Notes: generated from the sequence alone by a model not told the origin. A stretch of 64,000 nt of DNA from an uncultured Chloroflexia bacterium (GCA_963810095.1 CAWEMM010000010.1:1-64000); one strand, 5' to 3'; positions 1-64,000 are shown, numbered from the stretch's first letter. Numbers and translations are program-made.

Positions 1-117
1 GGGTTGGCAGAAGGCAGCTGCGCTGCACTCTGCAGGCCCCAGCCACAGGGCACCGGTCGTGCGAACCGCCAGTTCAGCAGAACTGGGGTTCGCCTTGACA
101 AGGTAGACAGAAGCTCT

Positions 118-233
<116 letters not shown>

Positions 234-284
234 AGAGCTTCTTCTCATTTAATGATTCTGTTTTTCATTTATTCAGCCTTTCGC

Positions 285-320
285 AACGGCCTCCCCAAAA
301 TCGGGGAGGCCGTTTGCTTT
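285..320 (+). terminator. Intrinsic terminator after 5S rRNA
   Basis: 12-bp stem aacggcctcccc/ggggaggccgtt followed by tgcttt. Confidence 0.8.
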
Positions 321-348
321 GACGGCCCGACAGAATTTGTGGTATATT
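319..348 (+). promoter_or_regulatory. sigma70-type promoter for the CNNM/cdd genes
   Basis: TTGACG (319-324), 18-nt spacer, TGn-TATATT (343-348). Confidence 0.6.
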
Positions 349-381
349 TGTTGACTGATTTGCAAAGCAGGAGTTGTCCTT

Positions 382-1779
382 TTGGACGGTGACAGTAGTA
401 TCAGTGGTTGGTTAGTGAGCGGACTGCCGATGTTCGCACCGGTGGTCCTGGGTATCGTATTCCTCGGATTGGCGGCGGCGGCCGAAATGGCCTTCGCCTC
501 GCTTAACAGAAATGAGCTGCGGAAGATGGCCGCGGGGCAGCGGCGCCGCGGCGAGTTGGCCGAAAGCTTGCTGAGCGAGCCCGCGCGCCTCTTGTCCACC
601 CTGATGGTGACCAAGGTGCTGGCAAGCACGTCCATTATCGTCGGGGTGACCTTCCTCTCCGGTTCGTACGGCCAAGGCCGCTGGCTAGGCTGGTGGCTCG
701 CCGGCGCGATCGCGGTCATCCTCGTCGTCCAGATCCTCAGCCGGGCCTGGGTGGTCGGCCGGGAAGAGCGCGTGACCGTGGCCCTGGCCTCGCCTGTCCG
801 CATTATGGCCCTTATCCTCACCCCGATCACCGCACTGTTGCGCCGCCTGGGTGGTGGCGCCGTGCGTAAGGGCGCGGCCCCCGAAAGCGTCTTCCTCAGC
901 GAAGACGGTCTGCGGTTCCTCCTTCACGTCTCGGACGAAGAAGCCATTATCGAGGACGAGGAGAAGGAGATGATCGCCTCCATCTTCGAGTTCAGCGACA
1001 AGTTGGTGCGTGAGGTGATGGTGCCGCGCATCGACGTGGCCGGCGTCTCGTGTGACGCTCCCATGCTCCAGGCGCTCGAGGTCATCCTCAAAGCGGGGCA
1101 TTCCCGAATCCCGATTTACCGCGATTCCATCGACAATGTCCAAGGCGTGTTGTACGCCAAGGATCTGCTCAAGTACCTGCGCGATGGCCGCACCGACACC
1201 CCAATTGCCCGGATTGCCCGCCCGGCCTATTTCATCCCCGAGTCGAAGAAGGTGGACGAGCTGCTGCAGGAGTTGCAGCAACGCAAGGTCCACATGGCCG
1301 TCGTCGTGGACGAGTACGGTGGGACGGCAGGGCTCGTGACGATCGAGGACTTGCTCGAAGAGATCGTCGGCGAGATCCAGGACGAGTACGACGCGGAGGA
1401 GCCGACCGTGGAAGCGCTCAACAGCTACGAGTACCTCTTCGACGCCCGCGTGCCCATCGACGAGGTCAATAAGCTGCTGGGTGTGGAGTTGCCGTACGAG
1501 GGCGGCGACACCTTGGGCGGGTTCATCTACAGCCAGCTGGGTAAAGTGCCCGCGCTGGGCGACCGGGTCGAATACGAGAACGTGACCATCGAAGTGCTCT
1601 CGGTGAACGGCCGGCGCATCAAGCAGGTGCGGGCAGTTGTCACGCCCCCGGGCGATGACGACGGCGGCTCGGGTTCTGAGCGCCAGCCGGCCCGCTCGGC
1701 AGCGGGCCAGCGCAGCGAAGACGAGAACGCCTCGGCGGGGCGCAGCGCGGGCATCCTGGGCTTTCTGAGCTTATTCTAG
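382..1779 (+). CDS. HlyC/CorC (CNNM) family protein: DUF21 TM domain, CBS pair, CorC/HlyC domain
   Basis: AAAEMAF, VREVMVPRID, GHSRIP, VVVDEYGGTAGLVTIEDLLEEIVGEIQDEYD, DTLGG motifs; AGGAG before the TTG start. Confidence 0.93.
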   Translation: MDGDSSISGWLVSGLPMFAPVVLGIVFLGLAAAAEMAFASLNRNELRKMAAGQRRRGELAESLLSEPARLLSTLMVTKVLASTSIIVGVTFLSGSYGQGRWLGWWLAGAIAVILVVQILSRAWVVGREERVTVALASPVRIMALILTPITALLRRLGGGAVRKGAAPESVFLSEDGLRFLLHVSDEEAIIEDEEKEMIASIFEFSDKLVREVMVPRIDVAGVSCDAPMLQALEVILKAGHSRIPIYRDSIDNVQGVLYAKDLLKYLRDGRTDTPIARIARPAYFIPESKKVDELLQELQQRKVHMAVVVDEYGGTAGLVTIEDLLEEIVGEIQDEYDAEEPTVEALNSYEYLFDARVPIDEVNKLLGVELPYEGGDTLGGFIYSQLGKVPALGDRVEYENVTIEVLSVNGRRIKQVRAVVTPPGDDDGGSGSERQPARSAAGQRSEDENASAGRSAGILGFLSLF

Positions 1780-1803
1780 GCAAGAATCCTTATCGGAGAG
1801 ACG

Positions 1804-2211
1804 ATGACGCTGAGGTCACAGGAAATCGATCATTTGCTGGAGTTGGCAGCCAAGGCGAGATCCGCCGCCTATGTTCCGTACTCCCACTTCGCCGTCGGCG
1901 CCGCACTGCGTGCGGACGACGGTACGATCTATACGGGCTGCAACGTGGAGAACGCGTCTTACGGCCTCACGATCTGTGCGGAACGCAATGCCGTGGCCCA
2001 CGCGGTGGCCGAGGGCGCCCGGCGCTTTGACGCGGTCGCGGTTGTGACGGAGAACGGCGTCACCCCGTGCGGGATGTGCCGCCAGGTGCTGGCCGAGTTC
2101 GGGCCCGAGATGACCGTGGTCGTGGCAGACACGGCGGGGAACCGCCGGTTTTTCTCGATGCAGGATCTGCTGCCGGCCGCATTTACGCCGGCACAGCTCG
2201 AATCGAAGTAG
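1804..2211 (+). CDS. cdd: Cytidine deaminase (homotetrameric type)
   Basis: AYVPYSHFAVGAA, GCNVENASYGLTICAERNA, PCGMCRQ zinc motifs. Confidence 0.95.
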   Translation: MTLRSQEIDHLLELAAKARSAAYVPYSHFAVGAALRADDGTIYTGCNVENASYGLTICAERNAVAHAVAEGARRFDAVAVVTENGVTPCGMCRQVLAEFGPEMTVVVADTAGNRRFFSMQDLLPAAFTPAQLESK

Positions 2212-2237
2212 CTGCCGGCCGCGGGCCAGCCGTAAAT

Positions 2238-2276
2238 CGCAGAAACCTGGTTCCGCTCAGGAGCCAGGTTTCTGCG
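2238..2276. repeat. AGAAAC..GGTTTCT palindromic element / bidirectional terminator
   Basis: cgcagaaacctggttcc-gctca-ggagccaggtttctgcg between convergent genes; related to 53788-53838 and 53963-53995. Confidence 0.7.
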
Positions 2277-3697
2277 CGTCATGGCGCAGCACGGATTGGG
2301 CGGCGAAGTAGCCGCACATGCCGTGTACCCCCCCGCCCGGTGGGGTTGCCGAAGAACAGATGTAGATGCCTTTGGCAGGCGTGGCGTAGGGATCCAGTTT
2401 TGCTATGGGCCGCGTAAAGAGCTGGCGCAGATCCTGGACGCCACCATTGATGTCGCCGCCCACATAATTCGGATTGTACTGCTCCATCTCGACCGCATTG
2501 CGAGTGGCCCGAGCCAGGATGCGGCTGCGAAAGCCCGGTGCGAAGCGTTCGATCTGGTTCTCGATCGCCTCGGTCATGTCCACGGTCGAGCCATTGGGCG
2601 TGTGGCAGTAGGTCCACGCGGTGTGCTTGCCGGCCGGCGCGGGTGGGGTCAAAGAGACTCTGCTGCGCAAGAATCAAAAACGGGCGTTCGGGGTGTTGGC
2701 CCCGGCCGACGGCGGCTTCGGAAGCCGCAATGTCGTCCAGGCTCCCGCCCACGTGGACCGTCCCGGCTTTGAGGCATTCGTTTGCCCGCCAGGGGATCGG
2801 GCCGTCGAGGGCGTAGTCGACCTTGAAGACGCCCGCCCCGTAGCGGTAATCCTCCAGCCCGCGGCGGTAGTCCTCGGGTAAACGGCTGCCGGCGAGCCGC
2901 AGCAGTTGGCGCGGTGTCACGTCAAACAGGACGGCCTGGCGTGGGCTGAACTCCTCGACGCTCTGCACCTCCCGGTTGACCTCGATGTGTCCGCCCAACC
3001 GGCGCAAGTGCAATTCGAGTGCGTCCGCAATCTGTTCTGATCCGCCTTGCGCCATTGGCCAGCCGATCGCGTGGGCCACCATCCCCAGCATCAGTCCGAA
3101 TGCGGATGTCGCGGGCTGCTCGAGCGGCATGATCGAGTGCGCGGCCAGCCCGGCAAAGACGGCCCGGGTGCGCTCCTCCCGGAAGAGCAGCCGTGCAAGG
3201 ACCGTGGCGGGCAGCAGGGCGAACGCGCCGAAGCGGGCCATCATGAGCGGGTGATGTGGGACGCGCAGCGGGCCGAGGAACTCGTCGAGGATTTGGCGCC
3301 AGCCGGCTACGATGGGTTCCATGAGCAGGCGGTACGCCCGGGCATCGCGGCCAAACTGGGCCGCCGTCGTCTCCACCCGACCGCCGACCAGCATGGCGGT
3401 GCCGTCGTCGAGCGGGTGCGCGGCCGCATAGGGTGGGAACACCCAGCGCACGCCCAGCTCTTTGAGCGGCAGCTGCCGGAAAAAGGGCGACGCGATGCCC
3501 AAGGGGTGAATTGCGGAGCACGGATCGTGGATGAAGCCGGGGAGGGTCAAGTGGTGCGCGGAGCGGAGGCCGCCGCCAACCTTGTCTTTGCCCTCCAGCA
3601 CCCGCACCTTTCGCCCTGCCTGAGCCAGCGTGATGGCGGCGGCCAGGCCGTTTGGGCCCGAGCCGACAATGACTGCCTCGCCTTGCTCCGCGGTCAT
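2257..3697 (-). CDS. Phytoene dehydrogenase-like FAD-dependent oxidoreductase (one frameshift near 2640)
   Basis: GSGPNGL Rossmann motif and HDPCSAIHP in ORF 2279..3697; C-terminus (PAGKHTAW..YICSSATPPGGGVHGMCG) continues in ORF 2257..2670. Confidence 0.85.
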
Positions 3698-4422
3698 TTG
3701 GCCTTTCCCGTCAGTTTTTGTGCCACGCGCACCGGCGTGTGCAGGGTTGTCCGGATCAGCGCGTTATGCCAGATATGGCCCGCCTTTGTCCACTGCACGC
3801 GACGATCCAACAGCTCGCGGCGCATGTCGATCTTGGGCCGGCGCAGTCCGTGATGGTGTGCGAGCGAGGTCAGGACATGGCGCCAGATGTTCTCCTGGTG
3901 GGACTTGCCGCCCAAGAAACGGTAGCCGAGCTCGTAGAGGGGGTCGGCCGCCCGGGCCAGCGACTGGATCTGCGCGTAAACCGTCCCGTCTTCGTCATAG
4001 GCGCTGAAGGTGTTGTAGCCGGATTCAGGATGGCCCTGGGGCGTGACCAGCGTAAAGTGGGTGTCGTCGCTTTCGAGCACCAACACACCGGTCGATACCG
4101 GCACGGCGGGAGGCATCTTCGCGTCGATATAGACGATCTGACCCGGGCGGATGCCGTGGAGCGTGGGGTAGAAGCGGCTGTGATCGGGCATGAACTGGGG
4201 GAGGTTGTCCTTCCAGTCGCCAACCACTTCTTCCGGCGTGAGCTGCTTTCCCACCAGGCGCACAGAGTAGGTTTTCCGCCAGAGCTGGCCGAAGCCCTCG
4301 CTCGGCCGGGTCGGCTCCTTGCCCTCTACGTTGAGCCCCATCGCCTCGGCGGGCTTCGCCTCGGCCTTCAGCTTACCTTCGTCGTCCAACCGGTCACTGC
4401 CACGTTGCGCACGGTCTCCCAC
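3694..4422 (-). CDS. Conserved hypothetical protein (DUF1990-like)
   Basis: 242-aa ORF overlapping the next gene start; GFGQLWRKTY and TPQGHPESG motifs resemble DUF1990 (GHPE); family call tentative. Confidence 0.65.
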   Translation of the reverse strand: MGDRAQRGSDRLDDEGKLKAEAKPAEAMGLNVEGKEPTRPSEGFGQLWRKTYSVRLVGKQLTPEEVVGDWKDNLPQFMPDHSRFYPTLHGIRPGQIVYIDAKMPPAVPVSTGVLVLESDDTHFTLVTPQGHPESGYNTFSAYDEDGTVYAQIQSLARAADPLYELGYRFLGGKSHQENIWRHVLTSLAHHHGLRRPKIDMRRELLDRRVQWTKAGHIWHNALIRTTLHTPVRVAQKLTGKAK

Positions 4423-4622
4423 ATGCCTACTCCCCTCGTTACATCCTCCTGCTCACTGTATGCACGAACGGGGTCCCGGTATGTAGCGCCTATGCCATGT
4501 GCGATCTTGTCGGAGATCTGGAAACTTACCGAGCGGTGGCGGGCTTCCCTCTAGTACTTTGCAAATCCAATACAAGCGTGATACATTCGGGCGGCGATAA
4601 GCCGGATGTGGGGCGGGTCGTT

Positions 4623-5693
4623 ATGCAGACCGAGTTGGACGAGGATTTGCCTCAGCATGAGACAGGGGTGGACGCCAGGCGCAGCTGGGTGACCGTTGTG
4701 ACGGGCGTCATCGACCGTCTGCCGCTGCCTGCCGCGGTCTGCTACATCGTGCTTGGCCTTGGCGCCGTCTGCCTGTTCCTCCTGAACGATTGGATCGCTC
4801 TGGGCAGGCCGCTAGAGGTCGGGCGGCCTTTTCACCTGATCCTCGCGCTTGAACCCATTTATGCGCTTGCAGTGATGCACTATCTCGACGTAAGCGCCGG
4901 CCGAGCGCTGCATCGCATGCGCGCGCTGATTGCCCCGCTCGACGCCTACGACGAGTTGAAACAGCGTCTTACCGTTCTGCCGTGGCGGACGACGCTGCAG
5001 GCCAGCGGGGTGGGCATGCTTCTCGGCCTCGGCGCAGTGCTGCTGGCGCGCCTTTCGCTTCCCGCCGCGTTTCGACCCTACCTGGCGCTGGATGCCGCCC
5101 GTGGTTTTGTCGAGGCCTGGCTGGTGCTGACGTGGTTTGTTTTTGGCGCGCTCTTCTTCCACACTTGGCACCAACTCCGGACAATCAATAGCATCTACAT
5201 CCACCGCACGATCATCGACCTGGATCACTACCAGCCCTTGTTTCACTTTTCGCGCGTGAGCGCCCTGACCGCCATCGGCCTGCTTGCAATTCCGTATTCC
5301 TGGTACGCCGCGATACCGCACCTGGTCGACGAGCCGTTGAGCCTGGCCTTTGGTGCGCTATTTGCCGCCTTTGCAGCCACCGCGTTCCTCTGGCCTCTGC
5401 TCGGCATTCATAACCTCATGGTGGAGGCCAAGGGGCGCGCACTGTTTGAAAATGCGGCCGTGCTTAAGGAAGTGCGCGCGCGGCTGTACAACCACGCGAC
5501 ACAAGGGACGCTGGGCGGAGCAGGCGAGCTGCACGACGCGCTGGCCGCAATCCGCGCGGAACGCGAGGCACTGCTGCACGTGCCCACCTGGCCGTGGCAG
5601 CCGGGCACCCCACGAGGCGTCGTGGTGGCGCTGCTTTTGCCGTTGGTTGTCTGGCTGCTGCAGTGGGTTCTGCAACGCTTCCTCGGCGGCTGA
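4623..5693 (+). CDS. Multi-pass membrane protein of unknown function
   Basis: About 7 hydrophobic segments and C-terminal VPTWPW motif; start uncertain (ORF open from 4497). Confidence 0.7.
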   Translation: MQTELDEDLPQHETGVDARRSWVTVVTGVIDRLPLPAAVCYIVLGLGAVCLFLLNDWIALGRPLEVGRPFHLILALEPIYALAVMHYLDVSAGRALHRMRALIAPLDAYDELKQRLTVLPWRTTLQASGVGMLLGLGAVLLARLSLPAAFRPYLALDAARGFVEAWLVLTWFVFGALFFHTWHQLRTINSIYIHRTIIDLDHYQPLFHFSRVSALTAIGLLAIPYSWYAAIPHLVDEPLSLAFGALFAAFAATAFLWPLLGIHNLMVEAKGRALFENAAVLKEVRARLYNHATQGTLGGAGELHDALAAIRAEREALLHVPTWPWQPGTPRGVVVALLLPLVVWLLQWVLQRFLGG

Positions 5694-5704
5694 GCCTCGC
5701 GCCT

Positions 5705-7051
5705 CTACTCCGTGACCCGGCCGGTCTCGCCTTCGACGACGACTCTGTACGTCTTGAGTGGGTCGACGGCGGGCCCTAGCACGACGCTCCCATCGCGCAC
5801 GTCGAATACGGATGCGTGCCACGGACAGGTAACCCGGCAGCCTTCGACATCGCCTTCGTTCAGTGGCCCGTCGGCATGTGTGCAGGCGTTCTGCGTGGCA
5901 TAGAAGGCGCCGTCGACGTTGAACACGGCCACATCTTCGCCATCCACCTCGACCAGGGTGGCGTGGCCCGGCTTCAAGTCGGCAACCCGAAACGAGTCTT
6001 TGGCGAGAGGGCCGGCGGCGGCGTGCCTGGCCGCGCCAAACAGGTTCGCCAGCGACACTTCCTCCTCGTCCTCGCGCGCGTACACCGGGACTTCAACGTA
6101 GACCTGGTCCTCCTGCACCGCCACTTTGTAGGTGGGCAGGCAAGAGGTGTTGTCGAGAAGGAGCTGTCCGCTCGTGAGGTCATACTGGTAGCCATGCCAG
6201 GGACACGTGAGCGTCGTCCCTTCGACGGTTCCCGTGCAGACCGGCCCCCCGCGGTGGAGGCAGCTGTTGCTGAGGGCGTACCACCGGTCACCCAGATGAA
6301 AGACGCCGATCGAGTGCTCGTCGGCCTCGACGATCTTCCGCCCGCCGTCGGGGATTGCGGCAGCCGGCCCCACGAGAATGCGACGATAGCCAGACGGCTT
6401 TAGGAGGCCGCTCGCACGTTCGTAGGAGTCCTCGGCCAGCTCGCGCAGCGGCGCCTCGTCGACCTCTTCCTGGGCCTGGTAGGTTTCGGGTTCGTTGCCT
6501 TCGCCGTACACACGCGACAACTGCTCGGTGAGGACGGTCAGCAGCGCGCTCCATGCCTTGAGTCCCCGGCTCTCCAGGTCGGGATTGATTGCGTGCAACT
6601 CCTTGGCGAGGGCTTCGGCGATGCGCTGCTGCATGAAGCCGATCATTCCGATGACATAGCGCTCAGAGATGTAGACGCGCGGGTCGGCGCCCTGTGACGT
6701 GTGCGCGCGGCCCACGTAGTCGACAAAGCGGGCGTAGTCGTCGTCAAAAACGGCGGTCATGGTGCGGCGCCAGAAGTTGGCCTGATGCTGCATCCGCAGC
6801 TCCAGGTAGTCCTGGTCGACTGTGCCATCTTTTTTCAGAAACGGCTTGCGGGTGGCAGGAAAGCGGAGCAGTTGGGCATAGAACTCCGCGATGATGTCCG
6901 GCAGGTGCGTTTCCACGACCGAGCGCGTCTCGCGGATGGTCTGCGCGTCGGCCGGGGCAAAGCCGACAAAGTCGGCCATAAAGCGGAAGTAACGCGGCGC
7001 GTCGGCGGCGCCACGCTTGAAACGCTCCTGGGTTGAGATCTCGCCCGTCAT
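5705..7051 (-). CDS. Protoglobin/sensor-globin domain fused to two Rieske [2Fe-2S] ferredoxin domains
   Basis: FVGF..D..EFY..L..P (B10 Tyr) and VGRAH (proximal His), then CLH..CPWH and CTH..CPWH Rieske motifs; strong GAGGGAGG RBS. Confidence 0.85.
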   Translation of the reverse strand: MTGEISTQERFKRGAADAPRYFRFMADFVGFAPADAQTIRETRSVVETHLPDIIAEFYAQLLRFPATRKPFLKKDGTVDQDYLELRMQHQANFWRRTMTAVFDDDYARFVDYVGRAHTSQGADPRVYISERYVIGMIGFMQQRIAEALAKELHAINPDLESRGLKAWSALLTVLTEQLSRVYGEGNEPETYQAQEEVDEAPLRELAEDSYERASGLLKPSGYRRILVGPAAAIPDGGRKIVEADEHSIGVFHLGDRWYALSNSCLHRGGPVCTGTVEGTTLTCPWHGYQYDLTSGQLLLDNTSCLPTYKVAVQEDQVYVEVPVYAREDEEEVSLANLFGAARHAAAGPLAKDSFRVADLKPGHATLVEVDGEDVAVFNVDGAFYATQNACTHADGPLNEGDVEGCRVTCPWHASVFDVRDGSVVLGPAVDPLKTYRVVVEGETGRVTE

Positions 7052-7164
7052 ATCCCTCCCTCGTGCGTCAGCTCAGCGAGCAGTCTAGCTCCGGCGCTGG
7101 CCTGCCGGAACGCAAACAGCGCGGCCAGTATAGACGGCCGCGCCGCATAATTCTATCAGCTAGC

Positions 7165-7206
7165 TTCCACGGCTGCCCGCCTCCCCGAGGCGGGCAGCCG
7201 TGGGAA
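7165..7206. terminator. Long GC-rich hairpin, probable terminator
   Basis: ccacggctgcccgcctc-ccc-gaggcgggcagccgtgg just downstream of ORF 7227..7727. Confidence 0.6.
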
Positions 7207-7226
7207 GGGACGAACACCCTTACGGG

Positions 7227-7727
7227 CTAGGGCACGCAGATCTCGCCGGTATAGACGCCGGCCGTACCCGCCTCGGTTCGCGTGCCGCTGGCGGTCAGGC
7301 TGCCCGTGGCGCCCGCGTAGATGCCGGTGCCGCCAACGATGGTGTCGACCTCGGCATACTCGCCACCGCCCCCCATTGCGACCGTGATAGCGTCCTTGGT
7401 CATGAGCGTACCGCCACGCGTCTCGAAGACAGCGTCACCCGTCAGGAACACGACGCCGGTTGCGGGGGTGTCGGCTGAAATGAGGTACTCGGTGGCAGAA
7501 AAGGTCACCGGGCCCTTGATGCCGCCCCTGCTGGTGCCTTGACTGCACATGCCGAGGGGAGACGTGCATGTGCCTGATAGGACGGTGCCCATGGTAACCT
7601 GGCCCGAAACTTTCTGGCAGTTGCCCTTTCCAGCGCCGGCAACGCCGGCGCCGCCGGCTGCGATCAGGACGACCAACACCACCAGGGTTGTGAGGGTGAC
7701 CAGGATGCGGATGGAGTGTGCGGCCAT
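7227..7727 (-). CDS. Small secreted beta-rich protein (dirigent/allene-oxide-cyclase-like)
   Basis: N-terminal signal peptide, four Cys, IVGGTGIYAGATG motif; AAGGAG RBS. Confidence 0.65.
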   Translation of the reverse strand: MAAHSIRILVTLTTLVVLVVLIAAGGAGVAGAGKGNCQKVSGQVTMGTVLSGTCTSPLGMCSQGTSRGGIKGPVTFSATEYLISADTPATGVVFLTGDAVFETRGGTLMTKDAITVAMGGGGEYAEVDTIVGGTGIYAGATGSLTASGTRTEAGTAGVYTGEICVP

Positions 7728-7926
7728 GTTTAGCTCCTTCGTTGCGAGGCGGGACGAATTCGATGCAGAGCAACTCTATCACTGATTGGTGCCGGTGTCA
7801 TCGGTATTTTCGTCAATCTACGTCCCATCGTTGAGATGTACTCGGTGTGGTGAGCGCAGGTCGGCGGAAGTCAGACGCAAAAGCTCACTACGCAAGCTGC
7901 GGGCTAAATGGTATAATAGTCCGGTT

Positions 7927-8721
7927 ATGGAGGACACTGCTCAAGCGCGGCGGCAGCGGTTGTACCGGCTGCAGGCGATCATCATGCGGCGACGAGACCT
8001 GGGCGAGGCCGACCGGCTCTTGACCGTTTTTACGCGTGACCGCGGCAAGGTCAACCTGCTGGCGAAGGGCGTGCGCAGGGCCGCAAGCAGGAAAGCTGGG
8101 CACCTGGAGCCCTTCACCTACACCGACCTGCTCGTCGCCAAGGGAGCGAGCCTCGACCTGGTAACACAGGCCGAGACGATCACCAGTCACCGCCACGTGC
8201 GCGAGGACCTGTGGTTGAGCAGCCTGGCCTACTACGTGGTCGAGTTGGCCGATGCCTTTACCCAGGATGAAGACCCAAACGCGCTCTTGTTCGAGTTGAT
8301 GCTCGAAACGTTGGACCGGCTGGATGCCAACCGCGCAGTCAACCTGGCCGTGCGCTATTACGAGCTGCACGCGCTCGATCTGGCGGGCTACCAGCCGCAG
8401 CTTTTCCACTGTGTGCAGTGCAACCAGCCGTTGCAGCAGGAAGTGAACTTCCTGAGCTTCGAGCGCGGCGGCTGCCTGTGCCCAACGCACGGCTCCAACG
8501 TGCCCGGCACCGCTGCCCTGCCGCTCGACGTGCTGAAGGTCATGCGCTACCTGCAAAGCCGGGCATGGGAGCAGGTTGAGGTGTTGCAACTGCGACCCGA
8601 GGTGGTGGGGCAGATCGAAGGGCTGCTGGCGCGGTATATCGTCTATCATCTCGAGCGCACGCTGCGCGCGCCGGTGTTCCTCGAACGGCTGCGCCGGGCG
8701 GCGATTGCGCCGCCGGGATAG
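7927..8721 (+). CDS. recO: DNA repair protein RecO
   Basis: LGEADRLLTVFTRDRGK, AKGVRR, LEPF, CVQC..CLC zinc finger; TGGTATAAT about 10 nt upstream suggests a near-leaderless start. Confidence 0.95.
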   Translation: MEDTAQARRQRLYRLQAIIMRRRDLGEADRLLTVFTRDRGKVNLLAKGVRRAASRKAGHLEPFTYTDLLVAKGASLDLVTQAETITSHRHVREDLWLSSLAYYVVELADAFTQDEDPNALLFELMLETLDRLDANRAVNLAVRYYELHALDLAGYQPQLFHCVQCNQPLQQEVNFLSFERGGCLCPTHGSNVPGTAALPLDVLKVMRYLQSRAWEQVEVLQLRPEVVGQIEGLLARYIVYHLERTLRAPVFLERLRRAAIAPPG

Positions 8722-8728
8722 CGTATTT

Positions 8729-8806
8729 TCACCACCAAGACACTAAGGCACACAGGTCTACAAGGCGGTCTCAGTGGCGCTTCGTGTCCTCGTGTCTTTG
8801 CGGAGA
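8729..8806. repeat. Palindromic repeat with 8-nt periodic arms (CACnAAGr family)
   Basis: cac-caaga-cac-taagg-cac ... cttc-gtgt-cctc-gtgt-cttt; related copies at 30261-30341 and 51873-51935. Confidence 0.7.
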
Positions 8807-8839
8807 CAGACAAGGCGTGATTGGAGCGAACTCACGAGC

Positions 8840-9253
8840 ATGGAGATAAAGGTATACCAGCAGTGGCTCGAGGCGTACGACAAGGCGCGGGACTGGGATC
8901 GCGTCTCGCCTTCACACACCCTCGTCCATGCCGTGGAAGAACTGGGCGAGGTCAGCCGCCTACTGTTGCAATGGGAAGGGTACAAGGACGCCGAGAGCCC
9001 CGAGCAGCTGCATGCCGCGCTCGAAGAGGAGCTTTCCGACGTCTTCGTGTTTCTGTTCAAGCTCGCTTATCAATTGGGTGTGGACGTAGAAGGCGCGCTG
9101 GCGCGTGGGCAGGCCAAGGCGGAAGGTCGTTACGATGACCTGGCCGAGGCGCGGGCCATGCTGAATCGCTACCATGCCCGGCAGGTCGAGGTCATGGCTC
9201 AAATCGTAGGACGTTCACGTCCGGCCGATGCATCTCCGGAGAGTGTCGAATGA
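8840..9253 (+). CDS. MazG-like all-alpha NTP pyrophosphohydrolase
   Basis: EELGEV...EEELSDV motifs; ATGA overlap with glyQS. Confidence 0.85.
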
Positions 9254-12200
9254 GTTCCAAGCCGTTGTCTTTCCAGGAAGTGATCATGCGCTTGCAGGCC
9301 TACTGGGCCGAGCAAGGGTGCCTGATTTGGCAGCCGTACAGCGAGAAGGTGGGCGCGGGCACAGGTAACCCGGCCACGGTGCTGCGAGTGCTCGGCCCTG
9401 AGCCGTGGAACGTGGCATACGCCGAGCCCAGCTACCGGCCCGACGATGGTCGCTACGCCGAGAACCCGAACCGGATGCAGATGCATACGCAGTTCCAGGT
9501 CATCCTGAAGCCGGCGCCCGAGAACTCGCAGGAGCTGTACCTGCGCAGCCTGGAAGCGATCGGGATCGACCGGCGCATGCACGACATCCGCTTCGTAGAG
9601 GACAACTGGGAGTCGCCCGCGCTCGGCGCGTGGGGCTTGGGCTGGGAAGTGTGGCTCGACGGGCTGGAGATTACCCAGTACACCTACTTCCAGCAAGCCG
9701 GCGGCTACCCGCTGGAACCCGTGCCGATCGAGTACACCTACGGCCTCGAACGCATCGTTATGTTCTTGCAGGGCGTGAAAGAGGTGTGGCAGATCAACTG
9801 GGACGGCAAGCGCACGTACGGCGACGTGCTGAAGACCCCGGAGATCGAGCACTGCAAGTACGACTTCGAGATCGCGGATGTGGGCCGGCTCAAGCAGATG
9901 TACGACCTGTTCGAGGCCGAAGCGAAGAGCTGCCTTGCGCATAAGCTCGTCATCCCGGCACATGATTATGTGCTGCGCTGTTCGCACACCTTCAACCTGC
10001 TCGACGCCCGGGGCGCGATCGGGGTCACCGAGCGGGCGTACTTCTTCGCGCGCATGCGCGACCTGGCCCGCCAGGTCTCGGAGGCGTACGTCGAACAGCG
10101 CCAGCATGCGGAGTATCCCTGGCTGGCCGATGTCGACGAGAACGATAAGGGCGGCAGGCATCATGAGCCGGCGCCGGGTCCGGAGGCCTTGGCCATGCTG
10201 AAGCCCCAGGCTTCGGCCATGCTGAAGCCCCAGGCTTCAGCCCCCTACCTGCTCGAGATCGGCACGGAGGAACTGCCGCCGACCGACCTGGTCGATGCGA
10301 TGAATCAGCTCCGCAACGGCGTGCCGAAGCTGCTGGACGAGCTGCGCCTCGCGCATGGTAATGTCGCCGTCTATGGAACGCCGCGACGGCTGACCGTGCT
10401 GGTCGAGGAACTGGCCGGCCGCCAGGCGAACCAGGAGTCGCTGGTGAAGGGGCCGCCCGCCGAGCGGGCATTCGATCCGTCGGGTGCGGCCACCCCGGCC
10501 GCAGTCGGGTTTGCAAAGAAAAACGGTGTCCCGGTCGAGTCGCTCGAAGTGCGCAGCGAGGGGAGTGGCCGCTACGTGTTTGCGGCGGTCAGGAGCGAAG
10601 GGCGTCCGACGGCAGAAGTACTTCCCGAGGCATTGACGGGCCTGGTCGCCGCCATTAAGTTCGGCAAGACCATGCGCTGGAACGCGACAAACGTGGCCTT
10701 CTCCCGGCCAATCCGGTGGTTCGTTTCACTGTGGGGCGAGAGCGTGATCCCGTTCAAGTATGCCGGGTTGGTGGCGGGTCGCACCACCCGGGGGCCGCGC
10801 TCGGAAGGCTCGCCGGAACTCGAGCTGACTTCGGCAGATGCCTACCTGCCGACAATGGCGGAGCACCAGGTGATGGTGGACCGGGCCGGCCGTCGGGCTG
10901 CGATCCTGGCCCAGGTCGCCGAGTTGGCAGCGGAAGTCGGCGGGCAGACCCCGGACGATCCGGGCCTGCTCGACGAAGTGACCGACCTGGTCGAGCAACC
11001 GACCGCTTTGCGCGGCAGCTTCGCAGAGGAATACCTGCGCTTGCCAAAGGAAGCGCTCGTCACCGTGATGAAGAAGCACCAGCGGTATTTCCCGGTGGTG
11101 CGGGAAGGCGGACGCATGCTCCCCTACTTCATCACCGTGCGCAACGGCCCGGCCGAATTCCTGGACAGCGTGCGCGAAGGGAATGAAGGGGTCATCCGGG
11201 CTCGCTATGCCGATGCCAACTACTTCTTCCGGGCAGATACCGCCCGGCCGCTGGAGGCGTTCACCCCCCGGCTGGCGACCCTGACCTTCCAGGAGAAGCT
11301 CGGCTCGATGCTCGACAAGGTGCACCGGGTGGAGCGGCTGGTTAATCCGTTGGCCGACCAGTTGGGGCTGGACGAGGGCGACCGGGCAATCGCTCAGCGG
11401 GCCGCGGCGCTCTTCAAGAGCGACCTGGCGACGCAGATGGTCGTCGAGTTGACGTCGCTGCAGGGCATCATGGGGCGCGAGTACGCCCGGCTTTCGGGCG
11501 AACCGCAGGACGTGGCGAACGCCATCTACGAGCACTACCTGCCGCGTTTCCAGGGCGACGCGCCGCCGGCCTCAAAGCCCGGCCTCCTGCTCGGCATCGC
11601 CAACCGGCTGGATTCGCTGGTGGGCCTGTTCGCAGTCAACCTGGCGCCCACGAGCACAGCCGACCCGTTTGGCCTGCGTCGTGACGCCCTGGGCCTGGTC
11701 GGCGCGCTGGTCGGCTGCAAGCAGTCGTTCGGCCTGCAGCTTGCGCTCCAGACGGCCGCCGCGGAGATGCCCGTACCTGTGGCGCCACAGGTGCTGACCG
11801 ACGTCCTCGGGTTCATCCGCGACCGCCTGTTTGTCTGGCTGCGCGATCAAGCGCTGCCGCATGACGTCGTCTCGGCTGTGCTCGCCGAGCGCAGCTACGA
11901 TCCGTACCTGGCCGCGACGGCCGCCCGCGAGTTAAGTGCGCTGACGCAGGCGTCGGGCTGGAGCGACGTGCTCACCGCGTATGCCCGGTGCAAGCGCATC
12001 GTGCGCAGCCTGCCCGAGACGTATGCCGTGGCCCCCGAGCATTACAGTGAGCCGGCCACCCGCGGCCTGTACGAGGCGCTGGAGGCGGCCGAGGCTCGCA
12101 TGAGCCGCACCGAGGGCGGCGAGCACGACGTGATGCTGCTCGGCGAGGTGCTGAAGGGCCTGCAGGCCCCCATCAACCGGTTCTTCACCGACGTGTTGGT

Positions 12201-12306
12201 CATGGCCGAGGACCCGGCCGTGCGCCAGGCCCGGCTGGCCCTGGTCCAGCGGGTGGCCGCGTTGGCGAACGGCATTGCGGACCTGAGCCAATTGCAGGGG
12301 TTCTAA
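9250..12306 (+). CDS. glyQS: Glycine--tRNA ligase, fused alpha and beta subunits
   Basis: Alpha motifs ([34 protein letters not shown]) in frame with beta motifs ([28 protein letters not shown]). Confidence 0.96.
10191..10238 (+). repeat. 24-bp perfect tandem duplication in the glyQS linker
   Basis: ggccatgctgaagccccaggcttc x2 (AMLKPQAS x2). Confidence 0.9.
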
Positions 12307-12350
12307 AGCCCTATAGACAGTCACCCCGCGCTGTTGGACACGAGGGATGA

Positions 12351-12446
12351 AATAGGACACTGATGGAACGGATCAGGCTGATTCTCACGATCTTCTTGCC
12401 GAAGGACAGTGCAGGTCAGTTGAATCAGTTGCATCAGCGTCCTATT
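12351..12446. repeat. AATAGGAC-CTGAT element, copy 1
   Basis: Inverted ends aataggacactgat / atcagcgtcctatt with CTGAT/ATCAG at 9-nt period. Confidence 0.85.
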
Positions 12447-12490
12447 TTCCTCCGAAGTGATCGGTTTAGGCGCCGGGTGTTGGTGAGTCA

Positions 12491-15068
12491 ATGATTCCAC
12501 GAAAACTCCATCTACGCAGCTTCATGTGCTACCGGGAGGAACAGAGCCTGGACTTCTCGGGCATGCACATGACCAGTCTCACAGGCGACAACGGGCATGG
12601 GAAGTCTGCGCTCCTCGATGCGATGACCTGGGCGTTGTGGGGTCGTGCCCGCGCGCGGCGTGACGACGAGCTGATTACCCTCAACGAGAATGAGATGTGG
12701 GTCGACTTCGAGTTTAGCCTCGGCCCACAGTTGTACCGGGTGTGGCGGCAGCGCAGCAAGAAGGGCCGCGGACAGAGCGACCTGCACTTCTATATCTGGA
12801 ACCCCGGGGGGAACGCGGGGACGGGCGATTGGCAGCTATTGGACGAGGGCAACCTGGCGCAGCGGCAAGCCCAGATTACGCGCACGCTCCGGCTCGACTA
12901 CGAGACGTTCGTGAACTCGGCGTTCCTCCTCCAGGGCCGCGCCGACTCGTTCACCGTCAAAACCCCTTCAGAACGCAAGCAGATCCTCGCCGATATCCTG
13001 GGCCTGAGCCGCTACGACGCGTACGAGGAACGCGCGAAGGGGCAGGTCCAGGCGCGCAAGGAGCGCACGATCGGCATCGAGGCCGAGCTGAAGACCATCG
13101 ATGCCGAGCTGGCGCGGCGCGACGACTACGCGCGAATGCTGTCGGAGGCGCACCAAGTGCTGGAGGCTGCGACGGCCGCGCAGCAGCTTGCCCAGGCGCA
13201 GGAAGCTGCCGCCCGGGCGCAGGCCCAAGCCCTACGAGTGCAGCAGCAGCAGTTGGGCGAGCTCCAGGCGCGCATCGGCCGCAACGAGCGCGAACTTTTG
13301 AATCTGCACCGCCAGTCGGAGCAGGCCCGGGCGAACCTCGCCAGGACCGAGGCCGTGCTCGCACAGCGGGAGGAGATCGAGGCCGGCTGGCATGCGCTGG
13401 AAACCGCTCGAGCTGAGGAAGTGGCCCTGGGCCGCCGGTGGCAGCAGCACAGCCAACTGCAGGAGCGGCTGGCCCACGCACAGCGCCGGGTAGACCAGGC
13501 GCGCGCCGATCTGGTGGCCGAGCAGCGGCGGCTGCAGGCGCGCGCGACCGAGCTGGCCGCAAAAGCGGGGTCGCTGGAGCAGCACCGCCGGAACCTGGTG
13601 CAGGTGCAGGCGGTGTTGGCCGAAATGGCGGGGCACGCGGCCAGGCGAGACGCGATCGCGGCCGAACTGCGCGACATCCTCGAATCGGGGGCCGGGCTAA
13701 AGCACGAGATCGATCGTGTGAAGAGCGAGGGCCAGGCCGTCCGGGAGCGGCTGGAACTGCTGGAAGGCGCGGCGTCGGCCAACTGCCCGGTGTGCGATCA
13801 GCCGTTGAGTCCCGAGCATCGCCAGCACGCGGCCGGCCAGCTGGCCGCCGAGCGGGACGACCTGGCGGAGCGCTTCAAGTGGGGCAACGCCGAGCTCAAA
13901 CGGCTGAGCGAACGCAAGAGTGCGCTCGAGGCCGAGGAAAAGGACCTCCAGCAGGTGCTGCACGCGCGTGACGCCCGGCAGCGGCAGCTTGTCCAGACGG
14001 AAACGCTGATTGCCGACTGCGAGGCCGCGACAGCGGAGCAAGGAACGGTCGCGGCCCAGCTGGCCGACATCGACCGGCGTCTCGAGCAGGAAGACTTCGG
14101 CGGTGAGGCGCGCTCCGAGCTCACCCGCATCCGTGCAGAAGTGGTTGCGGTCGGCTATGACCGGGCAGCGCACGAGAGCATCCGCCAGGAGATCGACCGG
14201 CTCCAGCCGTTCGACGCGCGCTACCAGCGCGAGCTCTTGCGCGCCCAGGACGAATTGCCGGGCATCCAATCGCAGTGCGCGGACCTGGCCGGGCAAATCG
14301 AGCGCCGAGCCGGCGAGCTGGAGGAGGAGAACGCCCGCCGCTTGGAGCTCGAGCAGGCCGTCGCTCAGCTGCCGCAGCTAGAGCTGCAGCAAAAGCAGTC
14401 GGAGCGGAAGCTGCAAGAGGCCGACCTGGCGTGCCGGGATGCTCAGCGCCGGGAAGGGGCGGCCCAGCAGAACCTGGATGCGCTGGATAAGCTCGACACG
14501 CGGCGCAAGCTGCTGCGCACAGACCTGGACCAGCTCAATTCGCAAATCAGCATCTTCGCGGAGCTTCGCGATGCCTTCGGCAAGAAGGGCATCCAGGCGA
14601 TGATCATCGAGAGTGCGATCCCCGAAGTCGAGGTCGAAGCAAACCGCCTGCTGCAGCGCATGAGCGAAGGCCGCATGAACCTGCGGCTCGAAACGCAGCG
14701 CGAGAAAGTCTCGGGCGGCGGCGTGATCGAGACACTGGACATCATCATTGCCGACGAACTGGGCGCCCGGCCCTACGAGCTGTTCTCGGGCGGCGAAGCG
14801 TTCCGCGCCAACCTCGCGCTGCGCATTGCACTGAGCAAGCTGCTGGCCCGGCGCGGCGGGTGCCCAGCTGCAGACCCTGGTCATCGACGAAGGGTTTGGC
14901 TCGCAGGACGCGCGCGGGCTGGGGCTGGTGGTGGAGACGATCAACTCGATCAAGGACGACTTCCAGTTGATCATCGTCATCAGCCATATCGAAGAACTGA
15001 AAGACCAGTTCGGCGCACGCATCGACGTGCTGAAGGAGATCACCGGGTCGCGCGTCTCGGTGGCGTAG
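12491..15068 (+). CDS. sbcC: SbcC/Rad50 SMC-family ATPase (one frameshift near 14855)
   Basis: Walker A GDNGHGKS, Q-loop LLQG, zinc hook CPVC, signature LFSGGE; Walker B/D-loop LVIDEGFGSQD and ISH lie in the shifted frame ending at TAG 15068. Confidence 0.92.
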
Positions 15069-15072
15069 GTGT

Positions 15073-16056
15073 ATGGGGCACAACATGATCAACTTTGACG
15101 ACGTACTCTCCGCGGCCGAGCGCATCCGGGGCGTGGCGCACCGCACGCCGGTCGTCCAGTCGCGGCTGCTAAACGAGATTTGCGGCGCCGAGGTATTCCT
15201 GAAGTGCGAGAATTTCCAGCGGGTCGGCGCGTTCAAGTTCCGGGGCGCGTATAATGCGGTCAGCCGGCTGAGCGCGGACGAGCGGAGCCGGGGGGTCATC
15301 ACCCACTCGTCAGGAAACCACGCGCAGGCGCTGGCGCTGGTATGCCGGCTGCTTGGCGTCAAGGCCACCATCGTCATGCCCGAGGACGCGCCGGCGATGA
15401 AGCTGGCCGCCACCCGGGACTATGGCGCCGAGATCGTCGTTTACGACACGGCCACGGAGACGCGTGAAGCGATCTCGGGCCGCCTGGCCGAGGAGCACGG
15501 GTACACTCTGGTGCCCCCGTACGATCACCCGGACATTGTGGCCGGACAGGGCACCGCAGCGCTCGAGTTGTTTCAGGACGTGGGCGAGCTGGACTACCTG
15601 CTCGTGCCGTGCGGGGGCGGGGGCCTGCTCAGCGGCTGCGCGATTGCGGCGAAGACCCTGTCGCCCGGCTGCAAGGTGATCGGCGTGGAGCCGGCAGCGG
15701 GCGACGACGCGACGCAATCGTTCAAGACCGGCGTCCTGCACACCGTTCACAACCCGCAGACCATCGCAGACGGCGCGCGAACGCCATACCTGGGGAAGAT
15801 CACGTTTCCGTTGGTTCAACAGTACGTCGACGACATGCTGACCGTCAGCGACGAGGACCTGGTGCGGGCGATGTACTTCGTGTGGACGCGGATGAAGCTG
15901 GTGGTCGAGCCGACCGGCGTGTTAGGGCTTGCCGCCGTCTACAACCATCGCTACCCGCTGGGCAAGCCGGGGCTTGCGCCCAAACGGGTGGGCGTGGTCA
16001 TCAGCGGCGGCAACGTGGATATCGCCCAAGCCGCGGAGTGGTTCAAGGACCTGTAA
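15073..16056 (+). CDS. PLP-dependent serine/threonine dehydratase family (threo-3-hydroxyaspartate ammonia-lyase-like)
   Basis: KCENFQRVGAFKFRGA, SSGNHAQ, GGGGL, EPTG, SGGN motifs. Confidence 0.9.
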   Translation: MGHNMINFDDVLSAAERIRGVAHRTPVVQSRLLNEICGAEVFLKCENFQRVGAFKFRGAYNAVSRLSADERSRGVITHSSGNHAQALALVCRLLGVKATIVMPEDAPAMKLAATRDYGAEIVVYDTATETREAISGRLAEEHGYTLVPPYDHPDIVAGQGTAALELFQDVGELDYLLVPCGGGGLLSGCAIAAKTLSPGCKVIGVEPAAGDDATQSFKTGVLHTVHNPQTIADGARTPYLGKITFPLVQQYVDDMLTVSDEDLVRAMYFVWTRMKLVVEPTGVLGLAAVYNHRYPLGKPGLAPKRVGVVISGGNVDIAQAAEWFKDL

Positions 16057-16103
16057 CCATTTGCGGGTTGGAGCGGCGCAGCCCGTCCAACCCGCAAATG
16101 GTT
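16055..16103. terminator. Bidirectional hairpin between convergent genes
   Basis: 18-bp perfect stem aaccatttgcgggttgga / tccaacccgcaaatggtt. Confidence 0.75.
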
Positions 16104-16113
16104 TACTTATAGG

Positions 16114-17280
16114 TCAGGATTTGTGATGGTGCGCCTTCGGCTCAAAGACCGCCAGGTAGCGCACGGCCAAGATCCAGGCGAGCAGTGCGGCCGCGATGAC
16201 GCCGATGGTCGTCAGCCACTCGGCGATGTGCGGCGTGTAGGCCGCAACGCCCGGCGCGGTCTGCGCGAACATGGTGGCGCTGAACCGGTTGGTCAGCCCG
16301 GCGAAGGCGAGCAATCCCAAGCCGAGTGTGAGCCACCGGTCGTTGTTGCGGAGCCGCGGCGCCAGGAGCAGGATGACCGCGATCACCAAAAGCCCCAACT
16401 CCACCCACATCAGGCGGCTCATGTAATCGAAGCGCAGGAGCATCCCCAGTTCCCCGGCCACCAGCCAATCCCCGAACTTCAGCAGCAGGTAGGCCACGGC
16501 GACCCAGCCGGCCACGTGGGCGAGGCCCCGAAAGACCCGCGGTTCACACGGCACATTGCGCAGCCATGTCGCGAGGCGGTAACCCAGTGCGCCCATGCTC
16601 AGCCCGATCATGACCGCGGAGGTGAAAAAGAGCACCGGCAGGATGGGCGAAAACCAGAGGGCATGCAGCCGGTGGGGCATGTTCAGATAGAGCGTGCCCA
16701 ACGTGGACTGGTGCAGCGACGAGAGCGTTACGGCCGCGATGGCGACCGGCACGATGGCGTGATGAATCCGGCGCGCCAGCTTGTTCCGGCCCAGTTTCTC
16801 CAGGATCTGCGGGCTGACCTCGACGGTCAGCACGACGGTGTAAAGCAGGATGCACCAGCAAATCTCGAAGAGCGGCGAGTGCGCGTTCCAAAAGATAAGG
16901 AAGTGGTAAAACCGGTCGGGGCGCCCGAGGTCGAGGACCAGCAGCGCGAGCACCGCCATGTAGCCGAGCAGGCCGGTGAGCACCGCGGGCCGCAGCGCGG
17001 GCTGGAATTCCTGCCGGCGCAAGACGTAGACCAGCCCCGCCATGGTGAACGCGGCGCCGGAAAAGGCAATCAGGCTGAAGTCAAAGCCGATCCAGATGCC
17101 CCACGAGACGTTATCGGTTAAGGCGGTGGAGGCGCCCAGGCCCGCAGCCAGCCGCCACAGGCCGGCGACGACCCCGAGGGCTACCAGGAGCCCCAGGACG
17201 CCGACGATTACCCTCAGGATGAACTCGCGCTGGTCCAGGAAACGCGAAGAGCGGTTTGTGGTGAGAGCAGTGATGCCCAT
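16114..17280 (-). CDS. NrfD/HybB-family quinone-interacting membrane subunit
   Basis: WGIWIGFD, DLGRP, SPLFEI, SSLHQSTLG motifs; about 10 TM segments. Confidence 0.9.
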   Translation of the reverse strand: MGITALTTNRSSRFLDQREFILRVIVGVLGLLVALGVVAGLWRLAAGLGASTALTDNVSWGIWIGFDFSLIAFSGAAFTMAGLVYVLRRQEFQPALRPAVLTGLLGYMAVLALLVLDLGRPDRFYHFLIFWNAHSPLFEICWCILLYTVVLTVEVSPQILEKLGRNKLARRIHHAIVPVAIAAVTLSSLHQSTLGTLYLNMPHRLHALWFSPILPVLFFTSAVMIGLSMGALGYRLATWLRNVPCEPRVFRGLAHVAGWVAVAYLLLKFGDWLVAGELGMLLRFDYMSRLMWVELGLLVIAVILLLAPRLRNNDRWLTLGLGLLAFAGLTNRFSATMFAQTAPGVAAYTPHIAEWLTTIGVIAAALLAWILAVRYLAVFEPKAHHHKS

Positions 17281-17282
17281 CG

Positions 17283-18176
17283 CTATTTCTCCTCGATTTC
17301 GATCGTATCGTGCTCCCGGCCGCGCTCGCGGCGGCGCAGGACAGCGTAGGTCACGGTGCTTACAGCGGCTACGCTGAGCGCGATGGTCGGCGTGCGCGTG
17401 ACGATAGGTGTGGAGTACTTCGAGACGGGTGTGGTATCGACCTTTGCAAAGCCCAGTTCCTCGAACGGCACGTCGCTGATGTAGAGCCGGCTGGTGCCGC
17501 CCGCTTCGAACTCGCCGTACACGCGGGGCACGTACTGGTCAGGATGCGCGCCGATGCGCGCGTGCGCCTCCTGCAGCAGATCGCCGCGGGTGCCGGCCTT
17601 GAGCGCGCCCGTGGGGCAGCCGGCGCTGCATGCCGGCCGCTCGCCTTTCGCAATCCGGTCGGTGCAGCCCGTGCACTTGCGCATCACGCCCAGCGTGTTC
17701 TCCCACTCGAACTTGGGGATGCTGAACGGGCAGGCATACTGGCAGTAGCGGCAGCCGATGCACTTGCTCGTGTCTGCCAGCACCAGGCCCTCCGCCGTTT
17801 TGTGCAACGCGGCCACCGGGCATGCGGCGACGCAGCCGGGTTCCAGGCAGTGCATACAGCCCCGCTTAACGTACCGCGTCATGCCCGCTACGGGTTGGCG
17901 CTCTTCGATGATCGTGTAGGTCTCGGCGTCGAGCTGGGTTTGCCGTGCACACGGCAGGTCGTTCGCCACGTCGCAGCAGCGCTGACAGTTGCCGCAGCCC
18001 ACACAGCGGCTGACGTCGAACAGCAGTCCGGGCACGTCCGCCGGATCGGTGTCCGAGCTGGCCCGTGCTGAGATGGGACCGGCGGTCAGGAGAGCCAGGC
18101 CGCCCAGTGCCGGCGCACACATTTGCAGAAAACGCCGGCGCGACAAGCGTAAGTCAGTGGTAGATTGGTGTGACAT
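17283..18176 (-). CDS. HybA-like Tat-exported multi-[4Fe-4S] ferredoxin subunit
   Basis: Tat motif SRRRFL; CVGCGNC, CMHCLEPGC, CIGCRYC, CTGC..C; YGEFEAGGT; C-terminal TM anchor. Confidence 0.9.
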   Translation of the reverse strand: MSHQSTTDLRLSRRRFLQMCAPALGGLALLTAGPISARASSDTDPADVPGLLFDVSRCVGCGNCQRCCDVANDLPCARQTQLDAETYTIIEERQPVAGMTRYVKRGCMHCLEPGCVAACPVAALHKTAEGLVLADTSKCIGCRYCQYACPFSIPKFEWENTLGVMRKCTGCTDRIAKGERPACSAGCPTGALKAGTRGDLLQEAHARIGAHPDQYVPRVYGEFEAGGTSRLYISDVPFEELGFAKVDTTPVSKYSTPIVTRTPTIALSVAAVSTVTYAVLRRRERGREHDTIEIEEK

Positions 18177-18188
18177 CGATGATTCCTC

Positions 18189-18955
18189 TTATGCCGATAG
18201 TCGGTTATCCAGGATGGCCCGGTGCACGGCGCGGGTTTCGGGAAGGGGTTCGATCCCCAGGTTGCGGTTCAGGACGTAGACGCAGCGCTCGTACTGCTGC
18301 AGCGCGGCCGGTCGGTCGCCGGCCATCAGGTGGAGCATCATGAGCTGCCGGTGGACGTCTTCCGCGAGCTCGTTGACCCTGAGGTAGCGGCGGGCGTAGA
18401 AGATCGCACGGTGAAAGTTGGATTGCTCGGCCTCCCGATTGATCACGGTGGTCAGCGCGTCGAGGCACAGGCGCTGGTATTGGGTGCGCTGGGTCTGAAC
18501 CCAGTTGCCGAACTCGGGGCAAGCGGGCAGCGAGAAGCCCGACATGAACGGCCCCCTGTAGAGGTCCAGCACCTGCTTGAGCAGGCCAATGTCTCCCCCC
18601 CGGTGGCGCCTGTGTCGCCGGCCGTGCAGGTGGACCAGAAGACCGTGGCGTCGGACCAGATCAGGGTGCGGTCGAGGTCGACCAGCTCGTTCTTCGAGCG
18701 GACGACCGCGGGCAACGGCAGCGATTGGCGCAGCTGGCTCAACAGGTGGCTGAAATGCCGGTGAGCACTGGCCTCCGGCTCGTCGGGCCAGAAGGTGAAG
18801 CACAGCTCTTCACGTGCGGCGGGTTGGTCCTGACCGGCAAGACGATACAGCAGGCCCCGCGCCTGGCGCCGGGCGATGGCCAGGTGCTGCCCTTGCCATT
18901 CGACGAATGTCGGGCCGAGGAGGAAAACCCGCAGGCAGGGTGCAGAAGCCAGCAT
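18189..18955 (-). CDS. Stand-alone wHTH-BTAD (SARP-like) transcriptional regulator (frameshift near 18600)
   Basis: LRVFLLGP, REELCFTFWPD in ORF 18452..18955; LYRGPF, EDVHRQLM, LGIEPLPET in ORF 18189..18803; shift at a C/G homopolymer. Confidence 0.8.
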
Positions 18956-18957
18956 GA

Positions 18958-19380
18958 TCAGGGCTTCCGGTTCATGTCGTGCCGCAGGTAGAGACCGAGC
19001 GCCACGAAGATCGCCATCTCGACCACCGTCGAGATCAGGATGAGGGAGACCCGCCCCAATCCGGTACCGGCCACTACGGGGGTTGCGTCGCGGCTTGCGG
19101 CTCCAGCCTGTACCGCGCCCGGCATGGGCGTGGCGAACGCGGTGAACTCGCCGCTGCCAAAGTGGGGGGCCTGCTGCACCAGGTACAGCACGAACACTGC
19201 GAGCGTGGCCCCCACCAGCAGCAGCACCGCGGCCACGGCCAATTTGTCCTTAATGACTTGGGAGCGGTCGTCGCCGGAAGGAGCGGCGGGGCTGTGCCCG
19301 CCGGTGTGAGGGACAGGCGGTCCTGAGGCCACGTGCCTGTCGAGCAGGTGAAAGTGAGGCACAGCTAGATGTTGTCGCAT
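18958..19380 (-). CDS. Small two-TM membrane protein
   Basis: GGAGG RBS, two hydrophobic helices, His-rich N-terminus. Confidence 0.55.
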   Translation of the reverse strand: MRQHLAVPHFHLLDRHVASGPPVPHTGGHSPAAPSGDDRSQVIKDKLAVAAVLLLVGATLAVFVLYLVQQAPHFGSGEFTAFATPMPGAVQAGAASRDATPVVAGTGLGRVSLILISTVVEMAIFVALGLYLRHDMNRKP

Positions 19381-19401
19381 TGTCGCCTCCGGGTGTTGGT
19401 T

Positions 19402-19428
19402 GCGAATCGTTGCAACGATCAGCGAATC
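19402..19428. promoter_or_regulatory. Candidate operator: perfect palindrome flanked by direct repeats
   Basis: atcgttgcaacgat (19406-19419) with gcgaatc at 19402 and 19422, upstream of the 19380-16114 gene run. Confidence 0.4.
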
Positions 19429-19604
19429 TGCCCCAGTTTCGCATCATGGAGGCTACAAAGCGTCTGCAAAGGCGTGCCATTATGATGACGGGAAGGGTAC
19501 GCGTTGCTGCCGCGGGAGGTACACCGCTGCTACGCGGGCGCGACACCACGACAACATGGAAGTCACGCAGTGTCCACAAAAATGCTACAGAACAGGGGAA
19601 AAGC

Positions 19605-20381
19605 TTATTTGTTTTGGAGGATGGCTTTGTAGATGGCGCGGGTTTCCGGCAGAGGTTCGACGCCAAGCTCGCGCTCGAGGACCGCGGTGCAGCGCTTGTA
19701 CTGCTGAATCGCCGCGGGCCGGTCGCCCGACATGACGTGCAGCACCATCAGCTCGCGGTGGATGTCCTCGGCCATTTCATCTATCTGCAGGTACATGCGG
19801 GCGTACTTGATGGCCCGGTCATAATCCCGCAGCGTAGTTTCGGCCCGCAGGAGGACGCGCAGCGCATCGAGGTACAGGCGCTCGTGCAGGGTGCGCTGCT
19901 CGCTCACCCACAACTCGAATTCCGGCGCAGCCGGCAGGGAGAAGCCGGAGAGGAACGGGCCCCGGTACTGGCGAACGGCCTGCTCGAGATCGCTCGCATT
20001 TTCCGCCTCGAGGGAGGTGCATGCAGACCGCAGCGACCACGCATCACACCACACCCGGCTCCAGTCGAGCTCGATCGTGTCGTTGACGCTCTCGACGAGG
20101 TTGGGGTCGGGCAGGGCGGCACGCAGGTGGCTGATGAGGTGGCTGAGGTGCCTGTGCGCTTGGAGGTCCGCCTGGTCGGGCCAGAAGCCGAAACACAGCT
20201 CTTCGCGCGCGACGGGGTGCCCCTTGGTGGCAAGACAGTAGAGGAGCGCGCGGGTCTGTCGCCGGCCGATCGACAGCGGCTGGCCCTCCCATTCAACCCA
20301 GGCCGGCCCGAGCAAGTAGACACGCAGGTTGGGCTGTGCGGGGCTATGATTGCGGGTGACGTCGACCCCAAAGCGTGACAT
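19605..20381 (-). CDS. Second stand-alone wHTH-BTAD (SARP-like) regulator
   Basis: LRVYLLGP, REELCFGFWPD, YRGPFLSG, EDIHRELM, LGVEPLPET; AGGAG RBS; clear paralog of 18189..18955. Confidence 0.88.
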   Translation of the reverse strand: MSRFGVDVTRNHSPAQPNLRVYLLGPAWVEWEGQPLSIGRRQTRALLYCLATKGHPVAREELCFGFWPDQADLQAHRHLSHLISHLRAALPDPNLVESVNDTIELDWSRVWCDAWSLRSACTSLEAENASDLEQAVRQYRGPFLSGFSLPAAPEFELWVSEQRTLHERLYLDALRVLLRAETTLRDYDRAIKYARMYLQIDEMAEDIHRELMVLHVMSGDRPAAIQQYKRCTAVLERELGVEPLPETRAIYKAILQNK

Positions 20382-20499
20382 TTTGCTCCTACCTGGGCAC
20401 AAGTTGCCGGCCCGAGCTTTTGTGAAAATTATAGCATATCGGGCGGGCAAATGCAAGCGTTTCAGCGTTTGGCCGTCAGTCCCCGTGTCAAGAGCATGC

Positions 20500-20529
20500 T
20501 TGACACAAACAAATGTTCTGTGATATATT
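20500..20529 (+). promoter_or_regulatory. sigma70 promoter with candidate LexA box in the spacer
   Basis: TTGACA (20500-20505), TGn-TATATT (20524-20529); AAAC-aaat-GTTC (20507-20518) is one mismatch from GAAC-N4-GTTC. Confidence 0.6.
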
Positions 20530-20704
20530 CGTTCTGCTGTTGACCTCGAGCGTTGGGCTCTCCGGCGAACTGCTCAGAAGGCCGGCACGCAGCGGGCGCC
20601 CGAGGGCGCCCGTGCCATTTAGGCGGCTGCGCGGTTTCCGGCGCGGGGGAAGATGCCTGTTATAATGCTGGTGTCCGTTATTCTTTTTTGCGGAGCTACC
20701 TGTT

Positions 20705-23644
20705 TTGCCGCACATCTATGTTGCGTTGGACCTCGAGACGACCGGCCTGAGCGCCGACCGGGACGCGATCATTGAGGTTGGCGCGGTCAAGTATCGCGAC
20801 GGCGAACCTGTGGAGCGCTTCGAGACGCTGGTCAATCCCGGCCGCCCCATTCCTTACGAGATCACCCTGCTCACCGGCATCCGCAACGAAGATGTCATCG
20901 GCAAGCCAAAATTCGAGCAGGTGGGGCCCGCCCTGCAGCGGTTCGTCGGGAGCGTCCCCGTCGTCGGACACAACATCGCGTTTGACCTGGGCTTCCTGCG
21001 GTATCGCAACCTGTTCCTAGAGAACCCCGGGCTTGATACGTGGGAGTTGGCCTCCGTCTTGATACCGGCGCGGCCTTCGTACAGCCTGGCCAGCCTCGCC
21101 GCGCACTTTGGCATCCCGTCGCCCGACCAGCACCGGGCGCTGAACGACGCAGAAGTGACCGGCCGGCTTTTCGAGATTCTCTGTGAGCATGCCTCGCTGC
21201 TTCCCCGGGGCATCCTGGCGGAGATTGCCCGGCTGGCCGAGATGCTGCGCCAACAGGGCATAGACTGGTCCCTGCGACCGGTCTTCGCCGAGCTTGCGGG
21301 TGCGAACCAGAGACCCGGGCCGTCTGCCGCTTCCGCGCCCCTACTCGAACATATCGCACCCGGCTGTTCGCTGTTCGAGCGTTGGGAGTGTGCCGAGGCG
21401 CTGCAAGCGCGCGACGAACCGCTGCCCGTCGATCCCGCCGACCTCTCGGCGATGCTCGAGCCGGGGGGCGTGTTCGCCGAGTTATTCCCCGGCTATGAGC
21501 ACAGGCCGCAGCAGGTCGAGATGCTCTGCGCGGTGGCCGACGCGTTCAACAGCCAGCACCACCTGATGGCGGAAGCGGGCACGGGCACCGGCAAGTCGCT
21601 CGCCTACCTTCTACCGGCCATCGCGCACGCCGTCCGCAACGGCGAGCGGGTGGTTATCAGCACGAACACGATCAACCTGCAGGATCAGCTGTTTCAGAAG
21701 GACCTGCCCGACCTGGCTCGCGCCTTCCAGCGCACCTGGAGCCGGCGGGAACCCTTCCGAGCAGTGTTGCTTAAGGGGCGCGCGAACTATTTGTGCACCA
21801 AGCGCTTCGCCGCGCTGCGGGCGCGGGGGCCGGCCACGATCGAGGAGATGCGCGGGCTGGCGCGCATCTTGTGCTGGCTGACCCAGACGCGCACCGGCGA
21901 CCAGGCCGAGCTGTCGCTGCCGTGGCAGGGCGACCGGGCGGTGTGGGCGTCGGTCTCTGCGGCCAGCGAAGGGTGCTCGCTCGACCGGTGCGGCCGCGAG
22001 TTGGAGGGGCGCTGCTATTTCTACCGGGCGCGCAAGGCCGCCGACGCCGCGCACGTAATCGTGGTGAACCATGCCCTGCTGATGGCCGATGCGGCGACGC
22101 AGAACCGCGTGCTGCCCGAGTATCATCGCCTGATCGTGGACGAAGCGCACCACCTGGAGAACGCGGTCACCGACCAGCTTTCGTTCCGGGCCGACGGCTT
22201 CACCCTTAACGGGCAGTTCGACGTGCTGTTCAAGCGCGGCGCGGGCCTCGGGGCAGGGTCGGACGGCCGCCATCCCGCCGCTTCGCAGCCGCGGACGGGC
22301 CTTCTCGGCGATGTCTCCGCGCTGCTGCGGCCTGCCGTCGCGGAGCACATCTTCGCACCCCTGCAGAACGCCATCATTCAGGTCCAGGGCGATGTGGAGG
22401 CGGCCCGCTCACGGCTCGATCACTTCTGGCAGGTCATCGAGGATTTTGTGCGCGAGATGCTGCCGAGGGGCGAACGCGACGAGTACGAAACCCGCCTGCG
22501 CATCACCTCGGCGGTGCGGGCTCAGCCGCTGTGGGTCGACATCGAAGTCGCCTGGGATGACCTCGGCGTGCTCTGGGTCCGCCTCGTCGACCACCTTGAC
22601 GCGCTGCTCGGCGCGCTGCGTGACGTGCTCGACGCGAGCCAGGACCCGAGCTTTACCGACCAGCCCAACTTCAGAGCCGACCTCGAGCGACTGTCGGGTG
22701 AGCTGGCGGGCGCGCTGAACAAGCTTAGCGAGACGGCCGAGATTCTGGAGAAATGGGTCATGCGGCCCGACGAGAAGCAGGTCTACTGGGTCGAAGTGCA
22801 GAACGGGCCGCAGAACGCCTCGAAACGGCCGGTATTACGCATGGCGCCCGTCTACGTGGGTGAGCTAGTGCAGGATAACGTGCTGTTCCGCAACGACACG
22901 GTCATCCTCACGTCGGCGACCCTGCGCACCGCGGGCTCATTCGACTATGTACGCGAGCGGCTGGGCGCCGACGCGGCGGACGAAGCCTTCGTCGGCTCGC
23001 CGTTCGACTATAAGGCGTGCACGCTGCTCTACCTGCCTACCGACCTGCCGGAACCGAACGCGCCCGACTTCCAGGCCGCGGTCGATCAGGCGCTGATCGC
23101 CCTGGCTAAGGCGCTCGACGGCCGGACGCTGGCCCTGTTTACCAGTTATGCCCAGCTTAAGCGGACGGCCAATGCCGTCGGTCCCGCGCTGACCCAGTCA
23201 CGCATCACCGCGCTCAGCCAGGCCGCGGGGGCTCTCGCCACCAACTGCTCGAGACGTTCAAGACCAGCGAGCGGACGGTGCTGCTGGGCACCCGCAGCTT
23301 CTGGGAGGGGGTGGACGTGGTCGGCCCCGCCTTGAGCGCGCTCGATCATCGTGCGCCTGCCGTTTGCCGTGCCCAGCGACCCGATCGTTGCCGCGCGCTC
23401 CGAAAGCCTCGACGATCCGTTCTACCAGTACCAGGTGCCGGACGCGATTCTGAAGTTCAGGCAGGGGTTTGGGCGGCTGATCCGGAGCAAGACAGACCGG
23501 GGTGTCGTGGTCGTGATGGATAAGCGGGTCACGTCGAAGACCTACGGCCGGTTGTTCCTCGAGAGTCTGCCCGAGTGCACCGTCATGCAGGCCCCGCTGA
23601 TGAACCTGGCCCAGGCCGCGAAGAGCTGGGTGGATGGGAACTGA
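20705..23644 (+). CDS. dinG: DnaQ-like DEDDh exonuclease fused to DinG helicase (frameshifts near 23230 and 23345)
   Basis: ALDLETTG, GHN..FD, HRALND; EAGTGTGKS, LKGRANYLC, DEAH, LTSAT; FWEGVD and LPF..P..QGFGRLIR in downstream frames. Confidence 0.9.
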
Positions 23645-23738
23645 ATAGGACGCGGATTGAACTGACTGAACTGATCTGCCCGGTTTTTCTGAAGGAGATC
23701 AGGTGAACCGGTCTCATCAGTTCAATCAGTGTCCTGTT
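23644..23738. repeat. AATAGGAC-CTGAT element, copy 2
   Basis: aataggacgcggat..actgat / atcagttcaatcagtgtcctgtt between convergent genes. Confidence 0.85.
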
Positions 23739-23742
23739 TTTG

Positions 23743-24984
23743 TTAGCGCTTGCCGATTTCGACTGCGACCACGTCGTAGTAGCTGCCTGCGCCGAAGCCG
23801 TCGAACATGACATGGTCGCCCACGCCCAGCTCGCGCAGCTTGCGGAGGAACGCGATCATGGTGGACGCGGCGCTGACGTTGCCGAAGTCGTTCAGCAGCC
23901 AGGGCATTGGGATTTCGACGCCTTCCTTCTGAAGCTGCTTCACCTTCAACAGGTTAATCTTCAGGTTGGCGTGGTGCACAAACGCGATGGCGATATCCTT
24001 GCCCGGCATACCGAGCCGGCCCATCCGTTCGCGATAAGTCCCGTACACTTTCCGCACGTTCACCACGCCGTTCCGCACGAACAGCTTGACCATGCCCATG
24101 GGACCGGCCATGACCACCGGTCCGGCATTCGCGGCGGGTTCATGCTGGAGCCCCGCGAACCGGAGCGAGTGGGCGCCCGTGTCCTGGATCTCGAGCAATG
24201 ACGAGCGGGAGTGCGGGTAGGTCATGCGGACCTGCAGCAGCCCCTCTTCGTCGTAGACTTCCTGCGACGCACCCGCGATGAAGCGCATGGTCTCGCCGGG
24301 AACCAGGCCAAATATGCCGGCGCCGTTGCCAAAGAGCTGCAGCGCCTGCGGGTCCTGGGTCTGGTGCATGACGCGGCTGAGGCCCTCGATGCCGCCGACC
24401 AGCACCTTCTTGCCCATCAGCTCTTCGGCCAGGTTGGTGTGTAGCGCGCCCGCGGGCAGCGTCGGATTGAGCGCCAGGTTGAGCGCGGCGACCGAGCCAT
24501 CGCAAGCCTTGTGCACGCTGACCTTCAGTGCGCTTTCTGGCACGCCCGCGCGGGCCGCGATGCGCTCGAGATAGTCCGGCACGACCGGGGTGGTTACGCC
24601 GATCAGGATTGCCTCGACCTCGCCCGGCTCCCAGCCCGCCGCGTGACTCGCCTCGGTAATGAAGCGTGCCCCGACCTCGAGCTCGAGTTTCTCGTGCTCC
24701 TCGGCCGGCATGCTGGGCAGGATATGGCGGTAGTAGAATCCGAAATCGCCGACGTTCAGGGGCCCGCTCTCCAGCGAATGGCCGAGAATGTGCTCTACGA
24801 CTGAGGGAAGCTCCGCGTTATCGCAGCAGTCACCCCATGCGCCGTAGGCCCCGCCCATCCCGACGTCCGGGTTGCTTACGGTTTCAATTCCCAGCGGCAC
24901 CCCTGCGCCCACTGCAATCGTCTCTAGTCTGACGTTCGGGCGCTCAAAAAAAGAAGTTGGCCTTTGCTCGGTACGATCATCCAT
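23743..24984 (-). CDS. Divergent FabH/KAS III-like condensing enzyme
   Basis: Triad-like motifs KACDG (Cys), HHAN (His), FGNVSAAS (Asn), plus LFGNGAG and GFGAG. Confidence 0.75.
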   Translation of the reverse strand: MDDRTEQRPTSFFERPNVRLETIAVGAGVPLGIETVSNPDVGMGGAYGAWGDCCDNAELPSVVEHILGHSLESGPLNVGDFGFYYRHILPSMPAEEHEKLELEVGARFITEASHAAGWEPGEVEAILIGVTTPVVPDYLERIAARAGVPESALKVSVHKACDGSVAALNLALNPTLPAGALHTNLAEELMGKKVLVGGIEGLSRVMHQTQDPQALQLFGNGAGIFGLVPGETMRFIAGASQEVYDEEGLLQVRMTYPHSRSSLLEIQDTGAHSLRFAGLQHEPAANAGPVVMAGPMGMVKLFVRNGVVNVRKVYGTYRERMGRLGMPGKDIAIAFVHHANLKINLLKVKQLQKEGVEIPMPWLLNDFGNVSAASTMIAFLRKLRELGVGDHVMFDGFGAGSYYDVVAVEIGKR

Positions 24985-25390
24985 CACTGCACTCCCCACT
25001 TGCTTCGCAAAGTTGGGTTCTTCACACGCGGGCCGGCCGAACTGCTTTGGCACGCCACCTACGAGAAGAACCGGCAACTTTGAACTTGCTGTGACAAGTA
25101 TAACACACGTGCACGCTAGAGGACGCGGACGCCCGCACTATTACGTGAACTCTTAGCCTTTTGTCCAGTGCGACGGGTCGTGTGCCCGAATTGCCTCCAT
25201 TTGTCTGCAGGTGCGGGGAGCCTGGGGGCGAAAGCACCCTGAGCGGAGCGGGGGGAGCGAAGCCGAAGGATTCTCGGCTGTTTGCGCGACCAGGTTGAAA
25301 CGCGCCTTTGTCGGACTGCCTATATCCGCGCGCCAAATTTTGTGCTATGATCGTTGCACCGCGTCGGATACACTGTGGAAGGAGGCGTCT

Positions 25391-26611
25391 ATGCGACTGC
25401 GTATCGTCCTGCTGATCGTGTTACTTGCAGGCGGTGTCTTGTCGGCGGCTCCGGCTGGAGCAGCGCCGGCCACCCCTAACGGCCTTCCGATTCCCGGCCC
25501 ATGCGTCGACGGCGTTCTGCCCGGCGGGGCACTCTCACGAATCTGTGTTCCGCTGTCGGGTTGGAACGGCGACCTGATCGTCTTTGCCCACGGCTACGTG
25601 GCATTCAATGAACCGCTCGGCTTCTACAACCTCGAGCTCCCCGATGGCACGTCCCTGCCATCGCTCGTCCAGTCCCTGGGCTACGCCTTCGCCACGACGT
25701 CCTACCGGCGCAACGGCCTCGCGATCCTGGAGGGCGTGGACGACGTGAGGGCGTTGGTGGCCGAGTTCGTCCGCACCCAGGGGCAGCCGGGCACGACCTA
25801 CATCACGGGTGCTTCTGAGGGTGGCGCGGTGACTGCCCTGTCGGCCGAACGTTCGGCCGACATCTTCGATGCGGGGCTCTCGCTGTGTGGCCCGATCGGC
25901 GATTTCCGCCGGCAGATCAACTACTGGGAAGATTTCAGGGTGCTCTACGACTATTTCTTCCCGGGCACGCTGCCGGGCGATGCCGTCAACGTTCCACCGC
26001 AGCTGATTGCCGGTTGGGACAGCGTCTACCAGCCGCTCGTGCTGGCCAAGCTGGCGGCCGATCCGCGGGCCGCAGCACAGTTGATCCGCACCTCCAAGGC
26101 CCCCATCGACCTGAAGGACCCGACGACGGCGGGAACGACGACGGCCGGGATCTTGTGGTACAACGTCTTCGCAACAGAGGACGGCAAGCAGCAGTTCGGC
26201 GGGAATCCTTACGACAATCTGACCCGCGTCTACGGCGGGTCGCTGAACGACACCGCGCTCAACGCGGGCGTCGATCGTTTCGCGGCCGATCCCGCTGCGT
26301 TGGTCGCGCTCGGACCGTACAACACGGCCGGCAATCCCGGCATCCCCCTCGTCACGCTACATACGACCGGCGATCCGATCGTGCCCTACTGGCATGAGCA
26401 GTACTACCGCATGAAGCTGCGGGCGAACGGCAATACGGAGGTCACGCAGATCCCGATCCATCGCTACGGCCACTGCAGTTTCACCACCGACGAAGTGCTC
26501 GTCGGCTTCAGTCTCATGGTCGCCAAGGCGACGGGACAGCAGATGTACGTCCCGGCGCAATACGACATCACAGACGCCCGCGCACAGATGGAAGGCGCGG
26601 CGATCAAGTAG
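25391..26611 (+). CDS. Secreted alpha/beta hydrolase
   Basis: Signal peptide, FAHGY, GASEGG nucleophile elbow, GDPIVP, YGHC; AAGGAGG RBS. Confidence 0.85.
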   Translation: MRLRIVLLIVLLAGGVLSAAPAGAAPATPNGLPIPGPCVDGVLPGGALSRICVPLSGWNGDLIVFAHGYVAFNEPLGFYNLELPDGTSLPSLVQSLGYAFATTSYRRNGLAILEGVDDVRALVAEFVRTQGQPGTTYITGASEGGAVTALSAERSADIFDAGLSLCGPIGDFRRQINYWEDFRVLYDYFFPGTLPGDAVNVPPQLIAGWDSVYQPLVLAKLAADPRAAAQLIRTSKAPIDLKDPTTAGTTTAGILWYNVFATEDGKQQFGGNPYDNLTRVYGGSLNDTALNAGVDRFAADPAALVALGPYNTAGNPGIPLVTLHTTGDPIVPYWHEQYYRMKLRANGNTEVTQIPIHRYGHCSFTTDEVLVGFSLMVAKATGQQMYVPAQYDITDARAQMEGAAIK

Positions 26612-26629
26612 TTGTTCTGGCCGCGGTGT

Positions 26630-26661
26630 AAACAGGGCCGGCGCTTTCGCCGGCCCTGTTT
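26630..26661 (+). terminator. Intrinsic terminator
   Basis: aaacagggccggcg-cttt-cgccggccctgttt. Confidence 0.75.
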
Positions 26662-26686
26662 GCGCCGGCGGCCCATGGGAGAGCGT

Positions 26687-29488
26687 ATGACCACCCCCAC
26701 CGAACCGCTCAGCGAGCAGATTCACCTTCTGGGCGACCTATTGGGTCGCACCATCGAAGAGCAGGAGGGGTGTCCCCTGTTCGAGCGCGTCGAGGAGGTG
26801 CGGGCGTTGGCGAAGAGCAGCCGCGCAGGCGACGGCGACGCGCGAACGGCTGCTGCAGCTTGCCCACGGGCTTTCGCTGGCCGAGGCCCGGGGCGTGGTC
26901 AAGGCTTTCACTACCTACTTCCAACTCGTCAACCTTGCCGAAGAACAGGAGCGCGTGCGGGTGCTGCACGAGCGGGCGTTCCGAGCCGCGTCTGAAGGCC
27001 GGCCCATCGGGGAGAGCGCCGGCGCGGCCATCCGTGAGCTGGCGAGCGAGGGCGTGACGGCCGAGCAGATGCAGGGGCTGCTCGACCGCCTCTATGTGCA
27101 GCCCGTCTTCACCGCGCATCCGACCGAGGCGAAGCGCCGCACCATCCTCGCGAAGCTGCGCCGGATCGCGGCGCGCTGGCCCGGATGGATTTCACGGCCC
27201 TGACCCCTGAGGAAGAGCGCGATGCGCTGGACCGGGTCGGCGAGGAGATCGTGGCGCTGTGGCAGTCGGACGAAACCCGGCTGCGGCAGCCAGGCGTGTT
27301 GGACGAGGTGCGCAACGGGCTCTACTTCTTCGACGAGGTCTTGTTCGACCTGGCGCCGGTGATCTACCGCAGCCTGAACGACGCGCTGGGCGAAGCATAC
27401 CCGGGCCACCCCTTCGCCGTTCCGGCCTTTCTGCGCTTCGGCAGCTGGATCGGCGGCGATCGCGACGGCAACCCCTTTGTGACGGTTTCCGTCACCGAAG
27501 AAACCCTGCGCGAACACAAGGCGACCGTGCTGCGGCTGTATCAGCGGGGCCTGGACCGCATGCACGGCCATCTCAGCGCGTCCGCCCGCTACGGCATTAC
27601 GGCTGCACTCTCGGAGAGCCTGGAGCGCGACGGCGAGCTTTTTCCCGACGAGGCGCTGCGGGTGCATTCACGCTACCCCATGCAGCCCTACCGTCACAAA
27701 GGCGCCTACATCTACCGCAAGTTGGCGGCCACGCTCGAGGCGAACCAGCGGCCCTGGCGGGCGGACCATCTACCCGTTCCAAACACTTACCGGAATGTGG
27801 ACGAGTTCATCGCGGACCTGCGCTTGATGCGGGACAGCCTGCGCCAGCACAAGGGCGAGCGGCTGGCCAACGGGCGGCTGGGCGTGCTGATCCTGCAGGC
27901 CGAAATCTTCGGCTTTCACCTGGCGACCCTGGATCTGCGCCAGCACGCGGACCAGCTGCGCAGCGCGCTGACGGAGATCTTCCGGCGCTACGGGCTGAGC
28001 GAGGACTATGCCAGCCTGCCGGAGATCGACAAGGAACTGCTGCTGACGCGCGAATTGCTCGGACGCCGGCCGCTTACGCCGGCCCAGCTCGACTTCAGCG
28101 CGGAAACGAACGAGACGCTTGGAACTCTTCCGGCTCGTCCGCAAGGCGCACGAGCGGATTGGGCCGGATGCCATTCAGAACTTCATCATCAGCATGACCA
28201 CCGGGCCCGCCGACGTGCTGGCCGTGCTGCTGATGGCGCAGGACGCGGGCGTGAGCGACAGTCTCGACATCGCGCCCCTGTTCGAAACCCTGGCGGACTT
28301 GCAGGCTGCGCCGCAGATCATGGAGCAGCTTTTCGGCAACGAAGCGTACCTGGCGCACCTGGCGCAGCGCGCGAACAACCAGCTCGTGATGCTCGGCTAC
28401 TCCGACTCCAACAAGGACACCGGCTACCTGACCGCCAACTGGGAACTGCGCCGCGCACAGCGGGCCATCCCCGACGTCTGCGACCACCACGGCGTCCGCC
28501 TGACGCTCTTCCACGGCCGGGGGGGCACAGTGGGCCGCGGGGGTGGGCCGGCCAATCGCGCGATCCTCGCACAGCCGCCCGAGTCGGTGCACGGCCGCAT
28601 CCGGTTGACGGAACAGGGCGAGACCATTACGAACCGTTACGCGAACCCGGAACTCGCCCGGCGCCACCTGGATCAACTGCTCCATGCGGTTCTGCGGCAG
28701 AGCCTCGTGCCGGCCCCTGCGGCTCCAGTTCACGGGAGCACCCCGAGCGGAGCGAACGAAGAGCGCGCCGTCGGAGTCAGCGGAGCAGCCCGGTGGGATG
28801 AGACGATGGCCGAGCTTTCGGAACGCGCGAAGAGACGCGTACCGGAGTTTTGTCCACGACTCGGAGCAGACCGTTCAGTACTTCTACCAGGCCACGCCCA
28901 TCGACGCGATCGGCCGGCTCAACATCGGCAGCCGGCCCGCCAAGCGCAAGGCGGGCGGGTCCATCTCGGACTTGCGGGCCATTCCCTGGGTGTTCGCCTG
29001 GGCGCAGAGCCGGGCGGGATTGCCCGGCTGGTACGGGCTGGGCAGCGGACTGGAGGGTTACATCGGGCAGGATGAGGGCCGGCTGCAGGAGCTGCAGGCG
29101 ATGTATCGCGACTGGCCGTTCTTCCGTGCGCTGATCGACAATGCGCAGCTGTCGATGCGCCAGGCCGACATGGGGATCGCCGAAGTCTATTCGAGCCTCG
29201 CGGAGCCTGGGGTGCGGGCAGGCGGTCTTTCCCGCGATCCTCCACGAGTTCCGCCGCACGGAGGCCTCTATCCTCAAGCTGACGGGGCAGGCCGACCTGC
29301 TGGATAACGAGCCGTGGCTGCGTCGCTCGATCCAGCTCCGCAACCCCTACATCGACCCGATGAACTACCTACAAGTGGCGCTCTTGCGCCGCTGGCGCGA
29401 GGCTCAGGGCGCAGAGGCAGACGCCTTGCGTGAAGCGGTGCTGTTGAGCGTCAACGGGGTCGCCGCGGGATTGCGCAACACGGGGTGA
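26687..29488 (+). pseudogene. ppc: Phosphoenolpyruvate carboxylase, about 5 frameshifts (pseudogene or sequencing errors)
   Basis: VFTAHPTE, GSWIGGDRDGNP, LDLRQH, PLFET, VMLGYSDSNKD, FHGRGGTVGRGGGP, TEQGE, LRAIPWVFAW, LRNTG spread over six ORF fragments. Confidence 0.9.
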
Positions 29489-29490
29489 GG

Positions 29491-29582
29491 AATAGGACGC
29501 CGATCCAACTGATCGGACAGATACTCCGGATCATTCAGAGGATCGGGCAGATCAACCCCGTCAGTTGAGTCTGCGTCCTATT
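29491..29582. repeat. AATAGGAC-CTGAT element, copy 3
   Basis: aataggacgccgat / tctgcgtcctatt; right end supplies the TAG stop of ORF 29578..30231. Confidence 0.8.
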
Positions 29583-30231
29583 GCACGATGATCTTTGCGA
29601 GCCCCGCGAGGGTCACGATGTCGTCCGTGTACGCTCCCACCCGCAGTGTGGTGTCCAGGTAGACGCCGGGGGCCAGTTGGCCCTGCCAGCCGAGCGAGTC
29701 GCCGACGCGGCGGTACGGGTAGTCGCTCGTCCCTGAGAACTGCGCGCCCGAGTCGCTTTTCCCCTGGAACACCAGGGTCGTCCCCGGCACGGTCTGGCCC
29801 TTGCGCACCGTGTACCCCGATGCGACCTCGTACACATACCGGCCGCTCCCCGGCGCGGCGCCGGCCACTGGGTTGACGCCCGGAATCGTCAGGCGAACGG
29901 TGCCAACGGTCTGCAGCCGGCTGTCGGTGATCAGCGCAATGCGCTGAGGCATGGACACCTGTACGCCCCCGCCTACGGTTCCCTTCCAGTCCAGCGAGTC
30001 CCCGACCTTCTTGATCGCGCGCTGGCCGTCGATGAGCACTTCGGCGCCCTCGTCGGTTTTCTGAACGAACTGGATGTTGGTGCCGGGGATCACTTCGCCG
30101 GGCGCGATGCCGTGCTGCGTGGCGCCGTCATAGGTGATGGCGCCGCCGCTGACACCGCCCCCGCCGGGGAGAAACGAGCAGCCCGCCACCAGGACGCCGA
30201 CGACCATGACCAGGATCAGCGCGCCACGCAT
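29578..30231 (-). CDS. Lipoprotein with two internal repeats
   Basis: Lipobox LVAGC; repeated units PGTnI/L.F..K.D.GA..KVGDSL.W.G; GGGAGG RBS. Confidence 0.8.
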   Translation of the reverse strand: MRGALILVMVVGVLVAGCSFLPGGGGVSGGAITYDGATQHGIAPGEVIPGTNIQFVQKTDEGAEVLIDGQRAIKKVGDSLDWKGTVGGGVQVSMPQRIALITDSRLQTVGTVRLTIPGVNPVAGAAPGSGRYVYEVASGYTVRKGQTVPGTTLVFQGKSDSGAQFSGTSDYPYRRVGDSLGWQGQLAPGVYLDTTLRVGAYTDDIVTLAGLAKIIVQ

Positions 30232-30260
30232 GATAACCTCCCCATAGAACGCGCGACTTC

Positions 30261-30341
30261 ACAGGAAGACTCGAAGGACCAAAGGTCCGCGAAGGACGTT
30301 TAGGCTACTTTGTGCACCTTCGGGTCTTGGGTTCTTCCTGT
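30261..30341. repeat. Palindromic periodic repeat (CACnAAGr-like, degenerate)
   Basis: acaggaagactcgaaggaccaaagg ... ccttcgggtcttgggttcttcctgt, abutting the helicase stop. Confidence 0.55.
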
Positions 30342-32790
30342 TACCGCCGGCTTCGTCCCAGCAGCCACCCCAGGATGACTGCGGCCGCCTGCTTGTCGAG
30401 CGGCTGATTAAAGTTACCGCACTTCGGGCTTTGCACGCAACTCGGGCAACCGCCCGAACAGGGGCAGGCCTTGATCACGTCCAGCGTGGCGGCCCACAGG
30501 TCGGGCAGCAGCTCGAATCCCTTCTCCGCGATGCCGACGCCCCCGGGGAACCCGTCGTAGATGAAGATTTGCGCGGCGTCCGTGTCCGGGTGGCGCGGCG
30601 TGGAGATGCCGCCGATGTCCCACCGGTCGCACATGGCGAACAAGGGCAGGATGCCGATGGCTGCGTGCTCGGCCGCATGGATGCCGCCCAGGAAGTCGAG
30701 CCCGCGCGCGCCGCGAGGAACGCCGGCAGCTCGGGCGGGAGGTCCCACCACATCGCCACTGTTTCGTACTCGGTCAGCGGCATGTCCAGCGGCTCCTCGC
30801 CCAGCATTGTCTCGCTGAAGTGCTGGATGCGGCGGTACCCGATGACCTGCGAGCGCACACGGACCCGGCCCAGGTAGGCGAGACCCCCGGGCGTCTCGCG
30901 GTGGCGCATGGAGCGGACGATCCGCACGTCGTTCAACTCGCGCGGCTGGGTGTAGTAGTCCACGGGCGCTTGCTCCACGATGGCGTGGCGCAGGTCGTAG
31001 TTGAACTCGGTCACCAGGTATGACTCGCCCTGGTGCAGGTAGACCGCACCGGGATGAACGCGCTGGGGCGCAGTCGACGCGCTCAATTCCTCGATCATCT
31101 TATAGGTGTTGGCTGCGTCGAGCACCGCGAAGCGGTCGCCCTCCGCGTCGCGCAGGCTGACGTCGCGGGCCGGGTAATCGCTCGCGCGGTAGACCCACTT
31201 TTCGCCCGTATACTCCAGCGTCCCCGAGCGCTCGAGCTGCACCATCGCGTCCACGAAGCCCGGGCCGAAAAGCGCCTCGTCGTCGCCCGCCGCCGGGGCC
31301 GCGCCCTCGTCGACCCGCAGCGGCGATTCGTGGGCCGCACAGGGCAGGTGGCGCTGCAGGATGTAGATATTGTCCGGGTCGAGCAGCGCGTTCTCGCTTG
31401 GTTTGCCCAGCAGCACGTCGGGATGGCGCATGTAGTACTGATCGAGCGGGTTATCGAGCGCGATGAGCATGGACAGCGAGGGATCTGAACCGCGGCCCGC
31501 GCGGCCGGCCTGCTGCCACATGGACGCGATGGTACCCGGATAGCCGACCAGCAGCGACGCGTCCAGCCCACCCACGTCGATGCCAAGCTCGAGGGCCGAC
31601 GTGGCAGTCACCCCGGTGAGCCGGCCGCCGAACAGCTCGCGCTCGATGCGCCGGCGCTCCTCGGCCATATAGCCGGCCCGGTAGGCCGCCACTTTGTCGA
31701 CCAGCTCGGGGCGGATTTTGCCCAACTGCTGGCGTGAGTAGCGCAGCAGCAGCTCGGCCACTACCCGGGCGCGGGCGAACGCGATCGTGCGCACCCCTGC
31801 GGAAACCAGTTGCGTGAAGAGGTCGGACGCCTCATGGTTGGCGCTGCGCCGCGACGTGCGCGCCTTGTCGACGAAGGGTGGGTTCCACAGTGCGAAGGTG
31901 CGGGGCCCATGCGGCGAGCCGTCGTCGGCGACCACGGTGACCGGAAGCCCGGTGAGCAGGGTGAAGTGTTCGGCCGGGTTGGCAATGGTTGCGGAAGTGG
32001 CGATGAACTGTGGGCCGCGGACGACGCCCGCCGGGGATGCTGAGGCCGATGCGTTTCTGCGCGGCCCGGACCGGGGCCCGGTTCCGGCGCTTCTGATGAC
32101 GGATGCCCGCGTGCGCCGCGCCGTTCCGTCTCCCTGGTAAATCGTACAGACACGGCGCAACCGGCGCAGGACGCAGGCCACCTGCGAGCCGAAGACGCCC
32201 CGGTAGGTGTGGGCCTCGTCGATGACGACATACTTCAGGTGCCTGAAAAACTCGGCCCACAGCGGATGGTTGGGCAGGATGCCGGCGTGCAGCATGTCGG
32301 GGTTCGTCAGCAGGACGCGGGCGTGCTGGCGGACACGGCCGCGCGCGCCCTGCGGCGTGTCGCCATCGTAGGTCGCGGCGAGCGGGTTGACGATGCCCTC
32401 GCCCGCGGCCTTAATCAGCCCGTGCCACTTGCCGAGCTGATCCTGGGCCAGCGCCTTGGTAGGATAGAGGTAAAGTGCGCGGGCCAGCGGGTCGCGCGCC
32501 AGCGCTTCCAGCACGGGCACGTTGAACGTCAGGGTCTTGCCCGATGCGGTCGAGGTGGCGACGACGACATTTTCCCCGTCGAGCGCCCGGTTGATCGCCT
32601 CGGCCTGGTGCGCGTACAGTCGCTCCGCGCCCGTCGCATCCAGCGCACGCTGCACGGGCTGGCTCAGGCGCGCATGGAGCTGGCCGTAGCGCGGCGCGCG
32701 CGATGGCAGGGTCTGCACGTGCACAATCTGCCCGGCGTACCCCTTGCTGTGCCGCAGCGCGTCAAGAAACTGGATCGGATCAAATGTCAT
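30341..32790 (-). CDS. DEAD/DEAH-box helicase with C-terminal DUF1998 (MrfA/YprA/Hrq1-like); frameshift near 30710
   Basis: TSTASGKT, PTKALAQDQ, TNPDMLH, DEAH, TSATIANP, ALELGIDVG, QAGRAGR; CDRWDIGG..IFIYD..GGVG..CPCSGGCPSC in the second frame. Confidence 0.92.
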
Positions 32791-32794
32791 TTCG

Positions 32795-32936
32795 AATAGG
32801 ACGCTGATTCAACTGATTGGACTGATTTTCCTGATCTTTTTTAGATAATTGGTTCTATTTTATCACACGTCGCCAAATCTTTCAGCCGATCCGGCCGTGC
32901 TATAATCAGTTCGATCAGTCCGATCAGCGTCCCATT
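32795..32936. repeat. AATAGGAC-CTGAT element, copy 4 (long, contains divergent promoters)
   Basis: aataggacgctgat / atcagcgtcccatt; internal TGCTATAAT (+, 32898-32906) and TGATAAAAT (-, 32857-32865). Confidence 0.8.
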
Positions 32937-32959
32937 CGCCGTCCCATCTAGGAGCAACC

Positions 32960-34579
32960 TTGAGCGCGCTTCTTCAAGAGCAAATGCTTGTCCTGTTCGC
33001 CATCCTGGCCCTCGGGTCGTGGCTGGGCAGCTTGTCGCTGCGCGGCGTTTCGCTGGGTACGGCGGCAGTGTTCTTCGTTGGGCTTGCGTTCGGGCACTTC
33101 GGCATGAGCGTCCCCCGCCCCATCATGGACCTGGGTTTGCTGCTGTTCGTCTATGCAGTGGGTTTGCAGGCGGGGCCCCGCTTCTTCCGCACGTTCCGCC
33201 GGCAGGGTCGCGAGTTCGTCATCGTTGCCGCGGCAGCGATCCTCGCCGCGGGCATCGTGACCATCCTGATGGCCCGGCTCTTTGGCATGTCGTGGGCGCT
33301 GGCCGCGGGCATGTTCACCGGCGCGCTGACAAATACGCCCGCCCTAGCCAGCACCATGGACGCAGTTGGCCGGATCGACCCGGCCCAGTCTGCAGCCGTC
33401 CTCGTCGGCTACGGCATCGCTTACCCGTTCAGCATCGTGGGCGTCACCCTGCTGATCCCGATTCTCCCGAAGCTGCTCCGCCGTACGGTCGACGATGCGG
33501 AGCGCGACTGGTGCAACAGCCAGGCGGGCGAGCGGACCAGCCTGAGCAAGAAGCAGTTCCGGGTGGTCAACGCCAACCTGGAGGGGAAGCGGCTGGGCGA
33601 GTTGGACACGCACCGCCTGAGCCAGGTCAACATCTCGCGCGTGCAGCATGACGGCCAGGTCGTCACGGGTACACCCGACGTCTTCCTGCACGTGGGCGAC
33701 GTCATTCTGGCCGTCGGCGCGGACGAGGAACTGGAGAAGCTGCGCGTGCTGGTGGGCCAGGAAGTGCAGATCGAGATGGCGGCGAACACGCACACGGTGA
33801 GCCGCGAGATGTTCGTGACCGAGGAGAAACTCGCCGGCAAGCGGTTGATGGACCTGCACGTGTGGGACCGCTACGCCGTCATCGTCACGCGCATTCGCCG
33901 GGCGGGCGTGGAGATCACGCCCGTCGGCACCAGCACGCTGGAACTCGGCGACACGCTGCGGGTCGTGGGCGACGATGCGGCATTGAGCGAATTCGGCCGG
34001 CTGGTGGGCGGCAACACCCGCAAAATCGACGAGACGAACATGGTGCCGTTCCTCATCGGCATCCTGCTCGGCATCCTCGTCGGCTTGATTCCGATCCCCC
34101 TGCCCAACGGCCTCTCCATCAAGCTGGGAGCGGCGGGTGGTGCGCTGCTCGTCAGCCTGTTGCTGGGGCACTTCGGCCGCATCGGCCCGTTCCCGTTGTA
34201 CGTGCCGGTCGCAGCGCGTAACATCTCGCGCGAGCTGGGCCTGATGCTGTTCCTGGCCGGGGCGGGCGCCAATGCCGGGGGGCAGCTGCTGAAGGTGATC
34301 CAGGAGCAGGGCGGCGGGGTGTTCCTGGCCGGCGCTGCGATCACACTCGCCGCCGTCCTCGTCGCAGTGATCGTGACGCACTTGATCTACAAGATGAATC
34401 TGCTCTCGGTGCTCGGCCTGACCAGCGGCGTGATGACCAATCCACCCGCGCTGGCAGCCTCGGTAAACCAGACCGCTACCGACGTCCCCGCTGTCACCTA
34501 CGCGAGCGCGTATCCCGTCGTGCTGATCTTCAAAATCCTGGTTGCCCAGCTGCTGGTGGTCGTCCTGAGGCTGACGTGA
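32960..34579 (+). CDS. AspT/YidE/YbjL family transporter with two TrkA-C domains
   Basis: FVYAVGLQAGP, GALTNTPAL, RELGLMLFLA, GVMTNPPAL duplicated membrane domains. Confidence 0.92.
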   Translation: MSALLQEQMLVLFAILALGSWLGSLSLRGVSLGTAAVFFVGLAFGHFGMSVPRPIMDLGLLLFVYAVGLQAGPRFFRTFRRQGREFVIVAAAAILAAGIVTILMARLFGMSWALAAGMFTGALTNTPALASTMDAVGRIDPAQSAAVLVGYGIAYPFSIVGVTLLIPILPKLLRRTVDDAERDWCNSQAGERTSLSKKQFRVVNANLEGKRLGELDTHRLSQVNISRVQHDGQVVTGTPDVFLHVGDVILAVGADEELEKLRVLVGQEVQIEMAANTHTVSREMFVTEEKLAGKRLMDLHVWDRYAVIVTRIRRAGVEITPVGTSTLELGDTLRVVGDDAALSEFGRLVGGNTRKIDETNMVPFLIGILLGILVGLIPIPLPNGLSIKLGAAGGALLVSLLLGHFGRIGPFPLYVPVAARNISRELGLMLFLAGAGANAGGQLLKVIQEQGGGVFLAGAAITLAAVLVAVIVTHLIYKMNLLSVLGLTSGVMTNPPALAASVNQTATDVPAVTYASAYPVVLIFKILVAQLLVVVLRLT

Positions 34580-34622
34580 CGCCGGTTCGGGCGTGCGCCG
34601 GGGAAGCCGCGTCCTGATGTCC

Positions 34623-35276
34623 TCAGTGCTCGAACTCCTTGATCTCCAGGTCGGCGATCATCGCGGCACAGATTTTGCGGTGCATCGACGGTTTGCCTGA
34701 CACGTACCACAGCAGGACAATGGAGTCCTTGCCCTTGGTGATGCCGTCCTCCCGCACCTTCAAACCCGCGTCGACAAATGCCTTTTTAAGTGCGATGGGC
34801 TTGGCGGGGTCGAGTATGGTAGTGATCTTGTAGGACTTGAAGGCTGTGGCGCGCTGGAAGACACGCTCGAATGCAGGCAAGACGCTCAGGACGAACATGA
34901 CGAGCACGGTGGCCAGCGCTGTAAAGAGGACCGCGCCCAGGCCCATGCCCACGCCGAGCGCAGCCGCGACCCAGATCGTCGACGCAGTGGTCAGGCCAAC
35001 CACCTGTCCGCGACGTTGCAGGATGACGCCCGCACCGAGAAAGCCGACGCCGGTCACGATTTGAGCGGCCACGCGGCCGCCTTCGTTGGGGATGCGTTGG
35101 GAGACGATGACGAAGAGGGCGGCGCCGACACAGATCAACGTGATCGTGCGCATCCCCGCGGATTTGTCGTGATACTCGCGCTCTGCGCCAAGTGCAAGGC
35201 CGGCCAGAAAAGCGGCCACAAGCCGGATCAGGTCGTTCCCGTCAAGCACGACCAAGTGCTGCCAACCCATACTCAA
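34623..35276 (-). CDS. MgtC/SapB family membrane protein
   Basis: GAERE..K.AGMRT, RVAAQIVTGVGFLGAG, GLTTASTIW. Confidence 0.92.
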   Translation of the reverse strand: MSMGWQHLVVLDGNDLIRLVAAFLAGLALGAEREYHDKSAGMRTITLICVGAALFVIVSQRIPNEGGRVAAQIVTGVGFLGAGVILQRRGQVVGLTTASTIWVAAALGVGMGLGAVLFTALATVLVMFVLSVLPAFERVFQRATAFKSYKITTILDPAKPIALKKAFVDAGLKVREDGITKGKDSIVLLWYVSGKPSMHRKICAAMIADLEIKEFEH

Positions 35277-35325
35277 TCCTCTACCCGATACAACCCTGGG
35301 CGCCCTATTCGATACACTGATCCGA

Positions 35326-35421
35326 AATAGGACACTGATGCAACCGATTGAACTGATTTACACTGTCCTTAGGGACAAGGATCGTGTTGATCAGTCGAAT
35401 CCGTTCAATCAGCGTCCTGTT
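35326..35421. repeat. AATAGGAC-CTGAT element, copy 5
   Basis: aataggacactgat / atcagcgtcctgtt. Confidence 0.85.
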
Positions 35422-35459
35422 TCATCCCTCGCTGCCCAGCAGCGCGGGGTGAGGGTGGG

Positions 35460-36719
35460 CTAGCCCGACTGGCTGTCTGCCTCCCGGATCAAGTCCTCCG
35501 CGTATTGCAGCAGCAGCTTCCTGCGCGCGTCGTCGACTGTCCGCGTCTCGAAGTACCGGTCCAGCATTTGCACCGGGGTGAGTGCCTCCACCGACACCCC
35601 GCCCAGCCGGTCGCGCGCCTGCCGCTGCACGTCGCGCTGGATCGTCGCCACGTCGTACGCGTCCTTGAGCGCGAGCTTGACGTCCCGGTCGATCAGGCGC
35701 AGCTCCTGCGACTCGTCCAGCACGATCTGCAGCCGGACGACCGTCTCGGACAGGTCGCCGGCGGCTTCGATCCGTCTGACAACCTCCCCCGTCGGGTCGT
35801 CCTCGTCGCGCACATCCACCTTGATTGTCCGAAAAGGACGAGGGCGCCGGCGGTATTGTTCCTGGAACTCCCAGATCGTCTGCCCTTCCCCGATGGTCGC
35901 GACGACCCAGCCCTTGGGCTCGCGTTCCTCGCCGAAGTCGATTCGTTCGGGGCTGCCGCTGAAGATAATGGGCGGCTGTTCGTCACGGTTCAAGCTCTGG
36001 TGCTTGTGGATGTGGCCCAATGCCACGTAGCGCCAGGCAGGGTCGGCCAGGGCGGCGCTCCGGTCGACCGCCACGTCACGGCCCACCATGATGTTGCGTT
36101 CGGAGCCGTGCGACGCCTCGTCCACGCTGAAGTGACCGACGAGGATTGCCGGCGTGTCCGGGTCCTGCCGTGCGTGGTGTGCGAGGTCCATGATGCGGGC
36201 AGTGAGCCGCTCGCTCAGCAGCCGGTCCAGCTCCTCGACGCTCTTGCCCTCACCCTCCTCGCGCGCGATATGATCCTGGCGCAGCGGGTAGGGCGCAGTG
36301 GCCACCTGGAGCTTCTGCCCCCGGCGGCAGGTGATCGTCCTGAGGGTGTAATCCGCGCCCACATACACGTTAGGCACTTGCAAGGTGTCGAAAATGCTGA
36401 TGGAGGTTGCGCGGCGCTGCACAGGCGGCAGGTCGTGGTTGCCCACCAGGAGCACGACCGGAATCCCTGCGTCCGCGACGGTTTTGATCCGACGGGCGAA
36501 CTCGCGCTGAAAGGTCGGATTCGGGTCGCGCATCTTGTACGCGTCGCCGGCAAAGACGAAGACGTCGACGCCCTCCTCGATGGCGTAGTCGGCCATGTCG
36601 GAGAGACGGCGCAGGAAGTCCATGACGCGGCCGTGGATCCCCGTATCCGGGTCCATCCGCCCGTAGTTCTCCATGCCGACGTGCAGGTCGGCCGTGTGCA
36701 ATAGCTTGATTGGTTGCAT
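35460..36719 (-). CDS. sbcD: SbcD/Mre11 nuclease
   Basis: HTADLH, FAGD, GNHD, ALGHIH, SGSPERIDFGE phosphoesterase motifs. Confidence 0.93.
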   Translation of the reverse strand: MQPIKLLHTADLHVGMENYGRMDPDTGIHGRVMDFLRRLSDMADYAIEEGVDVFVFAGDAYKMRDPNPTFQREFARRIKTVADAGIPVVLLVGNHDLPPVQRRATSISIFDTLQVPNVYVGADYTLRTITCRRGQKLQVATAPYPLRQDHIAREEGEGKSVEELDRLLSERLTARIMDLAHHARQDPDTPAILVGHFSVDEASHGSERNIMVGRDVAVDRSAALADPAWRYVALGHIHKHQSLNRDEQPPIIFSGSPERIDFGEEREPKGWVVATIGEGQTIWEFQEQYRRRPRPFRTIKVDVRDEDDPTGEVVRRIEAAGDLSETVVRLQIVLDESQELRLIDRDVKLALKDAYDVATIQRDVQRQARDRLGGVSVEALTPVQMLDRYFETRTVDDARRKLLLQYAEDLIREADSQSG

Positions 36720-36774
36720 AACCTGTCCTGTTTGGGTGTGGCGGACGAAGTCAGCCACCCGCCCAAACGATGCG

Positions 36775-38541
36775 CTAATCGAATCCCGCGAAATTGGGGT
36801 TGCGGCCGGTGACCTTGTCCAGCGTGACCAGTTCCGCCGCGCGTTCGCCTGCGTCGCGGAAGCCCATGGCCCGGTAGAAATCCATGTCGTAGCGCCGCGT
36901 TTGCACCACTACGGGCATCGGCACCGCGTGGCCGAGGATCAGCGCCTGCTCCCGGGTGTCGAGCCGCGCCAGTACTTCCTTCAGCCCGGCTGCGCCGCTC
37001 ACGCCCGACAGCACGGCTTTAATGTCGCTCTCGTCGTCGAGCAGCATGGTGACGCGGGTCCCGATCTGCGACATGACCTCCGGGTCGATGCCGGATGGGC
37101 GCTGGTCGACGATGAAGAGCGTGACGTTGTACTTGCGCAGCTCGCGCGCAATGGTGCCGAAGATCGTGTTGCCCGCAATGGCCGGATCGAGGAACTTGTG
37201 CGCTTCTTCGATGGTGATGACGAGCGGTGTGGGCTCCTTGCCCGACTCGCCGAAGGCGGCTTCCTTCTTCTTAACGTACTGCTGGTGAATGCGCCGGGTC
37301 AGGAAGTTCGCGACGAAGATGTACGCGCTCAGGTCGGACCCGTAGCGGCCGAACTCAAGCACGACGTTCTTCCCCTGCTCCAGGTATTCGAGGATGCGCC
37401 CGACCGAGTCGTCGTGGGGCTTCTTCGTTAGAAAGCTGTAGGTTTGCATGCGCTCGAAACGGCGGCGCAAGGCTGCCAGCGTCTGCTGTCCCTGCCCCAG
37501 GTCCTCCGCCAGGGCTTTCAGGCCCTTGATCTCTTTGCCGGTCTCCGGGTCGAAGTCGCCGTACGCGTCCACCCAGTCGTCGTCAAGGAAGTCCTTGAGC
37601 CAATTTCGGCCGAACTTACGGTACATCGCGTAGACCGCGCCCACCTGCGGCTCGCTCAGGTTGAGGATGCCGGACAGCATTTCGAGGTCCTCGGGCACCA
37701 CCTGGTCGTACCCGATCGCAATCACCTGGTCGGGGTTCGACTTGCGCCGGCGCGACGATTCGTCGTCCAGCGTGAAGATGCTCACCTTGCCCGGGAAGAT
37801 CTGCTTGAGCCCCTTAACCTTGCTGATGTCCTCGGAGCTGCCCTCCCAGCCGTACTCATTGTGCATGTCGAAGATCAGGTTAACCGCGACATTCTCACGG
37901 ATCGCCCCGGCCAGCAGCAAGCGCGAGAGGAACGTCTTGCCGGTGCCCGACTTGCCGAAGACGCCCGAAGAGCGCTCCACCAGGCGCTCCAGGCTCAGCG
38001 TGATTTGTACGCCTTCCATGTCGAGCGGCGCGCCGATGTGGAAGTAGTGCACCTTCTTCGTGCCCTCCTTCCGCTCGCCCTCGGGCCCGAAAACCTGGTC
38101 GACCTCGGCCTGGCTCGCGGTCGAGACGGGCGTGAAGTGCTCGGGCACGGTTTTGACCGGCTTCGGCTCGGGACTGTCGCCGTTCTCCAGAACCAGCAGC
38201 GGGCTCAGGTGCACGGTGCCGAACGTCGTGGTGCCGCGGTAAATCTCGGCGATGAAAGCGTCACTGTAGTCGGGCGGCTGCTTAGTGATCTCGGGATTGG
38301 TCGCGTCGAGCGCCACGTCCGTAATCATGCTGAAGAAGCGCCGCGCCCGGCCGCGCGCAACGACATAGCGTCCGACGGCAAGATCCTCGATGGAGACGGC
38401 CCGGTCCAGCTTGACCGCCAGCCCCTCTGACAGCGAGCCGCCGATCACCACGCCCAACTGGTCGCGCGCGTCCGCGACGACCTGACGCTCGGCCACTTCC
38501 TCGTTGCGTGACTTCAGACTATCGAATGAGTTGTCGTCCAT
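36775..38541 (-). CDS. herA: HerA-family ATPase/translocase (HAS barrel + DUF87)
   Basis: Walker A GKSGTGKT, FDMHNEY, Walker B IEEAH, RELRKY, DQRPS; GAGGAG RBS before ATG 38541. Confidence 0.9.
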   Translation of the reverse strand: MDDNSFDSLKSRNEEVAERQVVADARDQLGVVIGGSLSEGLAVKLDRAVSIEDLAVGRYVVARGRARRFFSMITDVALDATNPEITKQPPDYSDAFIAEIYRGTTTFGTVHLSPLLVLENGDSPEPKPVKTVPEHFTPVSTASQAEVDQVFGPEGERKEGTKKVHYFHIGAPLDMEGVQITLSLERLVERSSGVFGKSGTGKTFLSRLLLAGAIRENVAVNLIFDMHNEYGWEGSSEDISKVKGLKQIFPGKVSIFTLDDESSRRRKSNPDQVIAIGYDQVVPEDLEMLSGILNLSEPQVGAVYAMYRKFGRNWLKDFLDDDWVDAYGDFDPETGKEIKGLKALAEDLGQGQQTLAALRRRFERMQTYSFLTKKPHDDSVGRILEYLEQGKNVVLEFGRYGSDLSAYIFVANFLTRRIHQQYVKKKEAAFGESGKEPTPLVITIEEAHKFLDPAIAGNTIFGTIARELRKYNVTLFIVDQRPSGIDPEVMSQIGTRVTMLLDDESDIKAVLSGVSGAAGLKEVLARLDTREQALILGHAVPMPVVVQTRRYDMDFYRAMGFRDAGERAAELVTLDKVTGRNPNFAGFD

Positions 38542-38570
38542 GTCTCCTCGTAGGTTGTTCCATGCATCTG

Positions 38571-39375
38571 TCACGCGTCCTTCACCAGGTGCACCTTCGT
38601 ATACGCAAGCCGGAATCCCAACCGTTCGACGTTCCGCTGCGAGCCGCTGCCCGGCTCGGTGTGGACGATGGCCAGGCTGCAGCCGAGGCGTTGGGCCTCG
38701 GCCAGGCGGCTGGCGAGCAGCGCGCTCTGTACGCCCCGGTTGCGAAAGGACGGCCGGGTGCTCGCACCAAACATCTCGGCCAGCCCCTCGTCCACACACA
38801 GCGTCGCCGCGCCGGCCGCTTCCCCGTCGACCCAGGCGAGATAACACGTCGTGTGCGCCATGTACGGATAGGCGGCAATGACTGCCGTGCGGCCCGGCTC
38901 GGCTTCTTCGCTGTCCAGTCCACCCTTGAACGCCACCCTCGTCCAGAGCGTCGCCTCGTCGTAGTTGGCGGGGCAGATGATAATCCCCTTCGGCAGGTGG
39001 AAATCTTCGGTCGGGCTGATCTCGCGCACCCACGTGTGCATGAACATGTCGATCCGATAGCGCCCGCCGGCAAGGCATCGCAGCAGCGAGCGGTCGGCGA
39101 GCGGACAGAGGCTGACCTGGGGCGTGACGCCGTAGTTGGCGAAGAATGCCTCGATGCGTTCGAACTCGGGCTCGGAGACCGGGCCGTGCAGCCCGATCCC
39201 GACGGCGCGGTTGTAGGGCGAACCGCGGCCCGGCATACACGGCCACCCCGCCCGCCACCGTCAGGACGGCCGGGTTGACCTCGGCCATGACACAGGGACG
39301 CGCGCGGGCATAAGCGGCATACTTGGCCGCCTCCGCTGCTTCCAGCCGCCGGGCGAGATCAAGATCTGCAAACAT
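38571..39375 (-). CDS. GNAT family acetyltransferase (frameshift near 39230)
   Basis: ASTRPSFRNRGVQ acetyl-CoA motif, SQRNVERLGF; N-terminus MFADLDLARRLE lies in a different frame. Confidence 0.85.
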
Positions 39376-39381
39376 GGGCCG

Positions 39382-39476
39382 AATTGGACACTGATTGGAT
39401 TGATGCAACTGATTGACGAGATCCCCTTTTTGAGGACGATGTAAATCAGTCAAACGGGTTCAACCTGCGTCCTATG
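39382..39476. repeat. AATAGGAC-CTGAT element, copy 6
   Basis: aattggacactgat / cctgcgtcctatg; inside the nurA-herA gene run. Confidence 0.8.
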
Positions 39477-40975
39477 AGCTCCTCCCGTACTTCGACCGCA
39501 AGTAGTTCATGTACGGCTCGATGCGTCAGGTCGCTGCCCGTGACACGCCGGACCAACTCAGCGGCGGTGTACTTCGAGCCGTACTGGTAGATGTTCTCGC
39601 GCAGCCAGCCGAGCAGCGTGTCGAAGCGGCCCGCGCGCATCTGGCCCGGAATCTCCGGGTGCGCGGCGAGCGCGCGGTCGTAGAACATCGCGCTCATGAT
39701 GTTGCCGAGGGTATAGCCCTGGAACACGCCACCGATGCGGAAGCCGTACCAATGGACGTCCTGCAGGCAGCCGTCCCGGTCGTCGGGCGGCTCGATACCG
39801 AGGTCACGCTTGTACGCCGCGTTCCACGCGTCAGGCAGGTCTTTCACCGCCAGCCGGCCCTCGAGCATGTCGGCTTCCAGGCCAAAGCGGATCATCACGT
39901 GCAAATTGTAGGTGAGTTCATCCGCGTCCGTCCGGATCAGCGAGCGCTGGACCTTGTTGATCGCACGATGGAAGGCGTCGACCGGCACCCCGCCCAACTG
40001 CTGCGGGAATACCTGCTGGAGGCGGGGGTAGTAGAAGTGCCAGAAGTCCAGGCTGCGGCCGACCAGGTTCTCCCACAGCCGCGACTGGCTCTCGTGCACC
40101 CCGGACGATGTCCCGCCGCCGAGCGGCGTCGCTTCGAACGCGGGGTTGACCCCTTGCTCGTACATCGCATGGCCGCATTCATGGATCGTGCTGAAGAGCG
40201 CGTCGCCCAGGTCGTGCTCCTTGACGCGGGTAGTGATGCGAACGTCGCCCTGAGAGAAGCTCGTGGTGAATGGATGCGCGGCCCGGTCGAGGCGGCCGCG
40301 TTCGAAGTCGTATCCGATCCCGCGTGCGACCTCCAGCCCAAATGCCCATTGCTCGGGGTCGGCGTAAGTCTGCTTGAGGAACGTATCGTCGACCGGCCCG
40401 GCCGCCAGCACGGCCTCGACGAGCGGAACAAGCTCCTTGCGAAGCTGCTCGAACAGCGGGCGAATGGTGCGGACGTTCATCCCGAAGTCGGCCTCGTCGA
40501 TCAAGGGGTCCATGACGTGATCGTAGGGCGCGAAGTAGCCCGCGTACTGCCGTGTCAGGTCGAGCGTCTTCTCCAGCAGCGGGCGGACGGATGCAAAGTT
40601 ATTCGCCGGCCGCGCGGCTTCCCACGCCTGGAAGGTCTCGTTGCTATGAGCGTACATCTGGGCGACGAACGCGGAGGGAACCTTAACCGCTCGCTCGTAC
40701 ACCCGCCGGGCAACGCGCAGCAGCGCCGCGTCGTCGTGGTCGTACGGCAGGTTCTCGCCGTACGGCTGGAGCGCGTCGAGGAGGCGGCCGAATTGGGGAT
40801 CGGTCAGCTTCTCGTGCGCCAGCCGGCCCACCAATGCCGCCTGTCGCGCCCGGGCGGGCCCACCGCCGTGCGGCATGAGCGTCTGCTGGTCCCAGTCGAG
40901 CAGCGCGCCGACGGACCCCAGGTCCTGATACTCTGCGTACAGGGTTTTGAGCTCTGCCAGTCTTTCTTCCATCAT
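39472..40975 (-). CDS. Carboxypeptidase M32 (Taq-type); probable frameshift near 39523
   Basis: LLDWDQQT, HPF, DVRITTR, HECGH (HEXXH), HESQSR, IRTDADE, GCLQDVHW; usual C-terminus IEPYMNYLRSKY is in the shifted frame ending at TAG 39472. Confidence 0.92.
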
Positions 40976-41757
40976 CAGCTCGTCTTCCGGTGTGCCATGC
41001 TCGCGGTCGCCTGCGCGGTCGCCAGCAGCAGGATGTCTTGCACATTCACGTGGGGCGGCCGGGTGACGGCCCAGACGATCGAATCGGCGACGTCTTCAGG
41101 GGCCAGGGGCTGGAGGCCCTGGTAGACTTTCTGGGCGCGCTCCTCATCCCCGTGGAAGCGCACGAGGCTGAACTCCGTCTCGACCATGCCGGGCTCGACG
41201 TTGGTCACCCGGATGCCCGTGCCCAGCAAGTCGATTTTCATCGCCCGGCTGATCATCGCGACGGCGGCCTTGCTGCCGCAGTACACGGCCCCGCCCGCGT
41301 AGGGGTCTCGGCCGGCGACCGACCCGATGTGCACCACGTGGCCCCGGCCCCGCTGCACCATGCCGGGCAGGATGGCCCGCGTCACGTAGAGCAGGCCCTT
41401 CACGTTCGTGTCGATCATTTCGTCCCAGTCGTCAATCAACCCCTCTTGCAGCGGGTTCAGCCCGCGCGACAGCCCGGCATTATTCACGAGGATGTCGATG
41501 GCCTGCCATTCGGGGGGCAGGTTGCCGAGCTTCTCGCTCACGTCTGCTTCCTGCCTGACATCGAGCGTGACCAGCAGGCATTCCGTACCGTGCTCATCCT
41601 TGAGCTTCTGGGCGAGTTCCTGCAGCCGCTCCGTGCGGCGGGCGGCGAGAATCAGCCGTGCGCCTTCGCCCGCCAATGCGGCGGCGGTAGCCGCGCCGAT
41701 GCCCGAGCTGGCGCCGGTTACCAGGGCCGTTTGACCTTTGATCGACAATGATCGCAT
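40975..41757 (-). CDS. Short-chain dehydrogenase/reductase (YdfG-like)
   Basis: TGASSGIG, NNAG, YCGSK, PGMVETEFS. Confidence 0.92.
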   Translation of the reverse strand: MRSLSIKGQTALVTGASSGIGAATAAALAGEGARLILAARRTERLQELAQKLKDEHGTECLLVTLDVRQEADVSEKLGNLPPEWQAIDILVNNAGLSRGLNPLQEGLIDDWDEMIDTNVKGLLYVTRAILPGMVQRGRGHVVHIGSVAGRDPYAGGAVYCGSKAAVAMISRAMKIDLLGTGIRVTNVEPGMVETEFSLVRFHGDEERAQKVYQGLQPLAPEDVADSIVWAVTRPPHVNVQDILLLATAQATASMAHRKTS

Positions 41758-41831
41758 GCGTTCCTGCTCCTTGGGCTATGCAGTTCCCGAAGGGAAGCTG
41801 CCAACGCCAACGGCCTCCGGCCGTTGGCGCT

Positions 41832-42434
41832 TTATCGCAACTGCCCCAGTATACCGTCGAGGCGGGATAAATCCAACGCTAACAGCTTTGCGAGCTCTCG
41901 GCCCGCGCTCACCAGGTACTGCTCGCGTTCCATGTTGGTGGGTCGCGCTTCGGCGGCGAGGCGCAGGGCGGCGACGATGATCTGGTCGACCGGCGCGTTG
42001 AACGCAGGGAGCACGAGCCGCAGCCAGTCATGCCGCTCGGTAAACCCGCGGGTTTCCGCCTTGCCGCACGTGAAGATCTCGTCCAGGGTGCGGGGCGGCT
42101 GAGGCGGCAAGCGATGGAAGTAGCGGCCGCCATCGCCGTGTCCCACGACGATCACGTCGACCACGATGGGCACCTGGCGCTTCTGGCGCTGATCCTCGAT
42201 GATCTCCGCGCTTTCCACCCCGGCCGCCACCAGCTGCCGGACGAACGCGTCGTCTTCGATCGTCACGTTGCAGGTCATGCCGTAGACGACCTGCTCGCCG
42301 CTGCCCTTGGCCTTTAGCAGCGCGCCGAGCTTGGGCGTCATCTTGTCCTGCTCGGCGATGAGCTGCCGGCAGCCGACGGTAAAGTTGGCCGTGCTCGAGC
42401 GCAGCACCCTTCCGACCTGGTATTCTCCGTCCAT
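41832..42434 (-). CDS. Stand-alone HAS-barrel-like protein associated with NurA/HerA
   Basis: VGRVLRSST..F, P.LGALLK, LPPQPP pattern; directly downstream of nurA. Confidence 0.7.
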   Translation of the reverse strand: MDGEYQVGRVLRSSTANFTVGCRQLIAEQDKMTPKLGALLKAKGSGEQVVYGMTCNVTIEDDAFVRQLVAAGVESAEIIEDQRQKRQVPIVVDVIVVGHGDGGRYFHRLPPQPPRTLDEIFTCGKAETRGFTERHDWLRLVLPAFNAPVDQIIVAALRLAAEARPTNMEREQYLVSAGRELAKLLALDLSRLDGILGQLR

Positions 42435-42458
42435 GCTTTCTCCGCGTCCACCAGCCTG

Positions 42459-43663
42459 TTAGCGGCCGGTCAACAGCTTGTTGCTGGCCTTGACCGAAAT
42501 TTCGGGCATCATCCCGTTGCGCAGCATGACCTGTTGCAGCAGGCGTTCCAGGTCGGCCTTTTCGCCCTGGGTCACCAGCGCCAGCTCGTGGGCGCGGGCC
42601 AGTACGTATGGGTAACCGGTCGGCTCGCAGTTCGCGTAAACCACCGCCTGCGCAATGTCGAGCCAGTCCTCGCGGGCGGCGACCCAGCCCGGCACTTCGA
42701 TGCGGGCGACCGCCAGGTCCTCGCTGCGGGAGGGGTGTGCGACGTTAAGGTAGGCGAAGGCCACCCGGTCGCCGCCCGAGCGGCCGGCGTAGCGGTCGTT
42801 GGCGTTCGAGTAGGGCGGGAAGAGGCCGGTTCGCTCGTTGGGAGCCAGGTCGTCGAGCAACACCCGGTCGGTGAGGCCCACGAAACCGGCCCTGCGCGCA
42901 GCGACTCGCGGGTGATGGCCTCGTACGCCAGGCCCATCAGCTCGAGGATGCGCAGGACGAACGCACTGCCGGGCCGGTCCACATAGCCGACCGGTATGGC
43001 CTGCACCTTGCGCAGGCGTTCGAGCTGCCCGATGACGAAGTCGATTTCTTCGTTGATTTTGTCCGATCGCTGCGGGTCGGGGCGGAGCCACGGGAGGAGT
43101 GGGCCGTCGACGAGCGCGACGATGGGCACCGAGAGGTCGCCGCCGAGCGCCGCGCGTTCCTGCTCGGCCAGCCGCGCCAGCGCTTCAATTTCGCGGCGGC
43201 CGCGCAGCAGGCTGACCTCGTCGTTGCCGATCACCTGTCCTTCGTCGTCGTACACGTCCTCGTCGGCGAAGAAGATTTCGGGTGCGCTGTCGGTCGAAGG
43301 CGCCAGCCGCGAACCCTTGCGAAAGACAATCGTGCCGGTGTTGACGAGATAGTACGTGGTGATCGCATGGCGGTCTGGGAAGATCTGGCTGCCGTCGGTG
43401 GCAATCAGGATCGCCTCGGGGACTTCCCGCGTCACGGAGTGCCGCTCGTCCAGGCAATTGCCCAGCGGCTTGGCGCCCCGGCGCCATTCGTCGGTCTCAC
43501 GCGCCTTGTCGATCTTGCGTAAGAGTTCGTCGGTGACTACCGGGTTGGCCGCCAACAGCGCTGATGCTTCGGCGCCGCGCTTCTGGGCGTCCGCCCGGCG
43601 CTCGGCCAGCTTCTGCCCCATTACGTCGACCTGTCCGGTCAGCCGGTTGAGTTCCAGCGTCAC
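42459..43663 (-). CDS. nurA: NurA 5'-3' nuclease (frameshift near 42895)
   Basis: ATDGSQ, LVDGPL, GYVDRP; RIEVP, GYPYVLARAHELA in the second frame; AGGAG before GTG. Confidence 0.88.
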
Positions 43664-43745
43664 TTCTGTGCTCCTGGCTCGTCGTTTCAACACAGGGACA
43701 CCGAGCCCGAAGGCTTGGCGTCCCTGCGTCAGTAGTGCGTGGCAT

Positions 43746-43794
43746 CGAACGGATTTTCGCTACGCATTATAACAAGAGTCGCCGCGCCAGGCAA
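43746..43794 (-). promoter_or_regulatory. nurA promoter with candidate LexA box
   Basis: Minus strand TTGCCT-17-TATAAT (43794-43766); CGAAC-GGAT-TTTCG (43746-43759) near the predicted start site. Confidence 0.6.
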
Positions 43795-43826
43795 GCGATC
43801 CGAGACGCTCTCAACAAATCGAGCGA

Positions 43827-43855
43827 TTGACAAATTGGGCGCGTCGACTTAGAAT
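43827..43855 (+). promoter_or_regulatory. sigma70 promoter
   Basis: TTGACA-17-TAGAAT. Confidence 0.7.
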
Positions 43856-43967
43856 TGATATATAGGTTTTTGGACGGCGTTTTTTCGCGTCGAGCACCCG
43901 GCGGATGTGTGGTTGCCCGCTCGACCGAGCAAAACAGGACCGTTTTCCTTCAGCCAAGGAGGGCCTC

Positions 43968-46250
43968 ATGGCCGAACCTCTCCGCGCGATCGTGGGGCAG
44001 TTTAGTAGCTCGGGCGGGCAGTGGCAGCCGCGTGCGGCAAACGTGCGCGCCGTCGAGCCGGCCCCTGACCATCCGCGAGCGGAACGGGGCAGCCTATACC
44101 TGCTGATCGAAGTGACAGGCGCGGGGGGCGGCCACGCGGCCCTGTACCGTCAGCTGCTGAACGCTGCGCAGACCGCCTATTACGAGGTGGGCGAAGCCGT
44201 AGAGGTCGCACTCCGCCAGGCAGTGCGCGAGGTCCAAGCGATTCTGCGCCGCGCCAACGAGGCACTGCCCGAGGCGCAATGGCGTGCCGGCATGACCATG
44301 GTCGTTCGTTACGGGTCGCAACTCGTGATCGGCCAGGCCGGGCCGTCGTTACTCTTGGTCAGCCATCCCAAGACGGTCAACGTGTATCCCGAGAAGCCGG
44401 GCGAGTCGGGCCCCGCGCTGGGTGGCACCGAGCGGCCCGAGGTCTTCATTTATGATGCGACGTTGGAGGCGGGCAGCATCGCGCTGCTTGCTCAGAGCGA
44501 CTGGGGCAAGCAGGTCCGGCTGGAAGCCCTCGCCGTTGCGGCCGCTGCGACCGGCGTAAACGCCGCAACCCAGTATCTGGGGCAGCTGGCCGGCAAAGCG
44601 GACTTGAGCGCCCTGCTGATCGGGTTCGATTACGACATTCCCTCCGTTAAGGAAGGGTCTACCGGCATTAAGCCGCTGCCGGCGGGCGGTCCGACGGGGG
44701 TCCCTCCCCAGGCAGAGGGCGAGCCCGAGCAAGCCAAGCCGCGCGGCCTGTTCGCCGGGCTGTTCGCCAAGAACCGGGTGGCCGAACGCAACGAGCCAGG
44801 GGATGATGCCCAAAGCGCGGCTAATGTGGTGGAGGAATCGGCCGAGCCTGATGCGCCCGTGGTTCCCATCGCCGCGTCGGTCAAGGCCGTTGCCGTCACC
44901 GCCCCGGCACCCGTGCCTGCAGAGCCTCCGCCCTCGGCCGAAGAATGGAAGGCAGCGACCGCCCGCGAGCAGTGGATGGCCGCCCCGCCTGCGGCTGCCG
45001 TCGCCCCTGTCGCCGTCAACGAGCCCGAGGTCGAGGAAGCGCCTTTCATCCCTGCGCCGCCCCCCAAAAAGGGACGGAGCGCGTGGGCGTTGGTCCTCGC
45101 AGTCGTGATGATTCCGCTCCTGATCGTCGGGGTCGTCGTCGCCATGCTATACGTGCGCACCCAAGCGGCAGACAAGCAGTTCGCGGACGTGCTGGCGGGC
45201 GCACAGAACATCGTCACGCAGGCGGAACAGACGACCGACGACGCCGCGGCTGCACAGCGGCTCGCCGGCGCCAAGGAGTTCCTGGACCAGGCCAAGGCGC
45301 TGCGGCCCACAGATGCGGCATACAAGGACCTCCAGGCCCGTTACGAGAACCTCGTCATGCGGGTCGAGAAGGTGACGCCGCTGTACGGCATCGTGCCGCT
45401 GTGGCCGTTCAAGCCCGAGACCGGGCACGACCTGGCGCGATCGGTCGTCAGCGGCGAGTCGGTGTTCGTGCTCGACAAGGGACCGAACGCAGTCTACCGC
45501 TTTATTCGTTCTTCCCTCGGCGACAATGTCAAGCCTGCTTCGGATAAGCCGGTGGTGCAGAAGGGCGACCCTGCGGGGGACAAGACGCTCGGCGACCTGG
45601 TCGACATGGCGTGGATTGAGGCTGCCACGGCGAACCAGCGGAGCATGTTGCACGTGCTCGATACAACGGGCGAGTTGATGGGCTACGACGAAGTGTACGG
45701 GGAGAAGCGCCTGAAGATCAACCGCGACAAGTGGGTGACGCCCCAGCTAATCACGGGCTACAACGGCAACCTGTACGTGGCCGATCCTGGCGCCGACCAG
45801 GTTTGGCGCTACACGCCGACGGCGAACGGCTACGAAGGCGAGGCGACGGCTTGGTTCCAGGCCGGCAAGGCGCCCGACATGGCGAACCTCGCAGGCATGG
45901 CGATTGACGGCCGCATCTGGCTGCTCTATTCGGACGGCCGGCTCCTCAAGTTCCTGAGCGGCGACCAGCAGCCCTTTGCGTGGAGCGACCTGCCCACGCC
46001 CCTCAACAACCCGACTTCGCTCGCAGTCTCTCAGGAGGGCGACCGGCTGTACGTGGCCGACCCGGGCAATGCACGCATCATCGAGGCCACCAAGGACGGC
46101 AAGTTCCTGCGCCAGTTCAAGGCCCGCGAGGGCGACGTGCTGCGCAATGTACGCCACATATACCTCGATGAGGCCAAGGGACTCTTCTACATCCTGACGG
46201 GCGACCAGCTGTACAAGGCCAGCGTGCCGCAGCCCGGCAAGACACAATAG
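43968..46250 (+). CDS. Membrane protein: degenerate PP2C-like domain, Pro/Ala linker, one TM, helical region, NHL-like beta-propeller
   Basis: AAGGAGG RBS; repeats LYVADPG, IWLLYSDG, VFVLDKG; N-terminal PP2C-like spacing without catalytic Asp. Confidence 0.75.
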   Translation: MAEPLRAIVGQFSSSGGQWQPRAANVRAVEPAPDHPRAERGSLYLLIEVTGAGGGHAALYRQLLNAAQTAYYEVGEAVEVALRQAVREVQAILRRANEALPEAQWRAGMTMVVRYGSQLVIGQAGPSLLLVSHPKTVNVYPEKPGESGPALGGTERPEVFIYDATLEAGSIALLAQSDWGKQVRLEALAVAAAATGVNAATQYLGQLAGKADLSALLIGFDYDIPSVKEGSTGIKPLPAGGPTGVPPQAEGEPEQAKPRGLFAGLFAKNRVAERNEPGDDAQSAANVVEESAEPDAPVVPIAASVKAVAVTAPAPVPAEPPPSAEEWKAATAREQWMAAPPAAAVAPVAVNEPEVEEAPFIPAPPPKKGRSAWALVLAVVMIPLLIVGVVVAMLYVRTQAADKQFADVLAGAQNIVTQAEQTTDDAAAAQRLAGAKEFLDQAKALRPTDAAYKDLQARYENLVMRVEKVTPLYGIVPLWPFKPETGHDLARSVVSGESVFVLDKGPNAVYRFIRSSLGDNVKPASDKPVVQKGDPAGDKTLGDLVDMAWIEAATANQRSMLHVLDTTGELMGYDEVYGEKRLKINRDKWVTPQLITGYNGNLYVADPGADQVWRYTPTANGYEGEATAWFQAGKAPDMANLAGMAIDGRIWLLYSDGRLLKFLSGDQQPFAWSDLPTPLNNPTSLAVSQEGDRLYVADPGNARIIEATKDGKFLRQFKAREGDVLRNVRHIYLDEAKGLFYILTGDQLYKASVPQPGKTQ

Positions 46251-46275
46251 TCCTGTCACCTGATCCAGACGCAGC

Positions 46276-46314
46276 AAGCCCGGTGGCTGCCCATGGGCGG
46301 CCACCGGGCTTTTT
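46276..46314 (+). terminator. Intrinsic terminator
   Basis: aagcccggtggctgccc-at-gggcggccaccgggctt followed by a T run. Confidence 0.8.
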
Positions 46315-46420
46315 GTCGTTGCGTGCCTCGTACGGGCCGGTCTCTGACCGTGCCCCGTCTGGCCCGGGCGCCAGCCAAGCCGGCGTACGAGACCGGCCAG
46401 AGCATTTTTCGGATAGATTC

Positions 46421-48223
46421 TCAGGGCTTGAAGGTGATGTAGAAGCTCGTTCCCCCCGACCGGTCGACCGCGAGCTCACCGTCGATTTGCCTGACAAGGA
46501 TGACGGCGAGTTGCAGGCCCAACGACTTCGCCTGCAGGATGTCGAGGTGGGTGGGCAACCCAACACCATTGTCGCTGACGCTCAGGTGGAGCCGCCCGTC
46601 CCCGGCCTTCGTCAGCTCGACCGCGAGGAGCCCCTCGCGCCCGTCGGGGAAGGCGTGGCTCAGCGCATTGGCGACCAGTTCATTCACGATGAGGCCACAG
46701 GGCACGGCGGTGTCGATGCTCAGCCAGGCTTCTACCACGTCCATTCGAAGCAAAACGGCAGCGGGATTGGCTTGGTAGGTGCGGAACAGGTGCCCCACCA
46801 GGCTGCGCAGGTAATCCCCCAGCTCGATGGCCGTGAGATCTGGCGAAGCGTAAAGCTTCTCGTGAATCAGAGACATTGCCCGGATGCGCGACTGGCCATC
46901 CCGCAGAATTTCCGCTGCGGAACGGCTCCCCGCGGTGTAAGCTTGCAGGCTGAACAGGCTGTACACCACTTGCAGGTTATTCTTGACCCGGTGATGCACC
47001 TCCTTGAGCAAGACCTCTTTCTCCTTCAGCGACACACGCAGCTGCGCCTCCGCAAGCTCATGCTGGCCGACCTCCGCTTCAAGCGCGGCATTCGCCCGGA
47101 CAAGCTCCTGCGTGCGTTCCTGCACGCGTGCCTCGAGCTCGTCTCGGGCGCTCAGCAGCCGCTCATTCAGCTCCTGCTGGGCCTCGCGCAAGGCATTGTT
47201 TTCCACGATGGCGAGGAATTGCCGGGCTCCTAGCAGGAGGACGATGCTGCCCAGCGTGATCACGAGTACAGGAAACTCGACGCCTGTCGGATAGAAGTGA
47301 TCCCAGGCGAGCAGCCCCAGCGCAAGGATCATCGCGCCGTAGGGCAGCGCGACGCTCCAACTCACGAGCTGGACTGATTCGTGCCTGTGGGCGTGTGCTT
47401 CATTCTGTGGACGCGTTGTCTCAGGCCGGAGCGAGAGGGTGCGTATGGCTGCCAAGGCGAAGAAGATGTAGGTGATCGTGTAGCCCAGGTCGACGAAGCC
47501 GCCGCTGATGTACGTGTCGTCGACGACCTGGTAGCTGAAGAGCGTGTCGGTCAGCAGCATGAACGCCGCACCCGCTGCCAGCAGCTTGAGCGCGGGCTGG
47601 CTTGCCGGCGAGACCCGGCGGCTGAGCAGCAGCAAGAGGGCCGAGAAGAGCGCGATGTCGCCCGCCGGATAGGCGAGGGCCACGCCCAGGCTCAGGGTGC
47701 TGAGGTCTGAACTGCTGACGAGCGGGCCGAAGGCAAAGGTCCAGAACAGCAAGGCGCCGGCAAGCAGGGTGCTTCCCATATCGAGGCCCAACTTGAAGCG
47801 CTGGCCGGGCGTTTGGGGCATTGCCGGGAGCAACACAAGCCCGGCCACAAACAGCGGGTAGAACGCGAGATATAAGGGATCTGCCGGGGAAGGGACGGGG
47901 ACCCGTCCTTGCGCCTGCTGGATCAGCCACCACGCGCCGTCGCCCAACGTGCTGGCCAGAACCGCCAGGGCCAGGAAGATCCAGCCCAGGTAGAGACGTC
48001 CCCCGGCTTGGAATGACCGGAAGCCGACCACGCCAAGGGCGACCGTTGCCGCCGCCGACTCCGCCAGGCTGAGCAGGTTCCCGGCGGAGCTAAGCAGCGC
48101 GGGATTGTCCGACAGGCTAAGGGTGAGGGCAAAATGGCCGAGCAGAACAACTGCGGCCCCCACTACGGCGGTGGGCCACAGGCGACTCGAACCTGGTGGG
48201 AGTAGGCTTCGCGATACGGTCAT
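46421..48223 (-). CDS. Membrane sensor histidine kinase (HisKA_2/HWE-type) with multi-TM input domain
   Basis: EVHHRVKNNLQ H-box, NELVANA, DNGVG, SLGL; about 10 TM segments. Confidence 0.92.
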   Translation of the reverse strand: MTVSRSLLPPGSSRLWPTAVVGAAVVLLGHFALTLSLSDNPALLSSAGNLLSLAESAAATVALGVVGFRSFQAGGRLYLGWIFLALAVLASTLGDGAWWLIQQAQGRVPVPSPADPLYLAFYPLFVAGLVLLPAMPQTPGQRFKLGLDMGSTLLAGALLFWTFAFGPLVSSSDLSTLSLGVALAYPAGDIALFSALLLLLSRRVSPASQPALKLLAAGAAFMLLTDTLFSYQVVDDTYISGGFVDLGYTITYIFFALAAIRTLSLRPETTRPQNEAHAHRHESVQLVSWSVALPYGAMILALGLLAWDHFYPTGVEFPVLVITLGSIVLLLGARQFLAIVENNALREAQQELNERLLSARDELEARVQERTQELVRANAALEAEVGQHELAEAQLRVSLKEKEVLLKEVHHRVKNNLQVVYSLFSLQAYTAGSRSAAEILRDGQSRIRAMSLIHEKLYASPDLTAIELGDYLRSLVGHLFRTYQANPAAVLLRMDVVEAWLSIDTAVPCGLIVNELVANALSHAFPDGREGLLAVELTKAGDGRLHLSVSDNGVGLPTHLDILQAKSLGLQLAVILVRQIDGELAVDRSGGTSFYITFKP

Positions 48224-48429
48224 CGAGCGATTCGGCTGTGCGGTGCTTCCGGTTCGTCGGGCGGCACGGACATCCTGTTAGTGATGCAGTGCTGACCGAG
48301 TGAAAGACGATGTTAGCAAACCGCGGCGCCTCGGCAGCGGGCTTATTTGCGACCGGGTTAGTATAGCATGATGGGCGCAAAGTTGCGGACTTGCGGACGG
48401 CGTGCACGTACTGCGGTCGCATAGCGAAA

Positions 48430-48660
48430 AAGGTCCGGCCCAGAGACTGCAGAGGCAGCAGGGAAGGCGGCGCGGGCGGAAGCAGCGCTGCGTGCGCCAG
48501 GGTTTGCTGCTGCGCCCGAAGCATCCTCTGTGGCAAACGGGCCGTGTTCACCCCCGGTTGGGTTAAGGCGGGCACGTCGGATGGAACCGGGGGCGAAGCG
48601 ACGTCGTCTCAGTTCAAGGCGAGACTACGCTGTGGGCGCGCCTAGCTTTTCTTTGGGCCT
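48430..48660. ncRNA. Candidate structured non-coding RNA or element of unknown family
   Basis: Several complementary helices in a 465-bp intergenic gap; no family recognised. Confidence 0.3.
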
Positions 48661-48688
48661 GTGCCCGCTGAGGTTATAATTAGGAACC

Positions 48689-50134
48689 ATGTCGCAAACC
48701 TCCACACCTAGCAACCGGCCCCCCTCAGGCCGGCGTTCACTTATCTCCGGCCTCCTGCTCGGCGGGTTGCTGACCATCTTCGTCGCCATGTTCGCCTACG
48801 TTGCCTACCTGTTCCTTTCGTGGGGCCAGGTCGAAGCGCAACAGGCGCCCGATTTGCCCCCGCTGGCACTGCCCAAGATCGTCCGATCCGCGGCGCAGGA
48901 GAACGCCCAGCCGGCCGCGGCGCAGATTCCATTCTTCCGGCAGGCCGGCCGGTCGGCTCAGCAAGAGGAAGTCGCTCCTGCCGTTAAGCGCACTACGATC
49001 CTGCTCCTCGGCGTGGATGCTCGTCCCGGCCAGAAGATCGCCCGGACTGACTCGATCATCCTGCTGACCTTTAACCCGGAAACGAACGCGGCAGGCATGC
49101 TCTCGATCCCGCGCGATCTCAAGGTCAGGCCGTCGGCGATGAACCGGGATATGAAGATCACATCCGTGTATCCGGCCGGTGAGGCCGTGAGCTACCCGGG
49201 CGGCGGCGCGGCCCTCCTGGAAGAGACCATTACGGAGCTGCTCGGCTACCCCATCGACCAGTATGTGATCGTCAACTTCGACGGCTTCAAGCAGATCATC
49301 GACCTGATCGGCGGCGTCGACATTACGGTGCCGTACGAAATCTACGATGACAAGTATCCTGACGACAGCTACGGATACTTGCCGCCGGTCCATTTCCTGC
49401 CGGGCAAGCAGCACATGGACGGCGACACGGCCTTAAAGTATGCGCGCACCCGCCACGCCGATAACGACTACGCCCGGGCCGGCCGCCAGCAGCAGGTCAT
49501 CATGGCGATCAAGGACAAGGTGACGCAGCCGGGCCAGATGGCGGCGCTCCTGCCGCGCTTGCCGGGGCTGGCCGTCGCCATGGCCAATTCCCTGCAGACC
49601 GATATCCCGATCGACAAGGCCCTCACGCTCGCCCGGGTCATGGACAAAATGGACCTGAACAACATCGCGCGGGTGGTGATCAACCCCAAGATGGGCACGG
49701 TCATCCAGAATGACGGCGCGCTCGGTTACACGCTGGTGCCCGACGTGCCCAAGGTGCGTGCCGCAGCCGACGCGATCTTTGCGGACCAGGCCACCGGCCC
49801 GTCGCCGGAAGAGGTGCAACGCCAGACGATCCAGGCGGAGGCGGCGCGCATCGTGCTGCTGAACGGCACCCAGGAAAAGGGTCTCGCCTCGAAAATGCAG
49901 GCGAAGCTGATCACGCAGGGTTACAACGTGACGACGGTGGGAAATGCGGACCGCGCCGATTACGACAAGAGCACGTTGGTTATCTACGGTTCGCCCAAGC
50001 AGGCGACTGTGGATGCGCTGATGACTTGGTTTGGCATCTCCGAAGATCGCGTTACAACCCAGCCTGCCGACGAGGACAAGGACATCGCCGTTATCGTAGG
50101 CGGCGACCAATCAGTGGCGGCCGCACAGAAGTAG
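48689..50134 (+). CDS. LCP (LytR-CpsA-Psr) glycopolymer transferase with LytR_C domain
   Basis: LLLGVDAR, RTDSII, SIPRDL, ALKYARTRH, DYARAGRQQ; VLLNGT..GLA; TATAAT 8 nt upstream. Confidence 0.93.
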   Translation: MSQTSTPSNRPPSGRRSLISGLLLGGLLTIFVAMFAYVAYLFLSWGQVEAQQAPDLPPLALPKIVRSAAQENAQPAAAQIPFFRQAGRSAQQEEVAPAVKRTTILLLGVDARPGQKIARTDSIILLTFNPETNAAGMLSIPRDLKVRPSAMNRDMKITSVYPAGEAVSYPGGGAALLEETITELLGYPIDQYVIVNFDGFKQIIDLIGGVDITVPYEIYDDKYPDDSYGYLPPVHFLPGKQHMDGDTALKYARTRHADNDYARAGRQQQVIMAIKDKVTQPGQMAALLPRLPGLAVAMANSLQTDIPIDKALTLARVMDKMDLNNIARVVINPKMGTVIQNDGALGYTLVPDVPKVRAAADAIFADQATGPSPEEVQRQTIQAEAARIVLLNGTQEKGLASKMQAKLITQGYNVTTVGNADRADYDKSTLVIYGSPKQATVDALMTWFGISEDRVTTQPADEDKDIAVIVGGDQSVAAAQK

Positions 50135-50156
50135 ACGCGGAGCTGCGGCCGGCAAT

Positions 50157-50174
50157 AAGTGCATTTTTGCACAT
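50157..50174. promoter_or_regulatory. Rex-like operator upstream of the hydrogenase locus
   Basis: aaGTGCA-tttt-TGCACat, 18-bp dyad with Rex geometry. Confidence 0.55.
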
Positions 50175-50248
50175 CTATGATTGTGGTCATTGCGATTCGT
50201 ACCCTCGTGTGATAACACGGGGGTACTTTAGTTAAGAAGGCCAGTAGT

Positions 50249-50605
50249 ATGCAGCTTCGTGAGGTCATGGCGACGCTGGGCGCGCGCCTGATATCTTCGC
50301 ATTGCGATCCCACCACCGAAATCCGCGCCGGGTTCGCGGCCGATCTGATGAGCGACGCCTTGCGCTACGACCTTTCGCAAGCGCTCCTGGTTTCGGGTCT
50401 CGCGAATCCCCAGGTCGTTCGGACCGCGGAAATGGCCGATGTGGCGGCGATCCTGATGGTGCGCGGCAAAATACCGCCGGCGGATACGCTCGACCTTGCG
50501 GAGGAGATCGGCATCCCTTTTTTGAGCACGGAGCTCACCATGTTTGAGTCGTGCGGCCGGCTCTTTTGTGCGGGTCTATCGCCCTGTAAGCGTCTATACT
50601 CCTGA
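50249..50605 (+). CDS. DRTGG domain protein
   Basis: FAADLMSDAL, GLANPQVVRTAEM, VRGK, MFESCGRL. Confidence 0.88.
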   Translation: MQLREVMATLGARLISSHCDPTTEIRAGFAADLMSDALRYDLSQALLVSGLANPQVVRTAEMADVAAILMVRGKIPPADTLDLAEEIGIPFLSTELTMFESCGRLFCAGLSPCKRLYS

Positions 50606-51546
50606 TGTCCCCCACCGAGGTCTTTAAGGCGCAGGAACTGGTCTACGAGCTGAGGATCGGCGACATCATGACGCGCGAGCTGATCACGGTGACGCCCGAG
50701 ACGACGATGCGCGCGGTCAAGCAATTGCTGCGAGACCAGAAGATCTCCGGGCTGCCGGTGATGCGCGAGGAGCAACTGGTTGGCATCATCAGCATCGAGA
50801 ACCTGATCCGCGCGCTCGAGGCGAACGACCTCGACGCCGAGGTCAACCGCTACATGTCGACGCTCCTATTCACGATTGGCGAGCGCGAGTCCGCGGTGCG
50901 GGCGCTTAACGTGTTCGGCCGGGCCGGGGTCGGCCGGCTGCCGGTCGTCGACGACGACGGCAAGCTGGTTGGCATTCTCACTCCCGGCGACATCACGCGG
51001 GGGGTGCTGCGGGCGCTCGAGCGAGCGTATCACGAGGAAGAGATCCGCAAGTACCGCGTGCGGCACGTGTTTGAGGACATCACTTCGGACCGCACGAGTC
51101 TGATCCTGCGCTACGACATCACTGTGCGCGACTTCAACAAGGCGGGCCGCGCGTCGAGCCACCTCAAGCAGACGCTCGTCCGCTTGGGCATCGACCCGCG
51201 CATCGTGCGCCGGGTGGCAATCGTATCGTATGAAGCCGAGATGAACATCGTGATTCACTCGGAAACCGGGGGCAACCTGGTGGCCGAGATCAACCCGGAG
51301 CTGATCGCCATCCTCGCGTACGATTCCGGACCAGGGATCGAGGATGTGAAAGCGGCCATGCAGCCGGGCTGGAGCACCGCGCCAGACTGGATTCGCGAGA
51401 TGGGCTTCGGCGCGGGCATGGGACTGGCCAACATCAAGGCCACCGCGGACGAGATGTATCTTGACTCGTGGCCGCGCAAGGGAACGAAGCTGGAAGCGGT
51501 CATCTACCTAAAACCCGGGGAGGGGAAGGGAAACCATGAATCTTAA
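50605..51546 (+). CDS. CBS-pair fused to RsbT/RsbW-like GHKL Ser/Thr kinase
   Basis: ISGLPV and GRLPV CBS repeats; YEAEMNIVIH, DSGPGI, GWSTA, GFGAGMGLANIK. Confidence 0.88.
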   Translation: MSPTEVFKAQELVYELRIGDIMTRELITVTPETTMRAVKQLLRDQKISGLPVMREEQLVGIISIENLIRALEANDLDAEVNRYMSTLLFTIGERESAVRALNVFGRAGVGRLPVVDDDGKLVGILTPGDITRGVLRALERAYHEEEIRKYRVRHVFEDITSDRTSLILRYDITVRDFNKAGRASSHLKQTLVRLGIDPRIVRRVAIVSYEAEMNIVIHSETGGNLVAEINPELIAILAYDSGPGIEDVKAAMQPGWSTAPDWIREMGFGAGMGLANIKATADEMYLDSWPRKGTKLEAVIYLKPGEGKGNHES

Positions 51547-51871
51547 GGCCATTGTCGACGCGCTCGAACTGCGGGTGGCTGCGGGCGGCGAGCGCCTGGA
51601 TGGCGAAGTAACGGGCGGCTACAGCTCAGACCTGTTGAGCTGTGCGATGGCGGGCGCCGGCAAGGGCGACGTCTGGGTGACGCTGCAGGGGCATCTGAAC
51701 GTGGTGGCCGTGGCCAGCCTGAACGAGTTGGCGGCGGTCATCATCACGGAGAACAAGCCCGTGGCTGCGGAGACGGCGAGCAAGGCCGAAGAAGAAGGCG
51801 TCGTCCTCCTGCAAACCCCGCTGTCCTCCTACCAGGTCATCGGCCGCTTGTGGGATCTCGGGGTGCGTTGA
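51536..51871 (+). CDS. Second DRTGG domain protein
   Basis: GGYSSDLLS..M, VWVTLQGHLNVVAVA. Confidence 0.88.
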   Translation: MNLKAIVDALELRVAAGGERLDGEVTGGYSSDLLSCAMAGAGKGDVWVTLQGHLNVVAVASLNELAAVIITENKPVAAETASKAEEEGVVLLQTPLSSYQVIGRLWDLGVR

Positions 51872-51872
51872 T

Positions 51873-51935
51873 TAAACACAAAGACACCAAGGCACAGCGT
51901 TTTCGAGCCCTAGCGTCCTTGTGTCTTTGTGTCTA
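51873..51935. repeat. Palindromic repeat with 8-nt periodic arms (CACnAAGr family)
   Basis: acacaaagacaccaaggcac ... gtccttgtgtctttgtgt. Confidence 0.7.
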
Positions 51936-51938
51936 AAG

Positions 51939-52688
51939 ATGCCTTCCATGCACACGATCTACGCTGACCTGCACCTGCACACGGTCCTCTCGGCGTGCGC
52001 CGAGGTCGAGATGGTTCCCCCGCTGATCGTGCGTCGCGCGCTGGAGTTGGGGCTTAACCTGCTCGCTGTCACCGATCATAACGCGGCCGCGAACTGCGCC
52101 GCGGTGATGCAGGCAGCGGAGGGGACCGGGCTCATCGTCGTGCCGGGAATGGAAGTGCAGACGGCCGAGGAAGTTCACATGCTGTGCCTGTTTGAGACGC
52201 TCGAGCAGGCGCTGACGTGGCAGGGCATCGTGTTCGACCACTTGCCCGACCTGCCAAACAACGAGGACGCCTTCGGCGGGCAATATGTCGTGGACCGCGA
52301 GGGCGACTACGTCCGGACCGAGGGACGGCTCTTGGCTACGTCGTGCGACCTCGCGGTGGAAGAGGCAGCGCGGCGGGTCACAGCGCTGGGCGGCCTGCCC
52401 ATCCCCGCCCACATCGACCGGGATATGTTTAGCCTCATCGCCAACCTCGGCTTTGTGCCGCGCGATCTCCCCGTGCCCGCACTCGAGCTTTTTCGCCTGA
52501 CGCAGCCCCAGCAACTCATCGCGACGCATCCCGAAATCGCCGCCTATCCTCTCGTGCGCGACAGCGACGCACACCAACTGAGCGACATGCGCCGGAGCGT
52601 TGTTTTCGAGGCCGAGACGGTCTCGTTCGATTCCCTTCGCAGCGCCCTGGGGGCCAGGAGTATGAGGTTGTACCACAAGGACCGCTGA
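51939..52688 (+). CDS. PHP-family phosphoesterase
   Basis: DLHLHT, TDHN, GMEV..EEVH, AHIDR, SDAH. Confidence 0.9.
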   Translation: MPSMHTIYADLHLHTVLSACAEVEMVPPLIVRRALELGLNLLAVTDHNAAANCAAVMQAAEGTGLIVVPGMEVQTAEEVHMLCLFETLEQALTWQGIVFDHLPDLPNNEDAFGGQYVVDREGDYVRTEGRLLATSCDLAVEEAARRVTALGGLPIPAHIDRDMFSLIANLGFVPRDLPVPALELFRLTQPQQLIATHPEIAAYPLVRDSDAHQLSDMRRSVVFEAETVSFDSLRSALGARSMRLYHKDR

Positions 52689-52769
52689 CATTGCAGCCCC
52701 GCGCGCAACCCTGCCACTTCCTTCGGACCGTTACTTATGACCCGCGTCATTTTAGTACGTCCCCTTCCG

Positions 52770-52808
52770 TGCTATACTGCACAAATGGCTACGTGGGATA
52801 TTTCACAT
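52770..52808 (+). promoter_or_regulatory. Internal extended -10 promoter with weaker Rex-like site
   Basis: TGC-TATACT (52770-52778); acGTGgg-atat-TTCACAt (52791-52808). Confidence 0.4.
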
Positions 52809-52815
52809 ACGGACG

Positions 52816-53298
52816 ATGCCACTTATGATTGAAGACTTGAGCACCCTCGATTTCGCTCCCCTGGATGCCATCCTCGAGGAGTACGGCGGCCAGAAAGGCG
52901 CAGTGATCCCGATTCTGCAGCATGCGCAGGAAGCCTACGGCTACCTGCCGCGCGAGGTGTTGCAGGAAATCTCGACGCGCACGCACATCCCGCTCAGCAA
53001 CCTGCTTGGCGTTGCCACCTTCTACGCCCAGTTCCGGCTCAGCCGCCGGGGCAAGCACCTGATCCGCGTCTGCGACGGCACCGCCTGCCACGTGCGCGGT
53101 GCGTCGAAGTGCATCGAGTCGGTCGAAAAACAACTCGGCGTGGCCGCAGGCAGCACGTCGGAAGATTACGAATACACAATGGAAATCGTGTATTGCCTGG
53201 GCTCGTGCGGGCTCGCGCCCGTCGCGGTGGTCGACGACAAGGTCTACGGCCGGCTGACGCCGAACAGCCTCGTCGAGCAGCTCGAGGCGCTGGGGTAA
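52816..53298 (+). CDS. NuoE/HoxE/HydC-like [2Fe-2S] subunit
   Basis: YGYLP, GVATFY, CDGTACH, CLGSC. Confidence 0.93.
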   Translation: MPLMIEDLSTLDFAPLDAILEEYGGQKGAVIPILQHAQEAYGYLPREVLQEISTRTHIPLSNLLGVATFYAQFRLSRRGKHLIRVCDGTACHVRGASKCIESVEKQLGVAAGSTSEDYEYTMEIVYCLGSCGLAPVAVVDDKVYGRLTPNSLVEQLEALG

Positions 53299-53373
53299 TC
53301 CCGTTCGGGAGACCTGCGGGGGTCTCGACCCTCAGCGAAGCTGAGGCAACCCCGCAGGTGTGAAGATTGACGT

Positions 53374-53997
53374 ATGCTCGAACTCGCCCTGCACGTTCTG
53401 GACATCCTACAGAATACCGTCGAAGCCGGGGCAACCCGCGTCGACGTGAGGATTGCCGAGGATGAACCTGCGGACCGGCTGACTATCACGGTGGCCGACA
53501 ACGGGCGGGGGATGGATGCGCAAACGGTGGAGCGGGTGCTGAACCCGTTTTACACGACCCGGACCACCCGCCACGTCGGGTTAGGGCTGCCGCTCTACGC
53601 CGAGGCAGCCGAGACGGCGGGCGGCGGGCTGACCGTTCAGTCAGAGCCGGGCCAGGGGACGACGGTCGAAGCGACGTTCCGGTTGAGCCACCCGGACCGC
53701 CAGCCGCTCGGCGATATGTCTGGCACGCTGGTGGCTTTCCTGCTGTCAGAGCGGGCGCCGGAGCTGGTGTACAGGCACCGCGTGATAAGAAACCAGGTTT
53801 CTGCCACGCCACGTAGTGGCGCAGAAACACTGGTTTCTCAGGAGCGCGAGTTTACTTTTGACACCGCCGCCATCCGCGCCGAGCTGGATGGCGTGCCGCT
53901 GAACGAGCCCATCGTCGCGCAGTGGCTGGCCGGATTTATCGCCGAAGGCGAGGCTGAAATTAAGAAACCCGGTTTCTCCGAGAAGTTGGGTTTCTAA
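53374..53997 (+). CDS. Stand-alone GHKL (histidine kinase-like) ATPase typical of hydrogenase operons
   Basis: ELALHVLDILQN, DNGRGM, PFYTTR..R.VGLGLP, HPDRQPLGD; no H-box domain. Confidence 0.88.
   Translation: MLELALHVLDILQNTVEAGATRVDVRIAEDEPADRLTITVADNGRGMDAQTVERVLNPFYTTRTTRHVGLGLPLYAEAAETAGGGLTVQSEPGQGTTVEATFRLSHPDRQPLGDMSGTLVAFLLSERAPELVYRHRVIRNQVSATPRSGAETLVSQEREFTFDTAAIRAELDGVPLNEPIVAQWLAGFIAEGEAEIKKPGFSEKLGF
53788..53838. repeat. AGAAAC..GGTTTCT element lying in frame within a CDS
   Basis: agaaaccaggtttct..gccacgtagtggc..agaaacactggtttct, 51 bp (17 codons). Confidence 0.65.
53963..53995. repeat. AGAAAC..GGTTTCT element forming the CDS 3' end
   Basis: agaaacccggtttct-ccg-agaagttgggtttct, last T starts the TAA stop. 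Confidence 0.65.
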
Positions 53998-54008
53998 GGA
54001 GTAACAGA

Positions 54009-54398
54009 ATGCCCAAGCTCAAATCCCTGGATGACCTGAAGCGCGTCCGCGATGAGGCGCAGCAGGCCTTGAAGACCCGATTGGACACCGGCACGACCAT
54101 CATTGTGGGCATGGGCACGTGCGGCATCGCCGCCGGCGCGCGCGACACCATGCACGCGATCCTGGCCGAACTGGCTGCCCGGAACATCGACGCGCACGTG
54201 ACCACGGTAGGCTGCATCGGCCAATGCGTCAAAGAGCCGCTCGTCGACATCGAGCAGGCGGGCCAGCCGCGCATCACCTATGCCAACGTCAGGCCCGACA
54301 TGGTGTCTCGCCTGATCGAAGAGCACCTCATCAACAACCGGCCGGTCGATGAATGGGTGATCGGGCGGCTTGAAACGAACGTTGCACCAACGAACTGA
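54009..54398 (+). CDS. Thioredoxin-like [2Fe-2S] ferredoxin (HydD/HndB-like)
   Basis: VGMGTCGIAAGAR, VGCIGQC..EP. Confidence 0.9.
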   Translation: MPKLKSLDDLKRVRDEAQQALKTRLDTGTTIIVGMGTCGIAAGARDTMHAILAELAARNIDAHVTTVGCIGQCVKEPLVDIEQAGQPRITYANVRPDMVSRLIEEHLINNRPVDEWVIGRLETNVAPTN

Positions 54399-54411
54399 AC
54401 GGAGCGGAGCC

Positions 54412-54879
54412 ATGGAACAGTTCACCAGCGTCGAAGCCGTACTCAAGCGGGCCATCCAGCTTGAAGACGAGGCGATGACCATGTACAGCACTGCGGCGCA
54501 GTCGGTCAAGGACGATGCGGTGCGCCAGCGGCTGGAGGAAATGGCGGCACAGGAGCGCGGTCACAAGACCAAGCTCGAAGACGTGCTTTCCGGCAACGTC
54601 CGGTGGGCCATTCGCCGCTCCAAAGCCGAGCCGGTTACGGACCTGCGGCTGAGCGACCACCTGGTCGGTGGGTCGCTGGACCCGAACGCTGACTACCAGG
54701 ACGTGCTGCTCTTTGCGGCACGGCGCGAGAAGGCGGCGCACGATTTTTACAAGGCCATGGGCGAGATGATCGACGACAAGCTCACCCAGAACCTGTTCGA
54801 GATGCTCGCGCAAGAAGAGCTGCGGCACAAGTACGTTCTCGAAAAGACGTACGAAGAGGTCGTTTACAAGGATTTCTAA
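54412..54879 (+). CDS. Ferritin/rubrerythrin-like diiron protein
   Basis: Duplicated AI..E..Y and E..H motifs (QERGH, EELRH); no rubredoxin domain. Confidence 0.85.
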   Translation: MEQFTSVEAVLKRAIQLEDEAMTMYSTAAQSVKDDAVRQRLEEMAAQERGHKTKLEDVLSGNVRWAIRRSKAEPVTDLRLSDHLVGGSLDPNADYQDVLLFAARREKAAHDFYKAMGEMIDDKLTQNLFEMLAQEELRHKYVLEKTYEEVVYKDF

Positions 54880-54881
54880 AC

Positions 54882-57800
54882 ATGGATAGTAACCTCGTTT
54901 TGAACCCTGGCTCTACGGCCTCTTCTGACCTCTCGCAGGAGGGTTCGCTGCTGCGCGCCGAGGTCTTGATCTGCGGGGGCACGGGCTGCCACTCCTCGAA
55001 TTCGCACGAGGTGGTCACGGCCATCCAGGCAGAGGTAGCCCGCCGCGGGCTCGAGGGCGAAGTACGCGTGGTGCCGACCGGCTGCCGCGGCTTCTGCTCG
55101 ATGGGCCCGGTCATGATGATCTACCCGGAAGGCATCCTTTACTGCCAGGTGCAGGCGTCGGACGTCCCGGAGATCGTCGAAGAGACCCTGCTGAAGGGGC
55201 GCCAGGTGGCCCGGCTGGCCTATCAGGAGCCGAACCAGCACAAGGCGCTGCCCTTCTACCACGACATCCCGTTCTACGGCAAGCAGATCCGCATTGCGCT
55301 GCGCAACTGCGGGTTGATCAACCCGGAGTCGATCGAAGAGTACATCGCCCACGACGGCTATGCGGCGCTGGGCAAGGTGCTCTCGACCATGACGCCGGAG
55401 GACGTGCTGCGCGAGATGAAGGATTCGGGCTTGCGCGGCCGCGGCGGTGCGGGCTTCCTGACCGGCCTGAAGTGGGAATTCGCCCGGCGCAGCCAAAACT
55501 TCCCAAAGTACGTGATCTGCAACGCGGACGAAGGCGACCCCGGCGCGTTCATGGACCGCTCAATCCTGGAAGGCGACCCGCACAGCCTGATGGAAGGCAT
55601 GATCATTGCGGGCTACGCGATCGGCGCCAGCCAGGGGTACGTCTACTGTCGGGCCGAGTACCCGCTCGCGATCCAGCGCCTGAAAACCGCGATCCAGCAG
55701 GCGCACGAGTATGGACTGCTGGGCGAAAACATTCTCGAGTCTGGCTTCTCCTTCGACCTGCGGGTCAAGGAAGGGGCGGGTGCGTTCGTCTGCGGCGAAG
55801 AGACCGCGCTGATGGCCTCGATCGAAGGCAAGCGCGGCGAGCCGCGGCCCCGCCCGCCGTTCCCCGCAGTGGCCGGCCTGTGGGCCAAGCCGTCGAACGT
55901 CAATAACGTCAAATCCTACGCCATGTCGCCCCAGATCATGCTGAAGGGCGCGAAATGGTTCAAGGCTATCGGTCCCGAGAAGTCGCCCGGCACCGCGATC
56001 TTCGCCCTTACCGGCAAGATCAACAACACGGGCCTGATCGAAGTGCCGATGGGCATCTCGCTGGGCGAGATCATTTTCGACGTCGGCGGCGGCATCCCCA
56101 ACGGCAAGCCGTTCAAGGCCGTGCAGACCGGCGGCCCGCTGGGCGGCTGTCTGCCCGCTTCGGCGCTGAACACGCCGGTCGACTTCGACTCGCTCACGGC
56201 GGCCGGCGCGACGATGGGCTCGGGCGGCATGATCGTCGTGGACGACGACACCTGTATGGTCGAGTTCGCCAAGTACTTCCTGCAGTTCGCCACGGCGGAA
56301 TCGTGCGGCAAGTGCGTGCCCTGCCGGGTGGGCGGTATGCGTCTGCTCGAGGTGCTCACGCGCATCAGCGAGGGCCATGGCACGCAGCAGGACGTCGAGG
56401 ATATCAAGTACATTTCGGCCAATATGCAGAGTGCGAGCCTGTGCTCCCTCGGCCAACTTACGCCAGGGCCGGTCATGTCGGCCCTGCGTTTCTTTGCCGA
56501 CGAGTTCCGCGAGCACGTCGACAACCAGAACTGCCCCGCGGGCCAGTGCAAGGCACTGGTGCGCGCGAAGTGCATCAATGCTTGCCCGGCCGGCGTCGAA
56601 AGCCCGGCCTACCTGGCCCTGGTCGCCCAGGGCCGCTACGCGGAAGGGCTTGAAGTCCATCGCCAGCGCAACCCGTTCGCGTCGATCTGCGGCCGGGTGT
56701 GCCCCGCCTTCTGCGAGCAGAAGTGCCGCCGCGGCGAGATCGACGAGGCGATCAGCATCCGGTTGGTCAAGCGCTTTATGGCCGATCACGAGTTCACCAC
56801 GCCGTGGGCGCCGGCAAAGAGCGAGAGCGAGAAGGTGCTGCACGTCGGCGTCGTGGGCGCGGGCCCGGGCGGCCTCACCGCCGCGCTGCGGCTGGCGCAA
56901 AAGGGCTACAAGGTCACCGTCTACGAGAAGCTGCCCATCCCGGGCGGCATGATGGCGGTCGGCATCCCCGACTACCGCCTGCCAACCGACGCGCTCCTGA
57001 GCGAAATCCAGAACGTCATGCGGGCCGGCGTCGAGATCAAGTGCGGCACCGCCCTGGGCGCCGACTTCACCCTGGACGACCTCTTCGAGAAGGAACTCTG
57101 CAACGCGATCGTGCTCGCGATCGGCGCACACAAGAGCCGCAAGCTGGGCATTCCGGGCGAGGAGAAGTCGGGCGTGCTGCACGGCACCGACTTCCTGCGC
57201 GAGGTGGGCCTGGTGCAGCGAGGGGCCGGCGTGGGCACTCTGCCGGACGTCGCGGGGAAGAAGGTCGCCGTGGTCGGCGGCGGCAACGTGGCGCTGGACG
57301 CCGCTCGCACGGCCTGGCGGCTGGGCGCCAGCGAGGTCCACGTGATCTACCGCCGCACGCGGGTCGACATGCCTGCGTATGCGGAAGAGGTCAAGGCCGC
57401 GGATGAGGAAGGTATCCAGTTCCACTTCCTCGCCAACCCGGTCGAGGTGATCGGCGGCGACAAGGTTACCGGTGTCGTGGTGCAGCGGCAGCGCCTGGGC
57501 GAGTTCGACCAGGGCGGACGCCGGCGCCCCGTGCCCATCGAGGGCGACACCTTCGTCCTGCCGGTCGACATGGTCGTCCCTGCCATCGGCCAGACGACCG
57601 ACACGTCGTGGATGCAGAAGGCCGGCATCCAGGCCAGCCGCGGCAGCACCTTTGTGGTGGGAGACGCGTACCAGACCTCACGCGGCGGCGTCTTCGCTTG
57701 CGGCGATGCGGTGAGCGGACCCGCAACGGTCATCGAGGCGGTGGCGCAGGGCAACCTGGTGTCGGTTGCGGTCGACCACTGGCTGAAGACGGGCGAATAC

Positions 57801-58088
57801 CAGCGGCCGAAATACGAGACGCCCCGGCTGGACGTGCCCCAGCTTTACAACCTGGACGACTACGCCACCGCGCAGCGGCCCCACGTCCCTGAGCTCGAAC
57901 TCGGCAACCGGGCCGGCTCGTTCAAAGAAGTCGAATTGGGCTATGACGAGCACACGGCGCGCGAAGAAGCGCGGCGCTGCCTGCGCTGCGACCTGGAGTG
58001 GCTCGACTACATGAAGCTACCGCGTCCGGTGGCTGAACCGGTCGTCGAGCAGGCGCCCCTGGCGGGGGACCCCCTTGCGAGGGGATAG
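54882..58088 (+). CDS. NuoF/HydB-like FMN subunit fused to a GltD/NfnB-like FAD pyridine-nucleotide oxidoreductase
   Basis: CGGTGC..CRGFC, GRGGAGF, NADEGDPGAFMDR, CGEETAL, CGKCVPCR..C; then CINACP, CGRVCPAFCEQKC, GAGPGG, GGGNVALD, YRRTR, GD, EARRCLRC. Confidence 0.92.
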   Translation: MDSNLVLNPGSTASSDLSQEGSLLRAEVLICGGTGCHSSNSHEVVTAIQAEVARRGLEGEVRVVPTGCRGFCSMGPVMMIYPEGILYCQVQASDVPEIVEETLLKGRQVARLAYQEPNQHKALPFYHDIPFYGKQIRIALRNCGLINPESIEEYIAHDGYAALGKVLSTMTPEDVLREMKDSGLRGRGGAGFLTGLKWEFARRSQNFPKYVICNADEGDPGAFMDRSILEGDPHSLMEGMIIAGYAIGASQGYVYCRAEYPLAIQRLKTAIQQAHEYGLLGENILESGFSFDLRVKEGAGAFVCGEETALMASIEGKRGEPRPRPPFPAVAGLWAKPSNVNNVKSYAMSPQIMLKGAKWFKAIGPEKSPGTAIFALTGKINNTGLIEVPMGISLGEIIFDVGGGIPNGKPFKAVQTGGPLGGCLPASALNTPVDFDSLTAAGATMGSGGMIVVDDDTCMVEFAKYFLQFATAESCGKCVPCRVGGMRLLEVLTRISEGHGTQQDVEDIKYISANMQSASLCSLGQLTPGPVMSALRFFADEFREHVDNQNCPAGQCKALVRAKCINACPAGVESPAYLALVAQGRYAEGLEVHRQRNPFASICGRVCPAFCEQKCRRGEIDEAISIRLVKRFMADHEFTTPWAPAKSESEKVLHVGVVGAGPGGLTAALRLAQKGYKVTVYEKLPIPGGMMAVGIPDYRLPTDALLSEIQNVMRAGVEIKCGTALGADFTLDDLFEKELCNAIVLAIGAHKSRKLGIPGEEKSGVLHGTDFLREVGLVQRGAGVGTLPDVAGKKVAVVGGGNVALDAARTAWRLGASEVHVIYRRTRVDMPAYAEEVKAADEEGIQFHFLANPVEVIGGDKVTGVVVQRQRLGEFDQGGRRRPVPIEGDTFVLPVDMVVPAIGQTTDTSWMQKAGIQASRGSTFVVGDAYQTSRGGVFACGDAVSGPATVIEAVAQGNLVSVAVDHWLKTGEYQRPKYETPRLDVPQLYNLDDYATAQRPHVPELELGNRAGSFKEVELGYDEHTAREEARRCLRCDLEWLDYMKLPRPVAEPVVEQAPLAGDPLARG

Positions 58089-58109
58089 AAGGGAGGCAGC
58101 TTCACCACA

Positions 58110-59867
58110 ATGGCACTCGTAAACATCACCATCAACGGTCAGAAGCTACAGTGCCAGGCGGGACAGACGGTGTTGCAGGTGGCGCGAGCCAGCGACATCG
58201 ACATCCCGACCCTGTGCGACCACCCGGCAGTCACCCCATGGGGCGGTTGCCGCATGTGCCTGGTGGAGATCGAGAAGCAGCGCGGCCTCCAGCCAGCTTG
58301 TACGTTCCCCGTCTCCGAAGGGATGGTCGTTGCCACGCACAGCGAGCGCGTTGTCGCGGCCCGCAAGTTCGTGCTCGAGCTGCTCTTCTCCGAGCGGGTG
58401 CATTACTGCATGTACTGCGCGATGAGCGGCAACGAGGGCACGACGCAGTGCGAGCTCCAGGCCCTGGCCTACGAGCACGGCTTGACCCACTGGCGCTATG
58501 AGCCCAACACCAGCCACCCGTGGCCCGTCGACGGCTCGCGCAAGTACTTCTTCATGGATCACAGCCGCTGCATCTTGTGCCGCCGCTGCATTCGGGCGTG
58601 CGACGAGGTGGCGGCGAACCACACGCTGGGCGTGCGCGAGCGCGGCGCGAAGACGATGATCATCGCCGACGTGGACGTTCCGCTTGGCGAGTCGAGCTGC
58701 GTTTCGTGCGGCTCCTGCCTCCAGGTGTGCCCGACCGGCGCCCTGATCGACCGGCGCTCGGCTTACATGGGCGGGACCGGCGAGCTGCAGCGCAAGCAGA
58801 CGACCTGCACCGCTTGTTCCGTCGGCTGCACGGTCGAAGCCGTCTACCGGAGCAACCAACTCCTGCGCGTTGAAGGCGTGTGGGACGCGCCGAACGGCGG
58901 CTTGCTGTGCGTCAAGGGCCGCTTTGAGACCACCGAGCCGAAGCCGAAGCGGGTGACCAGCCCGATGATCAAGCGGGACGGCGAGTGGGTCAAGGCGACC
59001 TGGCCTGAGGCGACCGAGTTCGTGGCGGGCAAGCTGAAGGACGCCGGCAAGGTGGCCGGCCTGGCGTCGCCGCGGGCGACCGTGGAGTCGCTGGGCGTAT
59101 TCAAGCACCTGCTGGCCGACGTGTTGCACAGCGACCAGATCGGCTTGCTCTACGGCGCGGCGCCCCAGGACCTGGGGCCCAAAGCGAGCCTCGCGACGGT
59201 GGCGGGCGCGGATTGCATCATCCTCGTCGGCGGCGATCCGCTCGACGGGCAGAAGGTGTTGGGTTACAAGGTCAAGCGGGCCGTGGACCTGGGCGCGGCG
59301 CTCACAATCGTTGCCGACGGACCCAATGCGCTCGATCCTTGGGCAGCCCGGCACTTGCCGATGAGTGAACTGAGCGAGGTTGCGACGGCCATCGCGGCTG
59401 CGGTACGCCCGGTCGTGCTCTACGCCGCGCATCTGCCCCCCGACGTCTATTCCTTCCTGCGCAGCCTGCCCGAGAAGACGCGCTACCTGGGGCTGGTCGA
59501 GGGCGCGAATGCGGCGGGCGCGGCGCAAATGGGGATCAAGGCCAAGGCTGTGACGGGCGATGCACTGTTTGTGCTGGCCGCAGACGAGACGAAGGACGGG
59601 CACCAGCTGCCCCCGGCCGCGTTCACCGTGGTGCAAGCAGCGTACTGGACGCCGACCGCCGAGCAGGCCGATGTGGTACTGCCCAGCCTGGACTGGTCGG
59701 AACAGCAGGGGCACGTGATCAATATGGAAGGCGCGAGCCTGCCGGTTCAGCCGTTCCTGCAGCCGCCGGCCGGCGTGCAGGCGGACGTAGCGACGCTGGG
59801 CGCGCTGGCGACCCGGCTGCGCGAGCCCGCGGCGCGGGCGTCCTGGCCCCAGGCAGAGAGGAGCTAG
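58110..59867 (+). CDS. NuoG/HoxU/HydA-like Fe-S subunit with shortened molybdopterin-family domain
   Basis: C..CRMC..C [2Fe-2S], H.CMYC..C, CILCRRCIRAC, CVSCGSCLQVC, CTACSVGC..C; ADVVLP..E..G..N.EG. Confidence 0.9.
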   Translation: MALVNITINGQKLQCQAGQTVLQVARASDIDIPTLCDHPAVTPWGGCRMCLVEIEKQRGLQPACTFPVSEGMVVATHSERVVAARKFVLELLFSERVHYCMYCAMSGNEGTTQCELQALAYEHGLTHWRYEPNTSHPWPVDGSRKYFFMDHSRCILCRRCIRACDEVAANHTLGVRERGAKTMIIADVDVPLGESSCVSCGSCLQVCPTGALIDRRSAYMGGTGELQRKQTTCTACSVGCTVEAVYRSNQLLRVEGVWDAPNGGLLCVKGRFETTEPKPKRVTSPMIKRDGEWVKATWPEATEFVAGKLKDAGKVAGLASPRATVESLGVFKHLLADVLHSDQIGLLYGAAPQDLGPKASLATVAGADCIILVGGDPLDGQKVLGYKVKRAVDLGAALTIVADGPNALDPWAARHLPMSELSEVATAIAAAVRPVVLYAAHLPPDVYSFLRSLPEKTRYLGLVEGANAAGAAQMGIKAKAVTGDALFVLAADETKDGHQLPPAAFTVVQAAYWTPTAEQADVVLPSLDWSEQQGHVINMEGASLPVQPFLQPPAGVQADVATLGALATRLREPAARASWPQAERS

Positions 59868-59871
59868 CCGC

Positions 59872-60420
59872 ATGGCTGAGAATGAAAAGCCAACAGTCGC
59901 CAGTGAGTGGCTGACGGGCTGCGCAGGCTGCCACATGTCCTTGTTGGATATGGACGAGCGTATCGTCGACATTGTAACGGCTGCGACGCTGTGGTCGACG
60001 CCGATCACCGATCTGAAGCATCCGCCGGAAGAAGGCGTCACGGTCGGCATCCTCGAGGGGGGCATCAACAACTCCACAACCGAGGAAGTCGCCAAGATGA
60101 TGCGGGCGCGCTCGAAGATCCTGATTGCCTTGGGCGACTGCGCGGTGTTCGGCGGCGTGCCGGCCATGCGCAACGCTTGCGGCATCCAGGAGGCGCTCCA
60201 ACGGGCATACGTGGAGAGCGAGAGCACGGTCGACGGCCAGATCCCGAACCACCCGGACATCGCGGTGATGCAGGAGACCCGGCCCATCGACGCCGTCGTG
60301 CCGGTCGACATCTACTTGCCCGGCTGTGCACCGAGTGCAGACGCGATCTTCTACGTGTTGTTCGAGCTGGCAAACGGCCGCATGCCCGAGGTCAAGGGCA
60401 AATTCCTGGACTGGCATTAA
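59872..60420 (+). CDS. hoxY: [NiFe]-hydrogenase small subunit, single-cluster type
   Basis: [24 protein letters not shown]; 182 aa with no signal peptide. Confidence 0.92.
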
Positions 60421-60429
60421 GGGGGACGT

Positions 60430-61854
60430 ATGCCAACGAAGATCATGATTGAGCCCGTAACCCGCATCGAGGGACACGCCAAGGTTGGCGTGTACCTGGA
60501 CGACCAGGGCCAGGTGGAAAAGGCGGTCTTCCACGTCAACGAGTTCCGCGGCTTCGAGAAGTTCTGCGAAGGCCGCATGTTCTTCGAGATGCCGCTCATC
60601 ACCGAGCGCATCTGCGGCATCTGCCCGGTGAGCCATCATCTGGCTAGTGCTAAGGCATGCGACCAGATTGTGGGCGCGGACGTGCCGCGGCCGGCCAGTC
60701 TGCTGCGCGAGCTGATGCACATGGGGCAGATCATCCAGTCTCACTCCATGCATGTGTTCGAACTGGGCGGGCCCGATCTGTTGCTGGGGTTTGACTGCGA
60801 CCCGAAGATCCGCAACGTTGTGGGGCTGTATGGCGCGAACCCCGAGCTGACCGTCAAGGCGATCGGCCTGCGCAAGTACGGCCAGGACATCATCGCGCGG
60901 CTGGGCGGCCGGCGCGTGCACCCGAACTTCGCGGTGCCGGGCGGCGTGAACCAGGCGCTGGCGGTGACCGACCGCGACGCGCTGCTGGGCGGGATCGATG
61001 GGACTATCGCGGACATCCGCCTGGGTCTTGGCATCATCAAGGGCTGGGTGGAGGCGAACTACGAGGATGTCGCCAAGTTCGGCGTCTTCTCCACCAACTA
61101 CCTCGGCATGGTCGACGAAAACAACGCGGTGCAGCTCTACGATGGCGACGTGCGTATCGTGGACAAGCAGCGGCAGTTCATCAACAAGTTCGACGGCCGC
61201 AAGTACCTCGACTACATCAGCGAGCGGGTGGAGAACTGGACGTACCTGAAGTTCCCGTACTACAAATCGCTGGGCTGGCCAGACGGCGTGTATCGCGTCG
61301 GGCCGCTGGGCCGGCTCAACGCGGCCGAACGCATGGCCACGCCGCTGGCGCAGGAAGAGTATGAAATCTTCCAGCAGGTGCGCGGGGGCCAGGTGCTCGA
61401 GGGAACTCTATACTACCACTACGCCCGCATGATTGAGGACTTGTACGCGGCCGAGCGGGCGAAGGAAATCCTGCTCGACCCGGATGTGCTCAGCACGGAC
61501 ATCCAAGATAACCGCCCGGTGACCAACGCCGAGGGCGTGGGCGTCATCGAAGCCCCGCGCGGCACGCTGTGGCATCACTACTGGGTCGACGAGAACGGTC
61601 AGCTCGAAAAGGTCAACCTGATCGTGGCAACGGGCAACAACAACTGGGCCATGAGCAAGGCGGTCGACTCGGTGGCGAAGACCTACGTGGACGGCAAGAA
61701 CGTCACGGAGGGCCAGCTCAACCGCATCGAAGCGGCCATCCGGGCCTATGACCCGTGCCTGTCGTGCTCCACGCATGCGCTCGGGCAGATGCCGCTCGAA
61801 GTCGTGGTGTATGACGACTCGGGAGACGAAGTCAACCGGGTCATGCGCGGATAA
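60430..61854 (+). CDS. hoxH: [NiFe]-hydrogenase large subunit, group 3d-like
   Basis: [15 protein letters not shown]1 [21 protein letters not shown]2 [10 protein letters not shown] followed by a cleavable ALGQMPL tail. Confidence 0.95.
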
Positions 61855-61870
61855 GCTACGCTCCTACTGC

Positions 61871-61925
61871 AACATGGGCGCGACTGCGGCGGCCAGCGGC
61901 CGCCGCAGTCGCGCCCATGTTTGTT
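61871..61925 (+). terminator. 24-bp perfect hairpin closing the hydrogenase operon
   Basis: aacatgggcgcgactgcggcggcc-agc-ggccgccgcagtcgcgcccatgtt. Confidence 0.75.
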
Positions 61926-62073
61926 CCCCAAGCCCCCGCGCTCCCTCCGCGCGCCGGCCACGATCGCCCCTTGCGTTTAGACACTTTCGCCGTGCTGGTG
62001 TACGATCTGTTCAATCTGATTCTCGGTTGGTCAGTCTCTGCGCGCGTTCCGAGTAGTATGGAGGAACGGCCGG

Positions 62074-64000
62074 ATGCAGCTTCGCATCGGTCTCCGTTTC
62101 CTGCGCGCGCTGGGCGTTGTTCTGATCGCACTCCTCGTCGCTCTCCTGCAGGACAATCGCGCCGGCGTCCATGCCGCTTTGTCTCCGACCGCGTCATATT
62201 CGCAAGCCAACCTTATCTCCAATAGCCAATTCGTCTACGGTCCCGCCGCGCAGCGTTTCGATCTTGCAGGCTACCTGGCGCGCGCGGGCAGCCCGCTGGC
62301 CGCCGACGCCCCGACACTTGAAGCCTGGTGCGGCTACGCCAGCGTTAACCCGCAGGTCGTCCTCGTGCTCCTCGAACTTGACGGCCGGCAAGTGACGAAT
62401 GGCTGGCACGCCCCGCTGCCGGCCGGGCAACGCGATGCGGACATCGGCGCGCTCGTCGTGCAGCTGGCCGAGCGCTTCTATGCCCACTTATACCGGTATG
62501 GCGAGCGAGCCCCCTCCGGCATGGCCCGAACAGGCTCATCGGTCGCGCCGGCGGCTGCAGGCTTCGCCGGCGTCTCCTCGGGCACCTATGCGCTCGTCGC
62601 CTCGCTCGGCCAGACGCTCGCGCCCGCCGAGTTCGAGCGGGCTGTAGCTCCCACCGGTATGGGCAGCTTCGCCGCCACCTGGGCCCGGCTCTTTCCGGGC
62701 AGTGACCCACTGGACGCCAGCGTCTCGATCACGCCTGACGCTCTGCCCCCCGCTGACCTCTTCCAGTTCCCCTTCCCAATCGGCCAGACGTGGTGGTTCA
62801 ACGGCGCGCACAGCTGGAACGGCGGCGGACTGGCCCCACCCTACTCGTCCATGGACTTCTTTACCACGGCGGACAGCTGTGCCGCGCCGCCTGCCGGCGA
62901 CTGGGCCGTTGCCGCGGCCGGGGGCAGCGGCTATTATCCCAACACCGGCGCGCCGTGCTGGTACCGCATCGACCACGCGGGTGGATGGACGACCAGCTAT
63001 TACCACCTGCGTAACGTCGTTGGCAAAGGGCCGGCGGCGGCAAACGGGCGGATCGGGACGATTGGCTGCGAGACCTGCGTCGGGGGCTATGCAACGGGTC
63101 CGCATGTCCACTTTAGCCTGCTGTACAACGGCGCGTACGTCGGCCTGGAGGGGGTGAAGCTGTCCGGGTGGACGGTGCACACGGGGAGCGGGAACTACGA
63201 CAGCGGCTCGCTCGAGCGCGACGGAGTCATCTTGCGTCCCTATGCCTCCGTGCGCAACGATGGGATTCTGTCTGGGACGCCCACCCCGACGCTTACGCCG
63301 TCTCGCACCCCCACCGCGACCCCCACGCCTACGCGCGTCCCGTCTGCCACCCCGACGTCGCCCGCCGCGCCGGCCGCCCGCTACCTCTATCCGCCGGCGC
63401 AGGGCTTGCTCCGTGTCTGCCCCGTCACGCTCATCGCTCAGGCGGAGGGGACAGGCGGCGTGCGCGAGGTGAAGTTCCTGGCTCGCTGGGGCGGAGCGCT
63501 GCGCGAACTCGGGACAGATACCGACGGCACAGACGGCTGGAAGCTGACGTGGGACTGCCAGGATGCGCCAGACGGCGCCGCCACCCTCAGCCTCAGCGCA
63601 TGGGACATGAGTGGGCAAGAGGTTCTGGCGGACGCGGCCGCGACCGCCGTGACCATCAGCAAAGCATGCACGGAGGGGACTTACCGCACGGCGTTCTTCG
63701 CCAATCCCACGTTTTCCGGCTCGCCGGCGTCTTCCTGGTGCAAAGCGTCGAGCATCAGGTACAACTGGGGGACGGCTTCGCCCGGGGCCGGCATCCCTGG
63801 CGGTGACAACTTCTCGGCCCGCTTCCGGGGCAGCTTTCGCTTTGAGCCGGGACGATACCGTTTCAAGGGCGAGGTGAATGACGGGATAAGGGTTTGGATT
63901 GACCGGGTGCTTGCACTGGACGAATGGCACGACCACGCCGAGCCGGAGACTCTCCAGTTCGATAAGGACCTGAGCGCAGGATTGCACGAAGTGCGGGTGG
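62074..64000 (+). CDS. Secreted LasA/beta-lytic-like M23 metallopeptidase with Pro/Thr linker, Ig-like and PA14-like domains (runs off window)
   Basis: Read manually: GGAGG RBS, signal MQLRIGLRFLRALGVVLIALLV, prodomain FDLAGYL..WCGYASVNPQV, GAHSWN..SMDF, YYHL, GPHVHFSL, DNFSARFRG..DGIRVWID; absent from the ORF track because no stop is in the window. Confidence 0.85.
   Translation, partial: MQLRIGLRFLRALGVVLIALLVALLQDNRAGVHAALSPTASYSQANLISNSQFVYGPAAQRFDLAGYLARAGSPLAADAPTLEAWCGYASVNPQVVLVLLELDGRQVTNGWHAPLPAGQRDADIGALVVQLAERFYAHLYRYGERAPSGMARTGSSVAPAAAGFAGVSSGTYALVASLGQTLAPAEFERAVAPTGMGSFAATWARLFPGSDPLDASVSITPDALPPADLFQFPFPIGQTWWFNGAHSWNGGGLAPPYSSMDFFTTADSCAAPPAGDWAVAAAGGSGYYPNTGAPCWYRIDHAGGWTTSYYHLRNVVGKGPAAANGRIGTIGCETCVGGYATGPHVHFSLLYNGAYVGLEGVKLSGWTVHTGSGNYDSGSLERDGVILRPYASVRNDGILSGTPTPTLTPSRTPTATPTPTRVPSATPTSPAAPAARYLYPPAQGLLRVCPVTLIAQAEGTGGVREVKFLARWGGALRELGTDTDGTDGWKLTWDCQDAPDGAATLSLSAWDMSGQEVLADAAATAVTISKACTEGTYRTAFFANPTFSGSPASSWCKASSIRYNWGTASPGAGIPGGDNFSARFRGSFRFEPGRYRFKGEVNDGIRVWIDRVLALDEWHDHAEPETLQFDKDLSAGLHEVRV

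Follow-up and report, generated by a model that had tools for sequence, protein, structure and literature searches.

A tightly packed run of genes on the plus strand of an uncultured Chloroflexia contig may encode a cytoplasmic member of the HydABCSL (Bfu) lineage of [NiFe] hydrogenases in which the low-potential exit arm of the flavoprotein subunit has been replaced, giving an enzyme that would work independently of ferredoxin and connect H2 with both NAD(H), through FMN, and NADP(H), through FAD. This tentative reading, drawn from sequence, is given a probability of about 0.4. The run lies at positions 52816-61854 of the window, by which we mean the whole 64,000-nucleotide stretch of DNA that was analyzed.

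Gene run and hydrogenase subunits

ORF calling placed the reading frames exactly at the positions given in the initial annotation, and Pfam domains agreed with the gene content claimed there: HydC, a GHKL ATPase, a HydD-like protein, a rubrerythrin-like protein, a NuoF::GltD fusion of 1068 aa, a HydA-like protein and the NiFe small and large subunits, in that order.

50605..51546, plus strand: CBS and HATPase_c_2 protein, conserved upstream accessory gene (Pfam; many of 40 related loci have a homolog upstream of the fused core)
51536..51871, plus strand: DRTGG-domain protein, conserved upstream accessory gene (weak Pfam DRTGG match, 23.5 bits against a 25.2-bit cut-off; position kept in related loci)
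51921..52688, plus strand: PHP-domain protein, conserved upstream accessory gene (Pfam; position kept in related loci)
52816..53298, plus strand: HydC/BfuC (NuoE-like), carrier of the C1 [2Fe-2S] cluster (2Fe-2S_thioredx, E 2e-48; top solved matches 8a6t_C and 7t2r_C)
53374..53997, plus strand: GHKL (histidine-kinase-like) ATPase, corresponding to hisK of the A. mobile operon (HATPase_c)
54009..54398, plus strand: HydD-like small thioredoxin-like protein (2Fe-2S_thioredx, E 1e-3, weak and under the Pfam cut-off)
54370..54879, plus strand: rubrerythrin/ferritin-like di-iron protein (Pfam Rubrerythrin and Ferritin_2; translation)
54882..58088, plus strand: NuoF::GltD fusion, 1068 aa (Pfam Complex1_51K, SLBB and NADH_4Fe-4S, then Fer4_20 and Pyr_redox_2)
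54882..56561, plus strand: HydB/BfuB core of the fusion, aa 1-560, with N-terminal [2Fe-2S] domain, FMN/NAD(H) site, SLBB, B1 [4Fe-4S] and Cys3His (B2/Zn) site (Pfam, 7t2r_B match, conserved residues)
56562..58088, plus strand: GltD/StnC-type module of the fusion, aa 561-1068, with two [4Fe-4S] sites, FAD, NADP(H)-type Rossmann fold and C-terminal RCLRC tail (Fer4_20 and Pyr_redox_2; alignments; invariant residues; model)
58110..59867, plus strand: HydA/BfuA (NuoG-like) electron conduit without H-cluster (Fer2_4, NADH-G_4Fe-4S_3, Fer4, Molybdop_Fe4S4 and Molybdopterin; 7t2r_A match)
59872..60420, plus strand: NiFe hydrogenase small subunit, short form, 182 aa (Oxidored_q6; top solved match 7t2r_E, 179 aa)
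60430..61854, plus strand: NiFe hydrogenase large subunit with DPCLSCSTH motif and C-terminal extension (NiFeSe_Hases; translation; 7t2r_D match)
61875..61917, plus strand: terminator-like hairpin with a 20-bp stem (17 G-C pairs) at the 3' end of the run, closing the operon

The electron-bifurcating NiFe-HydABCSL (NiFe-Bfu) of Acetomicrobium mobile, solved as PDB 7T2R/7T30 (PMC8880783), was the best solved match for four of the five subunits (B 786 bits, L 558, A 274, S 157). For HydC, 8a6t_C ranked first and 7t2r_C second, and the Cys motif is kept in the alignment to 8a6t_C. The match of the HydA-like protein to 7t2r_A covers query residues 4-345, and the large subunit, which scored 558 bits against 7t2r_D, reached 408 against MvhA and 400 against HoxH (5xf9_D), with no NCBIfam model attaining its own cut-off. 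Subunits C, B, A, S and L, hisK-like and hydD-like genes in the operon, a HydA without H-cluster and a short-form HydS are common to A. mobile and the window, as are the FMN site, B1, the Cys3His site and the N-terminal [2Fe-2S] domain of the B subunit. The window differs by its extra rubrerythrin-like gene and its upstream CBS, DRTGG and PHP genes.

HydC with its [2Fe-2S] site, H-cluster-free HydA and the NiFe small and large subunits share one operon, as the Bfu/NiFe-HydABCSL definition asks. Pfam detected no Fe_hyd_lg_C domain in the HydA-like ORF (58110-59867), and the sole such match in the genome lies ~150 kb from the window. An NfnS-like gene and any extra catalytic domain or gene were likewise absent from the operon by Pfam. 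The HydD-like protein has three Cys (C38, C69 and C73), and its gene is a conserved neighbor of the fused gene in related loci. The true start of the rubrerythrin-like protein is probably Met15 (~54412); in locus L006 and in 6 of the 40 class loci, its gene lies immediately 5' of the fused one. HypD, HypF and two HycI-type proteases are encoded 25-35 kb downstream on the same contig.

The fused flavoprotein subunit

The HydB core matches 7t2r_B over query residues 23-561. Pfam assigned Complex1_51K (152 bits), NADH_4Fe-4S (96 bits) and a weak SLBB (21.7 bits against a 27-bit cut-off), and residues 26-101 match 2Fe-2S_thioredx, the N-terminal thioredoxin-like [2Fe-2S] domain (B5). Across 24 homologs, C68, C72, C458, H545, C551 and C556 are invariant and C31 and C36 nearly so (at least 90%), the last four invariant residues making up the Cys3His linker site (B2/Zn). 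All motifs quoted in the initial annotation, GGPLG included, were found in the translation, as NADEGDPGAFM, RPPFPA, QTGGPLGG and DDDTC..EH..CPAGQC in the core and CINACP..CGRVCPAFCEQKC, VGAGPGG and GGGNVA..YRRT in the module. Bfu papers tie the N-terminal [2Fe-2S] domain, the Cys3His site and HydC to gated bifurcation and describe their loss in non-bifurcating homologs (PMC9304861, from the portion of the text available). Judged by its residues, the fusion core keeps these predicted gating features, with the N-terminal domain and the Cys3His site invariant or nearly so in the 24 homologs.

The ferredoxin arm, as had been claimed, is missing. Pfam found zero ferredoxin-type Fer4 families in the fusion at E ≤ 0.001 (Fer4_20 only), and the 7t2r_B alignment ends at residue 541 of 597, just short of the C-terminal dicluster domain of that protein. 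By both measures the fusion lacks the ferredoxin-type 2x[4Fe-4S] domain (IPR017896; clusters B3/B4) that forms part of the BfuB definition in the available text of PMC9304861. These clusters are the ferredoxin exit in Bfu enzymes, and the literature agrees with the initial annotation on this point and on the location of the Stn/NfnABC GltD module on the NuoG-like subunit. Since the last Zn-site Cys (C556) and the first module Cys (C564) are 8 residues apart and the 7t2r_B match stops where it does, the cluster domain of the module begins at the expected start of B3/B4. A B3/B4 tail was seen in none of the five NuoF homologs of this genome (one assessed by Pfam, the rest by tail length).

Pfam, alignments and invariant residues bear out the view that a GltD/NfnB-type module with cluster, FAD and NADP(H)-type motifs takes the place of this arm. 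Eight module Cys (564, 568, 603, 607, 611, 615, 1033 and 1036) are invariant in the 24 homologs, and K630, R699, GxGxxG and GGG799-801..YRR823-825 are conserved. The module was aligned with 9n5u_A, 9bov_A, 8oh5_C, 5jca_L and 4ylf_B and aligns at full length to NADPH-using StnC, NfnA, NfnL and GltD; it is predicted to be complete, with two [4Fe-4S] sites, FAD and an NADPH-type motif, whose conservation suggests specificity for NADPH. Its nearest sequences are NfnA and StnC (390, 354 and 312 bits), the GltD-like domain of which is, among known systems, the most similar to the module (StnABC/NfnABC, or Nfn-Bfu; S. ovata 8OH5, C. saccharolyticus 9BOV, T. sibiricus 9N5U). A C-terminal CxxC segment, a Lys at the proximal-cluster ligand position and the NADPH motif are shared with these proteins. 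NfnL, the large subunit of NfnSL (NfnAB; PDB 5JCA/4YLF), has the same fold and the same cluster, FAD and NADPH motifs, and the module of the predicted model superposes on its structures with TM 0.79-0.82 and rmsd 2.8-3.0 Å (5jca_L, TM 0.79). However, NfnL is paired with NfnS and carries its CxxC segment at the N-terminus, where residues 8-51 align with the module tail (residues 1000-1042).

The Lys (K630), invariant in the 24 homologs, aligns with K170 of StnC, whereas bifurcating NfnL has Glu at this position. The FAD of StnC is reported to be non-bifurcating, a plain 2e/1e converter, and because K630 aligns with K170, the FAD of the module would suit the role of NADP(H) port better than that of a second bifurcation site, which weakens the two-flavin bifurcating enzyme proposed as an alternative in the initial annotation. 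The AF2 model of the fusion (pTM 0.53; residues 298-449 and 559-565 under pLDDT 50; NuoF half fitted by Foldseek at ~19-20 Å rmsd) is too poor to position the module relative to the core, so it is the short linker that points to a route from C1 to the module.

Occurrence and modular use of the fused core

The fusion is far past chance or artefact. Of 301 genomes sampled from the same class, at least 68, about one quarter, carry it near full length, and both halves are present in all 120 database clusters listed (64-93% identical, 837-1155 aa). Three short independent contigs span the junction with no indel listed there, and this genome holds a second copy on the same contig, ahead of a formate dehydrogenase. 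The lost stop named beforehand as a possible refutation is thereby countered, and the suspicion that NuoF-GltD fusions already exist in databases proved right.

The fused core is modular and not specific to NiFe hydrogenase. The domain-architecture and synteny search suggested earlier found it ahead of NiFe hydrogenase in 13 of 40 related class loci, of formate dehydrogenase in 16, of Hdr-like genes in 5 and of an Mvh-type NiFe enzyme in 1; in 3 loci from other phyla it precedes an [FeFe] HydA. Because partners differ in this way, HydC and fused B appear to act as a self-contained nucleotide-side module for low-potential donors.

The domain swap is known from sequences in print. According to the available text of Zheng & Huang 2024 (PMC11406978), the 'sub-type I BfuB' of group A3 [FeFe] hydrogenases has B3/B4 replaced by DPD_II-type clusters and a FAD/NAD(P) domain, and that of PMC6163223 (2018) describes an 'enlarged beta-subunit with a GltD domain' in Vallitalea guaymasensis; these portions contain no biochemistry on the swapped subunit. 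The B-subunit swap is the same as in the window, but these are three- or four-subunit [FeFe] enzymes with an H-cluster HydA, whereas the window has a NiFe small/large pair behind an H-cluster-free HydA. The archaeal hybrid group F [FeFe]/group 3 [NiFe] complex of Greening et al. 2024 (PMC11216029, text available in part) combines a HydB bearing a glutamate-synthase-type domain with HydC, a NuoG-like conduit and a group 3 NiFe large subunit. In that complex the NiFe small subunit is fused to a genuine [FeFe] H-cluster domain; the window has no such domain and is not archaeal. Our literature search returned no assay, structure or expression data for any member of the fusion type and no paper on a bacterial NiFe form. 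Of the novelty that had been left open, the swap itself therefore falls away (2018 and 2024 for [FeFe], 2024 for archaea); the window is one clear NiFe example and no new principle.

Proposed electron flow and rival readings

In the ferredoxin-independent enzyme that we favor, H2 would be split at the NiFe site of HydL, and HydS followed by the HydA cluster chain would carry electrons into HydB, to its B1 cluster and to its FMN, the presumed NAD(H) site. In solved relatives, the mobile HydC [2Fe-2S] cluster passes one electron to B3/B4 and then to ferredoxin. Where A. mobile has this route, the window has the ~510-aa module with two [4Fe-4S] sites, FAD and an NADPH-type site, and HydC would instead give its electron to the two [4Fe-4S] clusters and then to FAD, the presumed site of NADP(H). 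The net reaction would be ferredoxin-free: 2 H2 + NAD+ + NADP+ <-> NADH + NADPH + 2 H+. H2 production is its probable direction in a fermenter, where NADPH would stand in for ferredoxin as the stronger reductant and help re-oxidize NADH. NAD+ and NADP+ have equal standard potentials, so any energetic coupling must come from cellular ratios, and cellular NADPH lies at about -380 mV. For cellular NADH, the available text of PMC9304861 gives about -280 mV. The gap between NADH and NADPH is small next to ferredoxin and counts against this reading.

Ferredoxin might instead be retained, which we consider unlikely, if the two [4Fe-4S] clusters of the module replace B3/B4 and dock ferredoxin as in NfnL, leaving FAD/NADP(H) as an extra port; H2, NAD(H), NADP(H) and ferredoxin would then be balanced together, hydrogenase and Nfn in one. 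The same cluster pair hands electrons to ferredoxin in NfnSL/NfnL (PMC10482914, PMC5736913), the available text of Greening et al. (PMC11216029) guessed 'likely ferredoxin' as partner of the same domain in archaeal HydB, and T. sibiricus NfnABC binds ferredoxin between its C subunit and B cluster domain at a site that could persist in the window enzyme. The genome has six POR_N matches and therefore presumably makes reduced ferredoxin. However, K630 represents the StnC state rather than the Glu of ferredoxin-reducing NfnL, a complete and invariant FAD/NADPH domain would be superfluous for mere ferredoxin docking, and a separate NfnS+NfnL pair is kept in the genome outside the operon. That pair and the POR_N enzymes could pass ferredoxin electrons into NADPH. 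With equal NAD and NADP standard potentials, bifurcation would be unnecessary, and H2 might reduce NAD+ or NADP+ independently at separate flavins in an uncoupled dual-cofactor hydrogenase, perhaps also an internal NADH/NADPH transhydrogenase. A StnC-type FAD acting as a simple converter and the non-bifurcating HydB relatives mentioned in the available text of PMC9304861 speak for such an enzyme, but it is improbable in our estimation, as gating parts specific to Bfu enzymes and lost in non-bifurcating homologs, namely the N-terminal [2Fe-2S] domain, the Cys3His site and HydC, are here invariant or nearly so.

StnABC/NfnABC also join a HydBC-type core to an NADPH/FAD module. In those enzymes, however, NADPH is the only third substrate and the module forms part of the NuoG-like subunit, following its [2Fe-2S] domain and supplying the mid-potential chain, while ferredoxin is still served by B3/B4 on the B subunit. 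In the window it is the B subunit that carries the module, where B3/B4 would be, and the input side is taken by a NiFe hydrogenase. Under wiring of the Stn kind, the module would dock on HydA and, as in StnC/NfnA, NADPH electrons would enter the mid-potential A chain; FMN/NAD+ would have H2 and NADPH as alternative donors, and the C1 arm would be idle. Such wiring would accord with the closeness of the module to NfnA and StnC, with the shared C-terminal CxxC and Lys, and with the start of hydA 21 nt past the end of the module. We regard it as very unlikely, given that the module, tethered by 8 residues to the Zn site of B, has little reach, that the StnC module follows the A1 [2Fe-2S] domain of the same chain (a different topology) and that the fused core pairs with A subunits of very different kinds. 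Scarcely credible is a module serving regulation or another acceptor, such as polysulfide or another small oxidant as in Nso/Sud-type relatives, in place of NADP(H) exchange for energy metabolism: many enzymes in the NCBIfam list do combine a GltD-fold module with other partners, NsoC is named in the literature as a close StnC homolog and the rubrerythrin-like gene lies immediately upstream of the fusion, but the NADPH-type and FAD motifs are invariant and the operon holds no further catalytic gene.

It is possible, though doubtful, that the HydC and HydB::GltD core represents a distinct, widespread electron-confurcating module with NADPH replacing ferredoxin as low-potential partner, by which Anaerolineae and other anaerobes would draw on NADH plus NADPH to make H2 with NiFe or FeFe modules, or formate with Fdh modules. 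If so, this core plus NfnSL would form a ferredoxin-free final step of fermentation and would bifurcate between the two pyridine-nucleotide pools, which to our knowledge has been demonstrated for no enzyme; models of fermentative redox balance in the carriers would then have the wrong partners. The fusion also offers a natural experiment bearing on the Bfu mechanism, with the FMN/C1 gating apparatus kept and the acceptor arm changed, to which the window contributes a clear NiFe example and a formate-dehydrogenase twin on the same contig. By the domain-based definition set out in the available text of PMC9304861, the fusion genes do not belong to the Bfu family. Their database names are NuoF or 'FAD-dependent oxidoreductase'.

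The operon and its fused HydB subunit

ORF calling placed eight tightly packed ORFs on the forward strand at 52816-61854, with intergenic gaps of at most 21 nt downstream of the first gene. The single annotated ORF overlap vanishes in translation if the rubrerythrin-like gene begins at Met15. The ORFs and Pfam domains reproduced the gene run described in the initial annotation, fusion included, and all motifs quoted there are present in the translation.

Genes of the operon at 52816-61854 (Pfam assignments) and the adjoining hairpin
Gene 1, +, HydC/NuoE-like, 160 aa
Gene 2, +, GHKL ATPase, 207 aa
Gene 3, 54009-54398, +, HydD-like, weakly thioredoxin-like, 129 aa
Gene 4, +, rubrerythrin/ferritin-like protein
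Gene 5, +, fusion, 1068 aa: [2Fe-2S]-thioredoxin-like + Complex1_51K + SLBB + NADH_4Fe-4S + Fer4_20 + Pyr_redox_2
Gene 6, +, NuoG/HydA-like conduit, 585 aa: Fer2_4, His-type cluster domain, dicluster domain, Molybdop_Fe4S4, Molybdopterin
Gene 7, +, NiFe small subunit, short, 182 aa
Gene 8, +, NiFe large subunit, 474 aa
61875-61917, hairpin directly 3' of the operon: 20-bp stem with 17 G-C pairs, T-rich tail

The translated NiFe large subunit carries the motifs [10 protein letters not shown] and DPCLSCSTH and a C-terminal extension, and the H-cluster domain was absent from the 585-aa HydA-like conduit by Pfam. Ahead of the run, the trio of CBS+HATPase_c_2, DRTGG and PHP genes (50605-52688) probably belongs to the operon unit; it recurs ahead of the fused core (HydC and fused B) in many related loci. 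In the HydD-like protein, which is similar to HydB's N-terminal [2Fe-2S] domain, the only cysteines are C38, C69 and C73, and it may hold no cluster, or an unusual one. Beyond the terminator, 62074-64000 (running off the window) encodes a large protein that combines M23 peptidase, Big_7 and PA14 domains and appears unconnected to the hydrogenase.

Among solved structures, the NiFe-HydABCSL complex of Acetomicrobium mobile (7T2R) was the best match of four of the five subunits (B, 786 bits; L, 558; A, 274; S, 157), while HydC matched T. kivui HydC first and 7t2r_C second. Residues 23-561 of the fused B aligned with residues 3-541 of the 597 in 7t2r_B, the alignment ending right ahead of the C-terminal dicluster domain of the A. 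mobile subunit (B3/B4), and no family of the ferredoxin-type Fer4 kind was found in the fusion by Pfam. According to three reports, B3/B4 is the low-potential exit in Bfu enzymes, the HydC cluster moves from FMN to B3/B4 in solved relatives, and bound ferredoxin was observed beside B3/B4 in T. sibiricus NfnABC (PMC11829005, PMC12018979, PMC10482914).

Residues 561-1046 of the fusion instead matched the GltD-like domain of NfnA and StnC (9n5u_A, 390 bits; 9bov_A, 354; 8oh5_C, 312), followed in rank by NfnL, Tm NfnB, GltD and DPD; no NCBIfam model attained its cut-off on the fusion. The AlphaFold 2 prediction, made from a 24-sequence alignment, had a mean pLDDT of 70.1 and a pTM of 0.53. Since the NuoF core and the junction fell below 50, the placement of the two halves cannot be derived from this model, and Foldseek confirms the module fold alone, which superposes on NfnL and GltD with TM scores of 0.79-0.82. 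A gene-boundary shift from an Stn-like operon was ruled out, StnC and NfnA carrying the module after the A1 [2Fe-2S] domain. The profile PRK12814 matches HydA 1-104 at its positions 1-105 and B 561-1046 at positions 101-582.

Occurrence of the fusion and its prior record

The initial annotation had named a lost stop as a possible artefactual source of the fusion. This source, like misassembly, was ruled out by the conserved fused ORF and by contigs bridging the junction. Both halves were present in all 120 of the best database clusters listed from 7999 candidates scored in a word-indexed search (837-1155 aa), and in the set of 301 genomes of the class, a match running from residue 60 or earlier to residue 1020 or later was present in at least 68, counted among the matches listed. 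Contigs from public sequencing runs bridge the junction in X1 (56474-56624, 2 differences), X2 and the RNA run X10; these contigs are short, of low depth, mostly 88-95% alike and uninformative on operon structure, on expression or on habitat. Among the DNA runs, the best holders may be the source sample.

The nearest named relatives of the fusion are Anaerolineae MAGs. Single-ORF fusions were also seen beyond the class, where the records carry the labels Smithella, Bacillota, Armatimonadota, Nitrospiraceae, Actinomycetota and Bacteroidales. When the 150 best representatives of a 50%-identity library were inspected, 6 covered both halves from the N-terminal domain and three more from approximately residue 133-150. 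The contig search retained 80 loci, of which only nine were true fusions because the search patterns were general NuoF motifs; two other long matches proved to be separate genes. Further B variants were seen in class genomes, matching at 24-736 in ORFs of 1070-1145 aa (G194, G097, G054, G244, G267) or at 23-762 in ORFs of 907-954 aa (G206, G033, G076, G117, G151), in each case followed by a different C-terminal part; the matched region takes in the NuoF half plus the first part of the module.

Related architectures have been described. Zheng & Huang 2024 defined a "sub-type I BfuB", in which B3/B4 is replaced by DPD_II and a FAD/NAD(P) domain, and considered a second bifurcation centre possible in it (PMC11406978). 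Greening et al. 2024 reported archaeal hybrid [FeFe]/[NiFe] complexes whose HydB carries a glutamate-synthase domain, the partner of which was guessed to be ferredoxin (PMC11216029). To judge from the HydDB rule "GltD ... but not NuoF", NuoF/GltD proteins had already been seen. Schut et al. 2022 defined BfuB by four InterPro domains, ferredoxin-type included, listed NiFe-Bfu chiefly within a six-member clade and attributed NiFe to Synergistetes (PMC9304861); the fused forms probably lie outside their Bfu set. Full-text searches of the literature found no assay of any fusion member and no account of the bacterial NiFe form; supplements of the Bfu papers may list such loci. The fusion design is of an uncharacterised kind already known from sequence, to which the window adds a further member. 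The value of the finding rests with the fused family as a whole more than with the window locus.

Residues of the grafted module and a proposed electron route

Across 24 aligned fused homologs, which share 64-93% identity with the window protein, the linker Cys3His site (C458, H545, C551, C556) was invariant, as were eight module cysteines (C564, C568, C603, C607, C611, C615, C1033, C1036), sufficient by count for two [4Fe-4S] clusters, and K630, R699, GGG799-801 and YRR823-825. In HMMER alignments the C-terminal tail that carries RCLRC (~1000-1042) corresponds to NfnL's N-terminal segment (5jca_L 8-51; 4ylf_B 14-43). Compared with NfnL and GltD, the module is thus circularly permuted, a permutation that the fusion shares with StnC and NfnA. 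In these alignments the motif on the NADPH side is conserved in common with enzymes whose structures were solved with NADPH, and K630 aligns with StnC K170, an unusual ligand of the FAD-proximal cluster, where NfnL has Glu.

The initial annotation had read the complex as a [NiFe]-hydrogenase in which a FAD-NADP(H) module replaces the ferredoxin arm of HydB, acting as an H2-driven transhydrogenase or a two-flavin bifurcating enzyme. This interpretation, in which one complex would link H2, NAD(H) and NADP(H), is plausible, and its bifurcating-FAD branch is weakened by K630, which is the StnC state rather than the Glu of NfnL. Kumar et al. reported a non-bifurcating FAD in StnC and linked it to this Lys/Glu difference, and on that criterion, which comes from one paper and one alignment, the window FAD would be an NADP(H) port and not a second bifurcation centre.

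Three features suggest that the module clusters occupy the position of B3/B4: only 8 residues separate the last linker-site Cys from the first module Cys, all Bfu-specific parts except B3/B4 are retained, and the core is used independently of its partner. We infer that the module would take electrons from the mobile HydC cluster and hand them on to FAD/NADP(H), with the enzyme linking H2 with both NAD(H) and NADP(H) in a ferredoxin-free manner. NADPH could be supplied from ferredoxin through an NfnS+NfnL pair and 2-oxoacid:ferredoxin oxidoreductases, all of which are encoded in the same genome. Cellular NADPH lies at about -380 mV. For cellular NADH the potential is about -280 mV (PMC9304861). 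At these cellular potentials the NADH+NADPH pair would average about -330 mV, and by a Nernst estimate H2 formation would be possible up to ~100 Pa.

Partners of the fused core and the surrounding island

Neighbors were scored by BLAST with the window proteins in 40 class loci, a chosen, non-random set made up of the top 20 full-length matches located on adequate contigs plus 20 of greater divergence.

Partners 3' of the fused gene in 40 class loci
HydA-like + NiFe small + large, 13/40
Split formate dehydrogenase, probably selenocysteine, 16/40
Short HydA-like protein + HdrA-like protein, 5/40
Mvh-type NiFe genes, 1/40
Contig end or no match, 5/40

The B subunit closest to that of the window (84%) has the same upstream genes, including the rubrerythrin-like one, but is followed by Fdh and not NiFe. 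The loci from Bacillota, Armatimonadota and Nitrospiraceae pair the core with a true [FeFe] HydA carrying Fe_hyd_lg_C and Fe_hyd_SSU. Two of the 13 NiFe loci (L141 and L142, from G022 and G251) encode fused B, a second HydC, an unfused tail-less HydB and then HydA-HydS-HydL, an arrangement of two flavoprotein modules in series before one NiFe hydrogenase. In the class loci L143, L144, L150, L152 and L153 the fused core is followed by a HydA-like protein of 230-300 aa and an HdrA-like one of 600-730 aa, which makes another partner type, as yet without a name; the fetched stretches contained neither a hydrogenase nor a formate dehydrogenase.

A FastTree phylogeny of 135 NuoF halves (51 fused, 84 unfused), a quick single-gene tree with sampling biased by fetching, placed the window's B inside a clade of 34 sequences, all of them fused (support 1.0). 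Its sister comprises seven unfused B subunits with tails of 57-87 aa, six of them Fdh-linked. Within the clade, parsimony required 8 NiFe/Fdh changes over 30 labelled leaves, hardly below chance (mean of 10.0 for shuffled labels, with 8 or fewer in 142 of 1000 shuffles). The remaining 17 fused leaves are dispersed among unfused ones, and this scatter indicates that the C-terminal arm (none, ferredoxin-like or GltD) changed repeatedly.

A second fused copy, 60% identical, lies on the same contig at 71649-74843 with its own HydC, before a formate dehydrogenase and with a FocA-like transporter gene upstream. The gene for this Fdh is split over three ORFs (Fer2_4..Molybdop_Fe4S4, Molybdopterin and Molydop_binding), probably owing to a selenocysteine codon or a frameshift. 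None of the five NuoF homologs in the genome has a B3/B4-type tail, as judged by Pfam for the contig-9 homolog and by tail length (7-43 aa) for the others. On contig 6 (1279049-1282483; L159:2049-5483), a 1144-aa protein has a central GltD-type module (Fer4_20 + Pyr_redox_2), with no Pfam match in its ~460 N-terminal and 290 C-terminal residues.

Loci on contig 10 past the window
71080-77817 (L116:9101-15312, L117:1197-1817), second HydC + fusion + Fdh, ~7-14 kb past the window end
~79778-95395 (L117), HdrC/HdrB/HdrA-MvhD-MvhG-MvhA cluster + HycI-type protease, then HypD, HypF and a second HycI, after the Fdh locus

The window operon together with the Fdh, Hdr-Mvh and Hyp/HycI genes forms a 45-kb hydrogen/formate island.
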